Positions 1 to 64,000 of a stretch of DNA of 64,000 nt are shown here, one piece after another. Under the pieces are notes generated by a model, which worked only from the letters and a program-made list of their open reading frames with translations, ran no database searches and had not been told where the DNA came from. The stretch comes from an uncultured Acidobacteriota bacterium (GTDB taxonomy: Bacteria; Acidobacteriota; Terriglobia; Terriglobales; Acidobacteriaceae): NCBI GenBank assembly GCA_963702345.1, contig CAVPCD010000009.1, positions 87,529-151,528 of the forward strand, read 5' to 3'. Made by a program: the position numbers and the translations under genes. Numbering within the stretch: the first letter of the stretch is position 1; the number at the start of each line of letters is the position of its first letter.

Positions 1-582
1 CCGCGCATACCATTCGACGGCGCTGCCCAGGCCTGTCTCATCAAGCATAGGGGGATGCAGCAAATAAGACAGCGTCCTGATTTCAGAAATGACCTGATCG
101 GCAAGAGCAGCGCTATCGGCGACTCTGGCTGACAAGCTGGGATCGTTGTGGGCCCGCTGCGCAATAACTCCCAAATTGATGTGCAGCGCGGCCAGCAATT
201 GACCTGCGCTGTCGTGCAGCTCGCGACCCAGACGACGGCGCTCTTCGTCTTGCAAAGTCAAGATACGCGCGGAAAGCTTGCGCAGCATTTCTTCCGTCTG
301 CACACGTCTTTGAATTTCGTTATGCAGCAGCTGATTAGATTGGGTGAGCTCTGAGGTGCGCTCCTGAATTTTCAGGTCGAGTTGCTCGTTGGCGGCCCGA
401 AGCTGCTGCTCCACGCTAATCCGTTCGCGCTCCGTGACAGCGTTTTGCTCGCGAGCCTCGGCCAGTTGCTGATTCTTGGCAATCAGCTCCGAGGCCATTT
501 GCGAGAGCCTGTTTTTCTCCGGTTTGTCGGGGTAAGGTGTTATTCGAGACAAGTTCAGTGCGGGCTCCCGAGGCAGAGACAT
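1..582 (-). CDS. Sensor histidine kinase, HisKA_3 (NarL/DegS-type) class, N-terminal part; 3' end runs off the window
   Basis: Absent from the ORF track because it has no stop in the window. Reverse translation from ATG at 582-580 gives MSLPREPALNLSRITPYPDKPEKNRLSQMASELIAKNQQLAEAREQNAVTERERISVEQQLRAANEQLDLKIQERTSELTQSNQLLHNEIQRRVQTEEMLRKLSARILTLQDEERRRLGRELHDSAGQLLAALH. LQDEERRRLGRELHD is a HisKA_3 H-box preceded by a long coiled coil. An alternative in-frame ATG lies at 642-640. Confidence 0.6.
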   Translation of the reverse strand, partial: MSLPREPALNLSRITPYPDKPEKNRLSQMASELIAKNQQLAEAREQNAVTERERISVEQQLRAANEQLDLKIQERTSELTQSNQLLHNEIQRRVQTEEMLRKLSARILTLQDEERRRLGRELHDSAGQLLAALHINLGVIAQRAHNDPSLSARVADSAALADQVISEIRTLSYLLHPPMLDETGLGSAVEWYAR

Positions 583-649
583 CCAATAACATAGTCTGGT
601 ACGAACTAGCTTTTTGCCATACAGGGTTATCCTGATTACCATCTAGTAC

Positions 650-1567
650 ATGGACTCCGCAAAGCAATACGTCGCAACACGATCAGTCCGGAGTTGTCGG
701 CTACTCCTTCTATTTGTGGGCATGGCTTGCGGCGCGGCGAATTGCGCCAGCACCGCCGGGTCACCCAACGTTCAGTGGCAGCCGCAAGCTCTGACTAATG
801 GTTCTCCAGTTCTATTCGAAATAAAAGCCTCGGCCAGGGTGCGCGCAGTTTCCGGCCTGTGGATCGGACAGAGCGTGAGTTTTTTCCGCTCGTCGACGAA
901 TAAAGGATGGTATGGACTCGCAGCCATCCCATTGACCACAAAAGCAGGACCCTACGAATTGCGGGTCACTGAGATGCTTGCGAGCGGTGTCAGCGTAGAG
1001 TTAACCCGTAAAATTCGAGTCAGCAATGCGCCTTATCCCAAGATCACGGTCAAAGTTGCTAAAAGATTTACCGAACCCAACCCAGAGCAGCTGACCACAA
1101 TTTCCACCGACAAGAGTTTGAAAGAAAAGGTCTTTGGCACTGTAAGCCCGGATCGGCTCTGGGCGGGCCAGTTCATCGCCCCGGTTTCCGATCCCGTGTC
1201 CGATATTTTCGGGACCGCCCGAGTGTTCAATGACCAGGTTCAGAGCCGGCACCGGGGCTTGGACTTTGCCGCCCCTCCGGGAACAGAAGTCCATGCAATT
1301 AATAGCGGAGTTGTAATTCTGGCCCGGCCAATGTTTTTCGAGGGTAACTGTGTTGTCATCGATCACGGGCAGGGATTACTGAGTTTGTATCTGCATTTGT
1401 CCGCATTCAAGGTAAAAGAGGGCGATCAAGTCCACACTGGCGAGACCGTCGCCTTAAGCGGTGGAACAGGAAGGGCGACAGGGCCACATCTTCATCTTGC
1501 AGTTCGATGGCAGGGAATTTACTTAAGTCCGGCTATCTTATTGAAAATAAAGATTCCTGTTAGTTAA
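650..1567 (+). CDS. M23 family (LytM-type) metallopeptidase, secreted or lipoprotein
   Basis: 305-aa ORF. Hydrophobic N-terminus (LLLLFVGMACG). M23 motifs HRGLDFAAPPGT (HxxxD) and GPHLHLAV (HxH). Confidence 0.85.
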   Translation: MDSAKQYVATRSVRSCRLLLLFVGMACGAANCASTAGSPNVQWQPQALTNGSPVLFEIKASARVRAVSGLWIGQSVSFFRSSTNKGWYGLAAIPLTTKAGPYELRVTEMLASGVSVELTRKIRVSNAPYPKITVKVAKRFTEPNPEQLTTISTDKSLKEKVFGTVSPDRLWAGQFIAPVSDPVSDIFGTARVFNDQVQSRHRGLDFAAPPGTEVHAINSGVVILARPMFFEGNCVVIDHGQGLLSLYLHLSAFKVKEGDQVHTGETVALSGGTGRATGPHLHLAVRWQGIYLSPAILLKIKIPVS

Positions 1568-1762
1568 GGTGATAATTGCCAGGAAATCTTGTTCCGATTT
1601 CGTAACAAAAACGAACACTACAATACCGAATCTTGCGTTTTATGCGAAGCTGCTTTCGCTGGTCGTCAGGTAATAGCGTGGGGAAGCGCTAAGTTTTCGC
1701 CCGACGGATAGCTATCGGGAGCTTGGAGGGCCCCCTCGACAAGTTCCCGATATCTTTTTGTG

Positions 1763-4700
1763 TTAGAGCGCGGCCACTTTGGATTGTTGCAGGACTTCAG
1801 CGGCGCCGCCGACCCCGTCGCGGTAAGAAACGTACCGTCCCGAAATCGCGGGGATGCGCTCACCGGGAACGACAATCCCTACCAGGTTCAGAGGGTCGGC
1901 AGCAGAAATCGTCACCAGCTCACCTGTTGGCGGAAGTTTTCGCGTAGCGCGTAAGGACTCAACTGCGACCGGCAACGCAAACTGTTCGCCAAGGAAACCG
2001 TCGACGAACTTGCCGCCACGAATTTCGCCACGTGCTTCCAGACGCCGGAAGGCCAGCTGCAGCTCTCGCCACTTCGGCAAATTGCTTTCGCGAACCAGAA
2101 GATCGCGGAAAACTACTCCATACCGTTTCAATAACATCCAGCAAACTGACTCAGCCCGGCGTTCGTGCTCGACCGCAGAATCCGCGTGCAGGATTGCCCA
2201 CCGACCGGAACTGTGCCGGGGACGAGCGGATTTACCGTTGCCTTGGCCGGAGCGGCGCTTGGGATCAATTAAAGCTCGAAGATTATCGAACCCGTCGGCT
2301 GTGACCAGCCCGGCCGCCACCAGTTCCCATAATCCGGTTTCAATCTCAGCTTTCAATTTGCCGGTGGCGCGCACGATGTCTGCAAAAAACGAAGCTCCGC
2401 GCTGGCGCAGAAGTTCGAAGACCTGATTAGCCACCGGGCTGAGTCCGTGCGCGTCAGCCAGTGAAGCATGGGGCGCCATCCAGTCTGAGTCTTCGCGCAC
2501 GAAAAATGTGATCGGAGCTACGCTTGTGGGAATCACTCGACGGCGATTCGGTTGATCTCCATTAGAAGATTCAAGCGTGGCCGGATGCGGCGAAAGCCTT
2601 CCCCATCCAACTGCACCGGTGAGGCAAAGCTGGTCGAGCCATTTGGGATCGTAATCCGCAATTCTTCTTGAGAGCACCTGTCGTTCCCATGCATTCGCGG
2701 GGACTTCAAAGCCTTCAAGTTGGCGCAACACTTCCAATGTCGCCCGTTCGCCCTGAAGCTGGGATTCTGGCGCGATGTGCTGCCAGCGCAACAGCCAGCG
2801 CATGAATTGTGCCGCGCTGACCGGTTGAATCTGCTTGCGCAGGGTCGCGACGGTCAGGCGGTGAATTCGAGCTAACAGTCGGCGATCGCACCACTCTGTT
2901 TCCTGCATGCTGGGATCGGTGAATTTTCCGCGGAGGATCGCACCGCTGGCTTCCATCCGCAGCAATGCCTTTTCGATCTCAGGTGCGGGAACGCCTAATG
3001 AACCTGCCAGTGCGTGCGGGGTCACCGGACCGATGTGCCCCATCCAGCCGGTGACCATGGCGAGGATAGCGTCGTCAGTAGAAGGAGCTAATTGCGGAAT
3101 GTCAGCGGGAGCGGTCTCGAAAACTGCATTTGGAAAAATTGCCGAGAAGGCTCTGGCTCGTTCAGCGGCAATCCAGTAAGTTTGATCACCACTCCGGGCG
3201 CTCACAGCCCGCTGAGCGTGACCCAATCGCTCGAAATAAAGTTCCCAGCCCGATGCGCCGGCGAACGTGTGGAGACAGCCGCCCGCGGCTGTCTGGTCGA
3301 GCTGCGCTCGACGATCTGCTTCAACCAGGGAGAAACCTCGTTCAGCTTCGCTGAACCGGACAGTCGAGGGCGGCTGTCCCCACATTGGCGAAGGCATGGG
3401 AATTGGCAACGCAACCAAGGTGTGCAGCACATCGTGGAGTTCATCGGCGTCGCGCAGATCTGGCCATGCTTCCGCGCGAACCTGCTCGATTGCGCCCGGA
3501 TCGAGCTTGCCGACTTCCTCCAAAACTGATTCAGGAAGAATGCGCCGCATCTCAACCGCGCGGGCGCGCCGTTCTTCTAGCGGAGCGTCATCGAGATAGG
3601 CGTACGGGTTCGCATTGAGTATCTCGTGAGAGAACTGTGACGGCACCGGCGTATCGACGGCAACACAACGAATGCTTCCATCTTCCATGCGGCGCAGCAA
3701 ATCGCGCACCCCATCGATATCCATGGCTTCGGTGAGCACGTCTTTCATTACTTCCTTCACCAAAGGATGATCGGGAATCTTGATGTCGCCCTCGATGTTT
3801 TCCTGGCAAGCGGCGACGTCGGGAAAAACCGAAGCCAGCAAATCATCGGAGCGAATGCGCTGAATTTGCGGCGGAACTTTTTTGCCGCCCTGAAAGCGAA
3901 GCAGAGCCAGAGACCGGTTTGCGTCCCAGCGCCAGCGGGTCCCGAAAACCGGCGCGGCCAGGGCGGCTTGCTCAAGCACCGACTGAACGCTATCAGCATT
4001 TAGGAAATGAAAAACATCGGCGAGGGGGAAACTGTGCTGCTCGGCTAGGGCGATGTTGAGGCCGTTGTCGGTTGCGGCCGCCTGTAATTCGAAGTTGAAA
4101 CTACGGCAGAAGCGCTTGCGAAGCGCCAGTCCCCAGGCTTTGTTGATGCGGGCGCCAAACGGGGCGTGGATGACCAACTGCATGCCGCCACCTTCATCGA
4201 AAAAGCGCTCGGCGACGATGGTGCTTTGCGTGGGGACGGCGCCAAGGACAGCACGACCTTCGAGGATGTATTGAATAGCTTGCGACGCGCCGGATTCATC
4301 CAGCCCACATTGTTCAGCCAGCCATGAAATAGTTTCGGCGACTTGGGGCATCATTGGCGAAAGTGCAACCGGCGAAATTCCCGGCAAGCGCTCACTGATT
4401 TCACGGCGCAGTTCGGCGACATGCAGCGACAGCTCTTGCGTGCGCGCTGGCGCCTCTCCCAGCCAGAAAGGAACCGTAGGAGGCGCTCCGTGCGCATCTT
4501 CCACCAGCACACGGCCTGACTTTCCTTCTACTCGGCGAATGCGCCACGAGGTGTTGCCGAGCAGCACGATGTCGCCTGCGTTGCTCTCGACCGCGAAATC
4601 TTCGTCGAGAGTTCCAACGATTCCGCCCTCAGGCTCGGCAACCACGGTAAACAATGCAGTTTCAGGAATCGCACCACCGCTGGTGATCGCAGCCAATCGG

Positions 4701-6343
4701 GCTCCGCGGCGTGCACGCAGTTTGCGATTCACCCGGTCGTGATGAAGATATGCTCCGTATCGTCCTCGGCGCGCGGCAATGCCTTCGGAAAGCATTTCAA
4801 CGATGGAGTCGAAGAGTTCACGCGAAAAATTGTGGTAGGGATAAGCCCGTTTGACCAGAGCAAACAGCTCATCTTCATCCCAGCCCGGATCGTCTTCAGA
4901 AGGACCTTGTGGCTCGGACACTCTTGTCCCAGCAGTCGATAACTCCAACGCTGCCTGGGACGCTAAACTCGATAGACTTCCATTTTCGGTTGTCGATGAC
5001 CCCTCGGTGTTCTCGGACAGGAGTGTCCGAGCCACACGACCATTGCCGCCGGGAGCATGTCTCCGAATCACGTGGCTAGTGCTGGTCGCACACGTGGCGA
5101 CGATCTGTTGCGCCATCACATCCAGCGGAGAATCGGGGATGATCAAGCGATCCAGATCGCCCTGGCGAATGGCGCGAACCAGCGAGGCGCATTCGAGCAA
5201 GTCGTCTCTGGTGGTAACAAACAACCGTCCCTTAGGTACAGCGCCGCGCCAGTGGCCTGAGCGTCCCACTCTTTGAAGGGCGACGGCAATCGCCCGCGGG
5301 GAACTGATCTGAATTACCAGATCAACCGTGCCAATATCGATTCCAAGCTCCAGTGAGGCGGTTGCGATCAAGACCTTGATCTTTCCTTCTTTCAGTTTTC
5401 TTTCGGCTTCCAGACGCAACCGGCGCGAGAGACTGCCGTGATGCGCGCCAACGTTTTCTTCGCCGATGCGCTCCGCCAGGTTATGCGCAACCCGCTCGAC
5501 AAGGCGGCGGGTGTTGACAAAGACCAAGGTCGAGCGGTGCTCCTCCGAAAGCTGCACGATGCGGTCGTAAATTTCATCCCACATCTCATTGCTGGCCACT
5601 GGGCCGAGCAAAGTTGCTGGAATTTCAACCGCGAGATCGAGCTTGCGCTTGTGGCCAATGTTGACGATTTCTGGATCGGGTCGGCCATTGCCAGCAAGAA
5701 AATGCGCAACTTCTTCGATCGGCTTCTGCGTTGCCGATAGCCCGATGCGGACGGGAGAGCGGTAGGTCAACGCTTCCAGCCGTTCCAGTGAGAGGGCTAA
5801 GTGCGCGCCGCGCTTGTCGTCAGCCACGGCGTGGATTTCGTCGACGATGACCGTCTCGACGTCGCGAAGAATGGCCCGGCTTTTTTCAGCCGTGAGCAGG
5901 ATGTAAAGAGACTCAGGCGTAGTGACCAGAATATGCGGCGGGCATTTCAGCATCGCCCGGCGTTCTGGGGCGAGCGTATCGCCGGTTCGGACGGCGGTGC
6001 GAATCTGCGGCATCAGCAGCCCGCGTTCGCCAGCCATTTGGAGAATCTCCCCGAGCGGAACTTCGAGATTCTTCTGAATGTCGTTGCCGAGGGCCTTCAG
6101 CGGCGAGATGTACAGAACTTCAGTGCGGTCGTGGAGTTCGCCGGCGAGAGCCTTGCGAACCAGGCGATCAATGCAGGCAAGGAAAGCGGCAAGAGTTTTT
6201 CCGGAGCCGGTTGGGGCGGAAATCAGCGTGGTCCGACCCGAGAGAATATGCGGCCAGCCCAGCTCCTGTGGCTCGGTAGGGGTGCCGAATTTAGCAGTAA
6301 ACCATTCGGCGACGAAAGGATGAGCCCAGGAGAGAGCAGACAT
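1763..6343 (-). CDS. lhr: Lhr-like large ATP-dependent DEAD/DEAH-box helicase (full-length, about 1500-aa class)
   Basis: 1526-aa ORF. Motif I APTGSGKTLAAF and motif II VIVDEIHAV, followed by a long DEAD/H-associated C-terminal extension. Size matches Lhr. Carries two palindromic in-frame insertions (see repeat features). Confidence 0.9.
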   Translation of the reverse strand: MSALSWAHPFVAEWFTAKFGTPTEPQELGWPHILSGRTTLISAPTGSGKTLAAFLACIDRLVRKALAGELHDRTEVLYISPLKALGNDIQKNLEVPLGEILQMAGERGLLMPQIRTAVRTGDTLAPERRAMLKCPPHILVTTPESLYILLTAEKSRAILRDVETVIVDEIHAVADDKRGAHLALSLERLEALTYRSPVRIGLSATQKPIEEVAHFLAGNGRPDPEIVNIGHKRKLDLAVEIPATLLGPVASNEMWDEIYDRIVQLSEEHRSTLVFVNTRRLVERVAHNLAERIGEENVGAHHGSLSRRLRLEAERKLKEGKIKVLIATASLELGIDIGTVDLVIQISSPRAIAVALQRVGRSGHWRGAVPKGRLFVTTRDDLLECASLVRAIRQGDLDRLIIPDSPLDVMAQQIVATCATSTSHVIRRHAPGGNGRVARTLLSENTEGSSTTENGSLSSLASQAALELSTAGTRVSEPQGPSEDDPGWDEDELFALVKRAYPYHNFSRELFDSIVEMLSEGIAARRGRYGAYLHHDRVNRKLRARRGARLAAITSGGAIPETALFTVVAEPEGGIVGTLDEDFAVESNAGDIVLLGNTSWRIRRVEGKSGRVLVEDAHGAPPTVPFWLGEAPARTQELSLHVAELRREISERLPGISPVALSPMMPQVAETISWLAEQCGLDESGASQAIQYILEGRAVLGAVPTQSTIVAERFFDEGGGMQLVIHAPFGARINKAWGLALRKRFCRSFNFELQAAATDNGLNIALAEQHSFPLADVFHFLNADSVQSVLEQAALAAPVFGTRWRWDANRSLALLRFQGGKKVPPQIQRIRSDDLLASVFPDVAACQENIEGDIKIPDHPLVKEVMKDVLTEAMDIDGVRDLLRRMEDGSIRCVAVDTPVPSQFSHEILNANPYAYLDDAPLEERRARAVEMRRILPESVLEEVGKLDPGAIEQVRAEAWPDLRDADELHDVLHTLVALPIPMPSPMWGQPPSTVRFSEAERGFSLVEADRRAQLDQTAAGGCLHTFAGASGWELYFERLGHAQRAVSARSGDQTYWIAAERARAFSAIFPNAVFETAPADIPQLAPSTDDAILAMVTGWMGHIGPVTPHALAGSLGVPAPEIEKALLRMEASGAILRGKFTDPSMQETEWCDRRLLARIHRLTVATLRKQIQPVSAAQFMRWLLRWQHIAPESQLQGERATLEVLRQLEGFEVPANAWERQVLSRRIADYDPKWLDQLCLTGAVGWGRLSPHPATLESSNGDQPNRRRVIPTSVAPITFFVREDSDWMAPHASLADAHGLSPVANQVFELLRQRGASFFADIVRATGKLKAEIETGLWELVAAGLVTADGFDNLRALIDPKRRSGQGNGKSARPRHSSGRWAILHADSAVEHERRAESVCWMLLKRYGVVFRDLLVRESNLPKWRELQLAFRRLEARGEIRGGKFVDGFLGEQFALPVAVESLRATRKLPPTGELVTISAADPLNLVGIVVPGERIPAISGRYVSYRDGVGGAAEVLQQSKVAAL
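3268..3384. repeat. REPIN/RPE-like palindromic element 1 (117 bp), in-frame inside lhr
   Basis: Inverted termini TGTGGAGACAGCCG (3268-3281) and CGGCTGTCCCCACA (3371-3384). Four consecutive stem-loops: AGACAGCCG-cccg-CGGCTGTCT at 3273-3294, GTCGAGC-tgc-GCTCGAC at 3296-3312, GTTCAGC-ttc-GCTGAAC at 3340-3356, and GGACAGTCG-aggg-CGGCTGTCC at 3358-3379. 117 bp equals 39 codons, with no stop in the lhr frame. Confidence 0.6.
4908..5036. repeat. REPIN/RPE-like palindromic element 2 (129 bp), in-frame inside lhr
   Basis: Perfect 16-bp inverted termini TGTGGCTCGGACACTC (4908-4923) and GAGTGTCCGAGCCACA (5021-5036), extendable to 22 bp with one mismatch. Each arm holds a small hairpin: GGACA-ctct-TGTCC and GGACA-ggag-TGTCC. 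129 bp equals 43 codons. Confidence 0.6.
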
Positions 6344-6521
6344 CAGGATATTTTAATTCTTCGATTATAGTTTCGCAAATTATTCGCCTGAGCATAGGCT
6401 TTACAGAGCACCGTCACCGATCCGGCTTCGCGGCATCTTTATTACGGCAGCAATTTTCTACTCGCCCAGCGGTTCATCGCTGTCGCTGATATTTAGGCCG
6501 CGTATTCCACAGCAGTTTCAC

Positions 6522-7556
6522 ATGGTTTGCACCATGCGAGTTGCAATGTTGATGGAAAAGGTTCCTCTCGGGCCTATTTTCCTATTGCGGAGAGAAGCTC
6601 AGGATTTCGATAATACGCGTAGTTTCACCGACAGCGTGTATCGATACAGCCGAGAAGATCTCATTCGAATCCTGCAGGTCAGCCCGCGGCAACTGCTTGC
6701 GTGGGAAAAAGCCGGGCTGCTTGCCAGCGCCGAAAGTTATAACTTCTTTGATCTTTTGCAGGTGAAGAAAGTTCGTGACTTGTGCGCGCGCCATGTGCGT
6801 CCCATCGAGATTCGCCAATCACTGACTGCGATGCAGCAACAGGCGGCGGGAATGGAGAATCCGCTGCTCGAGGCCAATGCTTCGACCAGTGGGCGACATC
6901 GGGTGGCTTTTCGGCATGAAGGCCGGCTCTTGGAGCCGATCGCCGGGCAATTCATGTTCGATTTTTCTCCGGGGGAAAAAGTTATCGCCAGCGTTCCTGT
7001 AACCAGAAGTTCTGCCGCCCCTCAGGAACCAGCGGGTGCCGATGTCGCGGAATTGTTTGCTCGCGGCGTTGCGCTGGAAGATGACCCGCGGAGCCAGCTG
7101 CAAGCGATTGCTGCTTATGAACGCGTTTTGCAGCTTGATCCGGAGCACGCGGCTGCGCACATAAACCTCGGCACGCTTTATTACAACCGTCAGGATTATC
7201 GCGCGGCGGAAGATCATTATCGCGAGGCTTTGCGGATTGATCCGCGCTATGCATTGGCGCACTTCGATCTTGGCAATGTGCTGGATGAAACTGGCCGTAT
7301 CACCGATGCGGTGGAAAGTTATTTGACCGCGCTGCGGTTGGCGCCTACTTATGCCGATGCTCACTATAACCTGGCGCTGGCTTACGAAAAGATGCGTGAG
7401 CCGCGCAAAGCTCTCAAGCACTGGCAGTGTTACGTGAAGCTCGATGGTACAGGTCCGTGGGCGACTCACGCACGCACTCAGATAAAGCGGATTCTGAAAA
7501 CTGATCCGCTCAGGCTGGTTGTTGGCGGAAATGCCCCGATCCAAATAGAAAGTTAG
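6522..7556 (+). CDS. MerR-type HTH domain protein with C-terminal TPR repeats
   Basis: 344-aa ORF. N-terminal YSREDLIRILQVSPRQLLAWEKAGLL resembles a MerR-family HTH. The C-terminal half has tandem TPR-like repeats (AHINLGTLYYNRQDYRAAEDHYREALRIDP, ALAHFDLGNVL, ADAHYNLALAYEKM). True start uncertain; several in-frame Met near the N-terminus. Confidence 0.6.
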   Translation: MVCTMRVAMLMEKVPLGPIFLLRREAQDFDNTRSFTDSVYRYSREDLIRILQVSPRQLLAWEKAGLLASAESYNFFDLLQVKKVRDLCARHVRPIEIRQSLTAMQQQAAGMENPLLEANASTSGRHRVAFRHEGRLLEPIAGQFMFDFSPGEKVIASVPVTRSSAAPQEPAGADVAELFARGVALEDDPRSQLQAIAAYERVLQLDPEHAAAHINLGTLYYNRQDYRAAEDHYREALRIDPRYALAHFDLGNVLDETGRITDAVESYLTALRLAPTYADAHYNLALAYEKMREPRKALKHWQCYVKLDGTGPWATHARTQIKRILKTDPLRLVVGGNAPIQIES

Positions 7557-7621
7557 TCGTACATACCTGCCTCTCTTACCCGGTGTAAAATTTCAGTCGA
7601 CGATCTCGAAAGGAATTTTCC

Positions 7622-8797
7622 ATGCCGGAAGCTGCTCTGCAGAATTTGACTGCTACCCCGCTTACGTCCCTCTCCGAAGACGAAATTCTTTTTCGGGAGA
7701 ACGTGCGTCAGTTTGCGGAAGAAAAAGTTCGTCCGCTTGCCAAAGAAATGGACGAGAAGGGCGTTTTCGACAAGTCTCTGGTCGAACAGTTCTTTCAGCT
7801 TGGTCTGATGGGAATTGAAGTTCCGGAGCAGTTCGGCGGTGCGGGAGGGAAGTTTTTTGAGGCGATCCTGGCGGTGGAAGAGCTTTCGCGCGCCGATGCC
7901 TCCGCTGGCGTGGTGGTCGATGTGCAGAACACGTTGGTGAATAATGCGCTGGTGCGCTGGGCGAATCCCGAGCAGAAGAAGAAATATTTGTCGCGCATGG
8001 CCTCAGACACCGTCGGCGCATATGCGTTGAGTGAGGCCGGATCGGGCTCAGATGCGTTCGCGCTGCAGACCAGGGCAGACTTGAAAGGCAGCGATTACGT
8101 TCTGAACGGCCGCAAGCTTTGGATCACCAACGCAAAAGAGGCGGGAATCTTTGTGCTGTTTGCAACGGTCGATCCTTCGGCCGGATATAAGGGAATTACC
8201 GCTTTCATTATTGAAAAGGAATTTCCTGGGTTCACTGTAGGGAAGAAGGAAGACAAGTTGGGCATCCGCGCTTCCTCGACCTGCGAATTGATTCTGGAAG
8301 ACTGCCGAGTTCCTAAAAGCAATGTGTTAGGCGAAGCTGGCAAGGGATACAAGATCGCCATTGAAACGTTGAACGAAGGCCGCATCGGCATTGGCGCGCA
8401 GATGCTGGGCGTCGCGCGTGGAGCGTGGGAATACGCGGCGAAGTATGCGCAAGAGCGCAAGCAATTTGGCAAGAGCATTGCTGAATTTCAGGGAATCCAA
8501 TTTCAACTGGCGCAAATGGCGACCGAGATCGAAGCGGCGCGGTTGATGGTGTATAACGCGGCCCGCATGAAAGATGCCGGTGCGCCATTTGTAAAAGAGG
8601 CCGCGATGACGAAATTGTTTTGCTCGCAGGTGGCCGAGCGAGTGACCTCGCTGGCGATCGAGATTTATGGGGGCGCCGGTTTTACGAAAGACTATCCCGT
8701 GGAGAAATACTGGCGTGACGCGAAGATTGGCAAGATTTACGAGGGCACATCGAACATGCAGTTGGCGACGATCGGTAAGCTAGTACTGGGAAAATGA
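7622..8797 (+). CDS. Acyl-CoA dehydrogenase (short/branched-chain type)
   Basis: 391-aa ORF with ACAD-typical segments: GAYALSEAGSGSDA, the RKLWITN-like region, and C-terminal IYEGTSNMQ. Confidence 0.9.
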   Translation: MPEAALQNLTATPLTSLSEDEILFRENVRQFAEEKVRPLAKEMDEKGVFDKSLVEQFFQLGLMGIEVPEQFGGAGGKFFEAILAVEELSRADASAGVVVDVQNTLVNNALVRWANPEQKKKYLSRMASDTVGAYALSEAGSGSDAFALQTRADLKGSDYVLNGRKLWITNAKEAGIFVLFATVDPSAGYKGITAFIIEKEFPGFTVGKKEDKLGIRASSTCELILEDCRVPKSNVLGEAGKGYKIAIETLNEGRIGIGAQMLGVARGAWEYAAKYAQERKQFGKSIAEFQGIQFQLAQMATEIEAARLMVYNAARMKDAGAPFVKEAAMTKLFCSQVAERVTSLAIEIYGGAGFTKDYPVEKYWRDAKIGKIYEGTSNMQLATIGKLVLGK

Positions 8798-8835
8798 AAT
8801 AGATGGTGCGGACACTCGGGTTCGCATCCAAACCT

Positions 8836-8855
8836 CGCGGGCGAAGGCGCCCGCG
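8836..8855. terminator. GC-rich hairpin between convergent ACAD and pruA genes (possible bidirectional terminator or REP remnant)
   Basis: CGCGGGCG-aagg-CGCCCGCG, an 8-bp stem, lying 39 nt after the ACAD stop and 8 nt from the pruA stop. No clean U-tract. Confidence 0.35.
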
Positions 8856-8862
8856 CCACACG

Positions 8863-10467
8863 CTATATAATTTTCTCTCCAATCGACTTCGCTTGGGAGA
8901 AAAGCAACAAATAATCCGGCCCGCCTGCTTTGGAATCTGTTCCCGACATATTGAAGCCGCCGAAGGGATGCGCACCGACGATTGCTCCAGTGCACTTGCG
9001 GTTGATGTAGAGATTGCCGACGTGGAACTCGCGCATGGCCAGCTCAATCTTGTCGCGTGATCCGGTATAGACCGCGCCAGTTAGACCAAACTCGGTGTCG
9101 TTAGCGATATCGAGCGCTTGCTCAAAGTTGCGCGATTTAATCACCGCCAGCACCGGGCCGAAAATTTCTTCCTGCTCGAGTTTTGATTTCGGTTGAATAT
9201 CTGCAATCACGGTCGGTTGAACGAAATAGCCTTCGCCGCAGTCAGTTGCTCGATTTCCGCCGGTGATGATCCGGCCTTCGCGCTTGCCGATATCGATGTA
9301 GTTCATGATCGACTTCATCGAGCCTTCGTTGATGACCGCGCCCATGTTGGTATTGGTGGCGGGGTCTCCGATGGTGAGCCGCTCCACGCTGTCTTTCAAG
9401 CGCTCCAGGAATTTTCCGTAGATGCGTTCATCGACGATGACGCGGGAACAGGCAGAACATTTTTGTCCCTGAAACCCGAATGCAGCGGCGGCAACGCCAT
9501 TAGCTACTGTCTCAAGATCGGAGTCAGCATCGACGATGATCGCGTCCTTGCCACCCATCTCAAGGATGGTGCGTTTGATCCAAATCTGGCCAGGAGCGAC
9601 GTCAGCGGCAACTTTGTTGATGCGCAGGCCGACTTCACGTGATCCGGTAAACGCGATGTAGCGGGTTTTCGGGTGCGCGACCACGGCGTCGCCAAAACTC
9701 GCTCCAGCGCCGGGGCAGAAGTTCACCACGCCCTCGGGCATTCCCGCGGCTTCCAGAATCTCAATGAATTTTGCCGCGATGGTAGGCGAATCGCTCGACG
9801 GTTTGAGAATTACGGTATTCCCGCACACGATCGATGCCAGCGTCATGCCGGCCATGATTGCGGCAGGAAAGTTCCACGGCGGAATCACAGCTCCCACCCC
9901 GAGAGGGATATAGAAAAAATGATCGATTTCGCCCGGCAATTGCACCGGAGCTTTTGCGTGGCCAAGGCGTTGCGCCTCGCGTGCGTAGAATTCGCAGAAG
10001 TCGATGGTCTCAGCGATGTCGGCGTCGGCCTCGCCCCAGTTTTTGCTCACTTCATAGACCAGCCATGCCATCAGTTCAAATTTGCGCTCGCGCAATATGT
10101 CGGCAGTGCGGAATAGCAAAGATACGCGCTCTTCCAACGGGGTGCGGCTCCAATGCTCGTAGGCTTTCAATGCCGCCTGCATGGCCGGCTCTACGTGTTC
10201 CTTGCCGGCTTTCTGGTGAATACCAACAACTTCTGACGGGCGCGCGGGATTGAGGGAACGTATCTTTTCCGACGTCTTCACCCGGTGGCCTCCGATGATC
10301 AGGTCGTACTCGCGACCTAATTGTCCGCGGACCTTGTCCAGGGCGGCGCGCATCTCTCTGGCAACATCCCATTTCGTGAAATCCAGCATCGGCTCATTGC
10401 GAAATGGGCTTTGCTGTGCGCGAGTACGCGGACGAATCGGAGCTTCAACGGTTGCCATGGATTGCAC
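8863..10467 (-). CDS. pruA: L-glutamate gamma-semialdehyde (1-pyrroline-5-carboxylate) dehydrogenase
   Basis: 534-aa aldehyde dehydrogenase. FRNEP N-terminus, PWNFP, EMGGKDA and FGFQGQKCSACSR (catalytic Cys), co-linear with the Thermus-type P5C dehydrogenase as I recall it. Confidence 0.88.
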   Translation of the reverse strand: MQSMATVEAPIRPRTRAQQSPFRNEPMLDFTKWDVAREMRAALDKVRGQLGREYDLIIGGHRVKTSEKIRSLNPARPSEVVGIHQKAGKEHVEPAMQAALKAYEHWSRTPLEERVSLLFRTADILRERKFELMAWLVYEVSKNWGEADADIAETIDFCEFYAREAQRLGHAKAPVQLPGEIDHFFYIPLGVGAVIPPWNFPAAIMAGMTLASIVCGNTVILKPSSDSPTIAAKFIEILEAAGMPEGVVNFCPGAGASFGDAVVAHPKTRYIAFTGSREVGLRINKVAADVAPGQIWIKRTILEMGGKDAIIVDADSDLETVANGVAAAAFGFQGQKCSACSRVIVDERIYGKFLERLKDSVERLTIGDPATNTNMGAVINEGSMKSIMNYIDIGKREGRIITGGNRATDCGEGYFVQPTVIADIQPKSKLEQEEIFGPVLAVIKSRNFEQALDIANDTEFGLTGAVYTGSRDKIELAMREFHVGNLYINRKCTGAIVGAHPFGGFNMSGTDSKAGGPDYLLLFSQAKSIGEKII

Positions 10468-10572
10468 CTCGGAAAGGATTTTGCAGTAACGTCTATTTTA
10501 TACCGTCCGCGGGCGATTTCTCTGGCTAGGCCCGGTGCCCGCAAGTTGCGCTATATTCGTTTTGGCCGATCT

Positions 10573-11412
10573 ATGCGAGTGACGATTTTCGGAGCGACGG
10601 GAATGTTGGGCAAGGCGCTGATGCGTCAGTGGACCGAGGATAACGTGACGGGCCTCGGCAGCGCGCAAGCCGACATTCGCTCTCCCGATGAGGTCGATAA
10701 AGTGGTGAGTGAAAGCAATCCCGAGTGGATTGTGCTTTCGGCGGCTTACACCGATGTGGACGGATGCGAAATTAATCCGACACTCGCGGCGGCGGTAAAC
10801 ACGCAGGGAGCGGCAAATGTAGCAAAAGCAGCGGCTAACTCTCGGGCGAGGCTTTTATTTGTCAGCACCGACTACGTTTTTGATGGCACGAAGAATACGC
10901 CGTACGAGGCCGATGACCCACGCCACCCCATAAACGCCTACGGAAAGAGTAAGGCGGACGCGGAAGAGAAGATTCTCGCGTTGCTGCCTGACGCATGCAT
11001 AGTGCGCACGTCGTGGCTATTCGGTCCGGGAGGGAAGTGCTTTCCAGATACGATTCTGAAGTTGGCGGCAAATCGTCCGGAGATTGAAGTGGTGAACGAT
11101 CAGCGCGGCTGCCCCACCTACACCTTTGATCTCGCGGACGCAATTATCAAACTTTGTCGCGCGGATGCGAAGGGCGTTGTTCATGGCACCAATCGCGGGG
11201 TGTGTTCCTGGTACGACTTTGCAGCCGAAATTCTGCGCCGGGCGGGATCGAAAACTGTAGTGCGTCCCACCACCAGCGACAAATTTGTCCGTCCCGCTCC
11301 CAGGCCGAGCTACTCCGTTCTTTCTGACGCGAGCCTCGCTGCATACGGAATCAAAATGCGCGGTTGGGAGGACACACTGCCCGACTATCTGCGCGAGCGC
11401 GCAGCGGCGTGA
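10573..11412 (+). CDS. rmlD: dTDP-4-dehydrorhamnose reductase
   Basis: The ORF track starts at 10321, but the family-typical N-terminus MRVTIFGATGMLG (Rossmann GxxGxxG) begins at ATG 10573. STDYVFDG motif present. Confidence 0.85.
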   Translation: MRVTIFGATGMLGKALMRQWTEDNVTGLGSAQADIRSPDEVDKVVSESNPEWIVLSAAYTDVDGCEINPTLAAAVNTQGAANVAKAAANSRARLLFVSTDYVFDGTKNTPYEADDPRHPINAYGKSKADAEEKILALLPDACIVRTSWLFGPGGKCFPDTILKLAANRPEIEVVNDQRGCPTYTFDLADAIIKLCRADAKGVVHGTNRGVCSWYDFAAEILRRAGSKTVVRPTTSDKFVRPAPRPSYSVLSDASLAAYGIKMRGWEDTLPDYLRERAAA

Positions 11413-11494
11413 AATTCAGCTTCCGCAGTGGGCATGGAAAAAATGGTTTGACCGCAAGATGCGGATATTCCGAATTTTCCTTCCCCCGTAAGCT

Positions 11495-12598
11495 TTGACC
11501 ATGAACAGTACAATTCTTAGCGTCGGACAACCCAGACAGTTGGATATGAAGAACGTCATCGAAGATTCCCGCTGGCAGGCGGTCCTAGCCCGAGACGGCG
11601 CAAGCGATGGGAAGTTTGTATTCGCTGTCTCATCGACCGGCGTGTACTGCCGGCCGTCGTGCCCCTCGAAGCGCCCCAAGCGCGAGAATGTTTCGTTTTT
11701 TCGTCGACCGCAGGAAGCGGAAACTGCTGGTTTTCGCGAATGCCTGCGCTGCCGCCCTAAAGCGATTGCAGGGAATCCGCGGCAAGAATTGATTAAATCT
11801 GTTTGCCGCTATATCGAGCAATATCTGGATGAGCCCGTCACGCTCGCAAGATTGGGCGCAGAATTTCGCCAGAGCCCGTTTCATCTGCAAAGAACGTTCA
11901 AGGCGGTGCTTGGGATTACGCCCAAGGAATATGCGGACTCATGCCGCATGCGCGGTTTTCGGCAGAAGCTGAAAGCCGGCCACTCGGTCACTCGCGCGAT
12001 GCATGATGCCGGATACAGTTCGACCAGCCGGCTCTACTCCCGCACCTCGGCGGAATTGGGCATGGAGCCTGCGAAATATCGCCGGGGCGCGATTGCCGCA
12101 CCGATCCGCTACGCGTTCACAGACTCTCCCATCGGGCGCATGTTGATCGCGGCCACCGACAAAGGCATTTGCAGTATTCAGTTCGCAGATTCTGAAGAAG
12201 AACTGGAACAGGGACTGAAGCAGGAGTTTCCGTTTGCATTGCGGCGTCGCGATGACGACGGCATGGCGAATCTGGCTGGACAAATCGCGCAGCGAATATC
12301 TGGCGCCGAGTCTTCGTCCTCGCTTCCGCTCGACATTCAGGCAACTGCGTTTCAGCGGCGAGTTTGGTCTTATCTGCAATCAATTGCTTTCGGAAAAACG
12401 CGATCTTACACCGAAGTTGCAAAAGCCATCCGGCATCCTTCGGCGGTCCGTGCGGTTGCGCGGGCATGCGCGACCAACCCCGTGGCTATCGCGATCCCAT
12501 GCCACCGCGTGCTGCGCTCGAACGGCGATCTCGGCGGGTATCGCTGGGGGCTGCAGCGCAAGAAAGCGCTCCTCGAAATCGAATCGTCGAGCCGATAA
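11495..12598 (+). CDS. ada: Bifunctional Ada: methylphosphotriester-DNA methyltransferase / AraC-type regulator / O6-methylguanine-DNA methyltransferase
   Basis: 367 aa. N-terminal Ada Zn motif VYCRPSCPSKRPKRENVSFF, a central AraC HTH region, and the C-terminal MGMT active site IPCHRVLRSNGDLGGYRWG. Confidence 0.85.
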   Translation: MTMNSTILSVGQPRQLDMKNVIEDSRWQAVLARDGASDGKFVFAVSSTGVYCRPSCPSKRPKRENVSFFRRPQEAETAGFRECLRCRPKAIAGNPRQELIKSVCRYIEQYLDEPVTLARLGAEFRQSPFHLQRTFKAVLGITPKEYADSCRMRGFRQKLKAGHSVTRAMHDAGYSSTSRLYSRTSAELGMEPAKYRRGAIAAPIRYAFTDSPIGRMLIAATDKGICSIQFADSEEELEQGLKQEFPFALRRRDDDGMANLAGQIAQRISGAESSSSLPLDIQATAFQRRVWSYLQSIAFGKTRSYTEVAKAIRHPSAVRAVARACATNPVAIAIPCHRVLRSNGDLGGYRWGLQRKKALLEIESSSR

Positions 12599-12724
12599 TT
12601 CGTCGCCTGGTTTCGGTGGCGGGTGTCGCCGTTTCAGCGTCTCTCGCCTTTCGTTTACCGGAGTTTGACAATTCTTTACCCACCTTGATTCTGTCGCGTG
12701 ATTCAATGATGATCAGAGTCCTTC

Positions 12725-13972
12725 ATGAAAAACCCATGGCAAAATGCCGTGCCGTGGCGGCATGCGGCCGTCTTGAAATGTGTGCTGTTCCTGACGCTGG
12801 GGTTCGCATTTGCCCAAACCGCGTTTGCCAAAGCCGTCGGCACGGTGAAGTCGATCAGCGGTACTTCAATTGTGTTAACAACCGACAGCGGCGAGGTCAC
12901 GGTCACTCTGGCTGATTCCACTCGCGTACTTCGGGCCTCGCCCGGACAAACTGATTTGAAAAGCGCTACACCGATTCAGGCTTCCGACATCCACGTCGGT
13001 GATCGCATGCTGGCGATGGGACCGAGTGGGGAAGGGAATTCCGTCGCGGCTTCCACTGTGATCGTGATGACGCAAGGCGATATCGCGGAACGCCAGCAAC
13101 AAGAACGCGAAGAATGGCGCAAAGGCGTGGGCGGAATAGTGAAGGAAGTTAATCCGACTGCGGGGACGATTGCGGTCGTGAACGCGCTTGTCTCATCCGG
13201 GAAGCCGATCGTTATTCATGTGTCGCCGTCGACCAGCATCCGGCGTTATTCACCGGACTCGGTGAATTTTGATCAAGCAAAGCCGGGCACGTTGGATCAG
13301 GTTAAGCCGGGCGACCAGCTGCGCGCGCGTGGGGCGAAAAACGATGACGGCAGCGAATTCACGGCGCAAGCGATTGTTTCCGGGATGTTCAGGAATATAG
13401 CGGGAACAGTAATTTCGACAGACGCGGCAAACCACAGCGTCACGGTAATGGACCTGATCACGAAACATCCGGTGACGCTTAAGATCAGCGATGATTCGCA
13501 AATGCATAAGTTGTTGCCAGTCGCGGCCCAGAGGCTTGCCGCGCGATTGAAAGGCGGCGCGGCTGCGAACGGAAATCCTCCGGGCACGGCTGGGGAGTCT
13601 TCATCAGCCGGAGCCGGCGCGGGTGCAGGTAATGGCCAAGGGCGGGGTCAGGGAAATTGGCGCGGACAGAACGGAACGAGCGCTTCGCCGGCGTCACAGG
13701 GAGGCGAAGGATACCGTCGCGGAGGCGGGCCGCCTGATTTCCAGCAGATGCTGAGTCACATGCCGAGCGTGGCCATTTCTGATCTGCAAAAGGGAGACGC
13801 GGTTATGGTGGTGGCAACGGAGGGCAGCGCGGCGTCCCCCCCGACGACCATTATGCTGATTACCGGAGTTGAGCCCATCCTGACCGCAGCCCCGAGCGGG
13901 GCAGCCGCAGCAACCATTCTTTCCCCGTGGAATCTGGGAGCGTCGCCAGGCGGCGAAGGTTCCGGCGAGTAA
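12725..13972 (+). CDS. Secreted protein of unknown function with repeated small beta-rich modules (DUF5666-like) and a Gly/Arg-rich tail
   Basis: Signal peptide LFLTLGFAFAQTAFA. Recurring modules such as GTVKSISGTSIVLTTDSGEVTVTL and AGTVISTDAANHSVTVMDL. Low-complexity stretch SAGAGAGAGNGQGRGQGNWRGQNG. The family name is recalled from memory and not verified. Confidence 0.5.
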   Translation: MKNPWQNAVPWRHAAVLKCVLFLTLGFAFAQTAFAKAVGTVKSISGTSIVLTTDSGEVTVTLADSTRVLRASPGQTDLKSATPIQASDIHVGDRMLAMGPSGEGNSVAASTVIVMTQGDIAERQQQEREEWRKGVGGIVKEVNPTAGTIAVVNALVSSGKPIVIHVSPSTSIRRYSPDSVNFDQAKPGTLDQVKPGDQLRARGAKNDDGSEFTAQAIVSGMFRNIAGTVISTDAANHSVTVMDLITKHPVTLKISDDSQMHKLLPVAAQRLAARLKGGAAANGNPPGTAGESSSAGAGAGAGNGQGRGQGNWRGQNGTSASPASQGGEGYRRGGGPPDFQQMLSHMPSVAISDLQKGDAVMVVATEGSAASPPTTIMLITGVEPILTAAPSGAAAATILSPWNLGASPGGEGSGE

Positions 13973-13993
13973 AATTTCTTTAAGAGGAAACAG

Positions 13994-16906
13994 TTGCGAA
14001 ATTCTTTATTTATTTTTTTATTGGCGGCAGCTATCGTACCTGCGGGGGCGCAGGCGCCCACAGCTACACTGAGCGGCAAAGTTGTCGATCAAACTGGCGC
14101 AGTAATTCCGCAGGCTACCGTGACAGTCACCGCGTCCGGCGGCAAGCAACATTCGGCCACAACGGACCAAGGGGGAGGATTCGAAATTCCTGCGCTGGCG
14201 CCCGGCACCTATAGCGTTGCCGCCACCGCCAAGGGGTTCGCGCCTTTTTCGAAGCCGGGCGTCCAACTGGTTGCGGGGCAAAAACAAACTCTGAACCTGG
14301 CTCTGCAAGTTCAAGTGCAGGAAGAGAAGGTTAACGTCGAAGCCGAAGGAACGCAGCTTGACGTGGGCGCAGCGTCGAACGCAAGTTCTTTGATCATAAA
14401 AGGTAAGGACCTCGACGCCTTGTCCGACGACCCCGACGAACTGCAGAATGAATTGCAAGCGTTGGCTGGGCCGGCGGCGGGGCCGAATGGCGGGCAAATC
14501 TACATTGATGGATTTACCGGCGGCCAGCTTCCACCAAAGTCGGCGATTCGCGAAATTCGCATCAATCAGAACCCGTTCTCCGCGCAGTATGACAAGTTGG
14601 GTTACGGACGGATCGAGATTTTTACCAAGCCGGGAAGCGATCATTATCACGGGCAGTTTTTTTTTAATGACACCAACGCAGTGCTGAACTCGAAAAACCC
14701 TTACGTGCCCACACGGCCAGACTATAACTCCGACATGTTCGACGGAAACCTGGGTGGTCCTATCAATAAGAAAGCGTCGTTTTTTCTGGACGCGTCACGT
14801 CGGAACATGGACGATTACTCCGCAATTCATCCGGTGAACCCTGACGACGTTTTTGGTCCGCCACTGCTGGAATCGATCGCTAATCCTCGAACCCGAACCA
14901 GCATAAGCCCGCGCGTGGATTATCAACTGAGCTCGAGCAATACATTAACCATGCGTTATCAGTTAACGCACGATGGCGAGCAGAACTCAGGCCTGACGTC
15001 ATTTTCTCTGCCTGCTCAGGCATACAACGTGAATGAGACGGAGCACACGCTGCAAATCAGCGACACCCAAATTCTCAGTCCGACGGTTGTTAATGAGACC
15101 CGCTTTCAGTTCCAACGTGAAACTAACCACCAGCTGCCCTTGGGTTTTGGTCCTACCATCGAAGTCCAGGGTTTTTTCACCAATGGCCAGAACTCTGAAG
15201 GCTTGGTGCGCACGACCCAGAATAATTACGAGCTGCAGAATTACACTTCCGTCACTCATGGGAACCACCTGATCAAATTTGGAGCGAGGTTGCGCGGCAT
15301 TACGTCGTCAGAATCTACGGACGCAAACTTCAACGGCACATTCATTTTTTCGCCGATTGACGGAAACCCGTTTTCCGCGCTACAGGCCTACCAGAACGCG
15401 GCGGCCGGAAATTGCTTATCAGGAGCAAACTACAACCCGCAAAACTGTCCATCGCAGTTTTCGATCACAACCGGAACTCCAAATGTGAGCGTGGGCTGGT
15501 TCGATGCCGGTCTCTACGCGGAAGATGAATGGCGGGTGAAGCCTAATCTGTCGCTTACCTATGGCCTACGCTTCGAGTCACAAAGCGACATTCATGACCA
15601 CGCTGATTTTGCTCCTCGGCTCGGAGTGGCCTGGGGTTTGGGAAGCACCGGAAAATCTGCGCCCAAAACAGTGCTGCGCGCGGGTTTTGGCATTTTCTAC
15701 GACCGCTTCGGATACAACCTGGTGCAGGAGGCGGACCTGCTGAACGGAATTACGCAACAGAAGGCGGTGCTCAGGAATCCTGATTTCTTTTCCGCAAGCG
15801 GCGCAGGGATACCGCCATTCAGTCAACTGTCAGCCAGTGGATCGCCAACCATTTATCAGATATCGCCGAACCTCCGCGCCCCGATTACGATCCAGAGCGC
15901 GGCAAGTATCGAGCGCCAGGTCACAAAGAACGCAACGGTATCCATAACGTATTTGAACTCGCGCGGCGAACACGCGTTCTATATCGACAACATTAATGCA
16001 CCCTACCTCCCCGGAGGAATCACTCCCAACGGAACCAGGCAGAACATCTACCAGTACGACTCAGGCGGAATCTTTCGACAGAACCAGCTCATTGCAAACG
16101 TGCGAGTCAATACTGGACGCCGGGTATCTTTATTCGGCTTCTATGTTTTGAACTACGCCAATAGCAATGTCAGTTCGGGAGGAAGTGCGGGCGGTTTCTT
16201 TTCCAGTGGAACCACGTCAGAGGCCAGTTTTCTTTCCAATCAATATGATCCCAATGCCGATTACGGACGCGCGGCGTTCGACGTTCGTCATCGGGTCTTC
16301 CTCGGGGGAAATTTTACCCTGCCGTACTCTTTTTCGCTCAGCCCGTTCGTCGTCATCAATTCTGGCGAGCCCTACAATCTCACAACTGGCCAGGACAACA
16401 ACGGCGATTCCATCTTCAACGACCGTCCGTGGTTCGCAACCGCAAACACCAATGCGGTCTGCACCTCGCGGGCATCATTTTCCAGCGCCAGCACCATTTA
16501 TGGAATTGCGCCGGTGAATTACTGCACCGGGCCGTCTAATGCAACGTTGAATTTGCGTTTGAGCAAGACGATTGGTTTTGGCCCGGAAACCAAGGGTGCC
16601 TCCTCCGGCGGGGATCGGGGTTACGGAGGCCCGCATGGTGGCCGCGGCGGCGGGTTGGGACCAGGCGGCCTCAGCGGAGCCGGAGGGAGTAATCCTTTCG
16701 GAGGTCGAGGCGGTGGTGTGAGCCGGCGTTACAGTCTCACGTTCAGTATCGCAGCGCGCAATCTTCTGAATACTTTCAATCCTGGGCCGCCGGTTGGAAA
16801 CCTGAGTTCCCCATACTTCGGGCAATCCATCAACATTTCTGGCGGACCCTTCGCTTCTGCATCGGCTAACCGGCGTATCGATTTGCAGGTGAGGTTCTCG
16901 TTTTAA
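13994..16906 (+). CDS. TonB-dependent-receptor-like outer-membrane protein with N-terminal carboxypeptidase-regulatory-like domain
   Basis: TTG start preceded by AAGAGGAAA. Signal peptide FLLAAAIVPAGAQA. CarboxypepD_reg-like GKVVDQTGAVIPQATVTV. 970 aa ending in the OMP-type terminal strand LQVRFSF. Confidence 0.8.
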   Translation: MRNSLFIFLLAAAIVPAGAQAPTATLSGKVVDQTGAVIPQATVTVTASGGKQHSATTDQGGGFEIPALAPGTYSVAATAKGFAPFSKPGVQLVAGQKQTLNLALQVQVQEEKVNVEAEGTQLDVGAASNASSLIIKGKDLDALSDDPDELQNELQALAGPAAGPNGGQIYIDGFTGGQLPPKSAIREIRINQNPFSAQYDKLGYGRIEIFTKPGSDHYHGQFFFNDTNAVLNSKNPYVPTRPDYNSDMFDGNLGGPINKKASFFLDASRRNMDDYSAIHPVNPDDVFGPPLLESIANPRTRTSISPRVDYQLSSSNTLTMRYQLTHDGEQNSGLTSFSLPAQAYNVNETEHTLQISDTQILSPTVVNETRFQFQRETNHQLPLGFGPTIEVQGFFTNGQNSEGLVRTTQNNYELQNYTSVTHGNHLIKFGARLRGITSSESTDANFNGTFIFSPIDGNPFSALQAYQNAAAGNCLSGANYNPQNCPSQFSITTGTPNVSVGWFDAGLYAEDEWRVKPNLSLTYGLRFESQSDIHDHADFAPRLGVAWGLGSTGKSAPKTVLRAGFGIFYDRFGYNLVQEADLLNGITQQKAVLRNPDFFSASGAGIPPFSQLSASGSPTIYQISPNLRAPITIQSAASIERQVTKNATVSITYLNSRGEHAFYIDNINAPYLPGGITPNGTRQNIYQYDSGGIFRQNQLIANVRVNTGRRVSLFGFYVLNYANSNVSSGGSAGGFFSSGTTSEASFLSNQYDPNADYGRAAFDVRHRVFLGGNFTLPYSFSLSPFVVINSGEPYNLTTGQDNNGDSIFNDRPWFATANTNAVCTSRASFSSASTIYGIAPVNYCTGPSNATLNLRLSKTIGFGPETKGASSGGDRGYGGPHGGRGGGLGPGGLSGAGGSNPFGGRGGGVSRRYSLTFSIAARNLLNTFNPGPPVGNLSSPYFGQSINISGGPFASASANRRIDLQVRFSF

Positions 16907-17022
16907 AGCCGTCAGCTATCGGCTATCAGCCATCAGGTAAACCGGCAACCGCCAACGTTTGATATTCGTGATATCAGAAGAAGGAGTTAGTTACTGAGGG
17001 TGACGGCTGACAGCTGACAACT
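16907..17022. repeat. Intergenic element bounded by inverted heptanucleotide-repeat arrays
   Basis: Left array AGCCGTC AGCTATC GGCTATC AGCCATC (16907-16934). Right array GACGGCT GACAGCT GACAACT (17002-17022), which is the reverse complement of AGTTGTC AGCTGTC AGCCGTC. Central hairpin TGATAT-tcgtg-ATATCA at 16960-16976. Fills the whole gap between two convergent stop codons. Confidence 0.45.
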
Positions 17023-18310
17023 ACTTGCAGTTCACTCCCACGCTTGGCGAGAGCGAAGTCAAAACGCTCTGATTGGGATAACTGTACGCCCCGCCCAGTG
17101 CGGTCGAAGGCGATTGGAATTCGAACCACTGTAAGAGGGCTTCGTTCTGCGGATGGTAAGTCCTGCCGCCGGTCTTGATGGGCACGGTGGATTCCGGTAA
17201 GCCCTCAATCGCGTCGCCCACCTCTAGATCGTCCTGACAATTTCCATTTTGCGAAAGCCACCAGGGAGTGATGCCGTGGATTCCATCGCTTCCCACAAAC
17301 GGATCGTTCAAGCTTTCGGTGACTTCGTGACTGAGGGCAGTCACATCTTCAAACCCGGGGCTGAACAGGCCGGGGCTGATCCAGCTCGAGTAATTCAACA
17401 CGTAGCGCTTCTCGCGGAAGCCGTTGCCGGCATCGCCGGGTTCAAAATCATAGGTATGAAAGCCGAGCACGCAGCAGTGATTGGGGTTTCGATTGAGATA
17501 CAGAAATGTGTTGGGGAAGAGAAAAGTGGCGATGCTTTTGGTAGTGATATCACCCGCGTGTTCCGCCGCTCCAATTGGAGTGGAAGCGTCATTGGCAGTC
17601 GCCGGGAACAGGCGGTTCGAAAACACGTCGATATCAACCAGCACAAAGGCGCAGCACGAGCCGTCACTATTTAACGCGAAATAATATGCGCTGCGCGGAA
17701 CTGAAAGTGTCCGCGATGGCTTCAACGAAGGCTTCAGCAGAGTGTGCCAATCGGACTGCATTGGGTTGTTAAATTCGGCGCGCTGAACCGCGTCCGAAAA
17801 CTGCGTGGGCACTTCGCTGCTGGTGTAATCGGCGCGCTGAAAAATCGGAGAGTCCATCACTGCGCTCACGAACGGCTCGACCGAGTAATGCAGCTTGTGG
17901 CCGTTTACGACGCGGACGCTGCCGTCATAGTCCAGCAGATCCAGAGAGACCGGCACGATGGGAGCATCGAAGGCGGTTGTTCCTCCCAGCTCAGGACGGC
18001 CGCCAGCGATGGTGTAGTGCCAGTTTCGTTGCGGATTCCCCGAAGGCCCGACACCGGGGACACGGAACTCACCATTGAAATTCCTGATGGAATCGATGCC
18101 CGTAGAAGTTGGTCGCGATGAAACTAAACCTTCAGGGCCGCCGTTGCGATGGCCGCGGGGCGCAAAGATCGTAAATCCATGGTGGGCGCTCGAGAGCGTG
18201 GGCGCAAGCTGATCCGGGCTCTGCGCGAAAGCTAGAGTCGCACCCAGAGATATGAGTCCTAAAATCAACGCCAGCTGGAAAAATGACTTACCCCTACCCA
18301 AAACCGTCAC
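17021..18310 (-). CDS. Secreted hypothetical protein (Cys-containing, no family recognised)
   Basis: 429-aa ORF with GTG start. Signal peptide FFQLALILGLISLGATLAFAQ. Paired cysteines (SCCAF, HCCVLGFH). LSHEVTESL (HExxE) motif. Confidence 0.55.
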   Translation of the reverse strand: MTVLGRGKSFFQLALILGLISLGATLAFAQSPDQLAPTLSSAHHGFTIFAPRGHRNGGPEGLVSSRPTSTGIDSIRNFNGEFRVPGVGPSGNPQRNWHYTIAGGRPELGGTTAFDAPIVPVSLDLLDYDGSVRVVNGHKLHYSVEPFVSAVMDSPIFQRADYTSSEVPTQFSDAVQRAEFNNPMQSDWHTLLKPSLKPSRTLSVPRSAYYFALNSDGSCCAFVLVDIDVFSNRLFPATANDASTPIGAAEHAGDITTKSIATFLFPNTFLYLNRNPNHCCVLGFHTYDFEPGDAGNGFREKRYVLNYSSWISPGLFSPGFEDVTALSHEVTESLNDPFVGSDGIHGITPWWLSQNGNCQDDLEVGDAIEGLPESTVPIKTGGRTYHPQNEALLQWFEFQSPSTALGGAYSYPNQSVLTSLSPSVGVNCK

Positions 18311-18397
18311 CGCCTCAGTCCAAGTTACTTGGATGCGGAGAGACTTGCAAACTATGTTTAGGTCAAATTTTGGTCAATTCGAAGGGTGAATTGGAGC

Positions 18398-18416
18398 GAC
18401 GGGCGCCACGCCCGTC
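18398..18416 (-). terminator. Hairpin downstream of ilvD (weak terminator candidate)
   Basis: GACGGGC-gccac-GCCCGTC, a 7-bp stem about 55 nt after the ilvD stop. No U-tract. Confidence 0.3.
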
Positions 18417-18473
18417 AACTCCCGATCGGTCTGGAATGCTTCAGGTCTGCAATTTGATCCTTCGAGGAGTGAA

Positions 18474-20147
18474 TTACTTAGGCCTCGTGATGGCCCCTTC
18501 CGAAGCGGAATGTACCAATGCCGCGTACTTCCCGAACACCCCGGTCGCAAACCGCGGCTTGGGCGCTTTCCATTGGGACATCCGGCGCTCGATCTCGGCA
18601 TCGCTGATCTCAAGTTCCAGCAGTCGCTCGTTTACATCAATCCTGACCATATCTCCTTCATGAACCGCTGCGATCGGTCCACCCAAAGCGGCCTCGGGGG
18701 AAACATGGCCCATCATCAGGCCGCGAGTCGCGCCGCTGAACCGGCCGTCGGTCAGAAGCGCAACCGATTCACCCAGGCCCTCTCCGACAATGGCGGCTGT
18801 GACCCCAAGCATTTCGCGCATGCCGGGTCCGCCGCGCGGGCCTTCATTGCGGATCACGACTACGTCACCAACTTTCAGGCGCTTGCCGGTCACCGCGCTC
18901 ATGGCTTCTTCTTCGGATTCGAACACCCGCGCCGGCCCGCGATGGCTCAGCCGTTCGTGGCCGCTAATTTTTGCCACGCAGCCTTGCGGAGCCAGGTTGC
19001 CGCGCAAGATTACCAGGCCCCCACTTGTTTTGAGAGGCCGATCGAGTGGCGCGATTACTTCCTGGTCAGGGGTTTCGACTGCGGCTGCGGCTTCTTCACC
19101 GATAGTCTTCCCGGTGACTGTCATCGCATTGGCATGAAGTTTTTCGCCTTGCAGCAATCGCTTCGCAAGCAGACGAATTCCTCCTGCGCGGTACATGTCA
19201 GTGGCCACGAAACGCCCGAATGGCTTGAGGTCGCAGAGCAGGGGAGTGCGTTCGCTGACTTTCTGGAAGTCATCGATCTCAAGTGGAACTCCCGCTTCAC
19301 GCGCGATCGCCAGTAAATGAAGTACCGAATTCGTCGACCCGCCGCTGGCGGCGACGGACGCGATTGCATTTTCAATCGCATCCCGAGTGAGGATTTCTTT
19401 TACCTTCGGGCCCCTCTTTAACAGGTTCATCACCAGTTCGCCGCAACGGAAGGTCATTTCATCTTTGTGCGGATCCATTGCCGGCACGCTGTTGTAGCCC
19501 ATTGGTGAGAGTCCAAGCATTTCCATCACCGTAGACATTGTGTTCGCGGTGTACTGTCCTCCACACGAACCGGCTCCCGGGCACGCGACATTTTCCAGTT
19601 CCTGCAAATCGGAGTCGCTCATCTTGCCGGCGGCGTTCGCTCCGATTGCTTCGTAAACATCCTGAATAGTGACGTCCTTGCCGCGAAAATTTCCGGGGGC
19701 GATGGTGCCGCCGTACAGAATGAGTCCTGGTAAATCGAGGCGCGCCAGCGCCATAGCGGCGGCGGGGATCGTCTTGTCGCAGCCAACAATGCAAACCACC
19801 GCGTCGAACAATTGGCCGCGACAGACCAACTCAATGGAATCGGCGATCACTTCGCGGCTCACCAGGGAAGCTCGCATTCCTTCCGTGCCCATGGTTTCGC
19901 CGTCGCTGATGGCAATGGTGTTGAATTCCATTGGCGTGCCACCGGCGGCGCGAACGCCTTCTTTGACCTTCGCCGAAAGCCGGCGCAGGTGGAAGTTGCA
20001 GGGCATGGTTTCAATCCAGGTATTGGCTACGCCAATCAAGGGCTTAGCCAGATCTTCGCTGGTAAGGCCAATCGCTTTAAACATGGAGCGAGCGCCGGCG
20101 CGATCGCGCCCCTCAGTGATAAGACGACTACGGTGTTTCAGATCCAT
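18474..20147 (-). CDS. ilvD: Dihydroxy-acid dehydratase
   Basis: 557 aa. N-terminus [21 protein letters not shown] and the CDKTIPAA Fe-S ligand region are typical of IlvD. Confidence 0.95.
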
Positions 20148-20382
20148 AGATTTAGAAGATTACGACAGGGGAGAAGAAATCGGAAGCGGCCGGTAAGCCC
20201 AGATACTGGGCGTATTACCGGGAATTGCCTGTCTAACGCCGTATGTGCTCAAGAGCGGAGCTTCCCAGGCCGCTAATCGAGTTGCCTACTGCACTACAAA
20301 TTGAGCAACTCACATCTCCACAGGAGGCATCGAAGAAACGCTTTTCGAAGAAGCAGAAGCATTCGAGGGGAAGTCAGAAGAT

Positions 20383-21687
20383 ATGCAATCAGGCGGATCG
20401 AAATTTGTTTTACAGCCATTAGCACTGTTTTTGTTGTGCATCGTTCTCGCCAGTTGTGGAGGCGGCGCCGGCAGCACCCAAACTCAGACTGATCCCCCGC
20501 CGCCCCCCACTCCGCAAACATCGATACCGCGCTCCGGAGTTAAGAACCTGATGATTGTCGTAATGCAGAACGCTTCCTTCGACCACTTGTTCGGCACTTA
20601 TCCGGGCGCCAACGGCCTGAATTCCTCACTCCCCAGTTACGATCAACTGGATCAGGCGGGGAATACTATCACGCCTCAATTACTGACTGATCTCAGTCCC
20701 GACGACCTGCATCACACCGCCACCAGTTATCAGATCGCGTTCGACTCAGGAGACATGAATAAATATGCCTGGGAGAACGGCGACGAATCGATGGGATACT
20801 ACGATAACACCAGCATCGGGACCGCCAGTGATGGCCAGCAGTTCGGCGTGAATACGCTCTGGGGTTACGCTCAACAATACGCCCTCGCGGATAATTTTTA
20901 TGCTGCCGCCATGGCCAGCGAGCCCGGCAATATGCTCTATATGACATCGGCCTCTGTGGGCACCGGAAGTGATCCTTACGGCTACCCCCAGTTGGACGCC
21001 TGCAGCGCAGCCCTGTATCAGCAGAACCAGAGCATAGGCGCGACCATCACCCCGCCGCTGACTTACCAGAACGTTGGCGACCAGCTTTCGGCAGCCAAGA
21101 TTTCTTGGACATGGTTCCATGAGTATTTTTCCAATGAGCAGAATGGTTCCTGCCTTCACTATGTGCCACAGGAAAATGCGTTTCAGTATTTTCAGTCGAC
21201 TGCGAACTCCGCTAATGTACAGAACTTCACGCTTTCGGATTTTCAATCGCAACTGGCCGCAGGAACTGTGCCGTCGGTAATGTGGGTCACGGCTTCGCCG
21301 GGACATAGCATGCATCCCGGGCAAGGGAATATCGCGAATGGCATCGAGTGGCTGGACAACTTCGTGAACGCGGTCAAGGGCTCAAGTGCCTGGCCGAATA
21401 CCGCAATTGTTGTGATCTGGGACGAAAGCGGCGGATGGTATGACCATATGGCCCCGCCCCAATTGAATGGGACCATCGGCTTGGGAGCGCGAGTTCCGGT
21501 CCTGATGATTTCGCCCCTGGCGAAGACCAACTACATTTCGTCGCAGCAGATGGATTTTGTTTCGGTGTTGCGATTCATTCAGTGGAATTGGGCGCTGGGA
21601 ACATTCGCTGATTCTGGGCAAGCGGCCCGGGAAGCCCTGAGCGGAAACATCTGTGAATTGCTGACCACAGCTTGCGGAAATCCGTAA
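20383..21687 (+). CDS. Phosphoesterase family lipoprotein (phospholipase C / acid phosphatase AcpA family)
   Basis: Lipobox LASC. NLMIVVMQNASFDHLFGTYPG and VIWDESGGWYDHMAPP match PF04185-type phosphoesterases. Confidence 0.8.
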   Translation: MQSGGSKFVLQPLALFLLCIVLASCGGGAGSTQTQTDPPPPPTPQTSIPRSGVKNLMIVVMQNASFDHLFGTYPGANGLNSSLPSYDQLDQAGNTITPQLLTDLSPDDLHHTATSYQIAFDSGDMNKYAWENGDESMGYYDNTSIGTASDGQQFGVNTLWGYAQQYALADNFYAAAMASEPGNMLYMTSASVGTGSDPYGYPQLDACSAALYQQNQSIGATITPPLTYQNVGDQLSAAKISWTWFHEYFSNEQNGSCLHYVPQENAFQYFQSTANSANVQNFTLSDFQSQLAAGTVPSVMWVTASPGHSMHPGQGNIANGIEWLDNFVNAVKGSSAWPNTAIVVIWDESGGWYDHMAPPQLNGTIGLGARVPVLMISPLAKTNYISSQQMDFVSVLRFIQWNWALGTFADSGQAAREALSGNICELLTTACGNP

Positions 21688-21708
21688 GTCGATTGCGCAG
21701 TCGTATTT

Positions 21709-22032
21709 CTATGCCATAGCTGCGTTGGCATTGGTGCCGCTCGCGCTCGCAGAGGCAGGCGGATGGGCATTCGGCAAACCGGTGGCCGAATCGAGCATTT
21801 CGGCTGTTGGCACACCCACACGAACATCCATTACATCGACAATCGCGTACCAGTCACGGCAGAGCTGGCCGATCTGCTTGGTGTTGACGTCCAGTAAAAG
21901 ACTCGCGCGTTGGCCGTGACCGTCGGCGCATGCCTGCACGTAAAACATTTCGAGCCCGCGCCGAGAAACCGCGGTGAGAATGCGCATCAGCGTGCCTTGC
22001 GTATTGCGATAATGGATGTGAAATGCGTGCAT
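21709..22032 (-). CDS. ACT-domain acetolactate synthase small subunit, IlvM-like (short form) with low-complexity tail
   Basis: The ORF track extends to 22194, overlapping ilvB. The plausible start is ATG 22032-22030, preceded by GGGAGAAG. MHAFHIHYRNTQGTLMRILTAVSRRGLEMFYV...IGQLCRDWYAIVDVMDV resembles IlvM/IlvN ACT folds. The Ala/Ser/Pro-rich C-terminus is unusual. Confidence 0.45.
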   Translation of the reverse strand: MHAFHIHYRNTQGTLMRILTAVSRRGLEMFYVQACADGHGQRASLLLDVNTKQIGQLCRDWYAIVDVMDVRVGVPTAEMLDSATGLPNAHPPASASASGTNANAAMA

Positions 22033-22080
22033 GTTCTTCTCCCAAATTCTCACTTCAGCTTCGATCAAGCTCCGCTCGAT

Positions 22081-22107
22081 AGACAGCCGAGGGCGGCTGT
22101 CTCCACA
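22081..22107 (-). repeat. REP-like unit (same family as the arms of lhr element 1) in the ilvB/ilvM-like spacer
   Basis: The minus strand reads TGTGG-AGACAGCCG-ccct-CGGCTGTCT, nearly identical to the two arms at 3268-3294 and 3358-3384. The upstream TTCAGCTTCG is also shared with the lhr element. Confidence 0.55.
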
Positions 22108-22117
22108 CAAACCAGCC

Positions 22118-23812
22118 TCATTCTTCTTCGAACAACATCTCCGACAGCGCCGCCCCTGCCGGAACCATCGGATAAACATTTGCCTCAGGCGCACAGTCGA
22201 ACACCAGCAACTCCGGCTCCGGCGATCGTAGAAAGCGCTCTAACGCGTCTGCCGTGTCTTCAGTGACCGGATATTCGCGCATCACATCTTCCTGAACGCG
22301 CACTGCATTGATGCGATAAGCTTTCGCGATTTCCACAAAATCCGGATTGTCGCTCAAATCAGTCTCAGCATAATTTCGCTGGTAGAAAAGTTGCTGCCAT
22401 TGGCGGACCATGCCCAGATATTTGTTATCGACAATTACCATTTTGATGGGAAGATTCAGGCGGCGCACGGTGGCCAGTTCCTGAATGTTCATCTGGAAGC
22501 CGCCGTCTCCAGATACGCAGAGCACGGCCGCATCCGGTTTCGAAAGTTGAACTCCGACCGCGGCCGGCAAAGCGAAGCCCATCGAACCCAGGCCACCGGA
22601 AGTGATAAAACCACGCGGCGAGGCCGAGCGATAACGCTGCGCCGCCCACATCTGGTGCTGGCCTACGTCGGCGATGACAACGCTGTTTTGCGTAAGGCGC
22701 CCGAAAAGTTCGTCCAGAAAGCGAATAGTCGGTTGCGAGAGTCCGCGCGGATCGAGTTCCGCCCGATCTTCCCCGCAAGCTATGGCCCTCCATTCATTCC
22801 AACTCGGCAACTTCGCGCCGCGCACTTTCTCGTGGAAGGCAGGAATTGTTTTTGCGAGATCTCCAATGATTGGGAGTTCGCACGCGCGAACTCGATCCAG
22901 TTGTGCCGGATCAATTTCAAAATGTACGATTTTGGAATGGGGCGCAAAACGGGTGGGGTCGCCCGTGACCCTGTCATCCAAACGCGCGCCGAAAACCAGC
23001 AGCAGATCGTTTTCATGCAACGCCATGTTGGCGGCGCGAGTGCCGTGCATGCCGACCATGCCCAGATAATAAGGAGCCTCTGGTTCAACCGCGCCCAGTC
23101 CGTGGACTGTGGCGAAAGTAGGGATGTTGAGGTCATCCAGCAAACTTCGCAATTCCGATATGGCGCCTGAAAGTTTCGCGCCTGCCCCGATCAATGCCAC
23201 CGGACGCTCGGCCTTTTGCAGCAACGAAATCAGCTTGTCGCCAAATGCCGCTTCCAGGGCCGAATCCGACGGACGCGGCTTCGGCGTGAACTTCACCGGC
23301 CCGGCAAATTCCATTTTTGCTTTCAGAAAATCGGTCGGGATGTCTATGACTACCGGTCCCGGACGACCTTCGCGTGCCCAATAGAAAGCTTCAGCGATTA
23401 CTGAAGGGATTTCGTCGATCGTCTTCACCAGCCTGCTCCACTTTGTTAGAGAGAGAGTCAACCCGAAAACGTCGGTTTCCTGAAAAGCATCGGAACCAAT
23501 CAACGAGCTGCGGACTTGGCCGGTAATGCAAACCAGCGGAACCGAATCCATTTTTGCATCGGCGATGCCGGTGACCAGGTTTGTCGCGCCCGGGCCGCTG
23601 GTGGCAATAGCCACGCCAACTTTTCCTGTGGCGCGCGCATGGCCTTCAGCCGCAAAAACCGCGCCCTGCTCGTGACGCGTGAGCACGTGACGAATGCCGC
23701 TGCCGTCTAGCGCATCATAAAGCGGCATAATCGCGCCGCCTGGATAGCCGAAGACCAGGTCGACGCCCTCAGCCCGGAGGCACTGCAAAAATATTTCCGC
23801 GCCTCTAAGCAT
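22118..23812 (-). CDS. ilvB: Acetolactate synthase (acetohydroxyacid synthase) large subunit
   Basis: 564 aa ThDP enzyme. [14 protein letters not shown], the [10 protein letters not shown] region and the [14 protein letters not shown] ThDP motif. The start overlaps the ilvC stop by 8 nt (ATGCTTAG). Confidence 0.92.
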
Positions 23813-24857
23813 TCACAACCTTCTTTTTCTCGGTCGATTCAGACTTGTGCGCCTGCTTGCCGGAGTCTTTTTGCAGCCACGACATCATGCCGCGCAGGTT
23901 CGCTCCTACTTCTTCCACCTTGTGCTTCTTTTCGGCTGCCCGCAGTGCGGCAAAGTTCTTCCCGCCAGACTTGTTTTCTTCAATCCATTCTCGGGCAAAG
24001 TTCCCGGCTTGAATGTCCGCAAGGATTTTCTTCATGGCCGTACGCGTCTCATCGCCGACGACTTTCGGTCCACGCGTCAAGTCGCCGTATTCGGCGGTGT
24101 TAGAGATCGAATAACGCATGCGATCCAGACCGCCTTCGTAGATCAGATCCACGATCAATTTCATTTCGTGAATGCATTCGAAATATGCGATCTCGGGCTG
24201 GTAGCCGGCTTCAATCAAAGTTTCAAAGCCTTTCTTCATCAGAGAAGTGAGGCCACCGCAAAGCACCGCCTGCTCGCCGAACAGGTCGCTTTCGGTCTCT
24301 TCTTTAAAAGTGGTTTGCAAAACGCCTGCGCGGGTGGATCCGATGCCATAGCCATAAGCGAGAGCCAGTTCGTGAGCCCGACCGCTCGCGTCCTGTTGGA
24401 TCGCAATCAAAGCGGGCACGCCGCGGCCTTCGGCATAAACTCGTCGCAATAAATGGCCCGGGCTCTTGGGCGCGATCATCACCACGTCGACGTCGGCCGG
24501 CGGAACGATGGTTTTAAAATGGATGCTGAAGCCGTGCGAGAAGCCTAGAACTTTGCCCTTCGTCAAACCCGGCTTAATGGCTGACTCGTAGAACTCGGCC
24601 TGGGTCTCGTCCGGAGTCAGAATCTGAATCCAGTCGGCCTTTTTCGCCGCTTCGGCAGGAGCTAGAACGGTGAAGCCGTCGGCCTTCGCCTGTTTGGCGC
24701 TGGCGCGGCTCGGATCGAGACCGATTACGACGTTGTAGCCGCTGTCGCGCAGGTTTTGCGCTTGGGCATGGCCCTGGCTTCCGTAGCCAAAAATTGCGAT
24801 GGTCTTGCCCTTCAGGGCGGAAGGATTAGCGTCATGCTCATAAAAAACAGTGGCCAT
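23805..24857 (-). CDS. ilvC: Ketol-acid reductoisomerase
   Basis: 350 aa. [40 protein letters not shown] is the canonical class I KARI N-terminus. Confidence 0.95.
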
Positions 24858-24923
24858 TTAATTCGTCTCCTCAATCGCTGGGGTGATCTGCAAATGCCGA
24901 CCGACCGTCCGGTCGGTAGAGAT

Positions 24924-24952
24924 ATGCTACCCGGCAGGCGTATCCATGTCAA
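24924..24952 (-). promoter_or_regulatory. Sigma70-like promoter candidate for ilvC-ilvB-ilvM-like
   Basis: The minus strand reads TTGACA (24952-24947), a 17-nt spacer, then TAGCAT (24929-24924), about 65 nt upstream of the ilvC ATG. A 7-bp hairpin (ACCGACC-gtcc-GGTCGGT on the plus strand) sits in the leader. Confidence 0.4.
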
Positions 24953-25061
24953 GACATTGCTTTTGCGCCCCAATCGCTCTACTTTGGCTCGCTGGAGCCG
25001 TGCAGCGGGGATAACCGGCATTAAAATGGGGAGCTATATCAATTAGGAGGGTAGGGACGCG

Positions 25062-25370
25062 ATGGCCACGATCCGCATAGTACTCCCATTCCACCTGCGT
25101 AATTTGGCGCATGTCGGTAGCGAAGTCACATTACCTGTCGAAGGCCCGGTTACCCAGCGCTCTGTGCTTGACGCCCTGGAGGAGCATTATCCGATGTTGC
25201 GAGGCGCAATTCGCGACCACGACACCATGCAGCGCCGGGCGTTCCTCCGCTTTTTCGCCTGCGAAGAAGATCTCACCCACGAATCACCCGACGCCTCGTT
25301 ACCTGAGGCGGTCATATCCGGCAAAGAGCCTTTCATCGTGATCGGTGCCATCGCTGGCGGAAGAAAATAA
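25062..25370 (+). CDS. MoaD/ThiS-family ubiquitin-like (beta-grasp) small protein, with GG followed by RK
   Basis: 102 aa. RBS AGGAGG upstream. Pattern [13 protein letters not shown]...[14 protein letters not shown]...[12 protein letters not shown] matches MoaD/ThiS-like proteins as I recall them. Confidence 0.6.
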
Positions 25371-25485
25371 AAAAGCCTACCTTTGTGTCGATTTCCCCAG
25401 CCTCGTTCGACGTGATAATAGAGCGAGGATTCAGAAGCAATTTCAAGGCGAGAGCCAAGCTCAATACAAATAAGGAGAGATTACG

Positions 25486-25911
25486 ATGCGAGTCATGGTC
25501 ATAGTCAAGGGCGATAAGAATTCCGAAGCAGGTATCCTGCCTGACAAAAAGCTCTTCGAGGAAATGGGGAAGTTCAACGAGCAACTGGCCAAAGCGGGTG
25601 TAATGCTTGCGGCTGAAGGTCTTAAACCGACTTCAAACGGCAAAAAGGTGAAATTCTCGGGCGCCACGCGTACCGTGATTGACGGCCCGTTTACCGAGTC
25701 GAAGGAAATCATCGCCGGATTTTGGTTGTGGCAGGTTCGCTCGATGGGAGACGCGGTCGAGTGGCTCAAACGCGCTCCGTTCGACGGCGGCACCGAGATC
25801 GAACTTCGGCCGGTTTACGAGACCGACGATTTTGGTGATGCCATTACCCCGGAAATGAAAGAACAGGAAGAGCGGACCCGGCGGCAAATCGACAAGCCGA
25901 AAGCATCGTAA
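25486..25911 (+). CDS. YciI-family (DGPF/YCII-related) protein
   Basis: 141 aa. MRVMVIVKGD...FNEQLAKAGVMLAAEGL...VIDGPFTESKEIIAGFWLWQV is typical of the YCII-related domain. RBS AAGGAGAG. Confidence 0.75.
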   Translation: MRVMVIVKGDKNSEAGILPDKKLFEEMGKFNEQLAKAGVMLAAEGLKPTSNGKKVKFSGATRTVIDGPFTESKEIIAGFWLWQVRSMGDAVEWLKRAPFDGGTEIELRPVYETDDFGDAITPEMKEQEERTRRQIDKPKAS

Positions 25912-25948
25912 GTAGAGTCGCGACCGACGGTAGGTGCTTTCAAAAAAA

Positions 25949-26878
25949 ATGGCCGAAACATCCAGAGTCGACGTGGTGGGCGTTGGTCTCAATGCCACCG
26001 ACACTCTTATCAAAGTGCCGAAATATCCCGAGCGCGGTTCGAAAGTCGAATCAGCTTCGGTGACCGTGTTGCCCGGTGGACAAGTCGCTAGCGCCGTCAT
26101 TGCCTGCGCGCAATGGGGACTGCGTACCCGATACGTGGGGAAACTAGGAGACGATCCCGCTGCCGCACTCCACCGCCAAGAATTTGCTCGCGCGGGAGTG
26201 GAGATGCAGATCGTCACCGCCGAAGGATGCGCAAGCCACCAATCGTTCATTCTTGTTGACCCCAATGGCGAGCGCACGGTTGTGCGTCGTCAGGATGAGA
26301 AGCTTCTACTTCGGCCTGACGAACTCAAACGTGCATGGATCTCAAATGCTCGCGCTCTCCTGGTAGATGGATGTGATACCGCCGCAGCTACAGCCGCTGC
26401 CAAGTGGGCACGCGACGCGCGTATCCCTGTGATCGCCGACTTCGATGAAGCTTATCCCGGAATCGAAGAACTGATGAAAAATGTCGACTATCTTATTGTC
26501 AGCAGAGGTTTTCCGCACATGATTTGCGATGAGGGTGATCTTAGGAATTCTCTTCCTCTATTGCAGAGCCGTTTCAGATGCCGGTTAACGGCGGCGACTC
26601 TCGGGTCAGAGGGTGTACTCGCCTGGGATGGACAGCAATTTCACCATGCCTGCGCCTATAAAGTTCCGGTCATGGACACAACCGGGGCCGGCGATATTTT
26701 TCACGCAGGTTTTGTTTATGCGCTTCTGCAAGGATGGTCTCTGCAGCGCCGACTCGATTTCGCCTGTGCCGCGGCCGCTCTCAATTGCACTGCGAACGGC
26801 CCGCGTGGCGGAATCCGCAGCGTGAATGAGATCGAAAAGCTTATGGCGACGGGTGGTCGCTACAGTGCTCGCCTCTAA
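25949..26878 (+). CDS. PfkB-family carbohydrate kinase (ribokinase-like)
   Basis: N-terminal VDVVGVGLNATD and C-terminal DTTGAGDIFHAGFVYALL (PfkB signature 2). The ORF track starts at TTG 25934; ATG 25949 is preferred. Confidence 0.8.
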   Translation: MAETSRVDVVGVGLNATDTLIKVPKYPERGSKVESASVTVLPGGQVASAVIACAQWGLRTRYVGKLGDDPAAALHRQEFARAGVEMQIVTAEGCASHQSFILVDPNGERTVVRRQDEKLLLRPDELKRAWISNARALLVDGCDTAAATAAAKWARDARIPVIADFDEAYPGIEELMKNVDYLIVSRGFPHMICDEGDLRNSLPLLQSRFRCRLTAATLGSEGVLAWDGQQFHHACAYKVPVMDTTGAGDIFHAGFVYALLQGWSLQRRLDFACAAAALNCTANGPRGGIRSVNEIEKLMATGGRYSARL

Positions 26879-26887
26879 GTAGCGCTG

Positions 26888-27715
26888 CTAAAACGGCAGC
26901 CGCACCGTAAGAATCCCGTTGTGGTTTGTGGTGTGGAATTGTGTAGTCGCGATCTGAAATCCGCCGCCAACCGTCAGACCGACGCGATGTGTGAGATGCA
27001 ACCGCCCAATCACCAGTCCTGGAGTTACAAAATTTTGCTTCATGCCGTCATGCGGTCCGTCCTGAAAAAAGGTGGTGTTCAATTCCACCTCGGGCCAGAA
27101 TTTCTTGAAGCAGTGATATTGAAATGCGTTATTCCATAGATAGGTGCGGCCGATCAAATCAGTGTCTGCGGCCGGCAGTCCGATTCCGAAAGTTCCCTGC
27201 GCGTCGAAGTGATGGAAGCCCTTACCGTAAGCGATCGTAGGCGTGATGATGGCGTGCAGCGCGCCATTGGTATATTGCCCAGTTGGCAGACTCCATCCCA
27301 GGAACGCAGTCAGGATGTAATTTCCGTGCTCCTCATCCGACGAAAGCAGCCGGTACTTCACCAGGAACGCGACATCTCCGAATCCATCTTTCGTCTTGGG
27401 GCTATTGTGTTCAAGATAAGGCGGTACATTGAAGATCACCTCAACCTTTTCGAAGGGAATCAATTCCAGACCTTTGCCGCCGTCAAAGTTATTGGTGGTC
27501 ACGCCTTCATTATTTACTTGCCACAGTTGGTCGTAACGAAGTTCTTCTTCCAGTCGGGGCGTTGTCGTGGCCAGGGGTGTGATCCAGTGCGGCTGCCCGG
27601 CCTGCGTTTTATCGACACGCGCGAACCAATCAGCGAAGTACCCGTCCTGAGCATGTGCCAGCGAGGAAAAAGCACAAAAGGCTAGTAATATTAACGAATA
27701 TCTGTAAATCGGCAC
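26888..27715 (-). CDS. Outer-membrane beta-barrel protein, MetA-pathway-of-phenol-degradation-like transporter family
   Basis: The ORF extends to 27952, but a signal peptide (YSLILLAFCAFSSLAHAQDG) follows GTG 27715-27713, which is preceded by AAGAGAAAAA. Alternating beta-strand pattern, DGFGDVAFLVKYRL motif and terminal LPF. Start is uncertain. Confidence 0.5.
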   Translation of the reverse strand: MPIYRYSLILLAFCAFSSLAHAQDGYFADWFARVDKTQAGQPHWITPLATTTPRLEEELRYDQLWQVNNEGVTTNNFDGGKGLELIPFEKVEVIFNVPPYLEHNSPKTKDGFGDVAFLVKYRLLSSDEEHGNYILTAFLGWSLPTGQYTNGALHAIITPTIAYGKGFHHFDAQGTFGIGLPAADTDLIGRTYLWNNAFQYHCFKKFWPEVELNTTFFQDGPHDGMKQNFVTPGLVIGRLHLTHRVGLTVGGGFQIATTQFHTTNHNGILTVRLPF

Positions 27716-27860
27716 TTTTTCTCTTAATATTTTGTTTGATCTGTATAGTGAATACGGATTGAATTCTATAATATAAACGGTTGAATGTCGTTCTGCGTGA
27801 CGTTTGCGCGTCAATCTCGAAGAACCGATTTTCTTCGAGGCGCGAGATAGGAGTGACCTC

Positions 27861-28295
27861 ATGCCTGGCAACAGATTGCTAAAGACGAACGGCGGATCGC
27901 TCCTGACCCCACGTGATGCCGCTGTCCAACTGGGCATTAGTTTCCCGACCATTAAACAGTGGATTTACAAGAAAAAACTCGAAAGCGTGCGCACCCCGGG
28001 CGGGCACCATCGCGTCCCGCAATCAGAGGTGGACCGCTTGCTGTTTCGGGTCCGCGGCAAAAACGCGTCTGAGCGCAAGGATGTTATCCGCCGGGTAAGC
28101 GGACGTAATCAGTTGGTTGGCCGCGTCGAAGAAGTCCGGATTAGCGGACTTATGGCGGAGGTCACGCTATCGATTGGCGGACAGCAGATCACCTCGATCA
28201 TCACCGCACGTTCAGCGCGCGAGATGAATCTAAAGGCTGGGCAGACAGCGGCGGCACTCATCAAGGCCACAGAGGTCATGATTCTGCGCGTTTAG
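27861..28295 (+). CDS. HTH (excisionase/MerR-type) plus TOBE/Mop domain regulator (molybdate or oxyanion-responsive type)
   Basis: ATG 27861 preceded by AGGAG. LLTPRDAAVQLGISFPTIKQWIYKKKL forms the HTH. SGRNQLVGRVEEVRISGLMAEVTLSIGGQQITSIITARSAREMNLKAGQTAAALIKATEVMI is a TOBE/Mop fold. Confidence 0.7.
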   Translation: MPGNRLLKTNGGSLLTPRDAAVQLGISFPTIKQWIYKKKLESVRTPGGHHRVPQSEVDRLLFRVRGKNASERKDVIRRVSGRNQLVGRVEEVRISGLMAEVTLSIGGQQITSIITARSAREMNLKAGQTAAALIKATEVMILRV

Positions 28296-28335
28296 ACTGA
28301 ATCGCAAGAGCAGAAAAACAATCGATGGTCGAAAC

Positions 28336-29523
28336 TTAGTCGCGAAAAAAAGCCTGCCACTCGCGTGGGTAGTTTATATACGACGCGTTTAAACCGCTAA
28401 CCGACTGGCAGCCCAGCAGACGCATCGTGCGCTGAAAATCATTTTTTAAGATCTGAATAGCGCGCTCAACTCCGGGATGCCCAGCGGCGGCGAGACCGTA
28501 GGCGTAGGCGCGGCCGACGAGCACTGCACGGGCACCCAGGCAGAGCGCTTTCACAATGTCACTACCACGGCGAACGCCTCCATCCATCAGCACTTCGACC
28601 TGGCTTCCCACTGCCGAAACAATTTCTGGAAGCGCACGTATTGTAGGAGAAACCGAATCCAATTGGCGCCCGCCGTGGTTCGAGACCACTACCGCGGCCG
28701 CGCCTTCATCGACGGCACGCCGTGCGTCGTCTGCGATGAGCACACCTTTAATCACAATTGGCCCCGACCAACTCTCCCGAATCCAGCTTAGATCTTTCCA
28801 ACTCACCGCGCCGCGGGACAGCGATTCACTCACGTTTACCATGTCCAAGGGGCCTTGTCCCGGTACGACAACATTTTCCAGTTTAGGCACGCCGCCATCG
28901 AGCAGGAATGACATCAGCCATCCCGGGTGCAGAAGCAAATTCGGCAGAAAAGGAATTTTCGCGAAGACTCCTTTGCCCAGGAGTTGTGGCACGCCATTTC
29001 GCGAATCGCGTTCTCGCAATCCTGCAACCGCAGTATCGATGGTGACCACCAGCGCGGAGAACCCCGCCCTCTGCGCGCGTTCCATTGCGCCTTCGGCCGC
29101 GGGGCGGCCTCCCGCGAGGTAAAGCTGGTACCAGGCGAACCCCTTGGTCCCCGCTTTCACATCCTCGAGCCTGTGGCCGGAAATGGTCGAAAGTATGTAT
29201 CCCGTGCCGGCTTCTCCCGCGGCCCGCGCAGCGGCAACTTCGCCCTCGGGATGCATAAGCCGGCTGTAGCCGACCGGAGCGAGCATCGCCGGGAACGAAA
29301 TCTGGTTGCCCAAAACCGTGGTGCCGAGATCACAATTTTCCATTGCGATTGCTTGGTGCGGCCTGAAGGTTATGTCTTGAAAGGCCCGGCAATTTTCGCG
29401 CAACGTAGTTTCGGCGTCCGCGCCGCCATCGAGATAATCGAAGACTGCCCTGGGCACGCGTCGTTTCGCTATCCGCCGAAGATCGGCGATGTTGAGCACT
29501 TGCGAAGAAGATAGTTTGGCCAT
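28336..29523 (-). CDS. FMN-dependent alpha-hydroxy-acid dehydrogenase/oxidase (LldD / glycolate oxidase family)
   Basis: 395 aa. VFDYLDGGADAETTLREN N-terminus and the VVSNHGGRQLD signature. Confidence 0.88.
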   Translation of the reverse strand: MAKLSSSQVLNIADLRRIAKRRVPRAVFDYLDGGADAETTLRENCRAFQDITFRPHQAIAMENCDLGTTVLGNQISFPAMLAPVGYSRLMHPEGEVAAARAAGEAGTGYILSTISGHRLEDVKAGTKGFAWYQLYLAGGRPAAEGAMERAQRAGFSALVVTIDTAVAGLRERDSRNGVPQLLGKGVFAKIPFLPNLLLHPGWLMSFLLDGGVPKLENVVVPGQGPLDMVNVSESLSRGAVSWKDLSWIRESWSGPIVIKGVLIADDARRAVDEGAAAVVVSNHGGRQLDSVSPTIRALPEIVSAVGSQVEVLMDGGVRRGSDIVKALCLGARAVLVGRAYAYGLAAAGHPGVERAIQILKNDFQRTMRLLGCQSVSGLNASYINYPREWQAFFRD

Positions 29524-29687
29524 TGCGCGTGAGGGAAAAGCGAAAACACGAAGCTACCAGCATCAGCCGGTGCACGCAACTGCTGCGCTGGGTTTTCGAA
29601 TCCCGAGATTAGGATGTAATCGATAAGAAATCCGTCCCGTACCTTTATACTTTTCCTTTGCAGTGAATCGGCGAGAGAAGCGAGGAC

Positions 29688-30671
29688 ATGAAATATCGAG
29701 CGCTGGGGCGGACAGGTTGGGAAGTTTCGGAGATAAGTTTTGGGGCATGGGCGATTGGCGGATTCTGGGGCAAAGTCTCCGATGAAGACGCCATGAATAC
29801 CTTGCACAAAGCCATCGACAGCGGGGTGAATTTCATCGACACGGCAGACGTTTATGGCGATGGCCGCAGTGAACGCCTGATCGCTTGCCTGAAGAAAGAG
29901 CGCAAGGATGAAATCGTCGTAGCCACGAAAGCGGGACGGCGACTGCCGAAGCAAGTGGTGGAGGGCTACAACCGTCAGAACCTCATTGCGTGGGTCAACG
30001 ATAGCCTGAGCAATCTGCAAGTTGATGCGCTCGATCTGCTCCAACTCCATTGCCCGCCCACTGACGCTTACTACCATCCTGAAATTTTCGGAATGCTGGA
30101 TGATCTGGTGAAAGAAGGAAAGCTTCGGTATTACGCTGTGAGCGTAGAGCGAGTGGAAGAAGCTCTGAAAGCGATTGAATTTCCCAATGTTCAAAGCGTG
30201 CAGATCATCTTCAATTGCTTTCGGCAGCGTCCGGCGGAATCGTTTTTTCAGCAGGCGAAGGGGAAGCAAGTCGGAATTCTGGCACGGGTACCGCTGGCCA
30301 GCGGAATGCTAAGCGGCAAGCTGAAACGCGATTCTTCTTTTCCCGCTGATGATCATCGCAACTTCAATCGTCACGGCGAGATGTTTGATGTGGGCGAAAC
30401 TTTTTCAGGAGTGGATTATGAAGTGGGGCTAGACGCCGTCGAAGAAATCAGGCGACTTCTGCCACTGGGCGTTTCCATGAGCCAATTCGCGCTGCGCTGG
30501 ATTTTGATGTTCGACGCGGTCTCCTGCGCCATTCCCGGTGGCAAACGCCCGGAGCAGGTTGCAGACAATTGCCATGCCTCTGACCTGGCGCCGCTTTCTG
30601 CGGAAACAATGGCGGCGGTTCAACGAATCTACGACGAAGAGATCCGTCCGCAGGTTCACCAGCGCTGGTGA
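29688..30671 (+). CDS. Aldo/keto reductase
   Basis: 327 aa. MKYRALGRTGWEVSEISFGAW, GVNFIDTADVYGDGRSE and LDLLQLH are typical of the AKR family. Confidence 0.9.
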   Translation: MKYRALGRTGWEVSEISFGAWAIGGFWGKVSDEDAMNTLHKAIDSGVNFIDTADVYGDGRSERLIACLKKERKDEIVVATKAGRRLPKQVVEGYNRQNLIAWVNDSLSNLQVDALDLLQLHCPPTDAYYHPEIFGMLDDLVKEGKLRYYAVSVERVEEALKAIEFPNVQSVQIIFNCFRQRPAESFFQQAKGKQVGILARVPLASGMLSGKLKRDSSFPADDHRNFNRHGEMFDVGETFSGVDYEVGLDAVEEIRRLLPLGVSMSQFALRWILMFDAVSCAIPGGKRPEQVADNCHASDLAPLSAETMAAVQRIYDEEIRPQVHQRW

Positions 30672-30697
30672 TTTTCTTGGCCGGAAGGTAAGAAACA

Positions 30698-31540
30698 TCA
30701 CTCCGGCCAAATTCGCAACGCCGTCTGCGAAAGAATCTGCTGCCGAATCTCGTGATTGAGCGGCAGCGCGCGAAAGGCGTCGAGATTTTCTTTTACCTCG
30801 GGTACTCCGGGCCCAGGCCAGTCGGTGCCGAATAGCGTTTTCTCCGCAATCTCATCAAGCCGGGGGAAATATTTGAGCAACGACTTCGGTGGAATGCCGC
30901 TGATATCGAGAAAAACATTCGGATGTCTTCGCAGCAGGAAAAATGCAGTTTGCATCCACAGCGGCCGGCCGCCGTGAGCGAGGATGATCTTGAGCTTGGG
31001 AAAATCGACGGCGACGTCGTCGATAAAAATTGGATCACCGTAACGATTTCGTGCACCAGGAAAAATCGAAGTTCCAGTGTGAAACATGACCGGAATGCCA
31101 TTCGCTTCGGCGGCGCGATAAATAATTTCCAGTTCTTTTACCCCGTTGAGGTAATCGTTGGGAAAGAGAAGCTGGTGCGGCGGATGGATCTTGATCATGC
31201 GAATTTTCAACCGCAGAATTTGTTCGATATCGGCACTGATGTCACGAGACTGACGGGGATGAATTCCGCCGCAGGGGATCAGGCGCTTCGGGTCAGCCTT
31301 CACGTAGTCGGCGATGAACTGATTCACTTCTGAAGTGAAGCCGATCACGTCCGGCGCGACATAATTGATCAGCACTGCGCGGTCAATGCCGGCGCCGTCC
31401 AGATATTTGAGAAAAGATTTAGGAGAGCGGGTGAATTCGGCGATCTGTTCGAAATTCGATCGGCGCTTCTTCATCAGTTCCAGAGCCTGCGGCCGGAACA
31501 TGTGCAGCGGCTGGATATGAATGTGGCAGTCGGTGATCAC
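30698..31540 (-). CDS. Amidohydrolase-2 family metal-dependent TIM-barrel hydrolase
   Basis: 280 aa. N-terminal DCHIHI metal motif, MFHTG, and ILAHGG followed by FGTDWP. Confidence 0.78.
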   Translation of the reverse strand: MITDCHIHIQPLHMFRPQALELMKKRRSNFEQIAEFTRSPKSFLKYLDGAGIDRAVLINYVAPDVIGFTSEVNQFIADYVKADPKRLIPCGGIHPRQSRDISADIEQILRLKIRMIKIHPPHQLLFPNDYLNGVKELEIIYRAAEANGIPVMFHTGTSIFPGARNRYGDPIFIDDVAVDFPKLKIILAHGGRPLWMQTAFFLLRRHPNVFLDISGIPPKSLLKYFPRLDEIAEKTLFGTDWPGPGVPEVKENLDAFRALPLNHEIRQQILSQTALRIWPE

Positions 31541-31678
31541 AATGTTAGCTCTGTACCTGTGGTGCTTGGCTTGAACTCCCGCCGCTTGTCAGTGTAAGCT
31601 TTGAGTGACTTTCTGTGGAAAACGCCTCACCCAGTTGGTTTTAAGTACCCAATAAAACGTTGAGAGCGCTCAAGATTA

Positions 31679-31763
31679 GCGGAAGTGGTGGAATTGGCAG
31701 ACACACCATCTTGAGGGGGTGGCGCCGAAAGGCGTGGGGGTTCAAATCCCCCCTTCCGCACCA
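31679..31763 (+). tRNA. tRNA-Leu (anticodon GAG), type II with long variable arm, CCA encoded
   Basis: Acceptor GCGGAAG/CTTCCGC. Anticodon stem CCATC/GGTGG with loop TT-GAG-GG. Variable arm CGCCGAAAGGCGT. T-arm GGGGG-TTCAAAT-CCCCC. Discriminator A plus CCA. Closely resembles E. coli leuU. Confidence 0.92.
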
Positions 31764-31815
31764 TATTCCGGAGCGCTAGCCACAAGAATTCGTTTCAACA
31801 AAGGTTTCCTAATTC

Positions 31816-32139
31816 ATGATCACATTTGTAACCCTCATTCACATTTTTGTTTGCTTCTTTCTCATCATTGTCGTGCTGCTGCAAAGCGGCAAGAGCGGCG
31901 ACATCGCCGCGGCCTTCGGTGGACAGGGAAGCCAGACTGCATTCGGCCCACGTGGCGCGGCCACTGTTCTCACCAAAGCCACAACCTGGTGCGCGATCAT
32001 CTTTATGCTGACCTCGATAACGCTGTCGATTGCGGCATCGCGGAAGACTGGGCCCAAGTCAGTGTTCCAGAACTATCCGACGACCCCGGCGAAGTCAGGT
32101 AATGCTCCGTCTCAGAATGCGCCAGCGCCGAAGAAATAA
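31816..32139 (+). CDS. secG: Preprotein translocase subunit SecG
   Basis: 107 aa with two TM segments. LLQSGKSGDIAAAFGG is the SecG signature region. Confidence 0.85.
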   Translation: MITFVTLIHIFVCFFLIIVVLLQSGKSGDIAAAFGGQGSQTAFGPRGAATVLTKATTWCAIIFMLTSITLSIAASRKTGPKSVFQNYPTTPAKSGNAPSQNAPAPKK

Positions 32140-32156
32140 TTTCAACGCAGCATTCC

Positions 32157-32257
32157 GCTTAGCCGTTAGCTCCCCCATCGATGCCACGAGTTTTATTCCT
32201 GATGAGATGGGGCGATGTACGCGAGCTAACAGCTAAAGGCCAGGAGCTAAGAGCTGT
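32157..32257. repeat. Second intergenic element with inverted heptamer arrays
   Basis: Left side ...CTT AGCCGTT AGCTCCC (32161-32174). Right array GAGCTAA CAGCTAA AGGCCAG GAGCTAA GAGCTGT (32223-32257). Nested pairing GTTAGCTC/GAGCTAAC and CCCCATC/GATGGGG. Shares AGCCGTYAGCT with the element at 16907. The right array ends 2 nt before the next ATG. Confidence 0.4.
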
Positions 32258-32259
32258 TC

Positions 32260-32892
32260 ATGATCCACGAAATCCTTCCCGTTGGACCTTTGCAGTGCAA
32301 CTGCTCGATCATTGGCGATGAAACTTCTCACGAAGCCATGGTCATCGACCCGGGCGATGACATTGCGGATGTCCTGGCCATCATCAAAAAACGCAACCTC
32401 AATGTGAAGCAGATCGTGATCACGCACGCCCACATCGACCATGTCGGCGGGGCGATGAAGCTGCGCGCCGCTACTGGTGCGCCGATCCTTCTCAATCACA
32501 ACGATTACACGCTTTTGAAGATGCTCGATCTGCAGGCGGACTGGATCGGGATGCAATCGCCGGGAAAAGTTGAGATCGATCACAGCCTCAACGAGCAGGA
32601 TACGGTGAAAGCCGGTTCGCTCACGGCGAACGTCATGCACACGCCGGGGCATACCGAGGGCAGCATCTGCCTTTACTTTCCCGCGGAGAGAAAGTTGATA
32701 GCCGGGGACACGCTTTTTGCAGGGAGCATCGGACGAACCGATTTGCCTGGCGGATCATTCGAAAAAATAATGCGCTCCTTGCACGACAAACTGCTGTCCC
32801 TGCCGGATGAGACCGCCGTCGTCCCAGGACACGGTCCGCTCACTTCTATTGGCACAGAACGCGAAACGAATCCATTTCTAAAGAAGAGATAA
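32260..32892 (+). CDS. MBL-fold metallo-hydrolase (glyoxalase II-like)
   Basis: 210 aa. THAHIDHVGG (HxHxDH) and downstream TPGHTEGS. Confidence 0.85.
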   Translation: MIHEILPVGPLQCNCSIIGDETSHEAMVIDPGDDIADVLAIIKKRNLNVKQIVITHAHIDHVGGAMKLRAATGAPILLNHNDYTLLKMLDLQADWIGMQSPGKVEIDHSLNEQDTVKAGSLTANVMHTPGHTEGSICLYFPAERKLIAGDTLFAGSIGRTDLPGGSFEKIMRSLHDKLLSLPDETAVVPGHGPLTSIGTERETNPFLKKR

Positions 32893-32994
32893 CTCAGAGC
32901 AATCCTTTCCGAAAAACCAAACTTCACCCGGATCGCCGTTCCAGCAAGTACACGCCCGGCCCTTGCTTGCCTCGAATCGAGCGACAGAATTCCT

Positions 32995-33840
32995 TCACCA
33001 CGAATCCTGCGTCCAGTGCTTGACTGAACGCGCGCCGCGTCGCCAGCCTCCATTCGCGTGCCAATGCTTATCGGCGTGTTCAATCCGATCCATGTCGCGG
33101 GGAATTTCGATCGCGATTCGTTGCCGTGAGAGTGCTACAGCCAAATCACCTTCCGCCGGCTTGCCATTACCGTTGAAACGAATGAGTGGTTCCAAGTGTC
33201 TCAGTGCGTCCAGGACTTCGGCGGATCCGTTTTTGCCGTTCAGCCGTTGCTGAACCCGCGAATCCGCCATGTGCCACGTCACCCATAGCCGGTCGGTTCC
33301 GTTAGTGTGCAAGTGGCTCGAAGTCTGCGGGCCATAAAAGTCGACACGGTAGTTGTCTGAAATGACGCCGAGCTTGCTGAAATTCAAATGCGCATTCAGG
33401 CTGCGTAAGGGATCGAACGTCCATGTCATCTCAGTGATCCCCATCGCCAGGGCGCGTTCCCGTTGCGCCAGTTTCAAACGGTAGCCCAGCCCATATTTCC
33501 GGTGAGACGCACGCACGGCGAGCATATGAGAGTGGAGACCGATTCTGCTGTGTTCGAAGCTGGGGAAGGCAAGCGCGAATCCCACCAGCTCGCTTGCTTC
33601 GAATGCGCCCAGCAGAATGCTTCCGGCAGCTCTAAGCGCGACAACCAGGGTCAAGGGAGTGACGTCGGCTTCATCAAGGCCCCAGACTTCCTTTTCCAGT
33701 CGCAGCATGGGCTCGATGTCAGAAATTGTTTCGAGATCGCGGAGAGTAATTGCGGATTGAGTTATCGAGCCAGACATGGAAATCGCGGTTTGGCCGTCCA
33801 ATATACCTAACCCGGCCCGGTTCTCGCTATTGTGAACCAC
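32995..33840 (-). CDS. Predicted GNAT-superfamily acetyltransferase (COG3375-like)
   Basis: 281 aa. LVGFALAFPS...HSHMLAVRASHRKYGLGYRLKLAQRERAL resembles a GNAT acetyl-CoA-binding core. Family assignment is from memory. A start at an internal Met (MSGSITQ, 33777) is possible. Confidence 0.45.
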   Translation of the reverse strand: MVHNSENRAGLGILDGQTAISMSGSITQSAITLRDLETISDIEPMLRLEKEVWGLDEADVTPLTLVVALRAAGSILLGAFEASELVGFALAFPSFEHSRIGLHSHMLAVRASHRKYGLGYRLKLAQRERALAMGITEMTWTFDPLRSLNAHLNFSKLGVISDNYRVDFYGPQTSSHLHTNGTDRLWVTWHMADSRVQQRLNGKNGSAEVLDALRHLEPLIRFNGNGKPAEGDLAVALSRQRIAIEIPRDMDRIEHADKHWHANGGWRRGARSVKHWTQDSW

Positions 33841-34005
33841 TGGAGATCGCGATTCCGGCCCGCTTCAGGTAAATTTTTGTAAACATCTGAGTACCCTCGA
33901 CTTCAATGCACATCCAAAGCTTGTGGACGTGTGCCCGTCGTCTGGGCAATACGATGTCCATTTATTTAAGATAAGTGCATCTTGGGGCGGAGGCCAGTTA
34001 CACAA

Positions 34006-35289
34006 ATGCTCTCTCATCTGCTGCAATCTAAGGCGGGACCCGCGCGTTTGGCATCCCTCTTAGTTCTGCTACTTTTGCCGTCTCTTTTTACGGCGTGTTC
34101 CGGATCCAGTTCCAGCCCCTCGAAAGCCCGGGCCAATGCCCCACAGACGGTCCAAGTAACCGTTGCCCCCGCCTTGCGCCAGAACCTGCCGATCTACCTG
34201 AGCGGGCTGGGATCTATCGAAGCCTATTACACGGTCAGTGTGAAGAGCCGTGTGGACGGCCAACTCATCGATGTGAAATTCAAAGAAGGCGAGACGGTGA
34301 AGAAGGGCGCGCTGCTGGCGGTCATCGATCCTCGTCCATACCAGGTGCAACTCGACCAAGCGCAAGCGCAGCTTTTCAAAGATCAGGCATCGTTGCGCGA
34401 TGCCAGACTAAATTATCAGCGATACAAAGGTCTGCTGCAGAACTCCGGCGCAATGTCGCAGCAGCAAGTTGACACGCAGCAGGCGACTGTCGATCAACTC
34501 GATGGCACCGTGCGCAATGATCAGGCGACGGTGGAGAATGCAAAACTGAATCTCGTCTATTGCCACATTACAGCGCCGGTGAGCGGACGCATCGGTTTGC
34601 GCCTGGTGGATCCTGGAAATATCGTGCATGCCGCCGACACAAATCCTATGCTGGTGATTACCCAGCTTCAACCTATTACCGCCGTCTTCACTCTGCCGGA
34701 AGATGAGTTGCCGACGGTAGCGCAACATATGCACAAGGGCACATTGCAGGTTGACGCGTACAGTCGCGACGACTTGACCAAACTTGATACCGGAACATTG
34801 CTGACGATCGACAATGAAATTGACCAGACCACTGGAACCGGCAAGCTGAAGGCCATCTTCGAAAACAAGACCAACGAGCTGTGGCCTAACCAGTTCGTAA
34901 ATATTCATCTTCTGCTGGAAACACAGAAGAATGTGACGGTGGTTCCCTCCGCCGCGGTGCAACGCGGACCGCAGGGAAACTACGTTTACGTGATGAAGCC
35001 GGACAAGACAGTGGAAGTTCGCAATGTGACCATTCCGGTGACGCAGGGCAACTTGAGCGAGATCGCGAGCGGCGTTTCTCCTAATGAACTTGTTGTGACT
35101 GACGGCCAGGACAAACTTCAACAGGGAAGTCACGTTGAACCGCACACTCAGGGGTCAGGCACTCAGAATGCGCAAGGTGCCAGCTCTGATCAAAATGCCG
35201 CGAATGCGCCGCAGAATTCTAACCCCGGCCAGGGGCAAAGCGGCCGGCGCGGCAAGAACAGTAATCAACGCGGGACTGCTTCCCAATGA
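34006..35289 (+). CDS. mdtA: RND efflux membrane fusion (periplasmic adaptor) lipoprotein, MdtA-like
   Basis: Lipobox LFTAC after ATG 34006 (the ORF track starts at TTG 33982). HlyD-type coiled coil and barrel-sandwich pattern. 4-nt ATGA overlap with the next gene. Confidence 0.85.
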
Positions 35290-38200
35290 ATCCGTCGCGG
35301 CTCTTTATTCTCCGCCCAGTTGCTACGTCGCTCATGATGATCGGCGTGTTGCTGATCGGTATCGTGGCTTACCGGCAACTGCCGGTTTCAGCCTTGCCGG
35401 AAGTCGACTATCCAACCATCCAGGTGATGACGTTCTACCCGGGCGCGGATCCCACCGTGATGGCTTCATCGGTGACCGCGCCGCTGGAACGCCAGTTCGG
35501 ACAAGTACCCGGACTAAGCCAAATGACTTCGACCAGTTCGCTGGGCGCTTCGGTCATCACTCTGCAATTCAATCTCGATCAGAATATTGATATCGCCGAG
35601 CAGGAGGTGCAAGCATCGATTAATTCCGCAGGGACTTACCTTCCCGTCGATCTGCCGAATCCTCCCATCTATAGCAAAGTCAATCCCGCGGACTCGCCGA
35701 TCCTGACTCTTTCGGTGAGTTCTGACACGTTGCCTTTATCCAAGGTCGAAGATCTTGCGGACACGCAACTTGCGCAGAAAATTTCCCAGGTCACAGGCGT
35801 AGGCCTGGTGTCGATCAGCGGCGGCCAGAAGCCTGCCGTCCGCGTGCAGGCGAACCCGACCGCTCTCGCTTCTTATGGTTTAAGCCTCGAAGACGTTCGT
35901 ACCGCCATCGCTGCTGCCAACGTTGATCAAGCCAAGGGAACGCTCGATGGTCCACGACAATCTTTCACGATCGGCGCAAACGATCAGCTGCTCTTAGGAG
36001 CGCAGTACAAGCCGATCGTGGTCGCATATCGCAACGGCGCCCCCGTTCGACTGGATGCTGTAGCCCATGTCACTGATGGGGTGGAGAACACTGACGAGTC
36101 TGCGTGGATGGGCCAAGGCTCGGTATTGGCTCCCGCCGTCATCGTGAATATTCAGCGCCAGCCGGGCGCGAACATCATCAGTGTTGCGGACAAGATCAAA
36201 CTACTTTTGCCGCAGTTGCAGGCTTCGCTTCCCGCGGCGGTGCGGGTTTCGATTCTTACCGACCGGACCGAAACCATTCGTGCGTCCGTCAAGGACGTGG
36301 AATTCGAACTCAGCCTCACCATTGGCCTGGTGGTGTTGGTGATCTTTCTTTTTCTGCGAAACCTGCGAGCGACGATCATTCCTAGTGTCGCGGTACCGCT
36401 GTCGATTGTGGGAACTTTTGCGGTTATGTACCTGCTCGGGTACAGCTTGAACAATTTGACGCTGATGGCATTGACGATTTCCACCGGATTCGTCGTCGAT
36501 GACGCCATCGTGATGATCGAGAACATCGATCGCTTTCTCGAAGCCGGCGAGTCTCCGCTGGATGCGGCATTGAAAGGCGCGGGTCAAATCGGCTTCACCA
36601 TCGTTTCATTGACGGTTTCTTTGATCGCGGTTTTGATCCCCCTCCTTTTCATGGGCGATATTGTGGGCCGTCTGTTCCGCGAGTTTGCGGTCACGTTGGC
36701 GGTCACGATCCTGGTTTCGGCATTCGTTTCGTTGACACTCACTCCCATGATGAGCGCGCGCTTGCTGAAATCGAAAGCCGACCAAAAGGAAGGGCGCTTT
36801 TATCAGTGGTCGGAGCGGGTCTATGAGCGCGTGATCGCAGGGTACGGCCGAACGTTGAAGTTTGTCCTGAAGCACCAGACGACCACGCTGCTGGTAACGG
36901 CCGCGACGCTGGTACTCACGTTGCTGCTTTACATCGTTGTGCCCAAAGGCTTCTTCCCGGTCCAGGATACCGGCGTCATTCTCGGCATTTCAGAATCGCC
37001 GCAAGATGTTTCCTTCAGCGCGATGTCCCAGCGCCAGCAGCAGCTGGCGCGCGCGATTTTGAAAGATCCTGATGTGCTGAGCCTCTCGTCATTTATTGGT
37101 GTCGACGGAACAAATTTGACCCTGAACAGCGGCCGCATCCAGATCAATCTAAAGCCGCGGAACGAACGTAGTGCAAGCGCTTCTGACATTATTCGGCGGC
37201 TGCAACCTCAGCTTGCAAAAATCGAAGGAATCACGCTGTACATGCAGCCGATCCAGGACTTGACGGTTGAGGACCGGGTGAGCCGCACTCAATACCAGTA
37301 TTCGATGGAAGACATTGACGCGCAGGAACTCTCGGTGTGGTCGCAGAAGCTTATACAACAACTTCATTCAGCGAGCGCGCTGCGTGACGTGGCCAGCGAT
37401 CAGCAGAATGGCGGGTTACAAGCGGACCTGGTTATAGACCGCGATTCAGCGTCGCGGCTCGGAATTTTGCCGGCTCAAATTGACGCCACTTTGTATGACG
37501 CTTTCGGCCAGCGCCAGGTCTCGACCATCTACACCCAGCTGAATCAATATCACGTGGTGCTTGAGGTTGATCCGCAGTTCCAAAAGGATCCCCAGTCGCT
37601 GGACAATATATATGTGAAGTCGAATACAGGCACACAGGTCCCGCTGTCTGCATTCAGCCACATTGAGCGCACTAACGCCACCCTTGCCATCAACCATCAG
37701 GGGCAGTTCCCGGTTGTGACATTGTCCTTCAACTTGGCGCCGGGTGCTTCGCTGGGAGAAGCAACCAAAGAGATCGACGCAGCCGAGCAAGCAATCCAGA
37801 TGCCGGCCAGCATTCACACCAGTTATCAGGGGACAGCTGCTGCGTTTCGCAATTCTTTGTCGAGCGAACCGCTGTTGATCCTGGCTGCGATTATCACGGT
37901 ATATATAGTCCTCGGTGTCTTATACGAGAGCTACATCCACCCGATCACGATTCTCTCAACCCTTCCATCAGCCGGGGTCGGCGCCTTGCTCGCCCTCATC
38001 ATCACCGGCAATGATCTCGGGGTGGTCAGCCTGATCGGAATCATTTTGTTGATCGGCATCGTGAAGAAAAACGCCATCATGATGATCGACTTCGCTCTTG
38101 AGGCGGAGCGTGATGAACATAAGCCGCCCGAAGAAGCGATCTATCAGGCTTCGCTTCTGCGCTTCCGTCCCATCATGATGACCACCATGGCCGCGCTGTT

Positions 38201-38408
38201 TGGCGGATTGCCGCTGGCTCTGGGCACGGGCACAGGTTCGGAACTGCGGCACCCGTTGGGCATCACAATTGTTGGCGGATTGCTAGTCAGTCAACTCTTG
38301 ACCCTTTACACCACTCCAGTGGTTTACATCTGGTTCGACCGTTTGTCCGAGCGATTCTCGCGATTTGGGTTTCGTCACTTTCAGGAACAGCCGGTTGTGG
38401 GGGATTAG
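35286..38408 (+). CDS. mdtB: RND multidrug efflux permease, MdtB-like
   Basis: 1040 aa. [17 protein letters not shown]-terminus and a 12-TM AcrB-family layout. First of two tandem RND permeases, as in mdtABC. Confidence 0.9.
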
Positions 38409-38410
38409 TT

Positions 38411-41400
38411 TTGAGCGTTTCGTCTCCGTTCATTAAGCGCCCGGTCGGCACGTCACTGCTGACTATCGGGCTCCTCCTCGCAGGAATTCTTGCGTTTCAG
38501 TTCTTACCGGTTGCGCCCTTGCCTCAGGTTGAATTTCCGGTGATTCAGGTAGGCGCGTCGTTACCCGGCGCGAGTCCCGAAACGATGGCGTCGGCGGTGG
38601 CCACTCCACTGGAACGCCAGTTCGGTCGTATTGCGGGCATAAATCAAATGACGTCCACGAGCCAGATCGGCTCGACCAACATTGTTTTGCAATTCGATTT
38701 GAATCGCAACATCGACGCCGCCGGCCGCGACGTGCAGGCCGCGATTAATGCGGCCCGCAGCAATTTGCCGTCGTATTTGCCGGGGAACCCCTCATACCGC
38801 AAGGTGAATCCCGCGGACGCGCCAGTCCTCATTGTTTCGCTTACGTCGGATACCTATACCCTGCCACAGATGTATGACGCTGCCGATTCCGTGCTGGCCC
38901 AAAAGCTGGCGCAGGTGAGTGGAGTTGGCCAGGTCTTCGTGGGCGGCGCTGCCCAACCTGCGGTGCGCGCGGAAGTCAACCCGAACGCGCTGAATAAGCT
39001 TGGCATCGGACTGGATGCGGTGCGCACTGCGCTCGGGGCAGCGAACGCGAACAGCGCGAAGGGGAGGGTCGCCGACGCGATCAATACCTGGACCATCCAG
39101 GATAACGACCAGATCAAGACCGCTGACAAATATCAGTCGCTGATCGTTTCCTACAACAATGGCGCGCCGGTAAGGCTCAGTGACGTTGCCAATGTGTCGG
39201 ATTCTGTTGCCGATACGCGGGTCATCGGCCTTTCCGCGCATGGCACCAGCGACCGGTCAGCGCAGGGGAAACCTGCGGTGCTGATTATTATCTTCCGGCA
39301 GCCGGGCGCCAACATTATCGATACCGTCGACCGCGTATATGCGTTGATGCCTCAACTCGCGGCCTCTATTTCTCCGGCCATCCATCTAGACGTTGTAATG
39401 GATCGGACAACGACTATTCGCGCTTCGGTGCGTGACATCGAAATCACGCTGATGATTTCGGTATTTCTCGTCATCCTGGTTGTGTTCGCATTTCTGCGCA
39501 CCGTCCGCGCCACCATCATCCCCAGCATTGCCGTTCCGCTCTCGCTGATTGGAACCTTCGCCGTGATGTACCTGCTGCACTACAGCCTGGATAACCTTTC
39601 TTTAATGGCGCTGGCAATTTCAACCGGCTTCGTGGTGGACGACGCGATTGTTGTACTCGAAAATATCACGCGCCATCTTGAACAGGGGATGACGCCGGTG
39701 GCGGCAGCTTTCCAGGGCGCGCGCGAAATTGGATTTACCGTGCTCTCCATGAGCACCTCGCTGGTAGCGGTTTTCATTCCCATCTTAATGATGGGAGGAC
39801 TGGTCGGACGCTTGTTTCGCGAGTTTGCGGTCACGTTGAGCATCGCCATCGGAGTTTCGCTGCTGGTCTCGCTTACCACGACGCCGATGATGTGTGCACA
39901 GATTCTTAAGCCGATCCAGGAAGAGAAACACGGGCGGTTCTTCCGTGCCTCGCAGGCGATTTTTGATTGGACACTGAAGGTTTACCGGAGCAGCTTGGGC
40001 TGGGTGCTGCGCCACCAGCCGCTGACGCTGGTGGCCACCATCGCCACGGCATGTCTTACCGTCTACCTTTACATACAGGTTCCCAAAGGGTTCTTCCCGC
40101 AACAAGATACCGGGCGCGTAATGGGATCGGTACAGGCGGACCAGGACATTTCCTTCCCCGCGATGCGGCAAAAAATGGAGCAGTTTGTCAACATTGTCAT
40201 GCACGATCCGAATGTACAGACGATTGTCGGATTTGCCGGCGGCAACACGGCCAGAAACCAGGGCCGAATGTTCATTACGCTCAAAGCCAAAGGCAAGGAG
40301 CGAAAGCTGACCGCTGATCAAGTGATCGGCGAACTGCGACGAAAGCTGACCAAGGTGCCGGGGGCCACGCTATATATGCAGTCTGCGCAGGACCTAACCA
40401 TTGGTGGGCGCCAAAGCCAGGCGCAGTACCAGTACACGCTTCAAGGAGAGGATTTGAACGAACTGAATTCGTGGGCTCCTCGCTTGCTGCAGAAATTACG
40501 CACGCTAAAAGAATTGCGCGACGTTAATACCGACCAGCAGGACAGAGGCCTGGAGGAAACCATCATCATTGATCGCGACACCGCGTCCCGCCTCGGTATT
40601 TCTCCGCAAGCCATCGATAACGCGCTCTACGACGCTTTTGGACAGCGGCAAGTCTCAACCATCTATGAGCAGCTCAATCAATATCACGTGGTAATGGAAG
40701 TTGATCCGCAATACCAGCAATCGCCCGCGGCACTGGATGCAGTTTATGTAGGTTCGTCGACCGGATCGATGATTCCGCTCTCTGCGATCGCGCATTTTGG
40801 GCCCTCGAACACCGCGTTGGCAGTCAACCACCAGGGGCAGTTCCCAGCAACTACGATGTCGTTCAATCTTGCGCCCAACGTTTCTTTGGGGCAGGCGACT
40901 CAGGCCATAGAGGGGGCAAAGAATGAGATCCAGTTTCCTGCCACGATTCATGGCAGTTTTCAGGGGACGGCAGCGGCGTTTCAGGAGTCTGTCTCCAATG
41001 AACCTGTGCTCATTTTCACCGCCCTGCTGACGGTATACATCGTGCTCGGAATTTTGTACGAAAGCTTCATCCATCCCATCACCATTCTGTCGACCATCCC
41101 CTCGGCCGGTGTGGGTGCGCTGCTGGCATTGCTGGTCACAGGTCGCGAACTGAATGTGATGGGCCTGATCGGAATCATTCTTCTGATTGGCATCGTGAAG
41201 AAGAATGCCATCATGATGATCGACTTTGCTCTCGATGCGGAACGCCGCGAGGGCAAAGCTCCGCAGGACGCCATCTTCGAAGCCTGCATGTTGCGCTTTC
41301 GCCCGATCCTGATGACCACTATGGCCGCCCTGCTCGGTGCACTGCCGCTGGCTCTGGGAACTGGCGTGGGATACGAATTGCGGCAGCCATTGGGAATCAC

Positions 41401-41551
41401 CATCGTCGGCGGTCTGATCTTGAGCCAGGCGCTTACGCTTTTCACCACTCCGGTCGTCTATCTTTACATGGACCGCATTCGCTGGGCTGTGCGGCGAAAG
41501 GATCGTCCAGTGCATGGACAGATCGCGCCCGCCGGCAGCCAGGCAGATTAG
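38411..41551 (+). CDS. mdtC: RND multidrug efflux permease, MdtC-like
   Basis: 1046 aa with TTG start. SSPFIKRPVGTSLL N-terminus. Paralogous to the upstream gene along its whole length. Confidence 0.9.
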   Translation: MSVSSPFIKRPVGTSLLTIGLLLAGILAFQFLPVAPLPQVEFPVIQVGASLPGASPETMASAVATPLERQFGRIAGINQMTSTSQIGSTNIVLQFDLNRNIDAAGRDVQAAINAARSNLPSYLPGNPSYRKVNPADAPVLIVSLTSDTYTLPQMYDAADSVLAQKLAQVSGVGQVFVGGAAQPAVRAEVNPNALNKLGIGLDAVRTALGAANANSAKGRVADAINTWTIQDNDQIKTADKYQSLIVSYNNGAPVRLSDVANVSDSVADTRVIGLSAHGTSDRSAQGKPAVLIIIFRQPGANIIDTVDRVYALMPQLAASISPAIHLDVVMDRTTTIRASVRDIEITLMISVFLVILVVFAFLRTVRATIIPSIAVPLSLIGTFAVMYLLHYSLDNLSLMALAISTGFVVDDAIVVLENITRHLEQGMTPVAAAFQGAREIGFTVLSMSTSLVAVFIPILMMGGLVGRLFREFAVTLSIAIGVSLLVSLTTTPMMCAQILKPIQEEKHGRFFRASQAIFDWTLKVYRSSLGWVLRHQPLTLVATIATACLTVYLYIQVPKGFFPQQDTGRVMGSVQADQDISFPAMRQKMEQFVNIVMHDPNVQTIVGFAGGNTARNQGRMFITLKAKGKERKLTADQVIGELRRKLTKVPGATLYMQSAQDLTIGGRQSQAQYQYTLQGEDLNELNSWAPRLLQKLRTLKELRDVNTDQQDRGLEETIIIDRDTASRLGISPQAIDNALYDAFGQRQVSTIYEQLNQYHVVMEVDPQYQQSPAALDAVYVGSSTGSMIPLSAIAHFGPSNTALAVNHQGQFPATTMSFNLAPNVSLGQATQAIEGAKNEIQFPATIHGSFQGTAAAFQESVSNEPVLIFTALLTVYIVLGILYESFIHPITILSTIPSAGVGALLALLVTGRELNVMGLIGIILLIGIVKKNAIMMIDFALDAERREGKAPQDAIFEACMLRFRPILMTTMAALLGALPLALGTGVGYELRQPLGITIVGGLILSQALTLFTTPVVYLYMDRIRWAVRRKDRPVHGQIAPAGSQAD

Positions 41552-41662
41552 TCAGTTTCATTCCTGAAACGAATCAACCCTGATTACCTCGGTTACTTGC
41601 GAACGATAACTTCAACGTTACGATCTAGACTTGCGACCTTTTCTTGCCTAGATGGAGTTGAT

Positions 41663-42469
41663 ATGTTGAAGGCCTTCAGTCTTTCGGTTGCGGTCGTAGT
41701 GCTTACACTAGCCGCCACGCTATCCGCTCAGGATTACCAGGTAGTCGCCGTTGAAAACGGCGGTACCATCAGCGGAACCGTCAAGTGGGCCGGTCCCATG
41801 CCGCATCTGATGCCGGTTTCGATCAATAAGGACCCGCTCATTTGTGATCCAAACTCGAAGAAGACCCGCGACCTGGAACGTCTGATAATCGGGCGGCAGG
41901 CTGGAGTCGCGAATACGGTTGTTTTTCTGAAGGACATCTCTCGCGGTAAGGCAATGGATTTGCCTCAGCAGAGACGGTTTCTCGACCAAAGGTTTTGTCG
42001 TTACGAGCCGCATATTCTGGTGGTACCTGCTGAGTCAGAGTTGCAGATGAAGAGTTCCGATGCCACGCTGCACACCATCCATATGGATGGCGCCGCAACC
42101 TACAATTTGCCATTCCCTTTCACCAATCAGATCATCACCCGTAAAATGCCAACCGTTGGGCTGGTCAGTTTGCGGTGCAACGGTGGCCATACCTGGATGA
42201 ACGCCGAGATGTTTGTGGTGCCTCATCCCTACTACGCAGTGACTGACGAGAGCGGGAAATTCGAATTGTCGGACGTGCCGCCGGGAGAATACCAGCTCGT
42301 CGCCTGGCATGAAGGATGGAATGTCATGCGGCAGGAGGCAATGTATGACGTGCTTACCGAAAAGCGCACCCAGCGCCCGGTTTTTGCCCCAGCCAGAACT
42401 TGGGAAAAGAAAGTAAGCGTCCAGCCGAACTCCGGCGCTGTAGTCAACTTTGTGATTTCTGAAAAATAG
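41663..42469 (+). CDS. Secreted protein with cupredoxin-like core and C-terminal CarboxypepD_reg-like beta-sandwich
   Basis: ATG 41663 preceded by GATGGAG. Signal peptide VVVLTLAATLSAQ. HTIHMDG plus RCNGGHTWM gives an H...C-x3-H-x2-M pattern. C-terminal YAVTDESGKFELSDVPPGEYQLVAWHE. Confidence 0.45.
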   Translation: MLKAFSLSVAVVVLTLAATLSAQDYQVVAVENGGTISGTVKWAGPMPHLMPVSINKDPLICDPNSKKTRDLERLIIGRQAGVANTVVFLKDISRGKAMDLPQQRRFLDQRFCRYEPHILVVPAESELQMKSSDATLHTIHMDGAATYNLPFPFTNQIITRKMPTVGLVSLRCNGGHTWMNAEMFVVPHPYYAVTDESGKFELSDVPPGEYQLVAWHEGWNVMRQEAMYDVLTEKRTQRPVFAPARTWEKKVSVQPNSGAVVNFVISEK

Positions 42470-42740
42470 GCGACTAGATCTCGGCATTAGCTTCCCGCCG
42501 TCAATTAACTTCGGTACTGGTCAGTGACCGGGCCAGCGTCCACCCACCCGATTGCCTACTCGAATCATATTTTGAGCAACTTACGCATTGATGGCCGTAC
42601 GTCCTATGACATTGGTAACGTGCGTGGGGCTTTCTCTCGGCTTAGGCTATTAATAGGTTCCGGGGGCTACCATTTCCAGCAGCGGCACAAGAGCGATTAC
42701 TCAGGCGTCGGCGCGTCCTTTCATCCATAGCCTCAATATT

Positions 42741-45302
42741 TTGGTGAAGTATGTGCGGCTCTATGGCTTCGACCATAAGCGTACGCAAACCCAATTTGAA
42801 GTGGCTTGGGCCGAACTCAAGGATTCAATGCCCGTCGGCAAAGGAAATTTTGTGCTCGGGGTTTCAGGCGAGCGGCTTCTGCTGGACGGAGTTGCCATTG
42901 AAACCGGACAAGCCGAACGCGGCTTCGCCCAATTGCTGACTGCCTCCGGTCTTGCCAGCATCCAGTTTTCTACCGATGTCACTCCCGAGGAATTCGAAAA
43001 GCTGGTGCGGGCGTTCGCTTTCAACGGAGCCAAGGCGCAGGATCTTGCCGACCAGATTAAGAGCGCCTTCTCGGACAACAAGGGAAACATTCGCATCAAC
43101 GAAATAAAGTTTGTGGCCTCCGATGCCGCGTCGGTGAACATGACGGCAGCCGCGCACATCGTGGCGCAGTCATTAGGCCCCGAATTCAAAGATTGGCTCA
43201 ATGATCCCAACAAACTGGTGCAGGTAATTGCCGCAGCTGAAGGGTCGCAGAAACCTAAATCCGCAGGGGACAAAGGTCCAAAGAGAGAGGAAGGCACTTG
43301 GAGTAACTCGCCTTTCTTGCTAAACAGCAAGGAAACTCAGCAAGCCCTGCAGTTGTTGACGCGTTTCGGTGAACTGGCGGCGGTGAAATCGCCGAAGCCG
43401 GAGCTGATTGGATCAGAACTAGATTCCGCCGACGAGAAGATCAAAAACTCGGTGCTTACCTTACTCGATGAACTATCGAGCGCGGGCCCAGACCCGAAGG
43501 CAGCAAAACCCTTGTTGATGCGCGCCGCCGAGCAGCTCGCGATCCGCTATGCGTTGGAGCGTTTTGAAAGTGGCGACCTGAAAGTAAATGCGGTCCACGA
43601 CATGCTGGAGCAGATGAGCCAGCAGATGGGAAACCTGCGAAAGATTCTGCAGATGCACGAAGCCAAGATGAGCAAGGCCGGCATCATGGTGGAATCGCAC
43701 TCCGATATTCTCGATCGCAGCTTCTGGTCCGAGCTTCCTGAAAGCAGTAAGAAGAAGGCGCTGCAATCCGAAGATGCCGCGTGTGTTCCTGCCCGTAACG
43801 TGCGCCAATATGTCGAACTTCTGTTGCAGCGCAGCGATCGCGAAAGCGCTTCGGCTGTTCTTATCAATTACGCCTCGGCTGTAACGGCAAAAGATCCTGA
43901 ATACCGCTCTCGCGTGGCGGATGGTATTGCGCAGCTCGCGGATCTTTTTGCACTCGCCGGAGGAAGCGTACTGGGCGAGACCACGCAGAAGCTGGCTGGC
44001 GCAATCGCGAAGGAATCGAATCCCGAGATTGAAGCGTTATTGAGCGCCGCGTTCGTCCGCTTGAGTTCGGAAGCGTCACATCGCAAACAATACCGGGCGG
44101 TTGCCCAGGCCTGCGAAGCCATGGAGTACGTCGCCAGCCGGCGTCCCGCACTCGAGAGGGAACTGCGGTCGCGCATCGGGGTCGAGGGGCGGCTGCCTGA
44201 TTTTATCGAGGACGCTTTATCACAACCGAAATCTAATTCTGATCTGGTCGGAGTTTTGCGCCGGAACTCAAGAGCTGCAGCCGAGCACCTTGCAGACCGT
44301 TTCTTCCGCGCTATGAAACGCGAGGAGTGCGACCGCATTGTTGAACTGGTCAATGAACTTGGCTCGGGCGCGAACGAGTATTTGCGCGAGATGCTCAGCA
44401 ACGGCCCGCAGCGGCAGGCAGTTTCCTCGGTTGGTTTGATGAGCAGGTTGGACGTACCGGCCTTACTCGAATTACTTCCGTCGCGACTGACGCAGCTCAA
44501 CCGCTTTTATCACGATTTGATCGTGCGGCAGATTGCATACGGTGCGGCGGGCAATCGCGGGCGCACACTGCTTGAGATCCTCGAAGTGCTCGATCCCGCG
44601 GTGGTACCCCAAGCCTTGGACGAAATTGGGATGAGTGGTGACCGCAGCGCTGCGCCACCGCTGATCGTGATGGCGGCGGCCGGCGAGGCAGAGGGGCGTT
44701 CGCCACTTCTGCAGCTTAAGGCAATTGAAGCTTTGGGAAGGTTGCGGGAGCCGGAAGCGGTTCCGGTACTGCGAACGCTTTTTGAAGCAAAGAAGATGTT
44801 CAAATGGCAGCACCACCGTGAGCTTCGCATTGCCGCGGCACAGGCTTTGGCGAAAATTGACATGCGTTATGCGACGCAGGTTATGGCGGAGAGCAGCCTG
44901 GAGCCTGGCGAGCTCGCCATTGGCCCGCTCGATTCGGCCCCGGCATGTCCGTGGGTGCGGCAGCGTCGTTACGAACGCATCACTCTCAAACGTGTAGTGC
45001 CGGCCAGCATCAGCAGTTCGTGGGGAAAATCACAGATATCGGTCCACGAGCTGAGTCTTGGCGGCGGCATGGGAACAAAAACGGACACCTTGCGGGTCGG
45101 CTCTGACGCTGATCTTCAAATGACCGTCGGTATGAGTAAAATTCGCGCCCAGGTCGTTCTGCGGCGTGCCCACGTCAATGAAGTTGGATTTGAGTTTGTG
45201 AACATGGACCTTGAAAGCCGCCAGCGGCTGCGTCGTCTGCTTATGGGATCGCTCGATCATGGCCCCGGATTCCGGGGCGGCAAGGGCTACGAACGGCAGT
45301 AG
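42741..45302 (+). CDS. Large HEAT-repeat protein with C-terminal PilZ (c-di-GMP-binding) domain
   Basis: 853-aa ORF with TTG start. An alternative ATG at 42828 is preceded by AAGGA. HEAT/PBS-lyase-like repeats (LKAIEALGRLREPEAVPVLRTLF). PilZ motifs RRYER (RxxxR) and, 23 residues later, ELSLGGG, a (D/N)xSxxG variant. Confidence 0.6.
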   Translation: MVKYVRLYGFDHKRTQTQFEVAWAELKDSMPVGKGNFVLGVSGERLLLDGVAIETGQAERGFAQLLTASGLASIQFSTDVTPEEFEKLVRAFAFNGAKAQDLADQIKSAFSDNKGNIRINEIKFVASDAASVNMTAAAHIVAQSLGPEFKDWLNDPNKLVQVIAAAEGSQKPKSAGDKGPKREEGTWSNSPFLLNSKETQQALQLLTRFGELAAVKSPKPELIGSELDSADEKIKNSVLTLLDELSSAGPDPKAAKPLLMRAAEQLAIRYALERFESGDLKVNAVHDMLEQMSQQMGNLRKILQMHEAKMSKAGIMVESHSDILDRSFWSELPESSKKKALQSEDAACVPARNVRQYVELLLQRSDRESASAVLINYASAVTAKDPEYRSRVADGIAQLADLFALAGGSVLGETTQKLAGAIAKESNPEIEALLSAAFVRLSSEASHRKQYRAVAQACEAMEYVASRRPALERELRSRIGVEGRLPDFIEDALSQPKSNSDLVGVLRRNSRAAAEHLADRFFRAMKREECDRIVELVNELGSGANEYLREMLSNGPQRQAVSSVGLMSRLDVPALLELLPSRLTQLNRFYHDLIVRQIAYGAAGNRGRTLLEILEVLDPAVVPQALDEIGMSGDRSAAPPLIVMAAAGEAEGRSPLLQLKAIEALGRLREPEAVPVLRTLFEAKKMFKWQHHRELRIAAAQALAKIDMRYATQVMAESSLEPGELAIGPLDSAPACPWVRQRRYERITLKRVVPASISSSWGKSQISVHELSLGGGMGTKTDTLRVGSDADLQMTVGMSKIRAQVVLRRAHVNEVGFEFVNMDLESRQRLRRLLMGSLDHGPGFRGGKGYERQ

Positions 45303-45328
45303 CAGGAACTTTTGCTTGACCGATCAAT

Positions 45329-46282
45329 TTACAATCTGCGTACGCGTTTCGCGATTTCCTCGATAGCGGAATAAGGATCCCGTTTGTGTTCCGCGACCTG
45401 CGCGGCTAACCGAGAAAGTTCATCATCCGGCAGGGCCGCACGCGCTTGACGCAGCAGGGTGTCGCGCAGCATCTCCAGCAAACGCACCTCCCAGTTCTGT
45501 ACCTTGCGTTGCGAAGCCAAACCCAGTTTTTTCTGATGAGTCTCGTAGGTTGCGATTGCGTCCGCAAGCTCTTGGATTCCTCGACCATCAGTTGCGACCG
45601 TTTTCACAATCGGAGGAGTCCATTGATCGGCGCGAATTGAAAGAGATTGCATAGCGCGAATTTCCCGTTCGACTCGTTCTGCGCCGTCGTGGTCGACTTT
45701 ATTGATGACAAAAATGTCGGCGATCTCCATGATGCCGGCTTTGATGGTCTGCACGTCGTCACCCATGCCGGGGACGAGAATCACCACGGTGACATCGGCT
45801 AAGCGAACGATGTCGATTTCGTCCTGGCCAACCCCGACAGTTTCGATCAGGACCAGGTCGCGGCCAGCCGCGTCGAGCACCAGGGCAACATCGGCAGTCG
45901 TCCGCGCCAGCCCGCCCAGCGAGCCGCGAGTGGCCATGCTGCGGATGTAAATGCCGGGATCGGAAAAATGCTGCTGCATGCGGATGCGATCGCCAAGGAT
46001 TGCTCCGCCAGTGTAAGGACTGGTGGGATCTACCGCGATAATGCCAATGGTGTGTTTCTGTTCGCGGTAGTGCTTCGCCAACTGATCGACCAGGGTGCTC
46101 TTGCCGGCGCCGGGCGGCCCGGTTAGACCGATAGTTCGCGCCTTGCCGGTGTGAGGGAATAATTCCTTGAGCAGCTCAACCCATCCCGGGGAGTGATTCT
46201 CGACGGTGGAAATTGCGCGTGCGAGGGCACGCGGGTTGCCTGCGCGAAGGTCAACTATTAAAGGTTGCGTTACACGACTCAA
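45329..46282 (-). CDS. meaB: Methylmalonyl-CoA-mutase-associated G3E GTPase MeaB/ArgK
   Basis: 317 aa. P-loop GPPGAGKSTL, ETVGVGQ and VINKVD motifs. Confidence 0.88.
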   Translation of the reverse strand: MSRVTQPLIVDLRAGNPRALARAISTVENHSPGWVELLKELFPHTGKARTIGLTGPPGAGKSTLVDQLAKHYREQKHTIGIIAVDPTSPYTGGAILGDRIRMQQHFSDPGIYIRSMATRGSLGGLARTTADVALVLDAAGRDLVLIETVGVGQDEIDIVRLADVTVVILVPGMGDDVQTIKAGIMEIADIFVINKVDHDGAERVEREIRAMQSLSIRADQWTPPIVKTVATDGRGIQELADAIATYETHQKKLGLASQRKVQNWEVRLLEMLRDTLLRQARAALPDDELSRLAAQVAEHKRDPYSAIEEIAKRVRRL

Positions 46283-46421
46283 TCCAGTAAGTGTAAAGCA
46301 GCTGAAAAGAATGACGAAATACTATTGCGGGCCACGCTCATCCCGTTTTCCGGGCAACACGAAGGTAATAATAAATGCCTTACTATTAGGTGTACCTCCG
46401 GTATGATACAATGAATCTAAA

Positions 46422-46694
46422 ATGGCCAAGCCATACACAAAACGAAAAGAAAAACGGACCTTTTCCCTTTCTCCGGAATCATTGCATTTTTTGGAATCGA
46501 TGCGGAAGAAGCGAAAAAGTGCGTCGGTTTCTGCGGTTTTGGACGAACTGATCGCCCAGCACCGCCGTAGTCAAGAAGCTCATCGCATTTCCGCGTCGAT
46601 TGCAAGCTACTACGACTCGATGACGGAGGGCGACGTGACAGAAGATCGCTCTTGGGGCCAGTTTGCCGAAACTCAGCTTCCTGACGAGTCATGA
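46422..46694 (+). CDS. Ribbon-helix-helix antitoxin (MazE/CopG-like) of a type II TA pair
   Basis: 90 aa. RTFSLSPESLHFLESM...VSAVLDELI is RHH-like. 4-nt ATGA overlap with the downstream MazF-family gene. Confidence 0.65.
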   Translation: MAKPYTKRKEKRTFSLSPESLHFLESMRKKRKSASVSAVLDELIAQHRRSQEAHRISASIASYYDSMTEGDVTEDRSWGQFAETQLPDES

Positions 46695-47050
46695 TCCGAT
46701 CCCCTCTTCGTGGCGAGATATGGTTCGTCAAGTTGCCGACCGATCCTTCCGATAAGCCGGCTCGGCCTGTGGTGATTGTCTCGACTGACGCCCGCAACCG
46801 GCACGCACGTGCAAGTACAGTTTTAGTCGCCCCTCTTTCACGGTCGGTGGAGCGAGAGGTCGTCACTCACATTCCGCTCCCCTCAGGTGAAACTGGATTG
46901 TATCCATCGGTTGTGAGATGTGAGGATATAACTGTGATGCGCAAAGAATCATTGCTTGAGCCGAAGCAATCATTGCGTACGCTGTCTCACTCGCGTATCT
47001 GTCAGATCGCCGATGTGGTTCGAATCGCGATGGGATGCCCGAGACTTTGA
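46691..47050 (+). CDS. mazF: PemK/MazF-family endoribonuclease toxin
   Basis: 119 aa. RGEIWFVKLP...RPVVIVSTDARN...VLVAPLS matches the PemK/MazF core. Confidence 0.8.
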   Translation: MIRSPLRGEIWFVKLPTDPSDKPARPVVIVSTDARNRHARASTVLVAPLSRSVEREVVTHIPLPSGETGLYPSVVRCEDITVMRKESLLEPKQSLRTLSHSRICQIADVVRIAMGCPRL

Positions 47051-47057
47051 AGCCCTT

Positions 47058-48200
47058 CTAGTCCCTCAGCAATTGCCGCGCGATCACCAGTCGTTGTATC
47101 TCACTCGTGCCTTCGCCGATGGTGCATAGCTTCACGTCGCGATAGAACTTTTCTGCCGGATAGTCTTTGATGAAGCCATAGCCGCCATGAATCTGCACGC
47201 CTTCGTTGGCGCATTTGACTGCGACTTCGCTGGCGAAGAGTTTTGCCATGGACGATTCAAGCGTCGTCTTCATTCCTGCGTCTTTCATGGCGGCGGCGCG
47301 AAACGTAAGCAGCTTAGCAGCTTCGATCTCTGTGGCCATGTCGGCCAACTTCCATTGGATTGCCTGAAAATCGCTGATGGCGCGACCGAATTGTTTGCGC
47401 TGCCGGGAATAGTGCAGGGCCGCTTCGTAGGCGCCCTCCGCCATTCCCAGCGATAAAGCTGCGATCGAAACGCGGCCGCCATCGAGCACTCGCATGGCGT
47501 CAACAAATCCCTGGCCCTCAGTCCCCAGCAGATTTTCAGCCGGCAGAACGCAGTCTTCGAAGATCAACTCGGCGGTGTCGCTCGCCCGCAAACCGAGCTT
47601 GTCTTCTTTTTTACCCGGCCGAAAACCCGGCGTTCCTTTTTCGACGATAAATGCCGAGAGACCGTGGGTGTGCGCAGCGCGATCGGTCACCGCGACTACC
47701 ACCAGCACGTCGGCATAATGTCCATTGGTGCAGAAAGTTTTGGTGCCGTTCAGCACCCATTTATTTCCTTTGCGCACAGCGGTCATGCGCGCGCTGCCGG
47801 CGTCCGATCCGGACGACGGTTCGGTCAGCCCCCACGCGCCGATGAATTCTCCGGTCGCCAACTTGGGGATATATTTCTTTCTTTGAGTTTCGTTCGCAGC
47901 CAGAAAAATGTGATTCGAGCAGAGCGAAGTGTGCGCCGCAACGATAATGCCGACCGAGCCGTCAACGCGCGAAAGCTCCTCGACGGCGGTGACGTATTCC
48001 ACGTAACCCATGCCCGCGCCGCCCAGTTCGGAAGGGAAGATTACGCCCATCAGCCCCAGCTTGCCAAGTTCTTTGATCGTCGAAAGCGGAAAATCGCCGG
48101 CTTCATCCCACTTGCGCACATGGGGGGCAATCTCGCGCTCGGCAAATTCGCGCACACTTTTTTTGAGCTGCAGCTGTTCTTCGTTGAGCTGGAAATCCAA
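47058..48200 (-). CDS. Acyl-CoA dehydrogenase
   Basis: 380 aa. [14 protein letters not shown] and [16 protein letters not shown] at the C-terminus. Confidence 0.9.
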
Positions 48201-48275
48201 GGGCTACTCCTTCGACCAAGGAGTAATTACAACATAGGCGCAGGACTAACGAAAACTGCGATGCCGACCGGTTGG

Positions 48276-48554
48276 TTACGTCCGGGTAGCGGTGCGTTTG
48301 CCAAATACTTTCTTGGCCATCCACACTGGCGCCACGAAGACGTGTGCCGGATTGGTGAGAAACGCCGGCTTGTTGCCTTCGATGAGATGGCCGAGCCAAG
48401 CCAACGCGAAAGCAGTAGGGATCAGAAGGAGGGCAATGATCCAGTGAAACCAGACGACAATGAGAGATGAAAAACCAAGCGGAATTGCAATCAGGTGGAG
48501 CGCGCGGTTTACCGGGTGGTTGTGCGTGCCATCGTAATGCGAGTAGAGGCCCAT
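48276..48554 (-). CDS. DUF962 (Mpo1-like) small membrane protein
   Basis: 92 aa. HNHPVNRALHLIAIP plus GHLIEGNKPA pattern and two TM segments. Confidence 0.6.
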   Translation of the reverse strand: MGLYSHYDGTHNHPVNRALHLIAIPLGFSSLIVVWFHWIIALLLIPTAFALAWLGHLIEGNKPAFLTNPAHVFVAPVWMAKKVFGKRTATRT

Positions 48555-48578
48555 AGGTGCCCTCGCTTTCGGCCCGGA

Positions 48579-49760
48579 TTATACCGCGAGATCGACCGAA
48601 ATGAAGCGCTCAAATACTTCGTTCGAAAGCATTCTGCCCCTGGCGGTGAGGCGAATTGTGGCAGCGTCTTTTCCGAGGAGGCCTGCTTCCGTCAGCTCAA
48701 AAATAGTCTGGTTGTAGGCACTCACTTGATTCTCGCCAAACTCCAGCCTCAACGTCCGCAGATCAACTCCTTTATTCATCCGCAATCCCAGAAAGAATGC
48801 TTCCTGCAACGCGTCTTCTGACGATACGACTGTGCGTTCTTTGGCGGCGCCGGATAGATATTTTTCCAGCGAATCGGAATTTGAGAATCGCACCGCAGCG
48901 GCTGTGCCTGCCGAGCGCAGCATGGAATGCGCATCGACTCCAAATCCCAAATAAGATTGCCGCGTCCAATATTTCAGATTGTGTCTGGATTCGAAGCCGG
49001 CGCGAGCAAAGTTTGAAATCTCGTATTGTCGGATTCCGGCGGCATCAAGGCGCTTACCCGCGATCTCATATATGTCGGCGGTCAGGTCTTCATCAGGGAC
49101 GAAGTGGGCATGATACTTTTGTCCCCCGGCAATCAGTTCACGCCCCAGGCGGGAATCATCATCGACCTCGAGCATGTAGATGCTGGCATGGGGCGCGTCC
49201 AAAGAAATTAATTCATTCAGCGAAGCTTCGCAACTCTCGCGAGTCTGGTGCGGAAGCCCGGCGATCAAATCAATATTAATGTTCAAAATTCCCGCCGATC
49301 GCAACCGCGCGATATCGTCAATAACCGTAGAGCGTTTGTGCATGCGTCCGACAGATGCTGACTCTGTATCGTTAAAAGATTGCACTCCGAGGCTCACGCG
49401 ATTGACTCCGCAGCGTTGTAGAGTCTCAAGACCAGACGAAGTCAAAGTGCCGGGTGCACATTCGACGGTGATTTCCGCTTCCGCATTCACCTCGAAATTT
49501 TGCCGAATCGTGACAAAGATACGTTCCAGCTGTGTAACATCCAGAAGTGTGGGGGTGCCACCGCCCAAGTAGATGGTGTCCACAGCGCGGTCGAGCAAAC
49601 CGCGCATCTGGTCGGTCGTTTGGACTGCCCGCTTAATCTCGATACACACCCGGGCAACGTATTTTTCGAACACTGCGCGCGAGAAAACATCAGATGCGAA
49701 GTTGCAATAGCTGCACTTGGTCTTGCAGAAGGGGACGGAAATGTACAATCCCAGCGGCAT
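48579..49760 (-). CDS. hemW: Radical SAM heme chaperone HemW (HemN-like, oxygen-independent coproporphyrinogen oxidase family)
   Basis: MPLGLYISVPFCKTKCSYCNF (CxxxCxxC) at the N-terminus when started at ATG 49760. The ORF track starts 17 codons earlier, at 49811. Confidence 0.85.
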   Translation of the reverse strand: MPLGLYISVPFCKTKCSYCNFASDVFSRAVFEKYVARVCIEIKRAVQTTDQMRGLLDRAVDTIYLGGGTPTLLDVTQLERIFVTIRQNFEVNAEAEITVECAPGTLTSSGLETLQRCGVNRVSLGVQSFNDTESASVGRMHKRSTVIDDIARLRSAGILNINIDLIAGLPHQTRESCEASLNELISLDAPHASIYMLEVDDDSRLGRELIAGGQKYHAHFVPDEDLTADIYEIAGKRLDAAGIRQYEISNFARAGFESRHNLKYWTRQSYLGFGVDAHSMLRSAGTAAAVRFSNSDSLEKYLSGAAKERTVVSSEDALQEAFFLGLRMNKGVDLRTLRLEFGENQVSAYNQTIFELTEAGLLGKDAATIRLTARGRMLSNEVFERFISVDLAV

Positions 49761-49937
49761 CTGTATGATTATCCCACTTGCACGCAGCGTGTAGGATGTG
49801 GGCCGACACAACTAACGTCCCGTCCCTGGGTTTCAGAAAGTTTTAGGAAGAAATTGCTTTCGCAATAAGTAAGGCCCGCAAGCCAAGACCCGGGCGGTTT
49901 TGCAGCCATTTAAGCAAAGCATAAAGTACACTTACTC

Positions 49938-51188
49938 ATGGTTCCTCGCGTTGTGATAACTGGGATGGGCGCGGTCAGCCCGAATGGAATTGGCAAAGAG
50001 GCTTTCTGTCGCGCCGTTCTGGCTGGAAAGTCGGGAGTAAAGCGCATTTCGCGCTTCGACTCTTCTAAGTTGCCGGTGCACATTGCGGGCGAAATTCCCG
50101 AGTTTGATGAGTTGGCGTGGGTGGAACCTCGCGAGCGGAAGCACGTTTCCCGGGTTGTGCCGCTTTGCCTGGCCGCGACTTCGGAGGCGGTGAATGATGC
50201 CGGCCTCGACACGGCTTCGATGTCGGTGGACGAAAAACGGCAAATCGGGGTTGTGCTGGGAACCGGTGGCGGCGCGCAGGAATTTTCTGAAGAACAATAC
50301 CGCTTGTGGCACAGCGGCAAAGAAAAACAAGTAAGCCTTTTCTGTGTTCCCAGTGGAACCATGGGGACGATCCCGAGTGAAATCAGCATGCGGTTTGGAT
50401 TTCGCGGCTACAGCCACGTGGTCACTGCGGGGTGCACTTCATCCACCGATGCCCTCGGTTATGCCTATCAACACATTCAATCCGGAGTACAGCCCCTGTT
50501 TGTCGCCGGCGGCGTGGACTCGCCTATCACTGCGGGCATCGTCAAAGGGTATTCGCTGCTTCGCGCGTTGACTCAATCGTGGAACGATCAGCCTGAGCGC
50601 GCATCGCGTCCGTTCTCCGCCGATCGTGATGGATTTGTTCTGGCTGAGGGGTCCTGGATGTTTGTGCTCGAAGAATACGAACACGCCAAGGCTCGCGGGG
50701 CTCGGATTTACGCCGAGATTACCGGCTACGGCGCAACGTGCGAGGCCTACCATCGCGTGCGCATGAGCGATTCGCCGGAAGAACCGGCCCGTGCCGTCTC
50801 GCTGGCTCTCGACGAAGCCGGCATCGGACCCGCCGACATCCAGTACGTTAGTTTGCACGGCACCTCAACCGAAATGAATGACCGCGTGGAAACCCGGGCG
50901 ATCAAACTCGCTCTGGGGAAGCACGCTTACAAGATACCCATGTCCGGGCTTAAATCGCAGATCGGTCACGCGCAAGGGGCATGCGGTTCGGCCAGTGTTG
51001 CCTCCACATTGATCGCCATGGAGCACGGGCTGGTGCCGCCGACCATCAATCTCGAAAACCCCGACCCGAATTGCGACCTGGATTACGTGCAGGACATCGG
51101 GCGCAAAGCATCGATCGAACACGCGATCTGCAATTGCGTCGGCTTCGGATCCAAAAATTCAGCGCTCGTACTAAAGAAGACCGCGTAA
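49938..51188 (+). CDS. fabF: Beta-ketoacyl-ACP synthase II
   Basis: 416 aa. VVITGMGAVSPNG, active-site TAGCTSS, HGTSTEMND and GHAQGACG. Confidence 0.88.
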   Translation: MVPRVVITGMGAVSPNGIGKEAFCRAVLAGKSGVKRISRFDSSKLPVHIAGEIPEFDELAWVEPRERKHVSRVVPLCLAATSEAVNDAGLDTASMSVDEKRQIGVVLGTGGGAQEFSEEQYRLWHSGKEKQVSLFCVPSGTMGTIPSEISMRFGFRGYSHVVTAGCTSSTDALGYAYQHIQSGVQPLFVAGGVDSPITAGIVKGYSLLRALTQSWNDQPERASRPFSADRDGFVLAEGSWMFVLEEYEHAKARGARIYAEITGYGATCEAYHRVRMSDSPEEPARAVSLALDEAGIGPADIQYVSLHGTSTEMNDRVETRAIKLALGKHAYKIPMSGLKSQIGHAQGACGSASVASTLIAMEHGLVPPTINLENPDPNCDLDYVQDIGRKASIEHAICNCVGFGSKNSALVLKKTA

Positions 51189-51226
51189 AATCTGTTCTGC
51201 AGCGTTCATTCCGTCTGCTTGAATCT

Positions 51227-52306
51227 GTGAGCGGCTCCTCAATCCTGAAATTGTTACTGGTTGCGCTTGTGCCCGCGCTTGCGTCCGCCCAGATACAACC
51301 TAAGCCATACTTATTTCGCATGGAGCAAACCACCCTTGAATCCCACCAATGCGTCTTGTTGCAGAAAACAGGCTTCTTCCATTTGGAAGCCGATAGTGGT
51401 GATTCGACCAAAGTGTTTGAGGGAACGCTGAGCACCGAGGGACTTCTGCGGATTCAAAGCGATCTTCAGGATCCCGAACTGCGAGCGCTTTCGCAGGAAC
51501 AGATCGAAGAGCCGCTGATTCGCAGATCTGAATTCCTGCGGCTGGAAGTTTTGCGGGACGATCACTGGCAGGAGCTTACTTTTCGCAGCGCCGAAAGCCA
51601 GGATCCGTACGGTAATTCGCTGCAGCCGATTGTCCGCTGGCTGAATGATCTGCATAAAGTGCCACACAAAGAATTGTCAGAAGACGCGGGGAAAAATAAT
51701 TGCCTGCCGCCTGGCAAAATTGCGCTCAAGAAAAGAAGCGAAGAAGCGCCGTCCGAGCCCGCACTCACAGCCGGCAAGAATTCCACGCCGCTAGGTTCGT
51801 CGAATTCCACAGCTGCGACGACTGAGCCGGTGCCAACCTTGTTGCAACTCTCCTCATTAAGCGTGAAATCGCATGTGGCGCGCCAAGCCTGCGTTCTCAT
51901 CGTCGCAAATGGTTTCTATCGGGCCGAAGAGCAGGAACAAAAAGAGGGAAGCAAAAAAGTCGAAACGAGAATCACCGGCGGACAATTCGCACCTCAAGAA
52001 ATTTCGCAATTGCAGCAAATCTTGAATGAGCCCGCAATCGCAGGAATCCATCATCGGAAGACTTCGCAGATGACGCTGCCCATGTCTGGCGAAATGTTGA
52101 ATCTCCAAATTTACAGACCCTCAAGCGTGCAGGACGTGGTTCTTTCCAGCACCTTCAACCGGCGTGACATTCCGTTTTTCTATTCGGGCGATGGCGACAT
52201 CAGCAGCGCCCAGCCGCTCCTGAAATTTGTAACTGAACATGTGTGGACAGCGGGATCGGGAAGGTTGGACCCGAGCTTGCGGAACGATTGCCAGAGCGCG
52301 CCTTGA
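51227..52306 (+). CDS. Secreted hypothetical protein
   Basis: The ORF track frame opens at 50981 inside fabF. After the fabF stop, the first start giving a signal peptide is GTG 51227 (SSILKLLLVALVPALASAQ). No family recognised. Confidence 0.45.
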   Translation: MSGSSILKLLLVALVPALASAQIQPKPYLFRMEQTTLESHQCVLLQKTGFFHLEADSGDSTKVFEGTLSTEGLLRIQSDLQDPELRALSQEQIEEPLIRRSEFLRLEVLRDDHWQELTFRSAESQDPYGNSLQPIVRWLNDLHKVPHKELSEDAGKNNCLPPGKIALKKRSEEAPSEPALTAGKNSTPLGSSNSTAATTEPVPTLLQLSSLSVKSHVARQACVLIVANGFYRAEEQEQKEGSKKVETRITGGQFAPQEISQLQQILNEPAIAGIHHRKTSQMTLPMSGEMLNLQIYRPSSVQDVVLSSTFNRRDIPFFYSGDGDISSAQPLLKFVTEHVWTAGSGRLDPSLRNDCQSAP

Positions 52307-52311
52307 TTGCA

Positions 52312-53790
52312 CTATACGATTTTCGCAACCAGATCGTAATCATGGGTTTCAGTGACCTGGCAACGGTAGAATTCGCCAGCGGCCGGAACCAAACCCTCGG
52401 GGACGTCAGCGATGTAGAGCTTGCCGTCAATTTCCGGAGCGTGCATGGCGCCGCGCCCTTCGAGAAGAAGATCGCTCTCTTCCGACGGGCCTTCGAGCAC
52501 AACATCGAATTCCTGGCCCCGCAACTGTTTCTTTCTGCGCCGGCTGATCTGCTTTTGGATTTGCATCAGGTGCTTGCGGCGGCGTTCGATTTCTCGCGGC
52601 GAAACTTTTTCATCCAGTGAGAACGCAGCTGCGCCTTCCTGGTCAGAATAGGAAAAAGTTCCCATCCAGTCGAACTCGACTTCTTTCACGAAGCCGCACA
52701 GGTCTTCGAAGTCTTGTTCGCTCTCGCCGGGAAACCCGACTATGAACGATGTGCGTAGAGTTACTCCGAGAATCGTCTTGCGCATCTTTTCGATGGTTCG
52801 CAGGAAAATATCTGCGCTTCCGCCCCGCTTCATTCGTTTCAGCACCGCCGCAGAAGCGTGCTGCAAGGGAACATCCACGTAGGAACAGATTTTTTCATGA
52901 CCGGCGATGGTGTCCAGCAGACGCTGCGTAATCTTGTTCGGATAGGCGTACAGGAACCGCACCCACCGCAGGCCGTCAATGGCCGCGAGTTTCTCCAGTA
53001 GCAATGCCAGTCCGTCTTTCAGTCCGAAATCTTCGCCATAGCAGGTCGTATCCTGGCCGATCAGCGTGATCTCGCGCACCCCGGAATGCGCCAACCGCTC
53101 GGCTTCCGCGATCACTGACTCAAATCGTCGCGACCGGAATTTCCCGCGCAATTGCGGAATTATGCAGAACCCGCAGGGATGATCACAGCCCTCGGCAATC
53201 TTTATGTAGGCAGAATATTTGGGCGTCGCCAGCACTCGCGGAGTGGCTTCGTCATATAAATAATTCGGCAAGTCGGCGATGGCGCCTTCCCAATTTTCGC
53301 GGGAGAACCGGCCGTTGGCGGCGCGTGCATCGCCCTCCGGACGCGAAGTCAGAATGCGAAATGGCGAATCAACCGGCGCAGTTGGAACGCGCGGCGCGAT
53401 CCCCGCCGCATCCAGAATGCTTTCCAGTTCTCCGGTTCCCACCACTGCGTCAACTTCCGGAATGTTTTTGCGAATGTCGTCTCGAAAACGCTCCACCAGG
53501 CATCCGGCCACAACTAGCTTGCGAGCCTTACCGGACTTGAGCCGGGCCATCTCAAGGATGGTGTTCACCGATTCCTGCTGCGCGCTCTCGATGAACGAGC
53601 AGGTATTTACGACGATGACCTCGGCGTCTTCGGCAGACGAAACCAATTCCGCCCCGGCTTGCGCCAGCATGCCCATCATGACCTCGCTATCGACAAGGTT
53701 TTTGGGGCACCCCAGGCTTACAAATCCAACTTTCGTAGGAGAAGATTCAGGCGCTTCGGGGCTGGCTACAGACGACGATTTTGATGACAT
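52312..53790 (-). CDS. rimO: Ribosomal protein S12 methylthiotransferase RimO
   Basis: 492 aa. UPF0004 domain (VSLGCPKNLVDSE), radical SAM CDHPCGFC, and a C-terminal TRAM-like domain. Confidence 0.9.
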   Translation of the reverse strand: MSSKSSSVASPEAPESSPTKVGFVSLGCPKNLVDSEVMMGMLAQAGAELVSSAEDAEVIVVNTCSFIESAQQESVNTILEMARLKSGKARKLVVAGCLVERFRDDIRKNIPEVDAVVGTGELESILDAAGIAPRVPTAPVDSPFRILTSRPEGDARAANGRFSRENWEGAIADLPNYLYDEATPRVLATPKYSAYIKIAEGCDHPCGFCIIPQLRGKFRSRRFESVIAEAERLAHSGVREITLIGQDTTCYGEDFGLKDGLALLLEKLAAIDGLRWVRFLYAYPNKITQRLLDTIAGHEKICSYVDVPLQHASAAVLKRMKRGGSADIFLRTIEKMRKTILGVTLRTSFIVGFPGESEQDFEDLCGFVKEVEFDWMGTFSYSDQEGAAAFSLDEKVSPREIERRRKHLMQIQKQISRRRKKQLRGQEFDVVLEGPSEESDLLLEGRGAMHAPEIDGKLYIADVPEGLVPAAGEFYRCQVTETHDYDLVAKIV

Positions 53791-53906
53791 GCAATCTTTT
53801 TATTTTAGCATCCTGATTACTAATCGACGGAAAAGCGGTCAATCCTGGATGCATGAGCGAAAGACGCGGGTGTGTTGTCGAGCCTGCAATGTATGCCCGT
53901 TTAATC

Positions 53907-53979
53907 TATGAATTTATGGATTTGCGTGTCGCGCTCCAACGCCATTTTATGAATTTATGGATTAGTGCGCAGCTCCAAC
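53907..53979. promoter_or_regulatory. Tandem direct repeat (two units of about 33 bp, 41-bp period) in the rimO / TonB-receptor divergent region
   Basis: R1 53907-53940 TATGAATTTATGGATTtgcgtgtcgcGCTCCAAC. R2 53948-53979 TATGAATTTATGGATTagtgcgcaGCTCCAAC. Each unit starts with the tandem 8-mers TATGAATT TATGGATT. Confidence 0.4.
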
Positions 53980-54019
53980 TGGCAGAAACGATTAGGCAAG
54001 CAGGCTCGGTCGAACTAGG

Positions 54020-54048
54020 TTGACAGTCGCAAATCAGCAGTGATAAAA
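54020..54048 (+). promoter_or_regulatory. Sigma70-like promoter candidate for the TonB-dependent-receptor-like gene
   Basis: TTGACA (54020-54025), a 17-nt spacer, then ATAAAA (54043-54048), or GATAAA with a 16-nt spacer. About 125 nt upstream of ATG 54173. Confidence 0.35.
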
Positions 54049-54172
54049 GTGCCACACTGTCACGCTCGTCGCTCTGCTCCTTTTGCACCGTCGCACTGTC
54101 GCTGAGCGGCGTACAACACACAATTTTTGGCGCCGCGCGTCTGAATTGAAAAACTTAATCGAGGTCTCCCCA

Positions 54173-57100
54173 ATGAACGACCGTTCGGTTCAATACTCAA
54201 CTTCGGCAATACTGGTTTCCTTTCTGCTCGCCGTCATGCTGCTGGCTTGCGGTGACGCATCGGCCCAGCAGGCCACTGCTCAACTGGGCGGGAAAATTAC
54301 GGACACCACCGGCGCTGTGGTGGTAGGGGCAGAGGTCGCCCTTAAAAACTCCCAAACCGGCTTTAGCCGAAAGACCACTTCCAACAACGACGGAGAATAT
54401 GTTTTCCCGTTGGTTCCGATCGGCCAGTATGAGATCACGGTCAAGCAGAAATCCTTCCAGAGCTATCAGCAAAAGGGGATTACCCTCGAGATCAATCAAA
54501 ACGCAAAAGTAGATGTCGCGCTACGCGCCGGTGCGCCCTCGGAAGTTATCGAGGTCAATGCAAACGCCACTCAAGTCGACACTCAGTCTGCGACCCTCGG
54601 AAAAGTTGAAACCACTCAGCGAATTGAAGACTTACCTTTGGTCGAACGCGACACAATGCAAATGGGACTTCTCCAGGCAGGAGTGTTCGTGCCGGAAGCG
54701 GAGGACGGTTCCGGCAATCCTTTTTCGGTCAGTGGTCAGCGCTCCGAATCCATGACGTTTTTGATCGATGGATCTGACAATAACGACTTCCTGGGAAACA
54801 ATATGGTCGTCGATCCCAACCCTGACGCTGTCGCGGAATTTAAGATACTTACGAATAATTATGAAGCCGAGTATGGACGCACCTCTGGCGGTATTGTTAA
54901 TCAGGTCATCAAATCCGGAACTAATAACATCCACGGCAGCTTATTTGAGTTCTTCCGCAATACTGCTCTTGACTCCAGCGATTACTTTCTTACCACCCAG
55001 AATGCTGACGGCTCGTTTACCCACAATGTTCCCGATTTCAAGCGCAATGCGTTTGGCGGAACCATTGGACTTCCGATCAAGAAGGATAAGGCGTTCTTCT
55101 TTGCCTCGTACCAGGGAATCCGGCGCCGCGAAGGTCAAATCGCGCCGCAGTTTCAGACTTTGAGTCCGGCTGAGCGAACTGGCAACTTCAGCGAACTGCT
55201 GCCAGGAACGCAACTTGTGAATCCGGTCGACGGAAGCAACTATGTGAACAACCAGGTGCCGGTTGACCCGGTAATCGCGAACTACATCGCCAAGTACGTT
55301 CCCCTGCCCAACACCCCTGGCAATGGGTTTATTTCCGCTCCGGATGCGCAGCTCTCCGACGACCAGTTCGCCTTCCGCTTCGATTACAACCTGTCCAGCA
55401 AAGACTCTTTGTCAGCGTTTTATGTTTTTGACGACCAGCCCCAGACTTTTCCTTTCGAAATCCTGCATGGCGCTTCAACCGGAGGCGATGTTCCCAACGG
55501 AAGTGGCTTCAGCAACGCGCAGCGCTTTCAAACCGGATCGTTGAGCTGGGTCCGAACAATTTCGCCGGAGTTGGTCAATGAATTCAGGTTCAGTACGAAT
55601 CGGGCCGCGAGTTTCCAGGCGAATCCGGCCGATCACACAACTCCGCAGGAGTTGGGATTCACCACCGTTCATCCAGATGACCCGGCCGGCGCCGCGCCGC
55701 CGCCGATGGTGGTAAACGGATACTTCAGTTTGGGGCCATCTCCGCAAGGGCCGACCACCCTGCACGACACGACTTTTCAGTATCAGGACACCTTGACTTG
55801 GGCGAAAGGTCGTCATCAGTTTAAAGTTGGTGCCGATCTGCGTTGGGTTGAGAATAACTTCAATTTTGATTTCTACAACAACGGCAGCTTTTTCTTTAAC
55901 GATTTCGGATCCTTCACGGGCAATGGCCTGGCTGACTTCGTGGGTGGTTTCTACGATAACTACTTCCAGTTCTCAACCGCGCGTTACGGGATTCGCACTC
56001 ATTCCCTGTATTTCTTTGGACAGGATGAATGGAAACTTACAAGTAATTTCACCCTCGATTATGGTCTGCGTTATGAATACAACTCGCCGCAGATCGACCC
56101 ACACAACCAGATTATTGGCTGGTACCCAGGCCACCAATCGACCGTTTTCCCGGCTTCGCCCCCAGACTTTTTGTATCCCGGCGACCCTGGCACCCCGAAT
56201 CGCGGGTTGATCTATCCCGACAAAAACAACTTTGCACCCCGCCTGGGTTTTGCGTGGGACATGCTGGGAAATGCGAAGTTAGTGATGCGCGGAGGCTATG
56301 GCATTTTCTACGACATCGAAGATGGCGCGTTGAATTTGCAGTTTGGCGGGCAGCCCCCTTACGGCTACGCGGCGAATAATTTTCCCGACTACACCGGCGT
56401 GACACCGACGCAGCCAGGATCTTTCGTGGGCGACCCATTTACGCCTTTCGGCTACCCTAATCCATATCCGTTTGCCGGTAAGACCGGACAATTTTTCAGC
56501 CCTGCAATTCCATTTGCGTACGTTGTATCACCACATTTCCGTACGCCGTATGCGATGAACTTTAACTACGGCTTCCAGTATCAGCTTACAAAAGACACGA
56601 TGCTGGAGGCGGTGTACGTTGGAAGCTTAAGCCGGAAGGCGATTGCGAGCACGGAAACTAATTTCCCAACCCTCTCAGCATTGCAAGCGCAACTGGCAGC
56701 AGCGGGAGGCGATCCGAATGCTCTGAACCCTGAGTGCGCAAGGCCGCTAGCGGCTTGCGATGTCAATGGAAATCCCACCGGGGCACAGCAGATCGAGACG
56801 AATGTTAGTGACGCTAATTCATCCAGCAACCAGCTGCAAGTCACGGTTGACAGGCGGATGAGCCACGGGCTCCTGTTCCGGGCAGCGTACACTCTCTCAA
56901 AGACTATCGACGACTCGTCAGGCTTCAGAGCGCGTTCCTCAACCTATACCGACCCTTTGAATCCGGCTTTGGATCGCGGCCTAGCCGACTTCGACGCCCG
57001 GCAGCGGTTCGTCCTCAGCCCCATCTGGCAAATACCACTTGGAACCAAGGGGACGTCTTTTCTGAGCAAGGTGGCCGGAGGGTGGTCTGTCGCCAGTGTT

Positions 57101-57649
57101 ATTAGCTTCCAGTCTGGAAATCCTTTCAGCCTCTTCTCGAATAACAATTCGAGCGAATCGGATAATTTCCTGGACCGGCCCGATATCATTGGGCCCGTTC
57201 AGATATTCAGCGACCCGCGGCAACTCCGCACCTTCAGCCCGAGTTCGGACGGGATACACGGGAGCTGCCTGAGCGGTACTACTACTGGCCACTTCTGGTT
57301 CGACCCCACCAATATCGATTGTGCTAACGCCCCTTTTACGCCCGGCGGTGTTCCGCTGTTCAGCCATGGCAATATGGGCCGCAATACATTGCGGGGACCT
57401 GGAATTAATAACTGGGATATCTCACTCTTGAAGGATTTCAAGTTCACCGAGAGCAAGTCTCTGCAATTCCAGGCGAGCTTCTTCAACGCCTTCAACCACG
57501 TCCAATTCTTGGGGCCGAGTTCAACCGAAGGAGCGTCGGGTTTCAGTGGTCAGTTTGGGCAGGTTACGTCTGACACGAGCCAGTCAACCACGACTGCCTA
57601 CTACCGAGGCCCGAGGTTGATTCAGTTTGCGCTGAAGTTCTACTACTGA
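54173..57649 (+). CDS. TonB-dependent-receptor-like outer-membrane protein with CarboxypepD_reg-like N-terminal domain
   Basis: ATG 54173 gives the signal peptide LLAVMLLACGDASAQQ (the ORF track starts at 54083). GKITDTTGAVVVGAEVALKN. 1158 aa ending in the OMP terminal strand FALKFYY. Confidence 0.8.
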   Translation: MNDRSVQYSTSAILVSFLLAVMLLACGDASAQQATAQLGGKITDTTGAVVVGAEVALKNSQTGFSRKTTSNNDGEYVFPLVPIGQYEITVKQKSFQSYQQKGITLEINQNAKVDVALRAGAPSEVIEVNANATQVDTQSATLGKVETTQRIEDLPLVERDTMQMGLLQAGVFVPEAEDGSGNPFSVSGQRSESMTFLIDGSDNNDFLGNNMVVDPNPDAVAEFKILTNNYEAEYGRTSGGIVNQVIKSGTNNIHGSLFEFFRNTALDSSDYFLTTQNADGSFTHNVPDFKRNAFGGTIGLPIKKDKAFFFASYQGIRRREGQIAPQFQTLSPAERTGNFSELLPGTQLVNPVDGSNYVNNQVPVDPVIANYIAKYVPLPNTPGNGFISAPDAQLSDDQFAFRFDYNLSSKDSLSAFYVFDDQPQTFPFEILHGASTGGDVPNGSGFSNAQRFQTGSLSWVRTISPELVNEFRFSTNRAASFQANPADHTTPQELGFTTVHPDDPAGAAPPPMVVNGYFSLGPSPQGPTTLHDTTFQYQDTLTWAKGRHQFKVGADLRWVENNFNFDFYNNGSFFFNDFGSFTGNGLADFVGGFYDNYFQFSTARYGIRTHSLYFFGQDEWKLTSNFTLDYGLRYEYNSPQIDPHNQIIGWYPGHQSTVFPASPPDFLYPGDPGTPNRGLIYPDKNNFAPRLGFAWDMLGNAKLVMRGGYGIFYDIEDGALNLQFGGQPPYGYAANNFPDYTGVTPTQPGSFVGDPFTPFGYPNPYPFAGKTGQFFSPAIPFAYVVSPHFRTPYAMNFNYGFQYQLTKDTMLEAVYVGSLSRKAIASTETNFPTLSALQAQLAAAGGDPNALNPECARPLAACDVNGNPTGAQQIETNVSDANSSSNQLQVTVDRRMSHGLLFRAAYTLSKTIDDSSGFRARSSTYTDPLNPALDRGLADFDARQRFVLSPIWQIPLGTKGTSFLSKVAGGWSVASVISFQSGNPFSLFSNNNSSESDNFLDRPDIIGPVQIFSDPRQLRTFSPSSDGIHGSCLSGTTTGHFWFDPTNIDCANAPFTPGGVPLFSHGNMGRNTLRGPGINNWDISLLKDFKFTESKSLQFQASFFNAFNHVQFLGPSSTEGASGFSGQFGQVTSDTSQSTTTAYYRGPRLIQFALKFYY

Positions 57650-57675
57650 CGAGAGCTCACGGCTTGAGGGTTTAA

Positions 57676-57705
57676 GGGGGAGCAGGTCTGCTCCCCCTTT
57701 TTTTT
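57676..57705 (+). terminator. Rho-independent terminator
   Basis: GGGGGAGCAG-gt-CTGCTCCCCC followed by TTTTTTTT, 27 nt after the stop at 57649. It lies between convergent genes, so it may also serve the minus-strand peptidase gene. Confidence 0.85.
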
Positions 57706-57715
57706 ATTAGTACGA

Positions 57716-59881
57716 CTACTCCGTCCCTACTTCTCCGTATTTTTTTAGCCACTTCAACTCCTCGCGCACTTTAATCTTTCCGTGCCAGGGGTTTTTGTCG
57801 AGGGAGTGGCCTTCGCCGGGGAAGATCAGCAGCGCGTTGGGAATGCCGAGGGAATATAGCGCGTGTTCCAGCAGATAGTCTTCGAGCACCGCAACTCGAA
57901 TATCATCGGCGCCGCCCACCATGTGGGTTGGCGTGCGGACTTTATCGATCTGGAAGATGGCGGCTTCGTCGTGATAGCGCTGCGGGACCTCCCAGGGGCG
58001 TCCGCCGAGGAAGTAGGCGTCGTCGAAGGTCGTATCGTCATTGCCCCAGTTGCCGACGTGCTCAACCGCGCCTGCGCCCGTTACAGCGGCCTTCCAGCGC
58101 GTGCTCTGGGTGATGAGCCAGTTGGTCATGTATCCGCCGTAGCTGTAGCCGCCGACGGTGAGCTGATTGGGATCGGCGATGCCGTCTTTTACCAGCGCAT
58201 CCACGCCTTCCAGAATGTCTTTGCCGGGACGCGAGACGATTACGGGGACGATCTGCATCAGAAATTTGTCGCCGTATCCGGATGAGCCGCGATAGTTCGG
58301 CTCGAATACCAGCCAACCATTGGTGGCAGCGAGTATGCCCCACTGATACCAGTCGGCTTCGAAGTGATTGCCGTCGGCGTCGGCTGGGCCTCCGTGAATA
58401 AATGTGAACATGGGTAAATTCTTGGCCTCGAACTTTCCCGGAGGGTATATCAGCATGCCTTCAACTGTGGTCCCGTCGTCGGCCTTCCAGCGATATGGCT
58501 TGCCCTGCGGCAGTTCGCGTTCGGTGAACAGATGGTTGAAAGACGTGATTGGCCGCGCGTGGGCGAGATCAGAGGGGCTGTCAGCAAAATATATCTCTTC
58601 TGGCTGGTCGAGTTGAGAATACGCGAATGCGAGGTGCGAGGAACGGGGAGTGGTCGCTACCGACGCGTAGGTACCCTTCCAGTTGCTGATCTGGTGAAAC
58701 GATTGCTCGGGTTTGGAGGTCGAGTACATCTGCACTTCGGTCCCAAGCCGTGCCGATTCGAGGACGTTGTCGTCGGTCACCGCGTAATGGTCCACCGGGC
58801 CGCCAAAATCTTTTCCCCATTTCTCGATCTTGCCATCGCCGCTGTCCACCCAGTAAAGATGCGGTTGCAGGTCGCGGTACGGGCCAGTGACGTCGCCGAC
58901 ATCAATGGTGAAAAAAATGTGGCGGCTGTCGTTGGCCCAATGCAGGTCGTGTTCTACGGCCTGGTTCTGCGTAAGGCGGCGGGGCTGATCTTCGCTTCTC
59001 GAGTCCGAGGGCGAAGGTGCCCGCGCCACACGGTTCAGATCAACTACATAGATTTCATAGTCGTCGAATTTCTCCTCGCGTTTGTTGATGGGATTGGCCA
59101 TGAACGCCAGTTTGCTGCCGTCGGGTGAGGTTAGCAATTCGTCGACACGAAGCGGCGATTTTGCGAACGCATGGGTTCCCGGAGTCGTATCCGATTCTTT
59201 GTCGGCGTCAGATTTGGCGGTAGGCGGGGCTTGATGTTTTGCCAGCGCGGCGGGAACGTCGAGCGCAAACATCGTGTCGCCTCGTTCCGCGGTACGATAT
59301 TGCACCACATCTTTCCATTTTTTCCTGTAGTCGTCTTTCTGGGCTTTGGTCCAGGGATCGCGGGTTGCGAAATAAATTGTTCTTGAATCCGCTGACCAGG
59401 AGAAAGTATGCACCTCCTCGCTCCCGCTAGTGACTGCGAAAGCTTCGCCGCCGCGGGGGTCAATTAAATAAATCTGATCGGCGCCTTCGTCTTTCTTGTC
59501 AGAATCGTCGTCGGAGTCGTCGCTCGCGTCGGCCGCATCATCCGATTTCCGGTCGGATAGAAACGCAATCCATTTTCCGTCGGGTGACCACTGGGGTTCA
59601 GTGTCGTGCCCCGATTGCGTCAGCTGGATCAACGAGCCGTTCGCACCTTCACCGCGGTACAGCCACAAATTCTTGCTGAAGATTTGCCGGTCCCAATCGG
59701 CGCGCTCGGTGCCGATCACGACCGAATTCCCGTCCGGCGACAATTTCACCGAAGAAAAACTGACAGAGTTAAAGAACTCGTCGAGAGTTATTTTCGGCTT
59801 GTTTTGAGCGAAGCTGAATGTAGCGACCGAGAGCGAGAATGCGAGCAAAACAACTTTAGCGGATCTCATAATTTGGGACAA
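57716..59881 (-). CDS. S9-family serine peptidase (prolyl oligopeptidase / dipeptidyl-peptidase type) with N-terminal beta-propeller
   Basis: 721 aa with a signal peptide. TolB-like propeller repeats (SPDGKWIAF), nucleophile elbow GGYSYGGYM, and C-terminal GEGHS. Confidence 0.88.
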   Translation of the reverse strand: MSQIMRSAKVVLLAFSLSVATFSFAQNKPKITLDEFFNSVSFSSVKLSPDGNSVVIGTERADWDRQIFSKNLWLYRGEGANGSLIQLTQSGHDTEPQWSPDGKWIAFLSDRKSDDAADASDDSDDDSDKKDEGADQIYLIDPRGGEAFAVTSGSEEVHTFSWSADSRTIYFATRDPWTKAQKDDYRKKWKDVVQYRTAERGDTMFALDVPAALAKHQAPPTAKSDADKESDTTPGTHAFAKSPLRVDELLTSPDGSKLAFMANPINKREEKFDDYEIYVVDLNRVARAPSPSDSRSEDQPRRLTQNQAVEHDLHWANDSRHIFFTIDVGDVTGPYRDLQPHLYWVDSGDGKIEKWGKDFGGPVDHYAVTDDNVLESARLGTEVQMYSTSKPEQSFHQISNWKGTYASVATTPRSSHLAFAYSQLDQPEEIYFADSPSDLAHARPITSFNHLFTERELPQGKPYRWKADDGTTVEGMLIYPPGKFEAKNLPMFTFIHGGPADADGNHFEADWYQWGILAATNGWLVFEPNYRGSSGYGDKFLMQIVPVIVSRPGKDILEGVDALVKDGIADPNQLTVGGYSYGGYMTNWLITQSTRWKAAVTGAGAVEHVGNWGNDDTTFDDAYFLGGRPWEVPQRYHDEAAIFQIDKVRTPTHMVGGADDIRVAVLEDYLLEHALYSLGIPNALLIFPGEGHSLDKNPWHGKIKVREELKWLKKYGEVGTE

Positions 59882-59944
59882 ACACAGGTTTATACATCAG
59901 GGAGGGAGTGGAGGCAAACGCGGCGCACCCGCTTGGCGGATGGT

Positions 59945-61246
59945 TCACGGCCGTTTGTAAATGGTCCCATCCTTCATAACAAACTCAACATGCTCCAAGA
60001 CGGTAATGTCATTGAGCGGATTGCCGGACACAGCGACGATGTCGGCAAAATATCCGGGTTTCAGCGCGCCGATTTGCCCTTCCCAATCCAGCAGTCTTGC
60101 GCCATTGATAAGGTCGGCTTGCAGTGCGCCGAGCGGAGTCATGCCGAATTTCACCATCAGTTCCAATTCGCGCGCCTGGGTTCCGTGAGGAAACGGACCC
60201 ACGTCGGAGCCCATCGCAATCGGCACTCCCGCAGCAAGCTGTTTGCGGAAATTTTGCGCATGCAAATCGAGAATGGCCTGTTCCTTAGCGCCCGTTCCTG
60301 GCGTCAGCGGGTGCGCTGCGAAGTACTCCTGAATGGCGAATGTCGGCACCGCGAAGATATGTTTCTCATGCATGATGCGCATGGTCTCGTCGCCGATTTG
60401 AAACGAATGATCAACCGACGCAACTCCGGCTTGCGCTGCGTAAAAAGCTCCCGGATCGTCGGTCGCGTGCACGGCAACGCGTTTGCCGACGCGAGCAGCT
60501 TCATGCACAGCGGCGCTCAATTCGGCTTCGGTGTACTGATACGGGCTTGACAGAATGCCATCATGGACGGAATCCGCTCCGGTTTCATAAATTTTGGCGA
60601 AGTCCGATCCCTCTTTGAACTGCTCGCGCATTACTTCGATCAGCTGCTCGGCATTATTGGCAAAATCAGCGTTAGGCAAAACGTGCTGGGCCGGGTTGAA
60701 ACCGATGGCGTCCTCATGTCCTCCGAGAATGTTGATTGCGTTGCCGCTGATTCGGAGTCTCGGCCCAGGAATTTTCCCCTGGTCGATGGCGTCCCGAACC
60801 GCGGTGTCGGCCGAGCCCGCGCCCTCGGTGCCCATGTCGCGTTCGGCAGTAAAGCCAGCCATCAGATCGTCTCGCGCGGCGAGCGTCGCCATAATGGTCC
60901 GCTGCGGGACCGACTCCTGCACTGTCTGCAGGTCTTCTGCTCCGGGATGAAGGAAGAGATGGATGTGCGCGTCAATCAGGCCGGGTAGCAGAGTGCGGTC
61001 GCCAAGGTCGATAACAACTGCGCCCATTGGGTGTTTCACGGTCGTGCCGGCTTCGACAATGCGCTCGCCTTTTACCAATACTTCGCCCGGCGACACAACG
61101 CGTCCGCTGTCAATATCAAGCAGTCGCGCAGCATGCAACACGGTTACATCAGGCGCGGAAGTCTGGCTCCAAACTGCGGCGGTTGCGGCCAGGGCGAAAA
61201 GAATGAATGACAGAATCCGAAATGTGCAGCTCATATTCAGCGGCAT
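59945..61246 (-). CDS. Secreted amidohydrolase-family metallohydrolase (imidazolonepropionase / Xaa-Pro dipeptidase-like)
   Basis: Signal peptide ILSFILFALAATAAVWSQ after ATG 61246 (the ORF track starts at 61285). LPGLIDAHIHLF metal motif and VAVHATD. Confidence 0.8.
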   Translation of the reverse strand: MPLNMSCTFRILSFILFALAATAAVWSQTSAPDVTVLHAARLLDIDSGRVVSPGEVLVKGERIVEAGTTVKHPMGAVVIDLGDRTLLPGLIDAHIHLFLHPGAEDLQTVQESVPQRTIMATLAARDDLMAGFTAERDMGTEGAGSADTAVRDAIDQGKIPGPRLRISGNAINILGGHEDAIGFNPAQHVLPNADFANNAEQLIEVMREQFKEGSDFAKIYETGADSVHDGILSSPYQYTEAELSAAVHEAARVGKRVAVHATDDPGAFYAAQAGVASVDHSFQIGDETMRIMHEKHIFAVPTFAIQEYFAAHPLTPGTGAKEQAILDLHAQNFRKQLAAGVPIAMGSDVGPFPHGTQARELELMVKFGMTPLGALQADLINGARLLDWEGQIGALKPGYFADIVAVSGNPLNDITVLEHVEFVMKDGTIYKRP

Positions 61247-61314
61247 GTTATCACTAAGAGATTGCCGGTGGAGCGTAATTCTCATATGGCCGCGGGCAGA
61301 ATGAGCGGAATGAA

Positions 61315-62724
61315 ATGAATCGAAGGGCTTGCGTCATCGGTGCCGGACCCAATGGACTCTCGGCCGCGATCGTACTTGCGCAAGCAGGTTTGCAGGTCGA
61401 CGTATTTGAAGCCGAGCCGACCGCCGGCGGAGCGGCGCGAACACTGGAGTTGACGCTTCCCGGATTCCGGCATGATCTTGGATCAGCCGTGTGCCCGCTG
61501 GGCGCTGGCTCGCCATTCCTTTCGTCGCTTCCCCTCTCGGACTTCGGCCTGCAATGGATACACTCGCCGGCTCCTGTGGCTCACCCGCTTGATAACGGCA
61601 CCGCGGTCGTTCTCGAACGTGACCTCGCTGACGCGAAATCGTCTCTCGGAGAAGACGGAAAAGCCTGGAGCGATCTGGTTCAGCCCTTTGTCGAGCGCTG
61701 GCCGGCGTTCGCTTCTGACATGCTGGGTCCGATTACTCGGATACCAAAACATCCGTTCCTGATGGCGCGGTTTGGAATGAATGCGCTGCGCTCGGCAAGA
61801 AGCATCGCCTCCCGGTTTCGAAATGAGCGTACGCGAGCTTTGTTCGCAGGATTGGCCGCGCACTCTTGCCTTGCGCTTGACGAAGCTCTGAGCGGTGCGT
61901 TCGGCATGTCATTGGCGATACCGGCACACGCGGTGGGCTGGCCGATTCCGCGCGGCGGAGCGCAATCACTCACCGATGCGCTTTGCGGTTATCTGGCGAA
62001 GATTGGCGGTAAGATCAGCACGTCTTCGCGGCTTGAACGTATCGAACAGCTCTCCGACTACGATTTGCATATGTTCGACGTCACCCCGCGGCAGCTGCTG
62101 GCGCTGGCAGGAGAACGGCTGTCCGAACGCTATAGACACCGACTTGAACGCTTTCGATACGGCCCGGGCGCTTTCAAGGTGGACTATGCCCTGAGCAACC
62201 CGATCCCATGGCGGGCCGCTGAATGTCTCCGCGCGGCCACCGTTCACCTCGGAGGAACCTTCGATGAAGTGGCCGAATCGGAAAGAACTGTCCGCGCCGG
62301 CTCACATGCCGAACGTCCATTCGTCCTGTTTGTCCAGCCGAGTCTCTTTGACCCGTCCCGAGCGCCGGCCGGGAAGCACACAGCCTGGGCCTATTGTCAC
62401 GTGCCCAATGGATCCACGGTGGATATGCTGCCGAGGCTAGAAAGCCAGATTGAGCGCTTTGCCCCAGGATTCCGCGATTGCGTACTGGCACGGAGAGTTT
62501 TTTCCCCGGCGGATCTGGAAACCAAAGACGCCAATCTGGTGGGAGGAGATGTCGGCGGAGGCGCACTGGACGCGCACCAGTTCCTGTTCAGGCCCACTTG
62601 GCGTCACTACGCCACCTCAGACGCCGCCATTTACCTCTGTTCAGCCTCCACGCCCCCCGGGGGTGGCGTGCACGGCATGTGCGGTTTTCACGCGGCCCGG
62701 GCGGCGCTCGCCAAGTTTTCCTAA
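61315..62724 (+). CDS. FAD/NAD(P)-dependent oxidoreductase, phytoene-desaturase (CrtI)-like family
   Basis: 469 aa. N-terminal dinucleotide fold ACVIGAGPNGLSAAIVLAQAGLQVDVFEA and C-terminal PPGGGVHGMCG. Confidence 0.75.
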   Translation: MNRRACVIGAGPNGLSAAIVLAQAGLQVDVFEAEPTAGGAARTLELTLPGFRHDLGSAVCPLGAGSPFLSSLPLSDFGLQWIHSPAPVAHPLDNGTAVVLERDLADAKSSLGEDGKAWSDLVQPFVERWPAFASDMLGPITRIPKHPFLMARFGMNALRSARSIASRFRNERTRALFAGLAAHSCLALDEALSGAFGMSLAIPAHAVGWPIPRGGAQSLTDALCGYLAKIGGKISTSSRLERIEQLSDYDLHMFDVTPRQLLALAGERLSERYRHRLERFRYGPGAFKVDYALSNPIPWRAAECLRAATVHLGGTFDEVAESERTVRAGSHAERPFVLFVQPSLFDPSRAPAGKHTAWAYCHVPNGSTVDMLPRLESQIERFAPGFRDCVLARRVFSPADLETKDANLVGGDVGGGALDAHQFLFRPTWRHYATSDAAIYLCSASTPPGGGVHGMCGFHAARAALAKFS

Positions 62725-62886
62725 AGTGCAAGCCTAACTGGTAACCGGGGTAACGCTGCTGGTAACGGCGCGCATATGGTATAAAACCAAAGAACACGCC
62801 AAAAATCAGCGGACGGCCAAACCTATGCCTGCGCACAGTTTGCGCATGGAAGTCGGGTGCAAAATGTCCGCCGTTTGGGGAGAGTC

Positions 62887-63474
62887 TTGAGCTTTATCAA
62901 CTTCGCAGCCCGCGAGATCAACTGCAAAATCGTCTATTACGGCGCGGGCCTTGGCGGCAAGACCACCAATCTGCAGTACATCTATCAAAAAACCGCCGAA
63001 CAGCAAAAGGGCAAGATGATCTCGTTGGCCACCGAGACCGAACGCACCCTATTTTTTGACTTTCTTCCGCTGGATCTTGGGTCAGTCCGCGGCTTCAAGA
63101 CCCGAATCCACCTCTACACCGTTCCCGGACAGGTCTTCTACGATGCCAGCCGCAAACTGATTCTGCGTGGCGTGGATGGCATTGTGTTTGTAGCCGATTC
63201 CCAGCAAGAGCGCATGGATGCAAACGCTGAGGCGCTGGATAACCTGATGTCGAACTTGAAAGAGCACGGCTACGACTTCAACAAGATTCCGTACGTCTTG
63301 CAGCTCAATAAGCGCGACCTGCCCAATATTCTCCCCGTTGATGCCCTCGCCAAAGACCTTCGTCGCAAAAACGAACCGGTGCTCGAAGCTGTGGCTTTTC
63401 AAGGTCAAGGCGTTTTCGAGACCCTGAAGGAAATTGCTCGTCAGGTGTTGGTGGAACTAAAAAAGGGCAGCTAA
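62887..63474 (+). CDS. mglA: Ras-like small GTPase MglA (motility/polarity regulator family)
   Basis: From TTG 62887 the protein reads [33 protein letters not shown]...[11 protein letters not shown]...[31 protein letters not shown]...LNKRDL, near-colinear with Myxococcus MglA as recalled. The ORF track starts at GTG 62857. Confidence 0.88.
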
Positions 63475-63514
63475 GGTCGGCTCGGCCGCCCGACTGGTCG
63501 CCGCGGGACCATGA

Positions 63515-64000
63515 TCATTTGGCTTTCTGCTCCGCAATCCATTTATCGGTACGCTCTTCCAGCAGATCCAATGGCAGGGTTCCGCCGTCGAGCATTTCGT
63601 CATGGAATGCGCGAATGTCGAACTTCGGGCCCAACTCTTTTTGGGCCTGCTCACGTAGCTCCCGGAACTTGAGCTGCCCCAGCTTGTAGCTGAGAGCTTG
63701 CGCAGGCCACGCGATATACCGGTCAGTCTCAGACTGAATAGTAGGCTCATCGACCGCGCCAGATTTCCGAAAAAACTCCACCACCTGCTCGCGCGACCAT
63801 CCTTTGGAATGAATTCCCGTATCCACGACCAGACGTACCGCCCGGAATAACTCGGATGAAAGGCGGCCATAGTCGGATACTGGGTCCTGATAAAAGCCAA
63901 CTTCTTTACCAAGTTGTTCGGCGTACAACGCCCAGCCCTCGACGTAAGCGTTGAAGCCAAGACTGTGCAAGCGAAATTTAGGCAATCCGGTGAGCTGCTG
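63515..64000 (-). CDS. DUF885-family protein, C-terminal part (5' end outside the window)
   Basis: The frame stays open to the window edge (QQLTGLPKFRLHS...). YVEGWALYAEQLG, RAVRLVVDTGIH and ETDRYIAWPAQALSYKLG are DUF885 hallmarks. Confidence 0.75.
   Translation of the reverse strand, partial: QQLTGLPKFRLHSLGFNAYVEGWALYAEQLGKEVGFYQDPVSDYGRLSSELFRAVRLVVDTGIHSKGWSREQVVEFFRKSGAVDEPTIQSETDRYIAWPAQALSYKLGQLKFRELREQAQKELGPKFDIRAFHDEMLDGGTLPLDLLEERTDKWIAEQKAK

Follow-up and report, generated by a model that had tools for sequence, protein, structure and literature searches.

The 64-kb window, by which we mean the whole stretch of DNA analyzed here, encodes a Lhr-family helicase (lhr, positions 1763..6343, minus strand), recognized from the list of open reading frames and their translations as an intact ORF of 1526 aa. 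The best homologues of the protein are 77-91% identical to it and are labelled Lhr in their source databases. Pfam matches within it are DEAD (residues 23-210), Helicase_C (263-364), WH_Lhr (487-622), DEAD_assoc (703-905), WH3_Lhr (1175-1248) and WH4_Lhr (1392-1472). At residues 987-1026, past the DEAD_assoc domain and ahead of the C-terminal winged-helix region, the gene is host to a palindromic element of 117 nt (3268..3384), translated on the minus strand as ...PMWGQPPSTVRFSEAERGFSLVEADRRAQLDQTAAGGCLHTF... in the protein. The element amounts to 39 codons, is free of stops, and is read through within the intact ORF, just as the first-pass annotation of this DNA had described it. We rejected the absence of stop codons as evidence of anything special; it is unremarkable because four of the six frames of the element are open, and all six frames of the 26-nt REP core are open as well.

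The element has the form of a REPIN, two inverted REP units that make up a head-out doublet. By direct reading, its termini are TGTGGAGACAGCCG at 3268-3281 and CGGCTGTCCCCACA at 3371-3384. Unit 1 (3268..3294, plus strand) is an exact match to the family pattern described below, with the head TGTGG followed by hairpin 1 (AGACAGCCG-CCCG-CGGCTGTCT), whose 9-bp stem is perfect and encloses a 4-nt loop (3273-3294). Hairpin 2 of this unit, GTCGAGC-TGC-GCTCGAC, is read directly at 3296..3312 on the plus strand. A variable, unconstrained spacer (3313..3339) separates it from hairpin 2 of unit 2 (3340..3356, minus strand), given in plus-strand letters as GTTCAGC-TTC-GCTGAAC, a stem variant specific to the lhr locus. 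Unit 2 itself (3358..3384, minus strand) contributes hairpin 1 (GGACAGTCG-AGGG-CGGCTGTCC), whose 9-bp stem at 3358-3379 contains one T.G mismatch, and the head CCACA. Each of the two inner hairpins has a 7-bp stem and a 3-nt loop. A repeat search of the window recovers the two halves as inverted arms of 47 nt (3268-3314 and 3338-3384), with 77% complementarity and 23 nt between them. The segment is confirmed as real: four stem-loops, inverted termini, and outer hairpins that are inverted copies of one unit are all present in the sequence. Folded as DNA it gives -40.8 kcal/mol (z = -6.1), and as the mRNA strand -72.7 kcal/mol (z = -6.7). Rfam places the element in no family, returning only sub-threshold matches to microRNA hairpins (28.8 bits against a threshold of 80), and a scan of the whole window with Rfam returns tRNA alone.

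A third copy of the unit lies elsewhere in the window. The core GACAGCCG-N4-CGGCTGTC occurs three times (at 3274, 3359 and 22082), compared to an expectation of 0.03, and none of 100 shuffles reaches three; in all three units GTGG forms the head and leads into a 9-bp stem with a 4-nt loop. The recurrence of the 27-nt unit at 22081-22107, pointed out earlier, is borne out by an exact pattern match at that place. It belongs to a solo unit of the same family (22064..22107, minus strand), made up of a remnant of hairpin 2 (22064-22080), hairpin 1 (22081-22102) and the head (22103-22107). This solo unit is intergenic, 11 nt 3' of the stop codon of a TPP-enzyme gene (22118..23812, minus strand) that has TPP_enzyme N, M and C domains.

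Scanning with the pattern GTGGRGACAGCCG-N4-CGGCTGTC matched more than 119 stretches, nearly all of them from Acidobacteriota MAGs, so that copies of the unit are plentiful beyond the window; the family counts that follow are among the matches listed. At least 156 units could be oriented, including 17 head-out doublets and no head-in pairs, with 122 units single. The window element aligns end to end with the 16 other head-out doublets, which are 104-205 nt long and have spacers varying in both length and sequence, and its earlier description as two inverted REP units with a conserved 5' head, the REPIN architecture, holds. The GTGG head is invariant in 80 aligned units. A perfect hairpin 2 of at least 5 bp is present in 93 of 134 units among the matches listed, and its pairing is visible in covariation: compensatory changes occur in seven of seven pairs, and 78% of cells are paired compared to 24-42% when the partners are slid. 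The structure as a whole has a covariation score of 0.171, compared to 0.076 for shuffles, and none of 500 shuffles reaches the observed value. As these alignments describe it, the REP unit has GTGG as its head, then a 9-bp hairpin that hardly varies (GGACAGCCG-CCCT-CGGCTGTCC), then a second hairpin conserved in structure and variable in sequence. Unit density is three per 64-kb window here, and about 20 extra units in the flanks of 0.95 Mb of loci correspond to about one per 50 kb. These comparisons support the assignment of the element to a REP family spread through Terriglobales/Acidobacteriaceae genomes.

Transposase genes in related genomes are found in the company of the same units. A gene at 747-1232 of locus L014 scores 84.2 bits against NF047646, the model for REP-associated tyrosine transposase (RAYT; cut-off 80), also matches Pfam Y1_Tnp, and has REP units of the window family on both sides. 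Locus L095 has a gene 71% identical to the L014 RAYT in the same REP-flanked arrangement. A second RAYT, 51% identical, is encoded at L060 with G-type REP on its flanks, which suggests cognate RAYT/REP pairs. In the 64-kb window, tblastn with the L014 RAYT finds no RAYT at E <= 1. The REPIN/RAYT reading of the element is thus supported by the REP-flanked genes of L014 and L095, and its link to a RAYT is seen in relatives only.

The long inverted arms could also be taken as those of a classical MITE, an offshoot of an insertion sequence with a DDE transposase, bearing terminal inverted repeats and a target-site duplication. Bacterial MITEs share with the element small size, non-autonomy, inverted ends and an occasional position in frame, and the sequence GGCGAA does lie 2 nt beyond each end of the element, at 3260-3265 and again at 3387-3392. 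As a target-site duplication we rejected GGCGAA; orthologous filled sites do not share it, and it is probably there by chance. With no reproducible target-site duplication, with each arm an autonomous, self-folding REP unit having a GT[AG]G-type head, with 122 of the 156 listed units single, and with units that flank a Y1/HUH transposase rather than a DDE enzyme, origin as a MITE is very improbable.

The insertion site falls in a linker that is hypervariable among 120 Lhr homologues. The structurally characterized Lhr 7LHL, from M. smegmatis, aligns with residues 860-975 and 1037-1490, leaving a gap of 61 aa here compared to 21 aa in 7LHL, and this distant orthologue is without the segment. 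Among closer proteins, the segment occurs in at least 19 homologues and is missing from some relatives, P0109 and P0016 among them. The 39-residue insertion is lineage-specific, as the first-pass annotation had suspected. Many Terriglobales Lhr linkers contain REP-derived sequence of at least three types (at about half of the metagenome loci, missed by the 3'-anchor pattern, linkers were read by eye), and the close relatives L124 and P0012 have other REP types in place of the element. In a neighbor-joining (NJ) tree of Lhr, which is rough, A-type doublets are polyphyletic, with G-type inserts in the same linker, and P0016, lacking the insert, is nested inside the clade of carriers. Considered as an ancestral empty site, L120/P0016 is disfavoured by this nesting and by the retention of ATGTGGG; its state more likely reflects secondary loss of the insert, a true empty site with a pre-existing GTGG being the less likely alternative. 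Lost in P0016 and replaced by other REP types in L124 and P0012, the element is therefore dispensable. The lhr gene of the window appears mosaic around the insert, and the allele may owe its presence to recombination instead of transposition.

Placement within a reading frame is not peculiar to lhr. At least ten other genes in related genomes have in-frame copies with Pfam domains on both sides. The hosts are UbiD, molybdopterin oxidoreductase, MetH (in two genomes), an acyltransferase and MutS, and further a Ser/Thr kinase, an ABC ATPase, GluRS (in two genomes) and a GHMP kinase. In unrelated genes the REP unit is found in all six reading frames, and it is found between genes as well. At 21 of 119 seeded loci the unit lies within an ORF that extends 100 codons or more in both directions; most of the loci, among the matches listed, have no such ORF. 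The lhr copy departs from the extragenic location expected of REPs, to which the solo copy at 22064-22107 conforms; its intragenic position is compatible with REP membership, because intragenic members of REP families have been documented (PMC3733652).

To describe selection on the insert, nucleotide diversity (pi) was computed per codon position from eight lhr orthologues. For the gene, pi at codon positions 1, 2 and 3 is 0.057, 0.022 and 0.405, and the lowest third-position value in any 30-codon window of the gene is 0.264. Third-position pi falls to 0.045-0.088 in the arms, where codon periodicity is absent and the loops are conserved too. The spacer shows pi of 0.30, 0.41 and 0.32 at the three codon positions and the flanks show 0.30-0.39, values near that of third positions in the gene. 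Judged by this test, the encoded peptide is not under selection, and the arms are kept near the family consensus as nucleotides.

These measurements bear directly on the idea that Lhr uses the 39 residues as a functional module, or inherited them as an ancestral segment that is palindromic by accident. The intact ORF and the presence of the segment in at least 19 close homologues are what such a module would be expected to show. The spacer, however, is equally variable at codon positions 1, 2 and 3, the arms lack codon periodicity, the segment is absent from M. smegmatis Lhr, P0109 and P0016, and the same DNA unit occurs in six of six frames of unrelated genes and between genes. An AF2 model of Lhr residues 860-1526, built from 31 homologues, weak as a whole (mean pLDDT 52.9) and used solely for its local low confidence at the insert, places the insert below pLDDT 50 between two confident blocks, which also speaks against such a module. 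We regard a role for the peptide as highly unlikely.

Conservation of the arms as nucleic acid admits two explanations. According to the first, selection keeps the REPIN at lhr as a functional element, not a mere passenger, possibly as a strong mRNA hairpin that adjusts how the message is translated or degraded between its Lhr-core and C-terminal parts, or as DNA bound by a RAYT, gyrase or a similar protein. The third-position pi of the arms, far below the minimum of 0.264 elsewhere in the gene, together with the conserved loops and the strong fold of the mRNA strand, would follow from such a role. Hairpin 2 of unit 2, the 5' one, points the same way. Its stem, TTCAGCGAAGCTGAA (TTCAGC/GCTGAA), is unique to lhr, with no occurrence at the 119 other loci among the matches listed, and the hairpin is conserved in eight Lhr orthologues (pi 0.13); conversion from other copies cannot account for this stem. 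Against selection for function, the element is lost without replacement in P0016, nested in the carrier clade, and the closest relatives have other REP types instead. Most stem mutations seen among the orthologues stand alone, with no compensating change in the partner (examples are L121 and L208), a pattern unlike that of strong selection on pairing at the lhr locus. No terminator- or promoter-like signal lies inside the element, the sole terminator-like match of the scanned region being outside it at 3245-3261, and the comparison covers eight orthologues only. Maintenance for a function at lhr is accordingly something we hold to be possible, though doubtful.

According to the second explanation, concerted evolution, active REPs of the genome overwrite the resident copy, through gene conversion or through excision and re-insertion by RAYT. 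A rare A-T closing pair is shared by two of the three units in the window, the 3268-3294 arm in lhr and the solo copy at 22081-22107; elsewhere it is found in one of 135 units among the matches listed. The polyphyly of A-type doublets on the Lhr tree, the G-type inserts in the same linker, and the pairing of the L060 RAYT with G-type REP flanks all fit this process, which would also explain switches of REP type at one Lhr site. It sits poorly with the locus-specific hairpin-2 stem, conserved with no donor copy at the 119 listed loci. The case for a genome-specific subfamily comes from two units only, the NJ tree is rough, and the mosaic pattern of lhr could be ordinary homologous recombination between strains. 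We give concerted evolution slightly more credence than selection for function, and still consider it tentative.

Our overall interpretation is that the element is a REPIN of the Terriglobales REP family, tolerated in the Lhr linker and conserved as DNA rather than as peptide; we assign this account a probability of about 85%. A REP-associated tyrosine (HUH/Y1) transposase would presumably have copied such elements through single-stranded DNA, transposition being suggested by their architecture, and one would have landed in the unconstrained linker between DEAD_assoc and the C-terminal winged-helix region. On this account the insertion survived through its length, a multiple of three, and through the lack of stops in the frame in use. 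About 39 extra residues are then translated, most likely as a neutral loop, and the coding capacity of the element is incidental. Since the arms are held near consensus at the nucleotide level, the element probably persists as a DNA or RNA entity, by selection on its hairpins or by homogenisation with the REP population of the genome.

In the known REP/REPIN-RAYT systems (Nunvar 2010; Bertels & Rainey 2011, PMC3116915; Ton-Hoang/Quentin, PMC6006769), as in the present family, the repeat is a short palindrome headed at its 5' end by GT[AG]G, inverted doublets fold into a long hairpin, and copies are numerous and dispersed. Also in common are a Y1/HUH transposase gene with the repeat units on its flanks, seen here in relatives, and a position just 3' of an ORF between co-directional genes, seen here in the solo copy. 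The present family differs from these systems in its Terriglobales host, its second, covarying hairpin, its predominance of singlets, and the intragenic position of the lhr copy.

Closer parallels are found in the survey of Di Nocera et al. 2013 (PMC3733652), which described intragenic GTAG/GTGG REPs in several phyla, many of them in DNA-repair genes, helicases and tRNA synthetases. The survey includes "codogenic" GTAG/CGTC REPs in Opitutus terrae, Thauera, Thioalkalivibrio and others, and its authors read intragenic REPs as tolerated insertions. Like the copies described here, codogenic REPs are in-frame singlets or dimers within genes left intact and are enriched in DNA-repair genes, helicases such as HrpA, and tRNA synthetases; the O. 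terrae family GTAG-20 has a mutated head that reads GTGG, the head of the present units too. The present elements differ in sequence family and phylum, in that one Lhr linker holds several REP types across an order, and in that conservation of the arms was measured at the nucleotide level.

Rickettsia palindromic elements (RPE; cited in PMC3733652) are similar in being palindromes of about 100-150 bp inserted in frame, with products that stay functional. They show no sequence relationship to the present units, are confined to Rickettsia and have no associated RAYT, in contrast to GTGG-headed REP units in Acidobacteriota. In-frame palindromic insertions, linked to Rickettsia when this element was first noticed, are not confined to Rickettsia, intragenic REPs having already been catalogued in several phyla (PMC3733652). 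The accompanying suggestion that nothing of the sort had been described stands for this lineage, and not for the kind of insertion, which has been known since 2013 (PMC3733652). For Acidobacteria that survey reported only Y1 transposases flanked by terminal inverted repeats (TIRs), and our reading of the literature on REPs in this phylum found nothing beyond these TIR-flanked genes.

The family extends REP/REPIN-RAYT systems to Terriglobales (Acidobacteriota), abundant but poorly studied soil bacteria, and adds Lhr to the repair and helicase genes known to bear translated REPs. With arms conserved as nucleic acid and a drifting peptide in one ORF, the locus offers a natural test case for the question of whether REPINs are tolerated parasites or maintained genomic elements. 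A broader view, which we offer as speculative and rather unlikely, is that intragenic REPINs of Terriglobales are live members of the REP population, their arms being restored again and again through RAYT-linked conversion or hairpin selection, and that the Lhr linker is a long-lived landing pad on which REP types replace one another. If this were true, a population of mobile elements, not protein function, would dictate part of the coding sequence of Lhr, MetH, MutS, GluRS and others. For annotation, peptides like WGQPPSAV, TAEGGCPH and VGTGALARP in Acidobacteriota proteins are signs of REP-derived segments, not of domains.

The 117-bp segment at 3268-3384 is built as the first-pass annotation described it, and its parts can be read directly in the window sequence: a TGTGG head (3268-3272), hairpin 1 (AGACAGCCG-CCCG-CGGCTGTCT, 3273-3294), hairpin 2 (GTCGAGC-TGC-GCTCGAC, 3296-3312), a 27-nt spacer, hairpin 2' (GTTCAGC-TTC-GCTGAAC, 3340-3356), hairpin 1' (GGACAGTCG-AGGG-CGGCTGTCC, 3358-3379) and a CCACA head (3380-3384). 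A repeat search returns the two arms as inverted 47-nt sequences, 77% complementary, and the region folds much more stably than shuffled sequence (z = -6.1 for DNA, -6.7 for the mRNA strand). The REP core pattern has three matches in the window, where 0.03 would be expected; the third match, at 22081-22107, bears out the reported recurrence of the unit. The only other perfect hairpins in the window with stems of at least 9 bp, an 11-bp one at 57674-57699 (AAGGGGGAGCA-GGTC-TGCTCCCCCTT) and a 9-bp one at 27816-27839 (CTCGAAGAA-CCGATT-TTCTTCGAG), are unrelated to the REP family. No Rfam family matches the element; a tRNA-Leu (anticodon GAG, 31679-31763) is the sole tRNA or Rfam match in the window. 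The hexamer GGCGAA, found 2 nt beyond each end of the element (3260-3265 and 3387-3392), was considered as a target-site duplication, but it is absent at orthologous filled sites and the repeat is therefore probably due to chance.

The unit is widespread beyond the window, as the REPIN interpretation had required. A scan of GTDB species-representative genomes with the pattern GTGGRGACAGCCG-N4-CGGCTGTC found at least 119 stretches, a count that does not include the window's own genome, almost all in Acidobacteriota MAGs and, with few exceptions, labelled Terriglobales, Acidobacteriaceae or Ca. Sulfotelmatobacter. Among the matches listed, 156 units could be oriented by their heads. Of these, 122 are singlets and the others pair up into 17 doublets that mostly measure 104-130 nt; every doublet is head-out and none is head-in. 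The window element can be aligned over its whole length with the other doublets. One exact match, among those listed, lies in a MAG labelled Chloroflexia (locus L041), the rest being in Acidobacteriota; it may reflect mis-binning or horizontal transfer.

Hairpin 2 forms no part of the scan pattern, yet a perfect hairpin with a stem of 5 bp or more occupies its place in 93 of 134 units among the matches listed. An alignment of 80 units shows changes on both sides in every one of its seven pairs; 78% of its cells are paired compared with 24-42% when partners are slid, and none of 500 shuffles matches the covariation score of the whole structure. The REP unit therefore combines a head with two hairpins, one invariant in sequence and the other conserved in structure, which explains why the doublet has four hairpins.

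REP-associated tyrosine transposase (RAYT) genes accompany these repeats in relatives. At MAG locus L014, an ORF at 747-1232, flanked by a 186-nt doublet and another unit of the A-type family (that of the window element), scores 84.2 bits on NCBIfam model NF047646 (cut-off 80) and also matches Pfam Y1_Tnp. A protein 71% identical to it, encoded at L095, has REPs immediately on either side. The 64-kb window itself holds no RAYT gene of the L014 type. A second RAYT, at L060 3703-4134, is 51% identical to that of L014 and adjoins a REP of the related G-type (GGACGGGCG...CGCCCGTC, L060 3491-3517), an arrangement suggesting that each REP type in these genomes has a cognate RAYT of its own.

The host of the window element is an ORF at 1763..6343(-), 1526 aa, with the complete Lhr Pfam domain set. 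The ORF list, translation and Pfam search agree with the in-frame placement first proposed: the insert forms Lhr residues 987-1026, with DEAD_assoc (703-905) on its N-terminal side and WH3_Lhr (1175-1248) on its C-terminal side. The frame is indeed free of stops, as had been pointed out, although this is unremarkable, since four of the element's six frames are open. The AlphaFold2 model made for residues 860-1526 is of low overall quality (mean pLDDT 52.9); in it the insert (segment residues 126-166) falls below 50 and adjacent blocks reach 67-87 and 77-92, weakly consistent with a disordered loop. Upstream of lhr (6522-8797) lie genes for a TPR protein and an acyl-CoA dehydrogenase, whereas in relatives L120, L121 and L123 mutL is upstream, and in L121 and L123 a PIN/MazE toxin-antitoxin pair separates mutL from lhr; the downstream peptidase M23 is conserved.

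Lhr from M. smegmatis (7LHL) aligns to residues 860-975 and 1037-1490 of the window protein, leaving 61 aa between the blocks in the latter versus 21 aa in 7LHL; the insert is missing there and from homologue P0016, as expected of an insertion. Across 120 Lhr homologues, 77-91% identical, this linker (from DADELHDVLHTLxALP to the next conserved W) is hypervariable, ranging from 11 to about 70 residues. By strict peptide match, REP-derived sequence is present in 47 of 121 Lhr proteins: 19 have the A-type doublet peptide WGQPPSAV...TAEGGCPH, 23 the G-type peptide VGTGALARP, and the remainder other REP types. Many other Lhr proteins show, by eye, a decayed xTGxLARxVERSS motif. Eighty metagenomic Lhr loci hold a matching mix of A-type doublets, A-type singlets in both orientations, G-type units and empty linkers, together with a third palindrome type, FARPDEGVRAY.

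On a rough neighbor-joining tree of Lhr, built with the linker left out, A-type doublets are polyphyletic. P0016, with MWEHP in the linker, branches from among the carriers and has therefore probably lost the element. In its gene (L120), ATGTGGG, containing the REP head, joins straight to the 3' flank. This junction would fit either a near-precise excision that left the GTGG head behind or a GTGG target that was already there. The window lhr itself looks mosaic: upstream of the insert it has 97% protein identity to L124, whose insert is G-type, and from the REPIN to about 70 nt downstream of it (window ~3190-3400 compared) it resembles L121-type genes, which suggests homologous recombination around the linker. 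REP peptides also occur at other places in Lhr, with VGTGALARP near residue 425, a second hypervariable linker, in six homologues and A- or G-type reverse-frame peptides near residue 1125 in four. The window's own lhr has no clear REP at the corresponding ~4994-5071 (residues ~425-450) or ~2894-2971 (~1125-1150).

Eight orthologous lhr genes with an A-type REPIN (window, L121, L204-L209) were aligned by codon. Over the gene as a whole, first, second and third codon positions have pairwise diversities of 0.057, 0.022 and 0.405, and no 30-codon window falls below 0.264 at third positions. The arms have third-position diversities of 0.088 and 0.045, with positions 1 and 2 no better kept than position 3; the spacer shows 0.30, 0.41 and 0.32, and the linker flanks 0.30-0.39. 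The insert peptide is thus free of protein-level constraint, whereas the arms, loops included, are under constraint at the nucleotide level. A recently spread allele does not account for this pattern, because the spacer between the arms has diverged like synonymous sites. On the cause of arm conservation, two observations point opposite ways. Both the solo unit at 22081-22107 and one lhr arm (3268-3294) carry a rare A-T closing pair, which recurs in 1 of 135 units elsewhere among the matches listed; this suggests homogenisation within the window's genome. The 5' hairpin-2 stem, however, is unique to the lhr locus among the matches listed yet kept in the orthologues, a pattern that conversion by other copies does not explain. 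Stem substitutions in the orthologues are mostly single and uncompensated.

Lhr is one host of many. At 21 of 119 seeded loci among those listed, the unit sits within an open frame that extends for at least 100 codons to either side of it. Requiring Pfam domains on either side, or one domain split by the unit, identified in-frame units in UbiD (L001), a molybdopterin oxidoreductase (L027), MetH (L037, L059), an acyltransferase (L050), MutS (L063), a Ser/Thr kinase (L064), an ABC ATPase (L072), GluRS (L102, also L031) and a GHMP kinase (L112). Another seeded locus, L013, has a single A-type unit at the Lhr linker, placed there by flank alignment rather than Pfam scan. There is a substantial literature on REPINs and RAYTs (PMC3116915, PMC3337134, PMC6006769), and Di Nocera et al. 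reported single and dimeric REPs in frame within helicases (HrpA, for example), uvr genes, polymerases and tRNA synthetases, a GTGG head in O. terrae and, for Acidobacteria, only TIR-flanked Y1 transposases (PMC3733652). The first-pass observation is real and its interpretation essentially right, and the in-frame phenomenon is already known from other phyla. Our literature search found no published description of REPs in Acidobacteria, and no earlier report of several REP types recurrently occupying the same Lhr linker or of nucleotide-level conservation of arms within a coding region; these last two deserve moderate interest.

Intragenic units use all six frames, and the three length classes modulo 3 are evenly represented among doublets, so in-frame copies are survivors of selection rather than products of element design. 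Two different MAGs share the same in-frame insertion in each of two genes, GluRS (VWGQPPSAVRFAEGKL; L031, L102) and MetH (SAGQPxAAVPTQ; L037, L059), and such insertions can thus persist through speciation.

Follow-up and report, generated by a model that had tools for sequence, protein, structure and literature searches.

The window analysed here, a stretch of 64,000 nucleotides of acidobacterial DNA, carries at positions 4906-5038 what is very probably a REP doublet of a Terriglobales (Acidobacteriota) family that is partnered with a RAYT (TnpA-REP) and was acquired in a loop of the Lhr protein. The REP doublet in lhr is a real and fairly ordinary feature, of a kind already known; REPs within ORFs, often in DNA-repair genes, and REPtrons have been described previously (PMC3733652), and no new kind of system is revealed.

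Anatomy of the inverted repeat in lhr

The host gene and the elements discussed below have the following positions in the window.

1763..6343, minus strand: lhr, the host gene, 1526 aa; DEAD/Helicase_C/WHD_Lhr/DEAD_assoc architecture in orthologues
3268..3384, no strand: element 1, doublet of a second REP family (GTGG-[A/G]GACAGCCGCC...), in-frame in a second variable loop of lhr
4906..5038, no strand: REP doublet (REPIN/BIME-like), two inverted REP copies and a spacer; family consensus CGTGTGG...CCACACG; in-frame in lhr
4908..4932, plus strand: left arm, REP copy; GTGG head at 4909-4912; the lhr sense strand encodes ...AGTRVSEPQ
4933..5011, no strand: spacer, 79 nt, homologous only to spacers of lhr orthologues
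5012..5036, minus strand: right arm, REP copy; GTGG-CTCGGACA-CTCC-TGTCCGAG, perfect stem; encodes RVARTLLSE
about 5049..5074, minus strand: probable decayed third REP copy; sense strand CACGTGATTCGGAGACATGCTCCCG, encodes SHVIRRHAP
22081..22108, minus strand: single extragenic copy of the element-1 REP family, just past the stop of the minus-strand ORF 22118..23812

The inverted repeat reported by an earlier note on this DNA was confirmed. Its two arms of 25 nt, with 79 nt between them, pair at 23 of 25 positions (92% complementary) and contain a perfect 16-mer core, TGTGGCTCGGACACTC, found exactly at 4908-4923 on the plus strand and at 5021-5036 on the minus strand. No further site for this core exists in the 64-kb window with up to three mismatches allowed, and 4908-5036 is the sole substantial inverted repeat there (12-nt seed, 400-nt span). 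The other two hits of the same search are short self-overlapping palindromes. The mini-hairpin ascribed to each arm is also present, as a perfect 8-bp stem in the right arm (CTCGGACA-GGAG-TGTCCGAG) and as a stem with 7 of 8 positions paired in the left one (CTCGGACA-CTCT-TGTCCCAG), and GTGG abuts the stem in both. The arms are thus as originally described, but the term terminal inverted repeat is misleading, as they are not a transposon TIR but two inverted REP copies, each composed of a GTGG head and a hairpin. Positions 4908-5036 form the TGTGG...CCACA core of the doublet; the family consensus is two bases longer per side, which makes 4906-5038 the better bounds, with one mismatch, at 4907.

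Beside the doublet, the segment 5049-5074 aligns with extra HVGRTF/HVARTF heads of the orthologues P0017, P0028 and P0029 in both protein and DNA alignments, which suggests a decayed REP copy. The kinship with element 1 that had been proposed extends to the GTGG head and the general anatomy, but element 1, encoding MWGQPPSTVRF...AAGGCLH, belongs to a different REP family.

The 129-nt strand folds with -63.3 kcal/mol as RNA (z = -4.5 versus shuffled controls) and -31.4 kcal/mol as DNA (z = -5.0), and 0 of 200 shuffles folded equally well. The latter result argues against a chance palindrome. That reading, or one invoking a local inversion-duplication or an assembly artefact, could appeal to the presence of only one copy in the 64-kb window; however, at least 12 other genomes have REP copies that share 29-30 identical nt with the right arm, and independent assemblies of lhr orthologues (L113, L117, L120, L123, L127) carry the doublet. 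The unique local artefact considered by the earlier note is not what was found, since the arms recur across many related genomes, and this recurrence effectively refutes such an explanation.

The REP family and its RAYT partner

The repeated unit is a REP of about 27 nt, in which a 5' GTGG head is followed by the hairpin CTCGGACA-YTCY-TGTCCGAG, with a stem of 8-10 bp across the family. A scan of the genome collection placed it at no fewer than 119 loci, mostly in Acidobacteriota/Terriglobales MAGs and several per MAG; among the matches listed, the hosts are Acidobacteriota and a few other phyla, and related MAGs have at least 5-6 exact-pattern loci each. The REP occurs as single copies, in arrays and in head-out doublets, both between and inside genes. 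The doublets are 55-213 bp long among these listed loci, and spacing elsewhere reaches about 300 bp. The earlier view of a mobile 129-bp palindrome therefore needs to be narrowed: the arms are dispersed in related genomes, but the 79-nt middle is not part of the repeated unit. The dispersal of the family was seen in related genomes rather than in the source genome, which was read within the 64-kb window and shows there one doublet of the family, at 4906-5038. A match at 859-870, which lacks a hairpin partner, was set aside as a chance hit. At locus L060, an ORF of 572 aa, which looks by eye like a trehalase-like glycoside hydrolase, lies between paired doublets spaced 1.8 kb from each other.

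The hairpin itself appears to be under selection, as indicated by covariation of its two outer stem pairs. Pair 4/23 is G-C in 224, C-G in 16 and A-T in 4 copies, pair 5/22 is T-A in 148, A-T in 64 and G-C in 34, and each is 97%-98% paired. The loop is a strand-specific YTCY, and among family hits near RAYT genes GTGG is exact in 242 of 271, with a conserved GT before it.

The link with a transposase was found at locus L036, in which a 167-aa gene lies between two doublets of about 123 bp. The product scores 86.8 bits on the NCBIfam model NF047646 REP_Tyr_transpos (cut-off 80), passes Pfam Y1_Tnp (PF01797) and contains the motifs HVH and YIRQNP. The two doublets around it look alike by eye through their spacers. 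REP-flanked RAYT genes were also found at L018 and L108. The survey was extended to 80 metagenomic loci encoding homologues with 64%-100% identity, in which REPs were sought within 300 nt of the gene: a REP was present upstream in 69/73 and downstream in 74/76 cases, and of the loci with both flanks, 63/69 had it on both sides, and every one of the 69 had it on one side or more. The doublets adjoining RAYT genes cluster at about 120-135 bp head to head, and the window doublet, measured in the same way, has 127 bp. The REP-RAYT linkage holds in relatives; the 64-kb window itself yielded no RAYT in tblastn with the L036 RAYT and an E. coli RAYT as queries.

By these sequence models and motifs, the RAYT partner is a HUH/Y1 tyrosine transposase related to IS200/IS605 and not a classical cut-and-paste transposase. 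In the IS200/IS605 family (IS608, ISDra2), the HUH/Y1 enzyme works on single-stranded DNA, where it recognises subterminal hairpins with the help of a guide tetranucleotide 5' of the hairpin, produces no target duplication and excises seamlessly, and the transposase is encoded inside the element that is moved. In contrast, the acidobacterial REPs are non-autonomous, and the RAYT gene occurs once per locus; mobilisation of the REP by the RAYT is inferred. Cleavage by TnpA-REP is guided by the tetranucleotide GTAG/GTGG, and one TnpA-REP is redirected to CC sites when the guide is GTGG (PMC8266576).

With terminal inverted repeats of 25 nt, ends reading TGTGG...CCACA and a size like that of MITEs, the element would formally also suit a classical MITE, that is, a deletion derivative of a DDE-transposase IS that moves by cut-and-paste via TIRs (TG...CA ends) and creates target-site duplications. 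Nevertheless, the repeated unit is the arm, found also singly and in arrays and at variable doublet spacing, and the arm on its own forms a hairpin whose stem covaries and whose loop is strand-specific. A search of the REP-bearing loci (about 1.2 Mb), with RAYT queries only, showed the Y1 RAYT as the sole transposase beside the repeat. Five filled lhr alleles have no consistent direct repeat at their junctions, where the filled and empty flanks, which have diverged, differ by a few bases. An origin as a MITE is highly improbable.

The insertion in Lhr, its reading frame and its conservation

In the protein database, the best match to the Lhr of the window has 91% identity. The 129 nt, as noted earlier, correspond to 43 codons in-frame in the lhr ORF, and the translation ...GRVARTLLSENTEGSSTTENGSLSSLASQAALELSTAGTRVSEPQG... 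was reproduced; this Ser/Thr/Glu-rich stretch is probably unstructured. The alignment of orthologues shows the segment to be an insertion, as Lhr proteins 88%-89% identical to that of the window lack the segment, and their ...ATSSG passes directly into VQGADDPGWDEDELF. Conservation of the segment in Lhr of another phylum, which the earlier note had weighed as evidence against an insertion, was not seen in Mycobacterium: the M. smegmatis Lhr structures 5v9x and 7lhl have 4 residues at the point at which the window protein has about 69. We infer that the doublet sits in a surface loop of the helicase, originally a short loop of the winged-helix domain. Among 110 Lhr orthologues the length of this loop varies from 10 to 78 aa (26 are short), and filled and empty alleles are interleaved on the Lhr tree. 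An AlphaFold model of Lhr residues 240-700, based on a 38-sequence alignment (mean pLDDT 48), shows the insert as coil at a pLDDT of about 30, but it is uninformative on the insert because the neighbouring residues are modelled in the same way.

The same REP is found in-frame in other genes of related genomes, including those for UvrC, PcrA/UvrD, LeuRS, ClpB, RNR, ParB, MnmE, ABC-F and ArgRS. All six of its reading frames are free of stop codons, and at least four different ones are used in unrelated proteins. The suggestion that selection favours frame-preserving insertions holds in part. The frame is kept inside genes; however, the 72 doublets adjoining RAYT genes are evenly spread over the length classes modulo 3 (26/27/19) and show no bias to multiples of three, hence frame preservation inside genes is a survivorship filter, the outcome of selection after insertion rather than an intrinsic feature of the element.

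The peptide ends RVARTLLSE ... RTGVSEPH, the signature of the family, recur at the loop in about 48 of the 110 orthologues, and the arms are better conserved than the spacer. Both observations could be taken to mean that the host has selected the 43 residues for a function in acidobacterial Lhr, as a linker or interaction module, with the palindrome being incidental. Such a role is very unlikely, because the closest orthologues do without the segment, its middle changes at a roughly neutral rate and with indels, the conservation of the arms includes synonymous positions, and the same nucleotide sequence is found in intergenic regions, around RAYT genes and in unrelated proteins.

The difference between spacer and arms deserves attention. 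Apart from lhr orthologues, the window spacer has no homologue in the 127 other loci searched. It is homologous to the spacers of P0001, P0002 and P0012 (z of 4.5-5.3, 0/500 shuffles), with 54%-55% identity, whereas for the same pairs of alleles the third codon positions in the flanks are 56%-70% identical; over four filled alleles the respective ranges are 54%-73% and 55%-70%, and the spacer region carries indels. By these values the spacer evolves about as fast as neutral sequence and shows no protein-level constraint. A REPIN in the strict sense is a whole doublet replicated with its spacer at several loci, whereas the window spacer is confined to lhr orthologues. The arms, on the other hand, stay close to the family consensus, and the left arm is identical in 27 of 27 positions between the window and P0012. 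A purely passive fossil does not explain conservation above the neutral expectation.

One possibility is that the hairpin has been exapted as a nucleic-acid structure and is kept for a role in the mRNA (stability, translational pausing) or in the DNA (protein-binding site). The very stable fold and the conserved arms are in line with this idea, and extragenic REPs were reported to affect mRNA stability and termination (PMC3733652). Yet the arms of P0001 and P0002 have decayed, with changes in one arm not compensated in the other, and many close relatives lack the segment. Moreover, a scan of 4600-5400 found no promoters or terminators, and positions 3000-5400 matched no Rfam family; the only hit, below threshold, was that of a miRNA family to a hairpin at element 1. 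Retention for such a role is unlikely. A second idea, also unlikely, is that REP arms in Terriglobales genes may not be passive fossils, and that seamless insertion and excision by a RAYT, at loops already marked by a REP, would re-seed the same surface loops time and again (in Lhr, UvrC, PcrA/UvrD, LeuRS and ParB). Re-seeding would explain why the arms are near consensus although the spacer drifts neutrally, why filled and empty alleles are interleaved on the Lhr tree and why decayed heads stand in tandem, and, if it occurs, it would mean reversible in-frame length polymorphism of housekeeping proteins engaged in repair and translation.

Proposed acquisition of the doublet and relation to known systems

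For a REP doublet acquired with the help of a RAYT, the following course of events can be proposed. An ancestor of the lineage would have gained the doublet in the short winged-helix loop through the action of RAYT on single-stranded hairpin DNA, a mechanism expected to leave no target duplication. Its survival would be due to the lack of stop codons in all six frames of the REP, to a net length divisible by three and to a loop that can accommodate additional residues. The decayed REP beside the doublet and the tandem heads in orthologues suggest that the loop was hit repeatedly, and REPs may land beside existing REPs. There is no need to assume a benefit to Lhr.

The system resembles the REP/BIME/REPIN and RAYT units (REPtrons) of Escherichia, Pseudomonas and Stenotrophomonas in its imperfect palindrome of 20-40 nt with a 5' GT[A/G]G head, in the occurrence of singles, inverted doublets and clusters, in the single flanked HUH/Y1 tyrosine transposase gene and in the strand-specific features of the hairpin. 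It differs from them in the host phylum, in the head (GTGG in Acidobacteriota, GTAG in theirs), in the long doublet spacers, mostly of 80-300 nt, that are not conserved between loci, in the large share of copies lying in-frame inside genes (in a biased sample of loci), and in that the acidobacterial RAYT is known from sequence alone. Rickettsia palindromic elements (RPE), palindromic repeats of about 100-150 bp found in-frame in housekeeping genes and tolerated as an extra peptide, are similar to the lhr doublet in being in-frame palindromes, but they belong to a different lineage, and the likeness is one of analogy by description, not of membership. To our knowledge, RPEs have no associated transposase.

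The window doublet, lying inside lhr, departs from the extragenic location by which REPs are recognised, although intragenic REPs are a documented minority elsewhere (PMC3733652). The closest parallels are the intragenic GTAG/CGTC REPs of Opitutus terrae, Thauera, Xanthomonas and others, which lie as singles or dimers wholly within ORFs, encode about 8-80 residues, hit some ORFs twice and often reside in DNA-repair or replication genes (uvrA, recB, helicases) and in genes for tRNA synthetases and ASPIC/UnbV proteins (Di Nocera et al. 2013, PMC3733652). The acidobacterial sequence family, the host clade and lhr were not encountered in the portions of that paper at hand, nor was a GGACA-type REP or an acidobacterial entry found in the accessible part of its supplement. 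The same paper describes the acidobacterial 'TIRYT' of T. saanensis, K. versatilis, A. capsulatum and G. mallensis, in which, similarly, long repeats with partial self-complementarity stand on both sides of a Y1 transposase gene, and one or more of these repeats come from a repeated DNA family (PMC3733652). Compared by description, the repeats of the L036 type resolve into GTGG-headed REP doublets, and their protein passes the NCBIfam REP-associated model.

The REP-RAYT pair of Terriglobales provides a concrete, testable system outside Proteobacteria, in an abundant and poorly studied soil phylum; its REP consensus is defined, its guide head is GTGG and its RAYT loci number in the hundreds. 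It also explains an entire class of unusual low-complexity segments inserted in acidobacterial proteins, among them VARTLLSE, SDKNVRAT, RTGVSEPH, HVGTGALARPVERSS and WGQPPSAVR...AEGGCPH, which can mislead annotation, alignment, orthology calls and structure prediction.

An insertion in a variable loop of Lhr

Features of the window
1763..6343, minus strand: lhr, a 1526-codon ORF encoding the Lhr helicase
3268-3384: element 1, a REP doublet (two inverted REP copies around a spacer) of a second family within lhr, GTGG-[A/G]GACAGCCGCC...
4908-5036: the element, a 129-nt palindrome within lhr, with arms at 4908-4932 and 5012-5036
about 5049-5074: decayed REP copy
6522..7556 and 7622..8797, plus strand: ORFs upstream of lhr
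8836-8859, minus strand: GTGG-headed hairpin GTGGCGCGGGCGCCTTCGCCCGCG, just 3' of the minus-strand ORF 8863..10467
22081-22108: single extragenic copy of the element 1 family, just past the stop of the minus-strand ORF 22118..23812

The palindrome in lhr is real. Its arms of 25 nt each are 92% complementary and lie 79 nt apart, and no other substantial inverted repeat was found within the 64 kb with a 12-nt seed. The earlier note had described a perfect 16-bp inverted repeat, a mini-hairpin in each arm and an in-frame position in lhr, and all three are borne out: each strand has a single copy of the 16-mer TGTGGCTCGGACACTC, with no further match in the window even at three mismatches; the right-arm hairpin, CTCGGACA-GGAG-TGTCCGAG, has a perfect 8-bp stem and the left-arm stem is paired at 7 of 8 positions; and the 129 nt are translated in the lhr frame as RVARTLLSENTEGSSTTENGSLSSLASQAALELSTAGTRVSEPQ. 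The RNA fold of the element reaches -63.3 kcal/mol (z = -4.5 versus shuffled sequence; z = -5.0 for the DNA fold), and 0 of 200 shuffles match its fold on either strand. A signal scan revealed no promoter-like or terminator-like signal in the element, and an Rfam scan gave no match.

Alignments of orthologues indicate that the segment is an insertion. The closest Lhr proteins carry Acidobacteriota/Terriglobales names in their sources, which places the organism of the window in that group. An alignment of the 60 closest orthologues includes many that share 88-89% identity with the window protein and run from ...ATCATSSG straight into VQGADDPGWDEDELF, which upholds the insertion proposed earlier. 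In others a segment is present whose ends, RVARTLLSE ... ARTGVSEPH, are the same but whose middle varies. At the DNA level, four lhr alleles without the segment (empty) and five with it (filled) agree with the protein alignment. The segment is not conserved in Lhr of unrelated phyla; in M. smegmatis Lhr (5v9x, 7lhl) the match runs to ...QQIVATCA, ending at chain residue 473, and picks up again with DEDELF at residue 478, so that four residues there correspond to about 69 in the window protein. The site is a short loop of the region that Pfam calls WHD_Lhr in the orthologues. Across 110 Lhr orthologues this loop measures 10-78 residues; the peptide signature of the repeat is recognisable in 48 and the loop is short in 26. 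Several orthologous loci (L120, L124-L127) also carry a MazE/PIN toxin-antitoxin pair between mutL and lhr, which is absent from L121, L122 and the window, where different ORFs lie upstream of lhr.

The REP family and its RAYT partner

Only the arms of the element, about 27-30 nt, recur elsewhere: at least 12 other genomes contain copies that match the right arm with 100% identity over 29-30 nt, while no homologue of the 79-nt spacer was found outside lhr in the fetched loci. A scan of one genome per species with the pattern GTGGCTCGGACA-N4-TGTCC yielded at least 119 loci; simple arithmetic gives about 70 chance matches for a collection this large, so isolated matches in Streptomyces, Bradyrhizobium and others carry no weight. 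Among the matches listed, most come from Acidobacteriota/Terriglobales MAGs, a single MAG having as many as six loci, and in these the conserved sequence reaches (C)CGTGTGG[C/G]TCGGACA-YTCY-TGTCCGA[G/C]. The unit occurs singly, in arrays, or as head-out inverted doublets of 55-213 bp. This is the anatomy published for REPs, in which a GT[A/G]G head immediately precedes a short palindrome on its 5' side, as singles or inverted doublets (PMC3733652; PMC8266576).

The repeat is accompanied by a transposase gene. In L036, a Terriglobales MAG locus, a 167-aa gene lies between two doublets of about 123 bp with the arms of the window element. The encoded protein reaches 86.8 bits against the NCBIfam model NF047646, 'REP-associated tyrosine transposase' (RAYT; cut-off 80), passes Pfam Y1_Tnp and contains the HVH and YIRQNP motifs; homologues also adjoin the REP in L018 and L108. 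In 80 metagenomic loci whose encoded homologues share 64-100% identity with the L036 protein, a REP lies within 300 nt upstream of the gene in 69 of 73 loci, within 300 nt downstream in 74 of 76, on both sides in 63 of 69 and on at least one side in all 69. RAYT-adjacent copies, not selected at stem positions 4, 5, 22 and 23, show covariation of the two outer stem pairs, each 97-98% paired (4/23: G-C 224, C-G 16, A-T 4; 5/22: T-A 148, A-T 64, G-C 34), and the YTCY loop is strand-specific. The window arms are of the C-G variant, and both variants occur inside one L036 doublet. The arrangement is that of the published REPtron. PMC3733652 also mentions a distinct acidobacterial tyrosine transposase group with flanking long inverted repeats. 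A DDE-type MITE is disfavoured as the origin of the element, as it is one hairpin arm that repeats, the spacing of doublets varies and a Y1 RAYT is the only adjoining transposase found in searches with RAYT queries. We identify the element as a REP doublet from a Terriglobales family associated with RAYT, tolerated in-frame in a variable Lhr loop, and the earlier reading was correct in substance. Our literature search found no paper on this GTGG-headed family or on in-frame REPs in Acidobacteria.

The core GTGG-CTCGGACA-N4-TGTCCGAG was also observed in other phyla, as arrays or short doublets whose flanks are specific to each lineage. It is present in several copies per MAG, so these are true repeats and not chance matches. 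No RAYT was found in the 8-kb blocks around these copies.

Loci with the core in other phyla
L002, L023, L038, L047, L049: Fimbriimonadales
L019, L039, L073: Cloacimonadaceae
L010, L026, L050: Calditrichaeota
L003, L007, L064, L065, L079, L081, L105: Clostridia/Ruminococcus MAGs and the unclassified MAG bin172

A single intergenic REP followed by ...AAAGCTCACCACGAAG... lies about 90-100 nt upstream of a gene beginning MTNLTTITAKPAP... in at least ten Acidobacteriaceae genomes (L016, L020, L022, L035, L048, L083, L084, L092, L095, L102). The position appears the same in all, and it looks like one orthologous site retained across species.

In-frame copies in other genes

Sequence inspection showed all six frames of the REP to be free of stop codons. 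In the fetched loci, which were chosen for carrying the repeat and hence give no genome-wide estimate, 56 of 169 copies are embedded in frames free of stops for at least 80 codons both before and after the copy; the earlier note had asked whether other ORFs of the genome carry in-frame copies.

Hosts of in-frame copies, checked against NCBIfam
PcrA/UvrD (doublet)
UvrC
leucyl-tRNA synthetase (three genomes, two sites)
ClpB
B12-dependent ribonucleotide reductase
ABC-F ATPase
arginyl-tRNA synthetase
MnmE (two sites)
ParB

The copies are read in at least four frames (VARTLLSE/VGRTFLS, SDKNVRAT, RTGVSEPH, CGSDTPVR). Some single proteins hold several REP-derived stretches (L013, at 5332-6495 on the minus strand; L055; L053): one ParB has three (ATRTGMSEPHG, SRAGAPAPHE, TRTGVSAPHG), one MnmE has two, and one leucyl-tRNA synthetase carries insertions at two positions separated by about 380 residues. 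The lengths of 72 RAYT-adjacent doublets cluster around 120-135 bp (127 for the window doublet by the same rule) and are evenly spread modulo 3 (26/27/19). A length divisible by three inside genes therefore reflects selection after insertion and not a built-in property of the element.

PMC3733652 reports REPs and REP dimers lying fully within ORFs in Opitutus, Thauera, Xanthomonas and Rickettsia, often in genes for DNA repair or replication, helicases, tRNA synthetases and ASPIC/UnbV proteins, some of them struck twice. The Rickettsia palindromic elements are treated here as an analogue of the in-frame doublet.

History of the lhr site

The spacers of the window, P0001, P0002 and P0012 lhr alleles are homologous (z 4.5-10.6; 0 of 500 shuffles as high), so these alleles descend from one insertion. 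Spacer identity among these four filled alleles (54-73%) is close to that of flanking lhr third codon positions (55-70%), so no protein-level constraint on the middle is visible. The arms are far better preserved (78-100%), the left arm being identical at 27 of 27 positions between the window and P0012. A neighbour-joining Lhr tree shows filled alleles interleaved with empty ones (P0012/P0013, P0002/P0006, P0017/P0026). There is a small chance that the conserved arms and patchy alleles reflect ongoing, seamless turnover in protein loops.

By analogy with TnpA-REP and IS200/IS605 (PMC8266576; PMC6006769), the RAYT would recognise the folded single-stranded REP with the GTGG head as guide, cleave at a nearby dinucleotide and join the strands without target duplication. 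Comparison of filled and empty alleles revealed no consistent duplication; flanks differ by a few bases and junctions are inexact. One characterised TnpA-REP is redirected to CC sites by a GTGG guide (PMC8266576). The GG...CC core of the window element, within GTGT-GG...CC-ACA, and GGTGT^ACAAGG, read in two empty alleles, may fit such CC-site use, although this is suggestive only.

Element 1, thought earlier to be related, is likewise a REP doublet but of a different family (peptide MWGQPPSAVRF...RTAEGGCPH), common in the lhr loci of relatives (L120-L127; 11 heads in 77 kb) and rare near the RAYT genes studied. The hairpin at 8836-8859 may represent a further REP family; generic GT[AG]G heads with a hairpin number 8 in the window against 0-7 in shuffled controls, a slight excess. 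Tandem heads, two or three in some Lhr orthologues (HVGRTF...GNGRVARTF), and the decayed window copy indicate that the Lhr loop was struck more than once. A third, GTAG-headed family (GTAG-GGACGGGCG..., back-translated from the peptide HVGTGALARPVERSS) is also in-frame in UvrC, ABC-F and ribonucleotide reductase (L027, L106, L116). It fills the same two Lhr loops in P0015, P0025, P0031, P0039, P0040 and other orthologues, which indicates that these loops accept several REP families.
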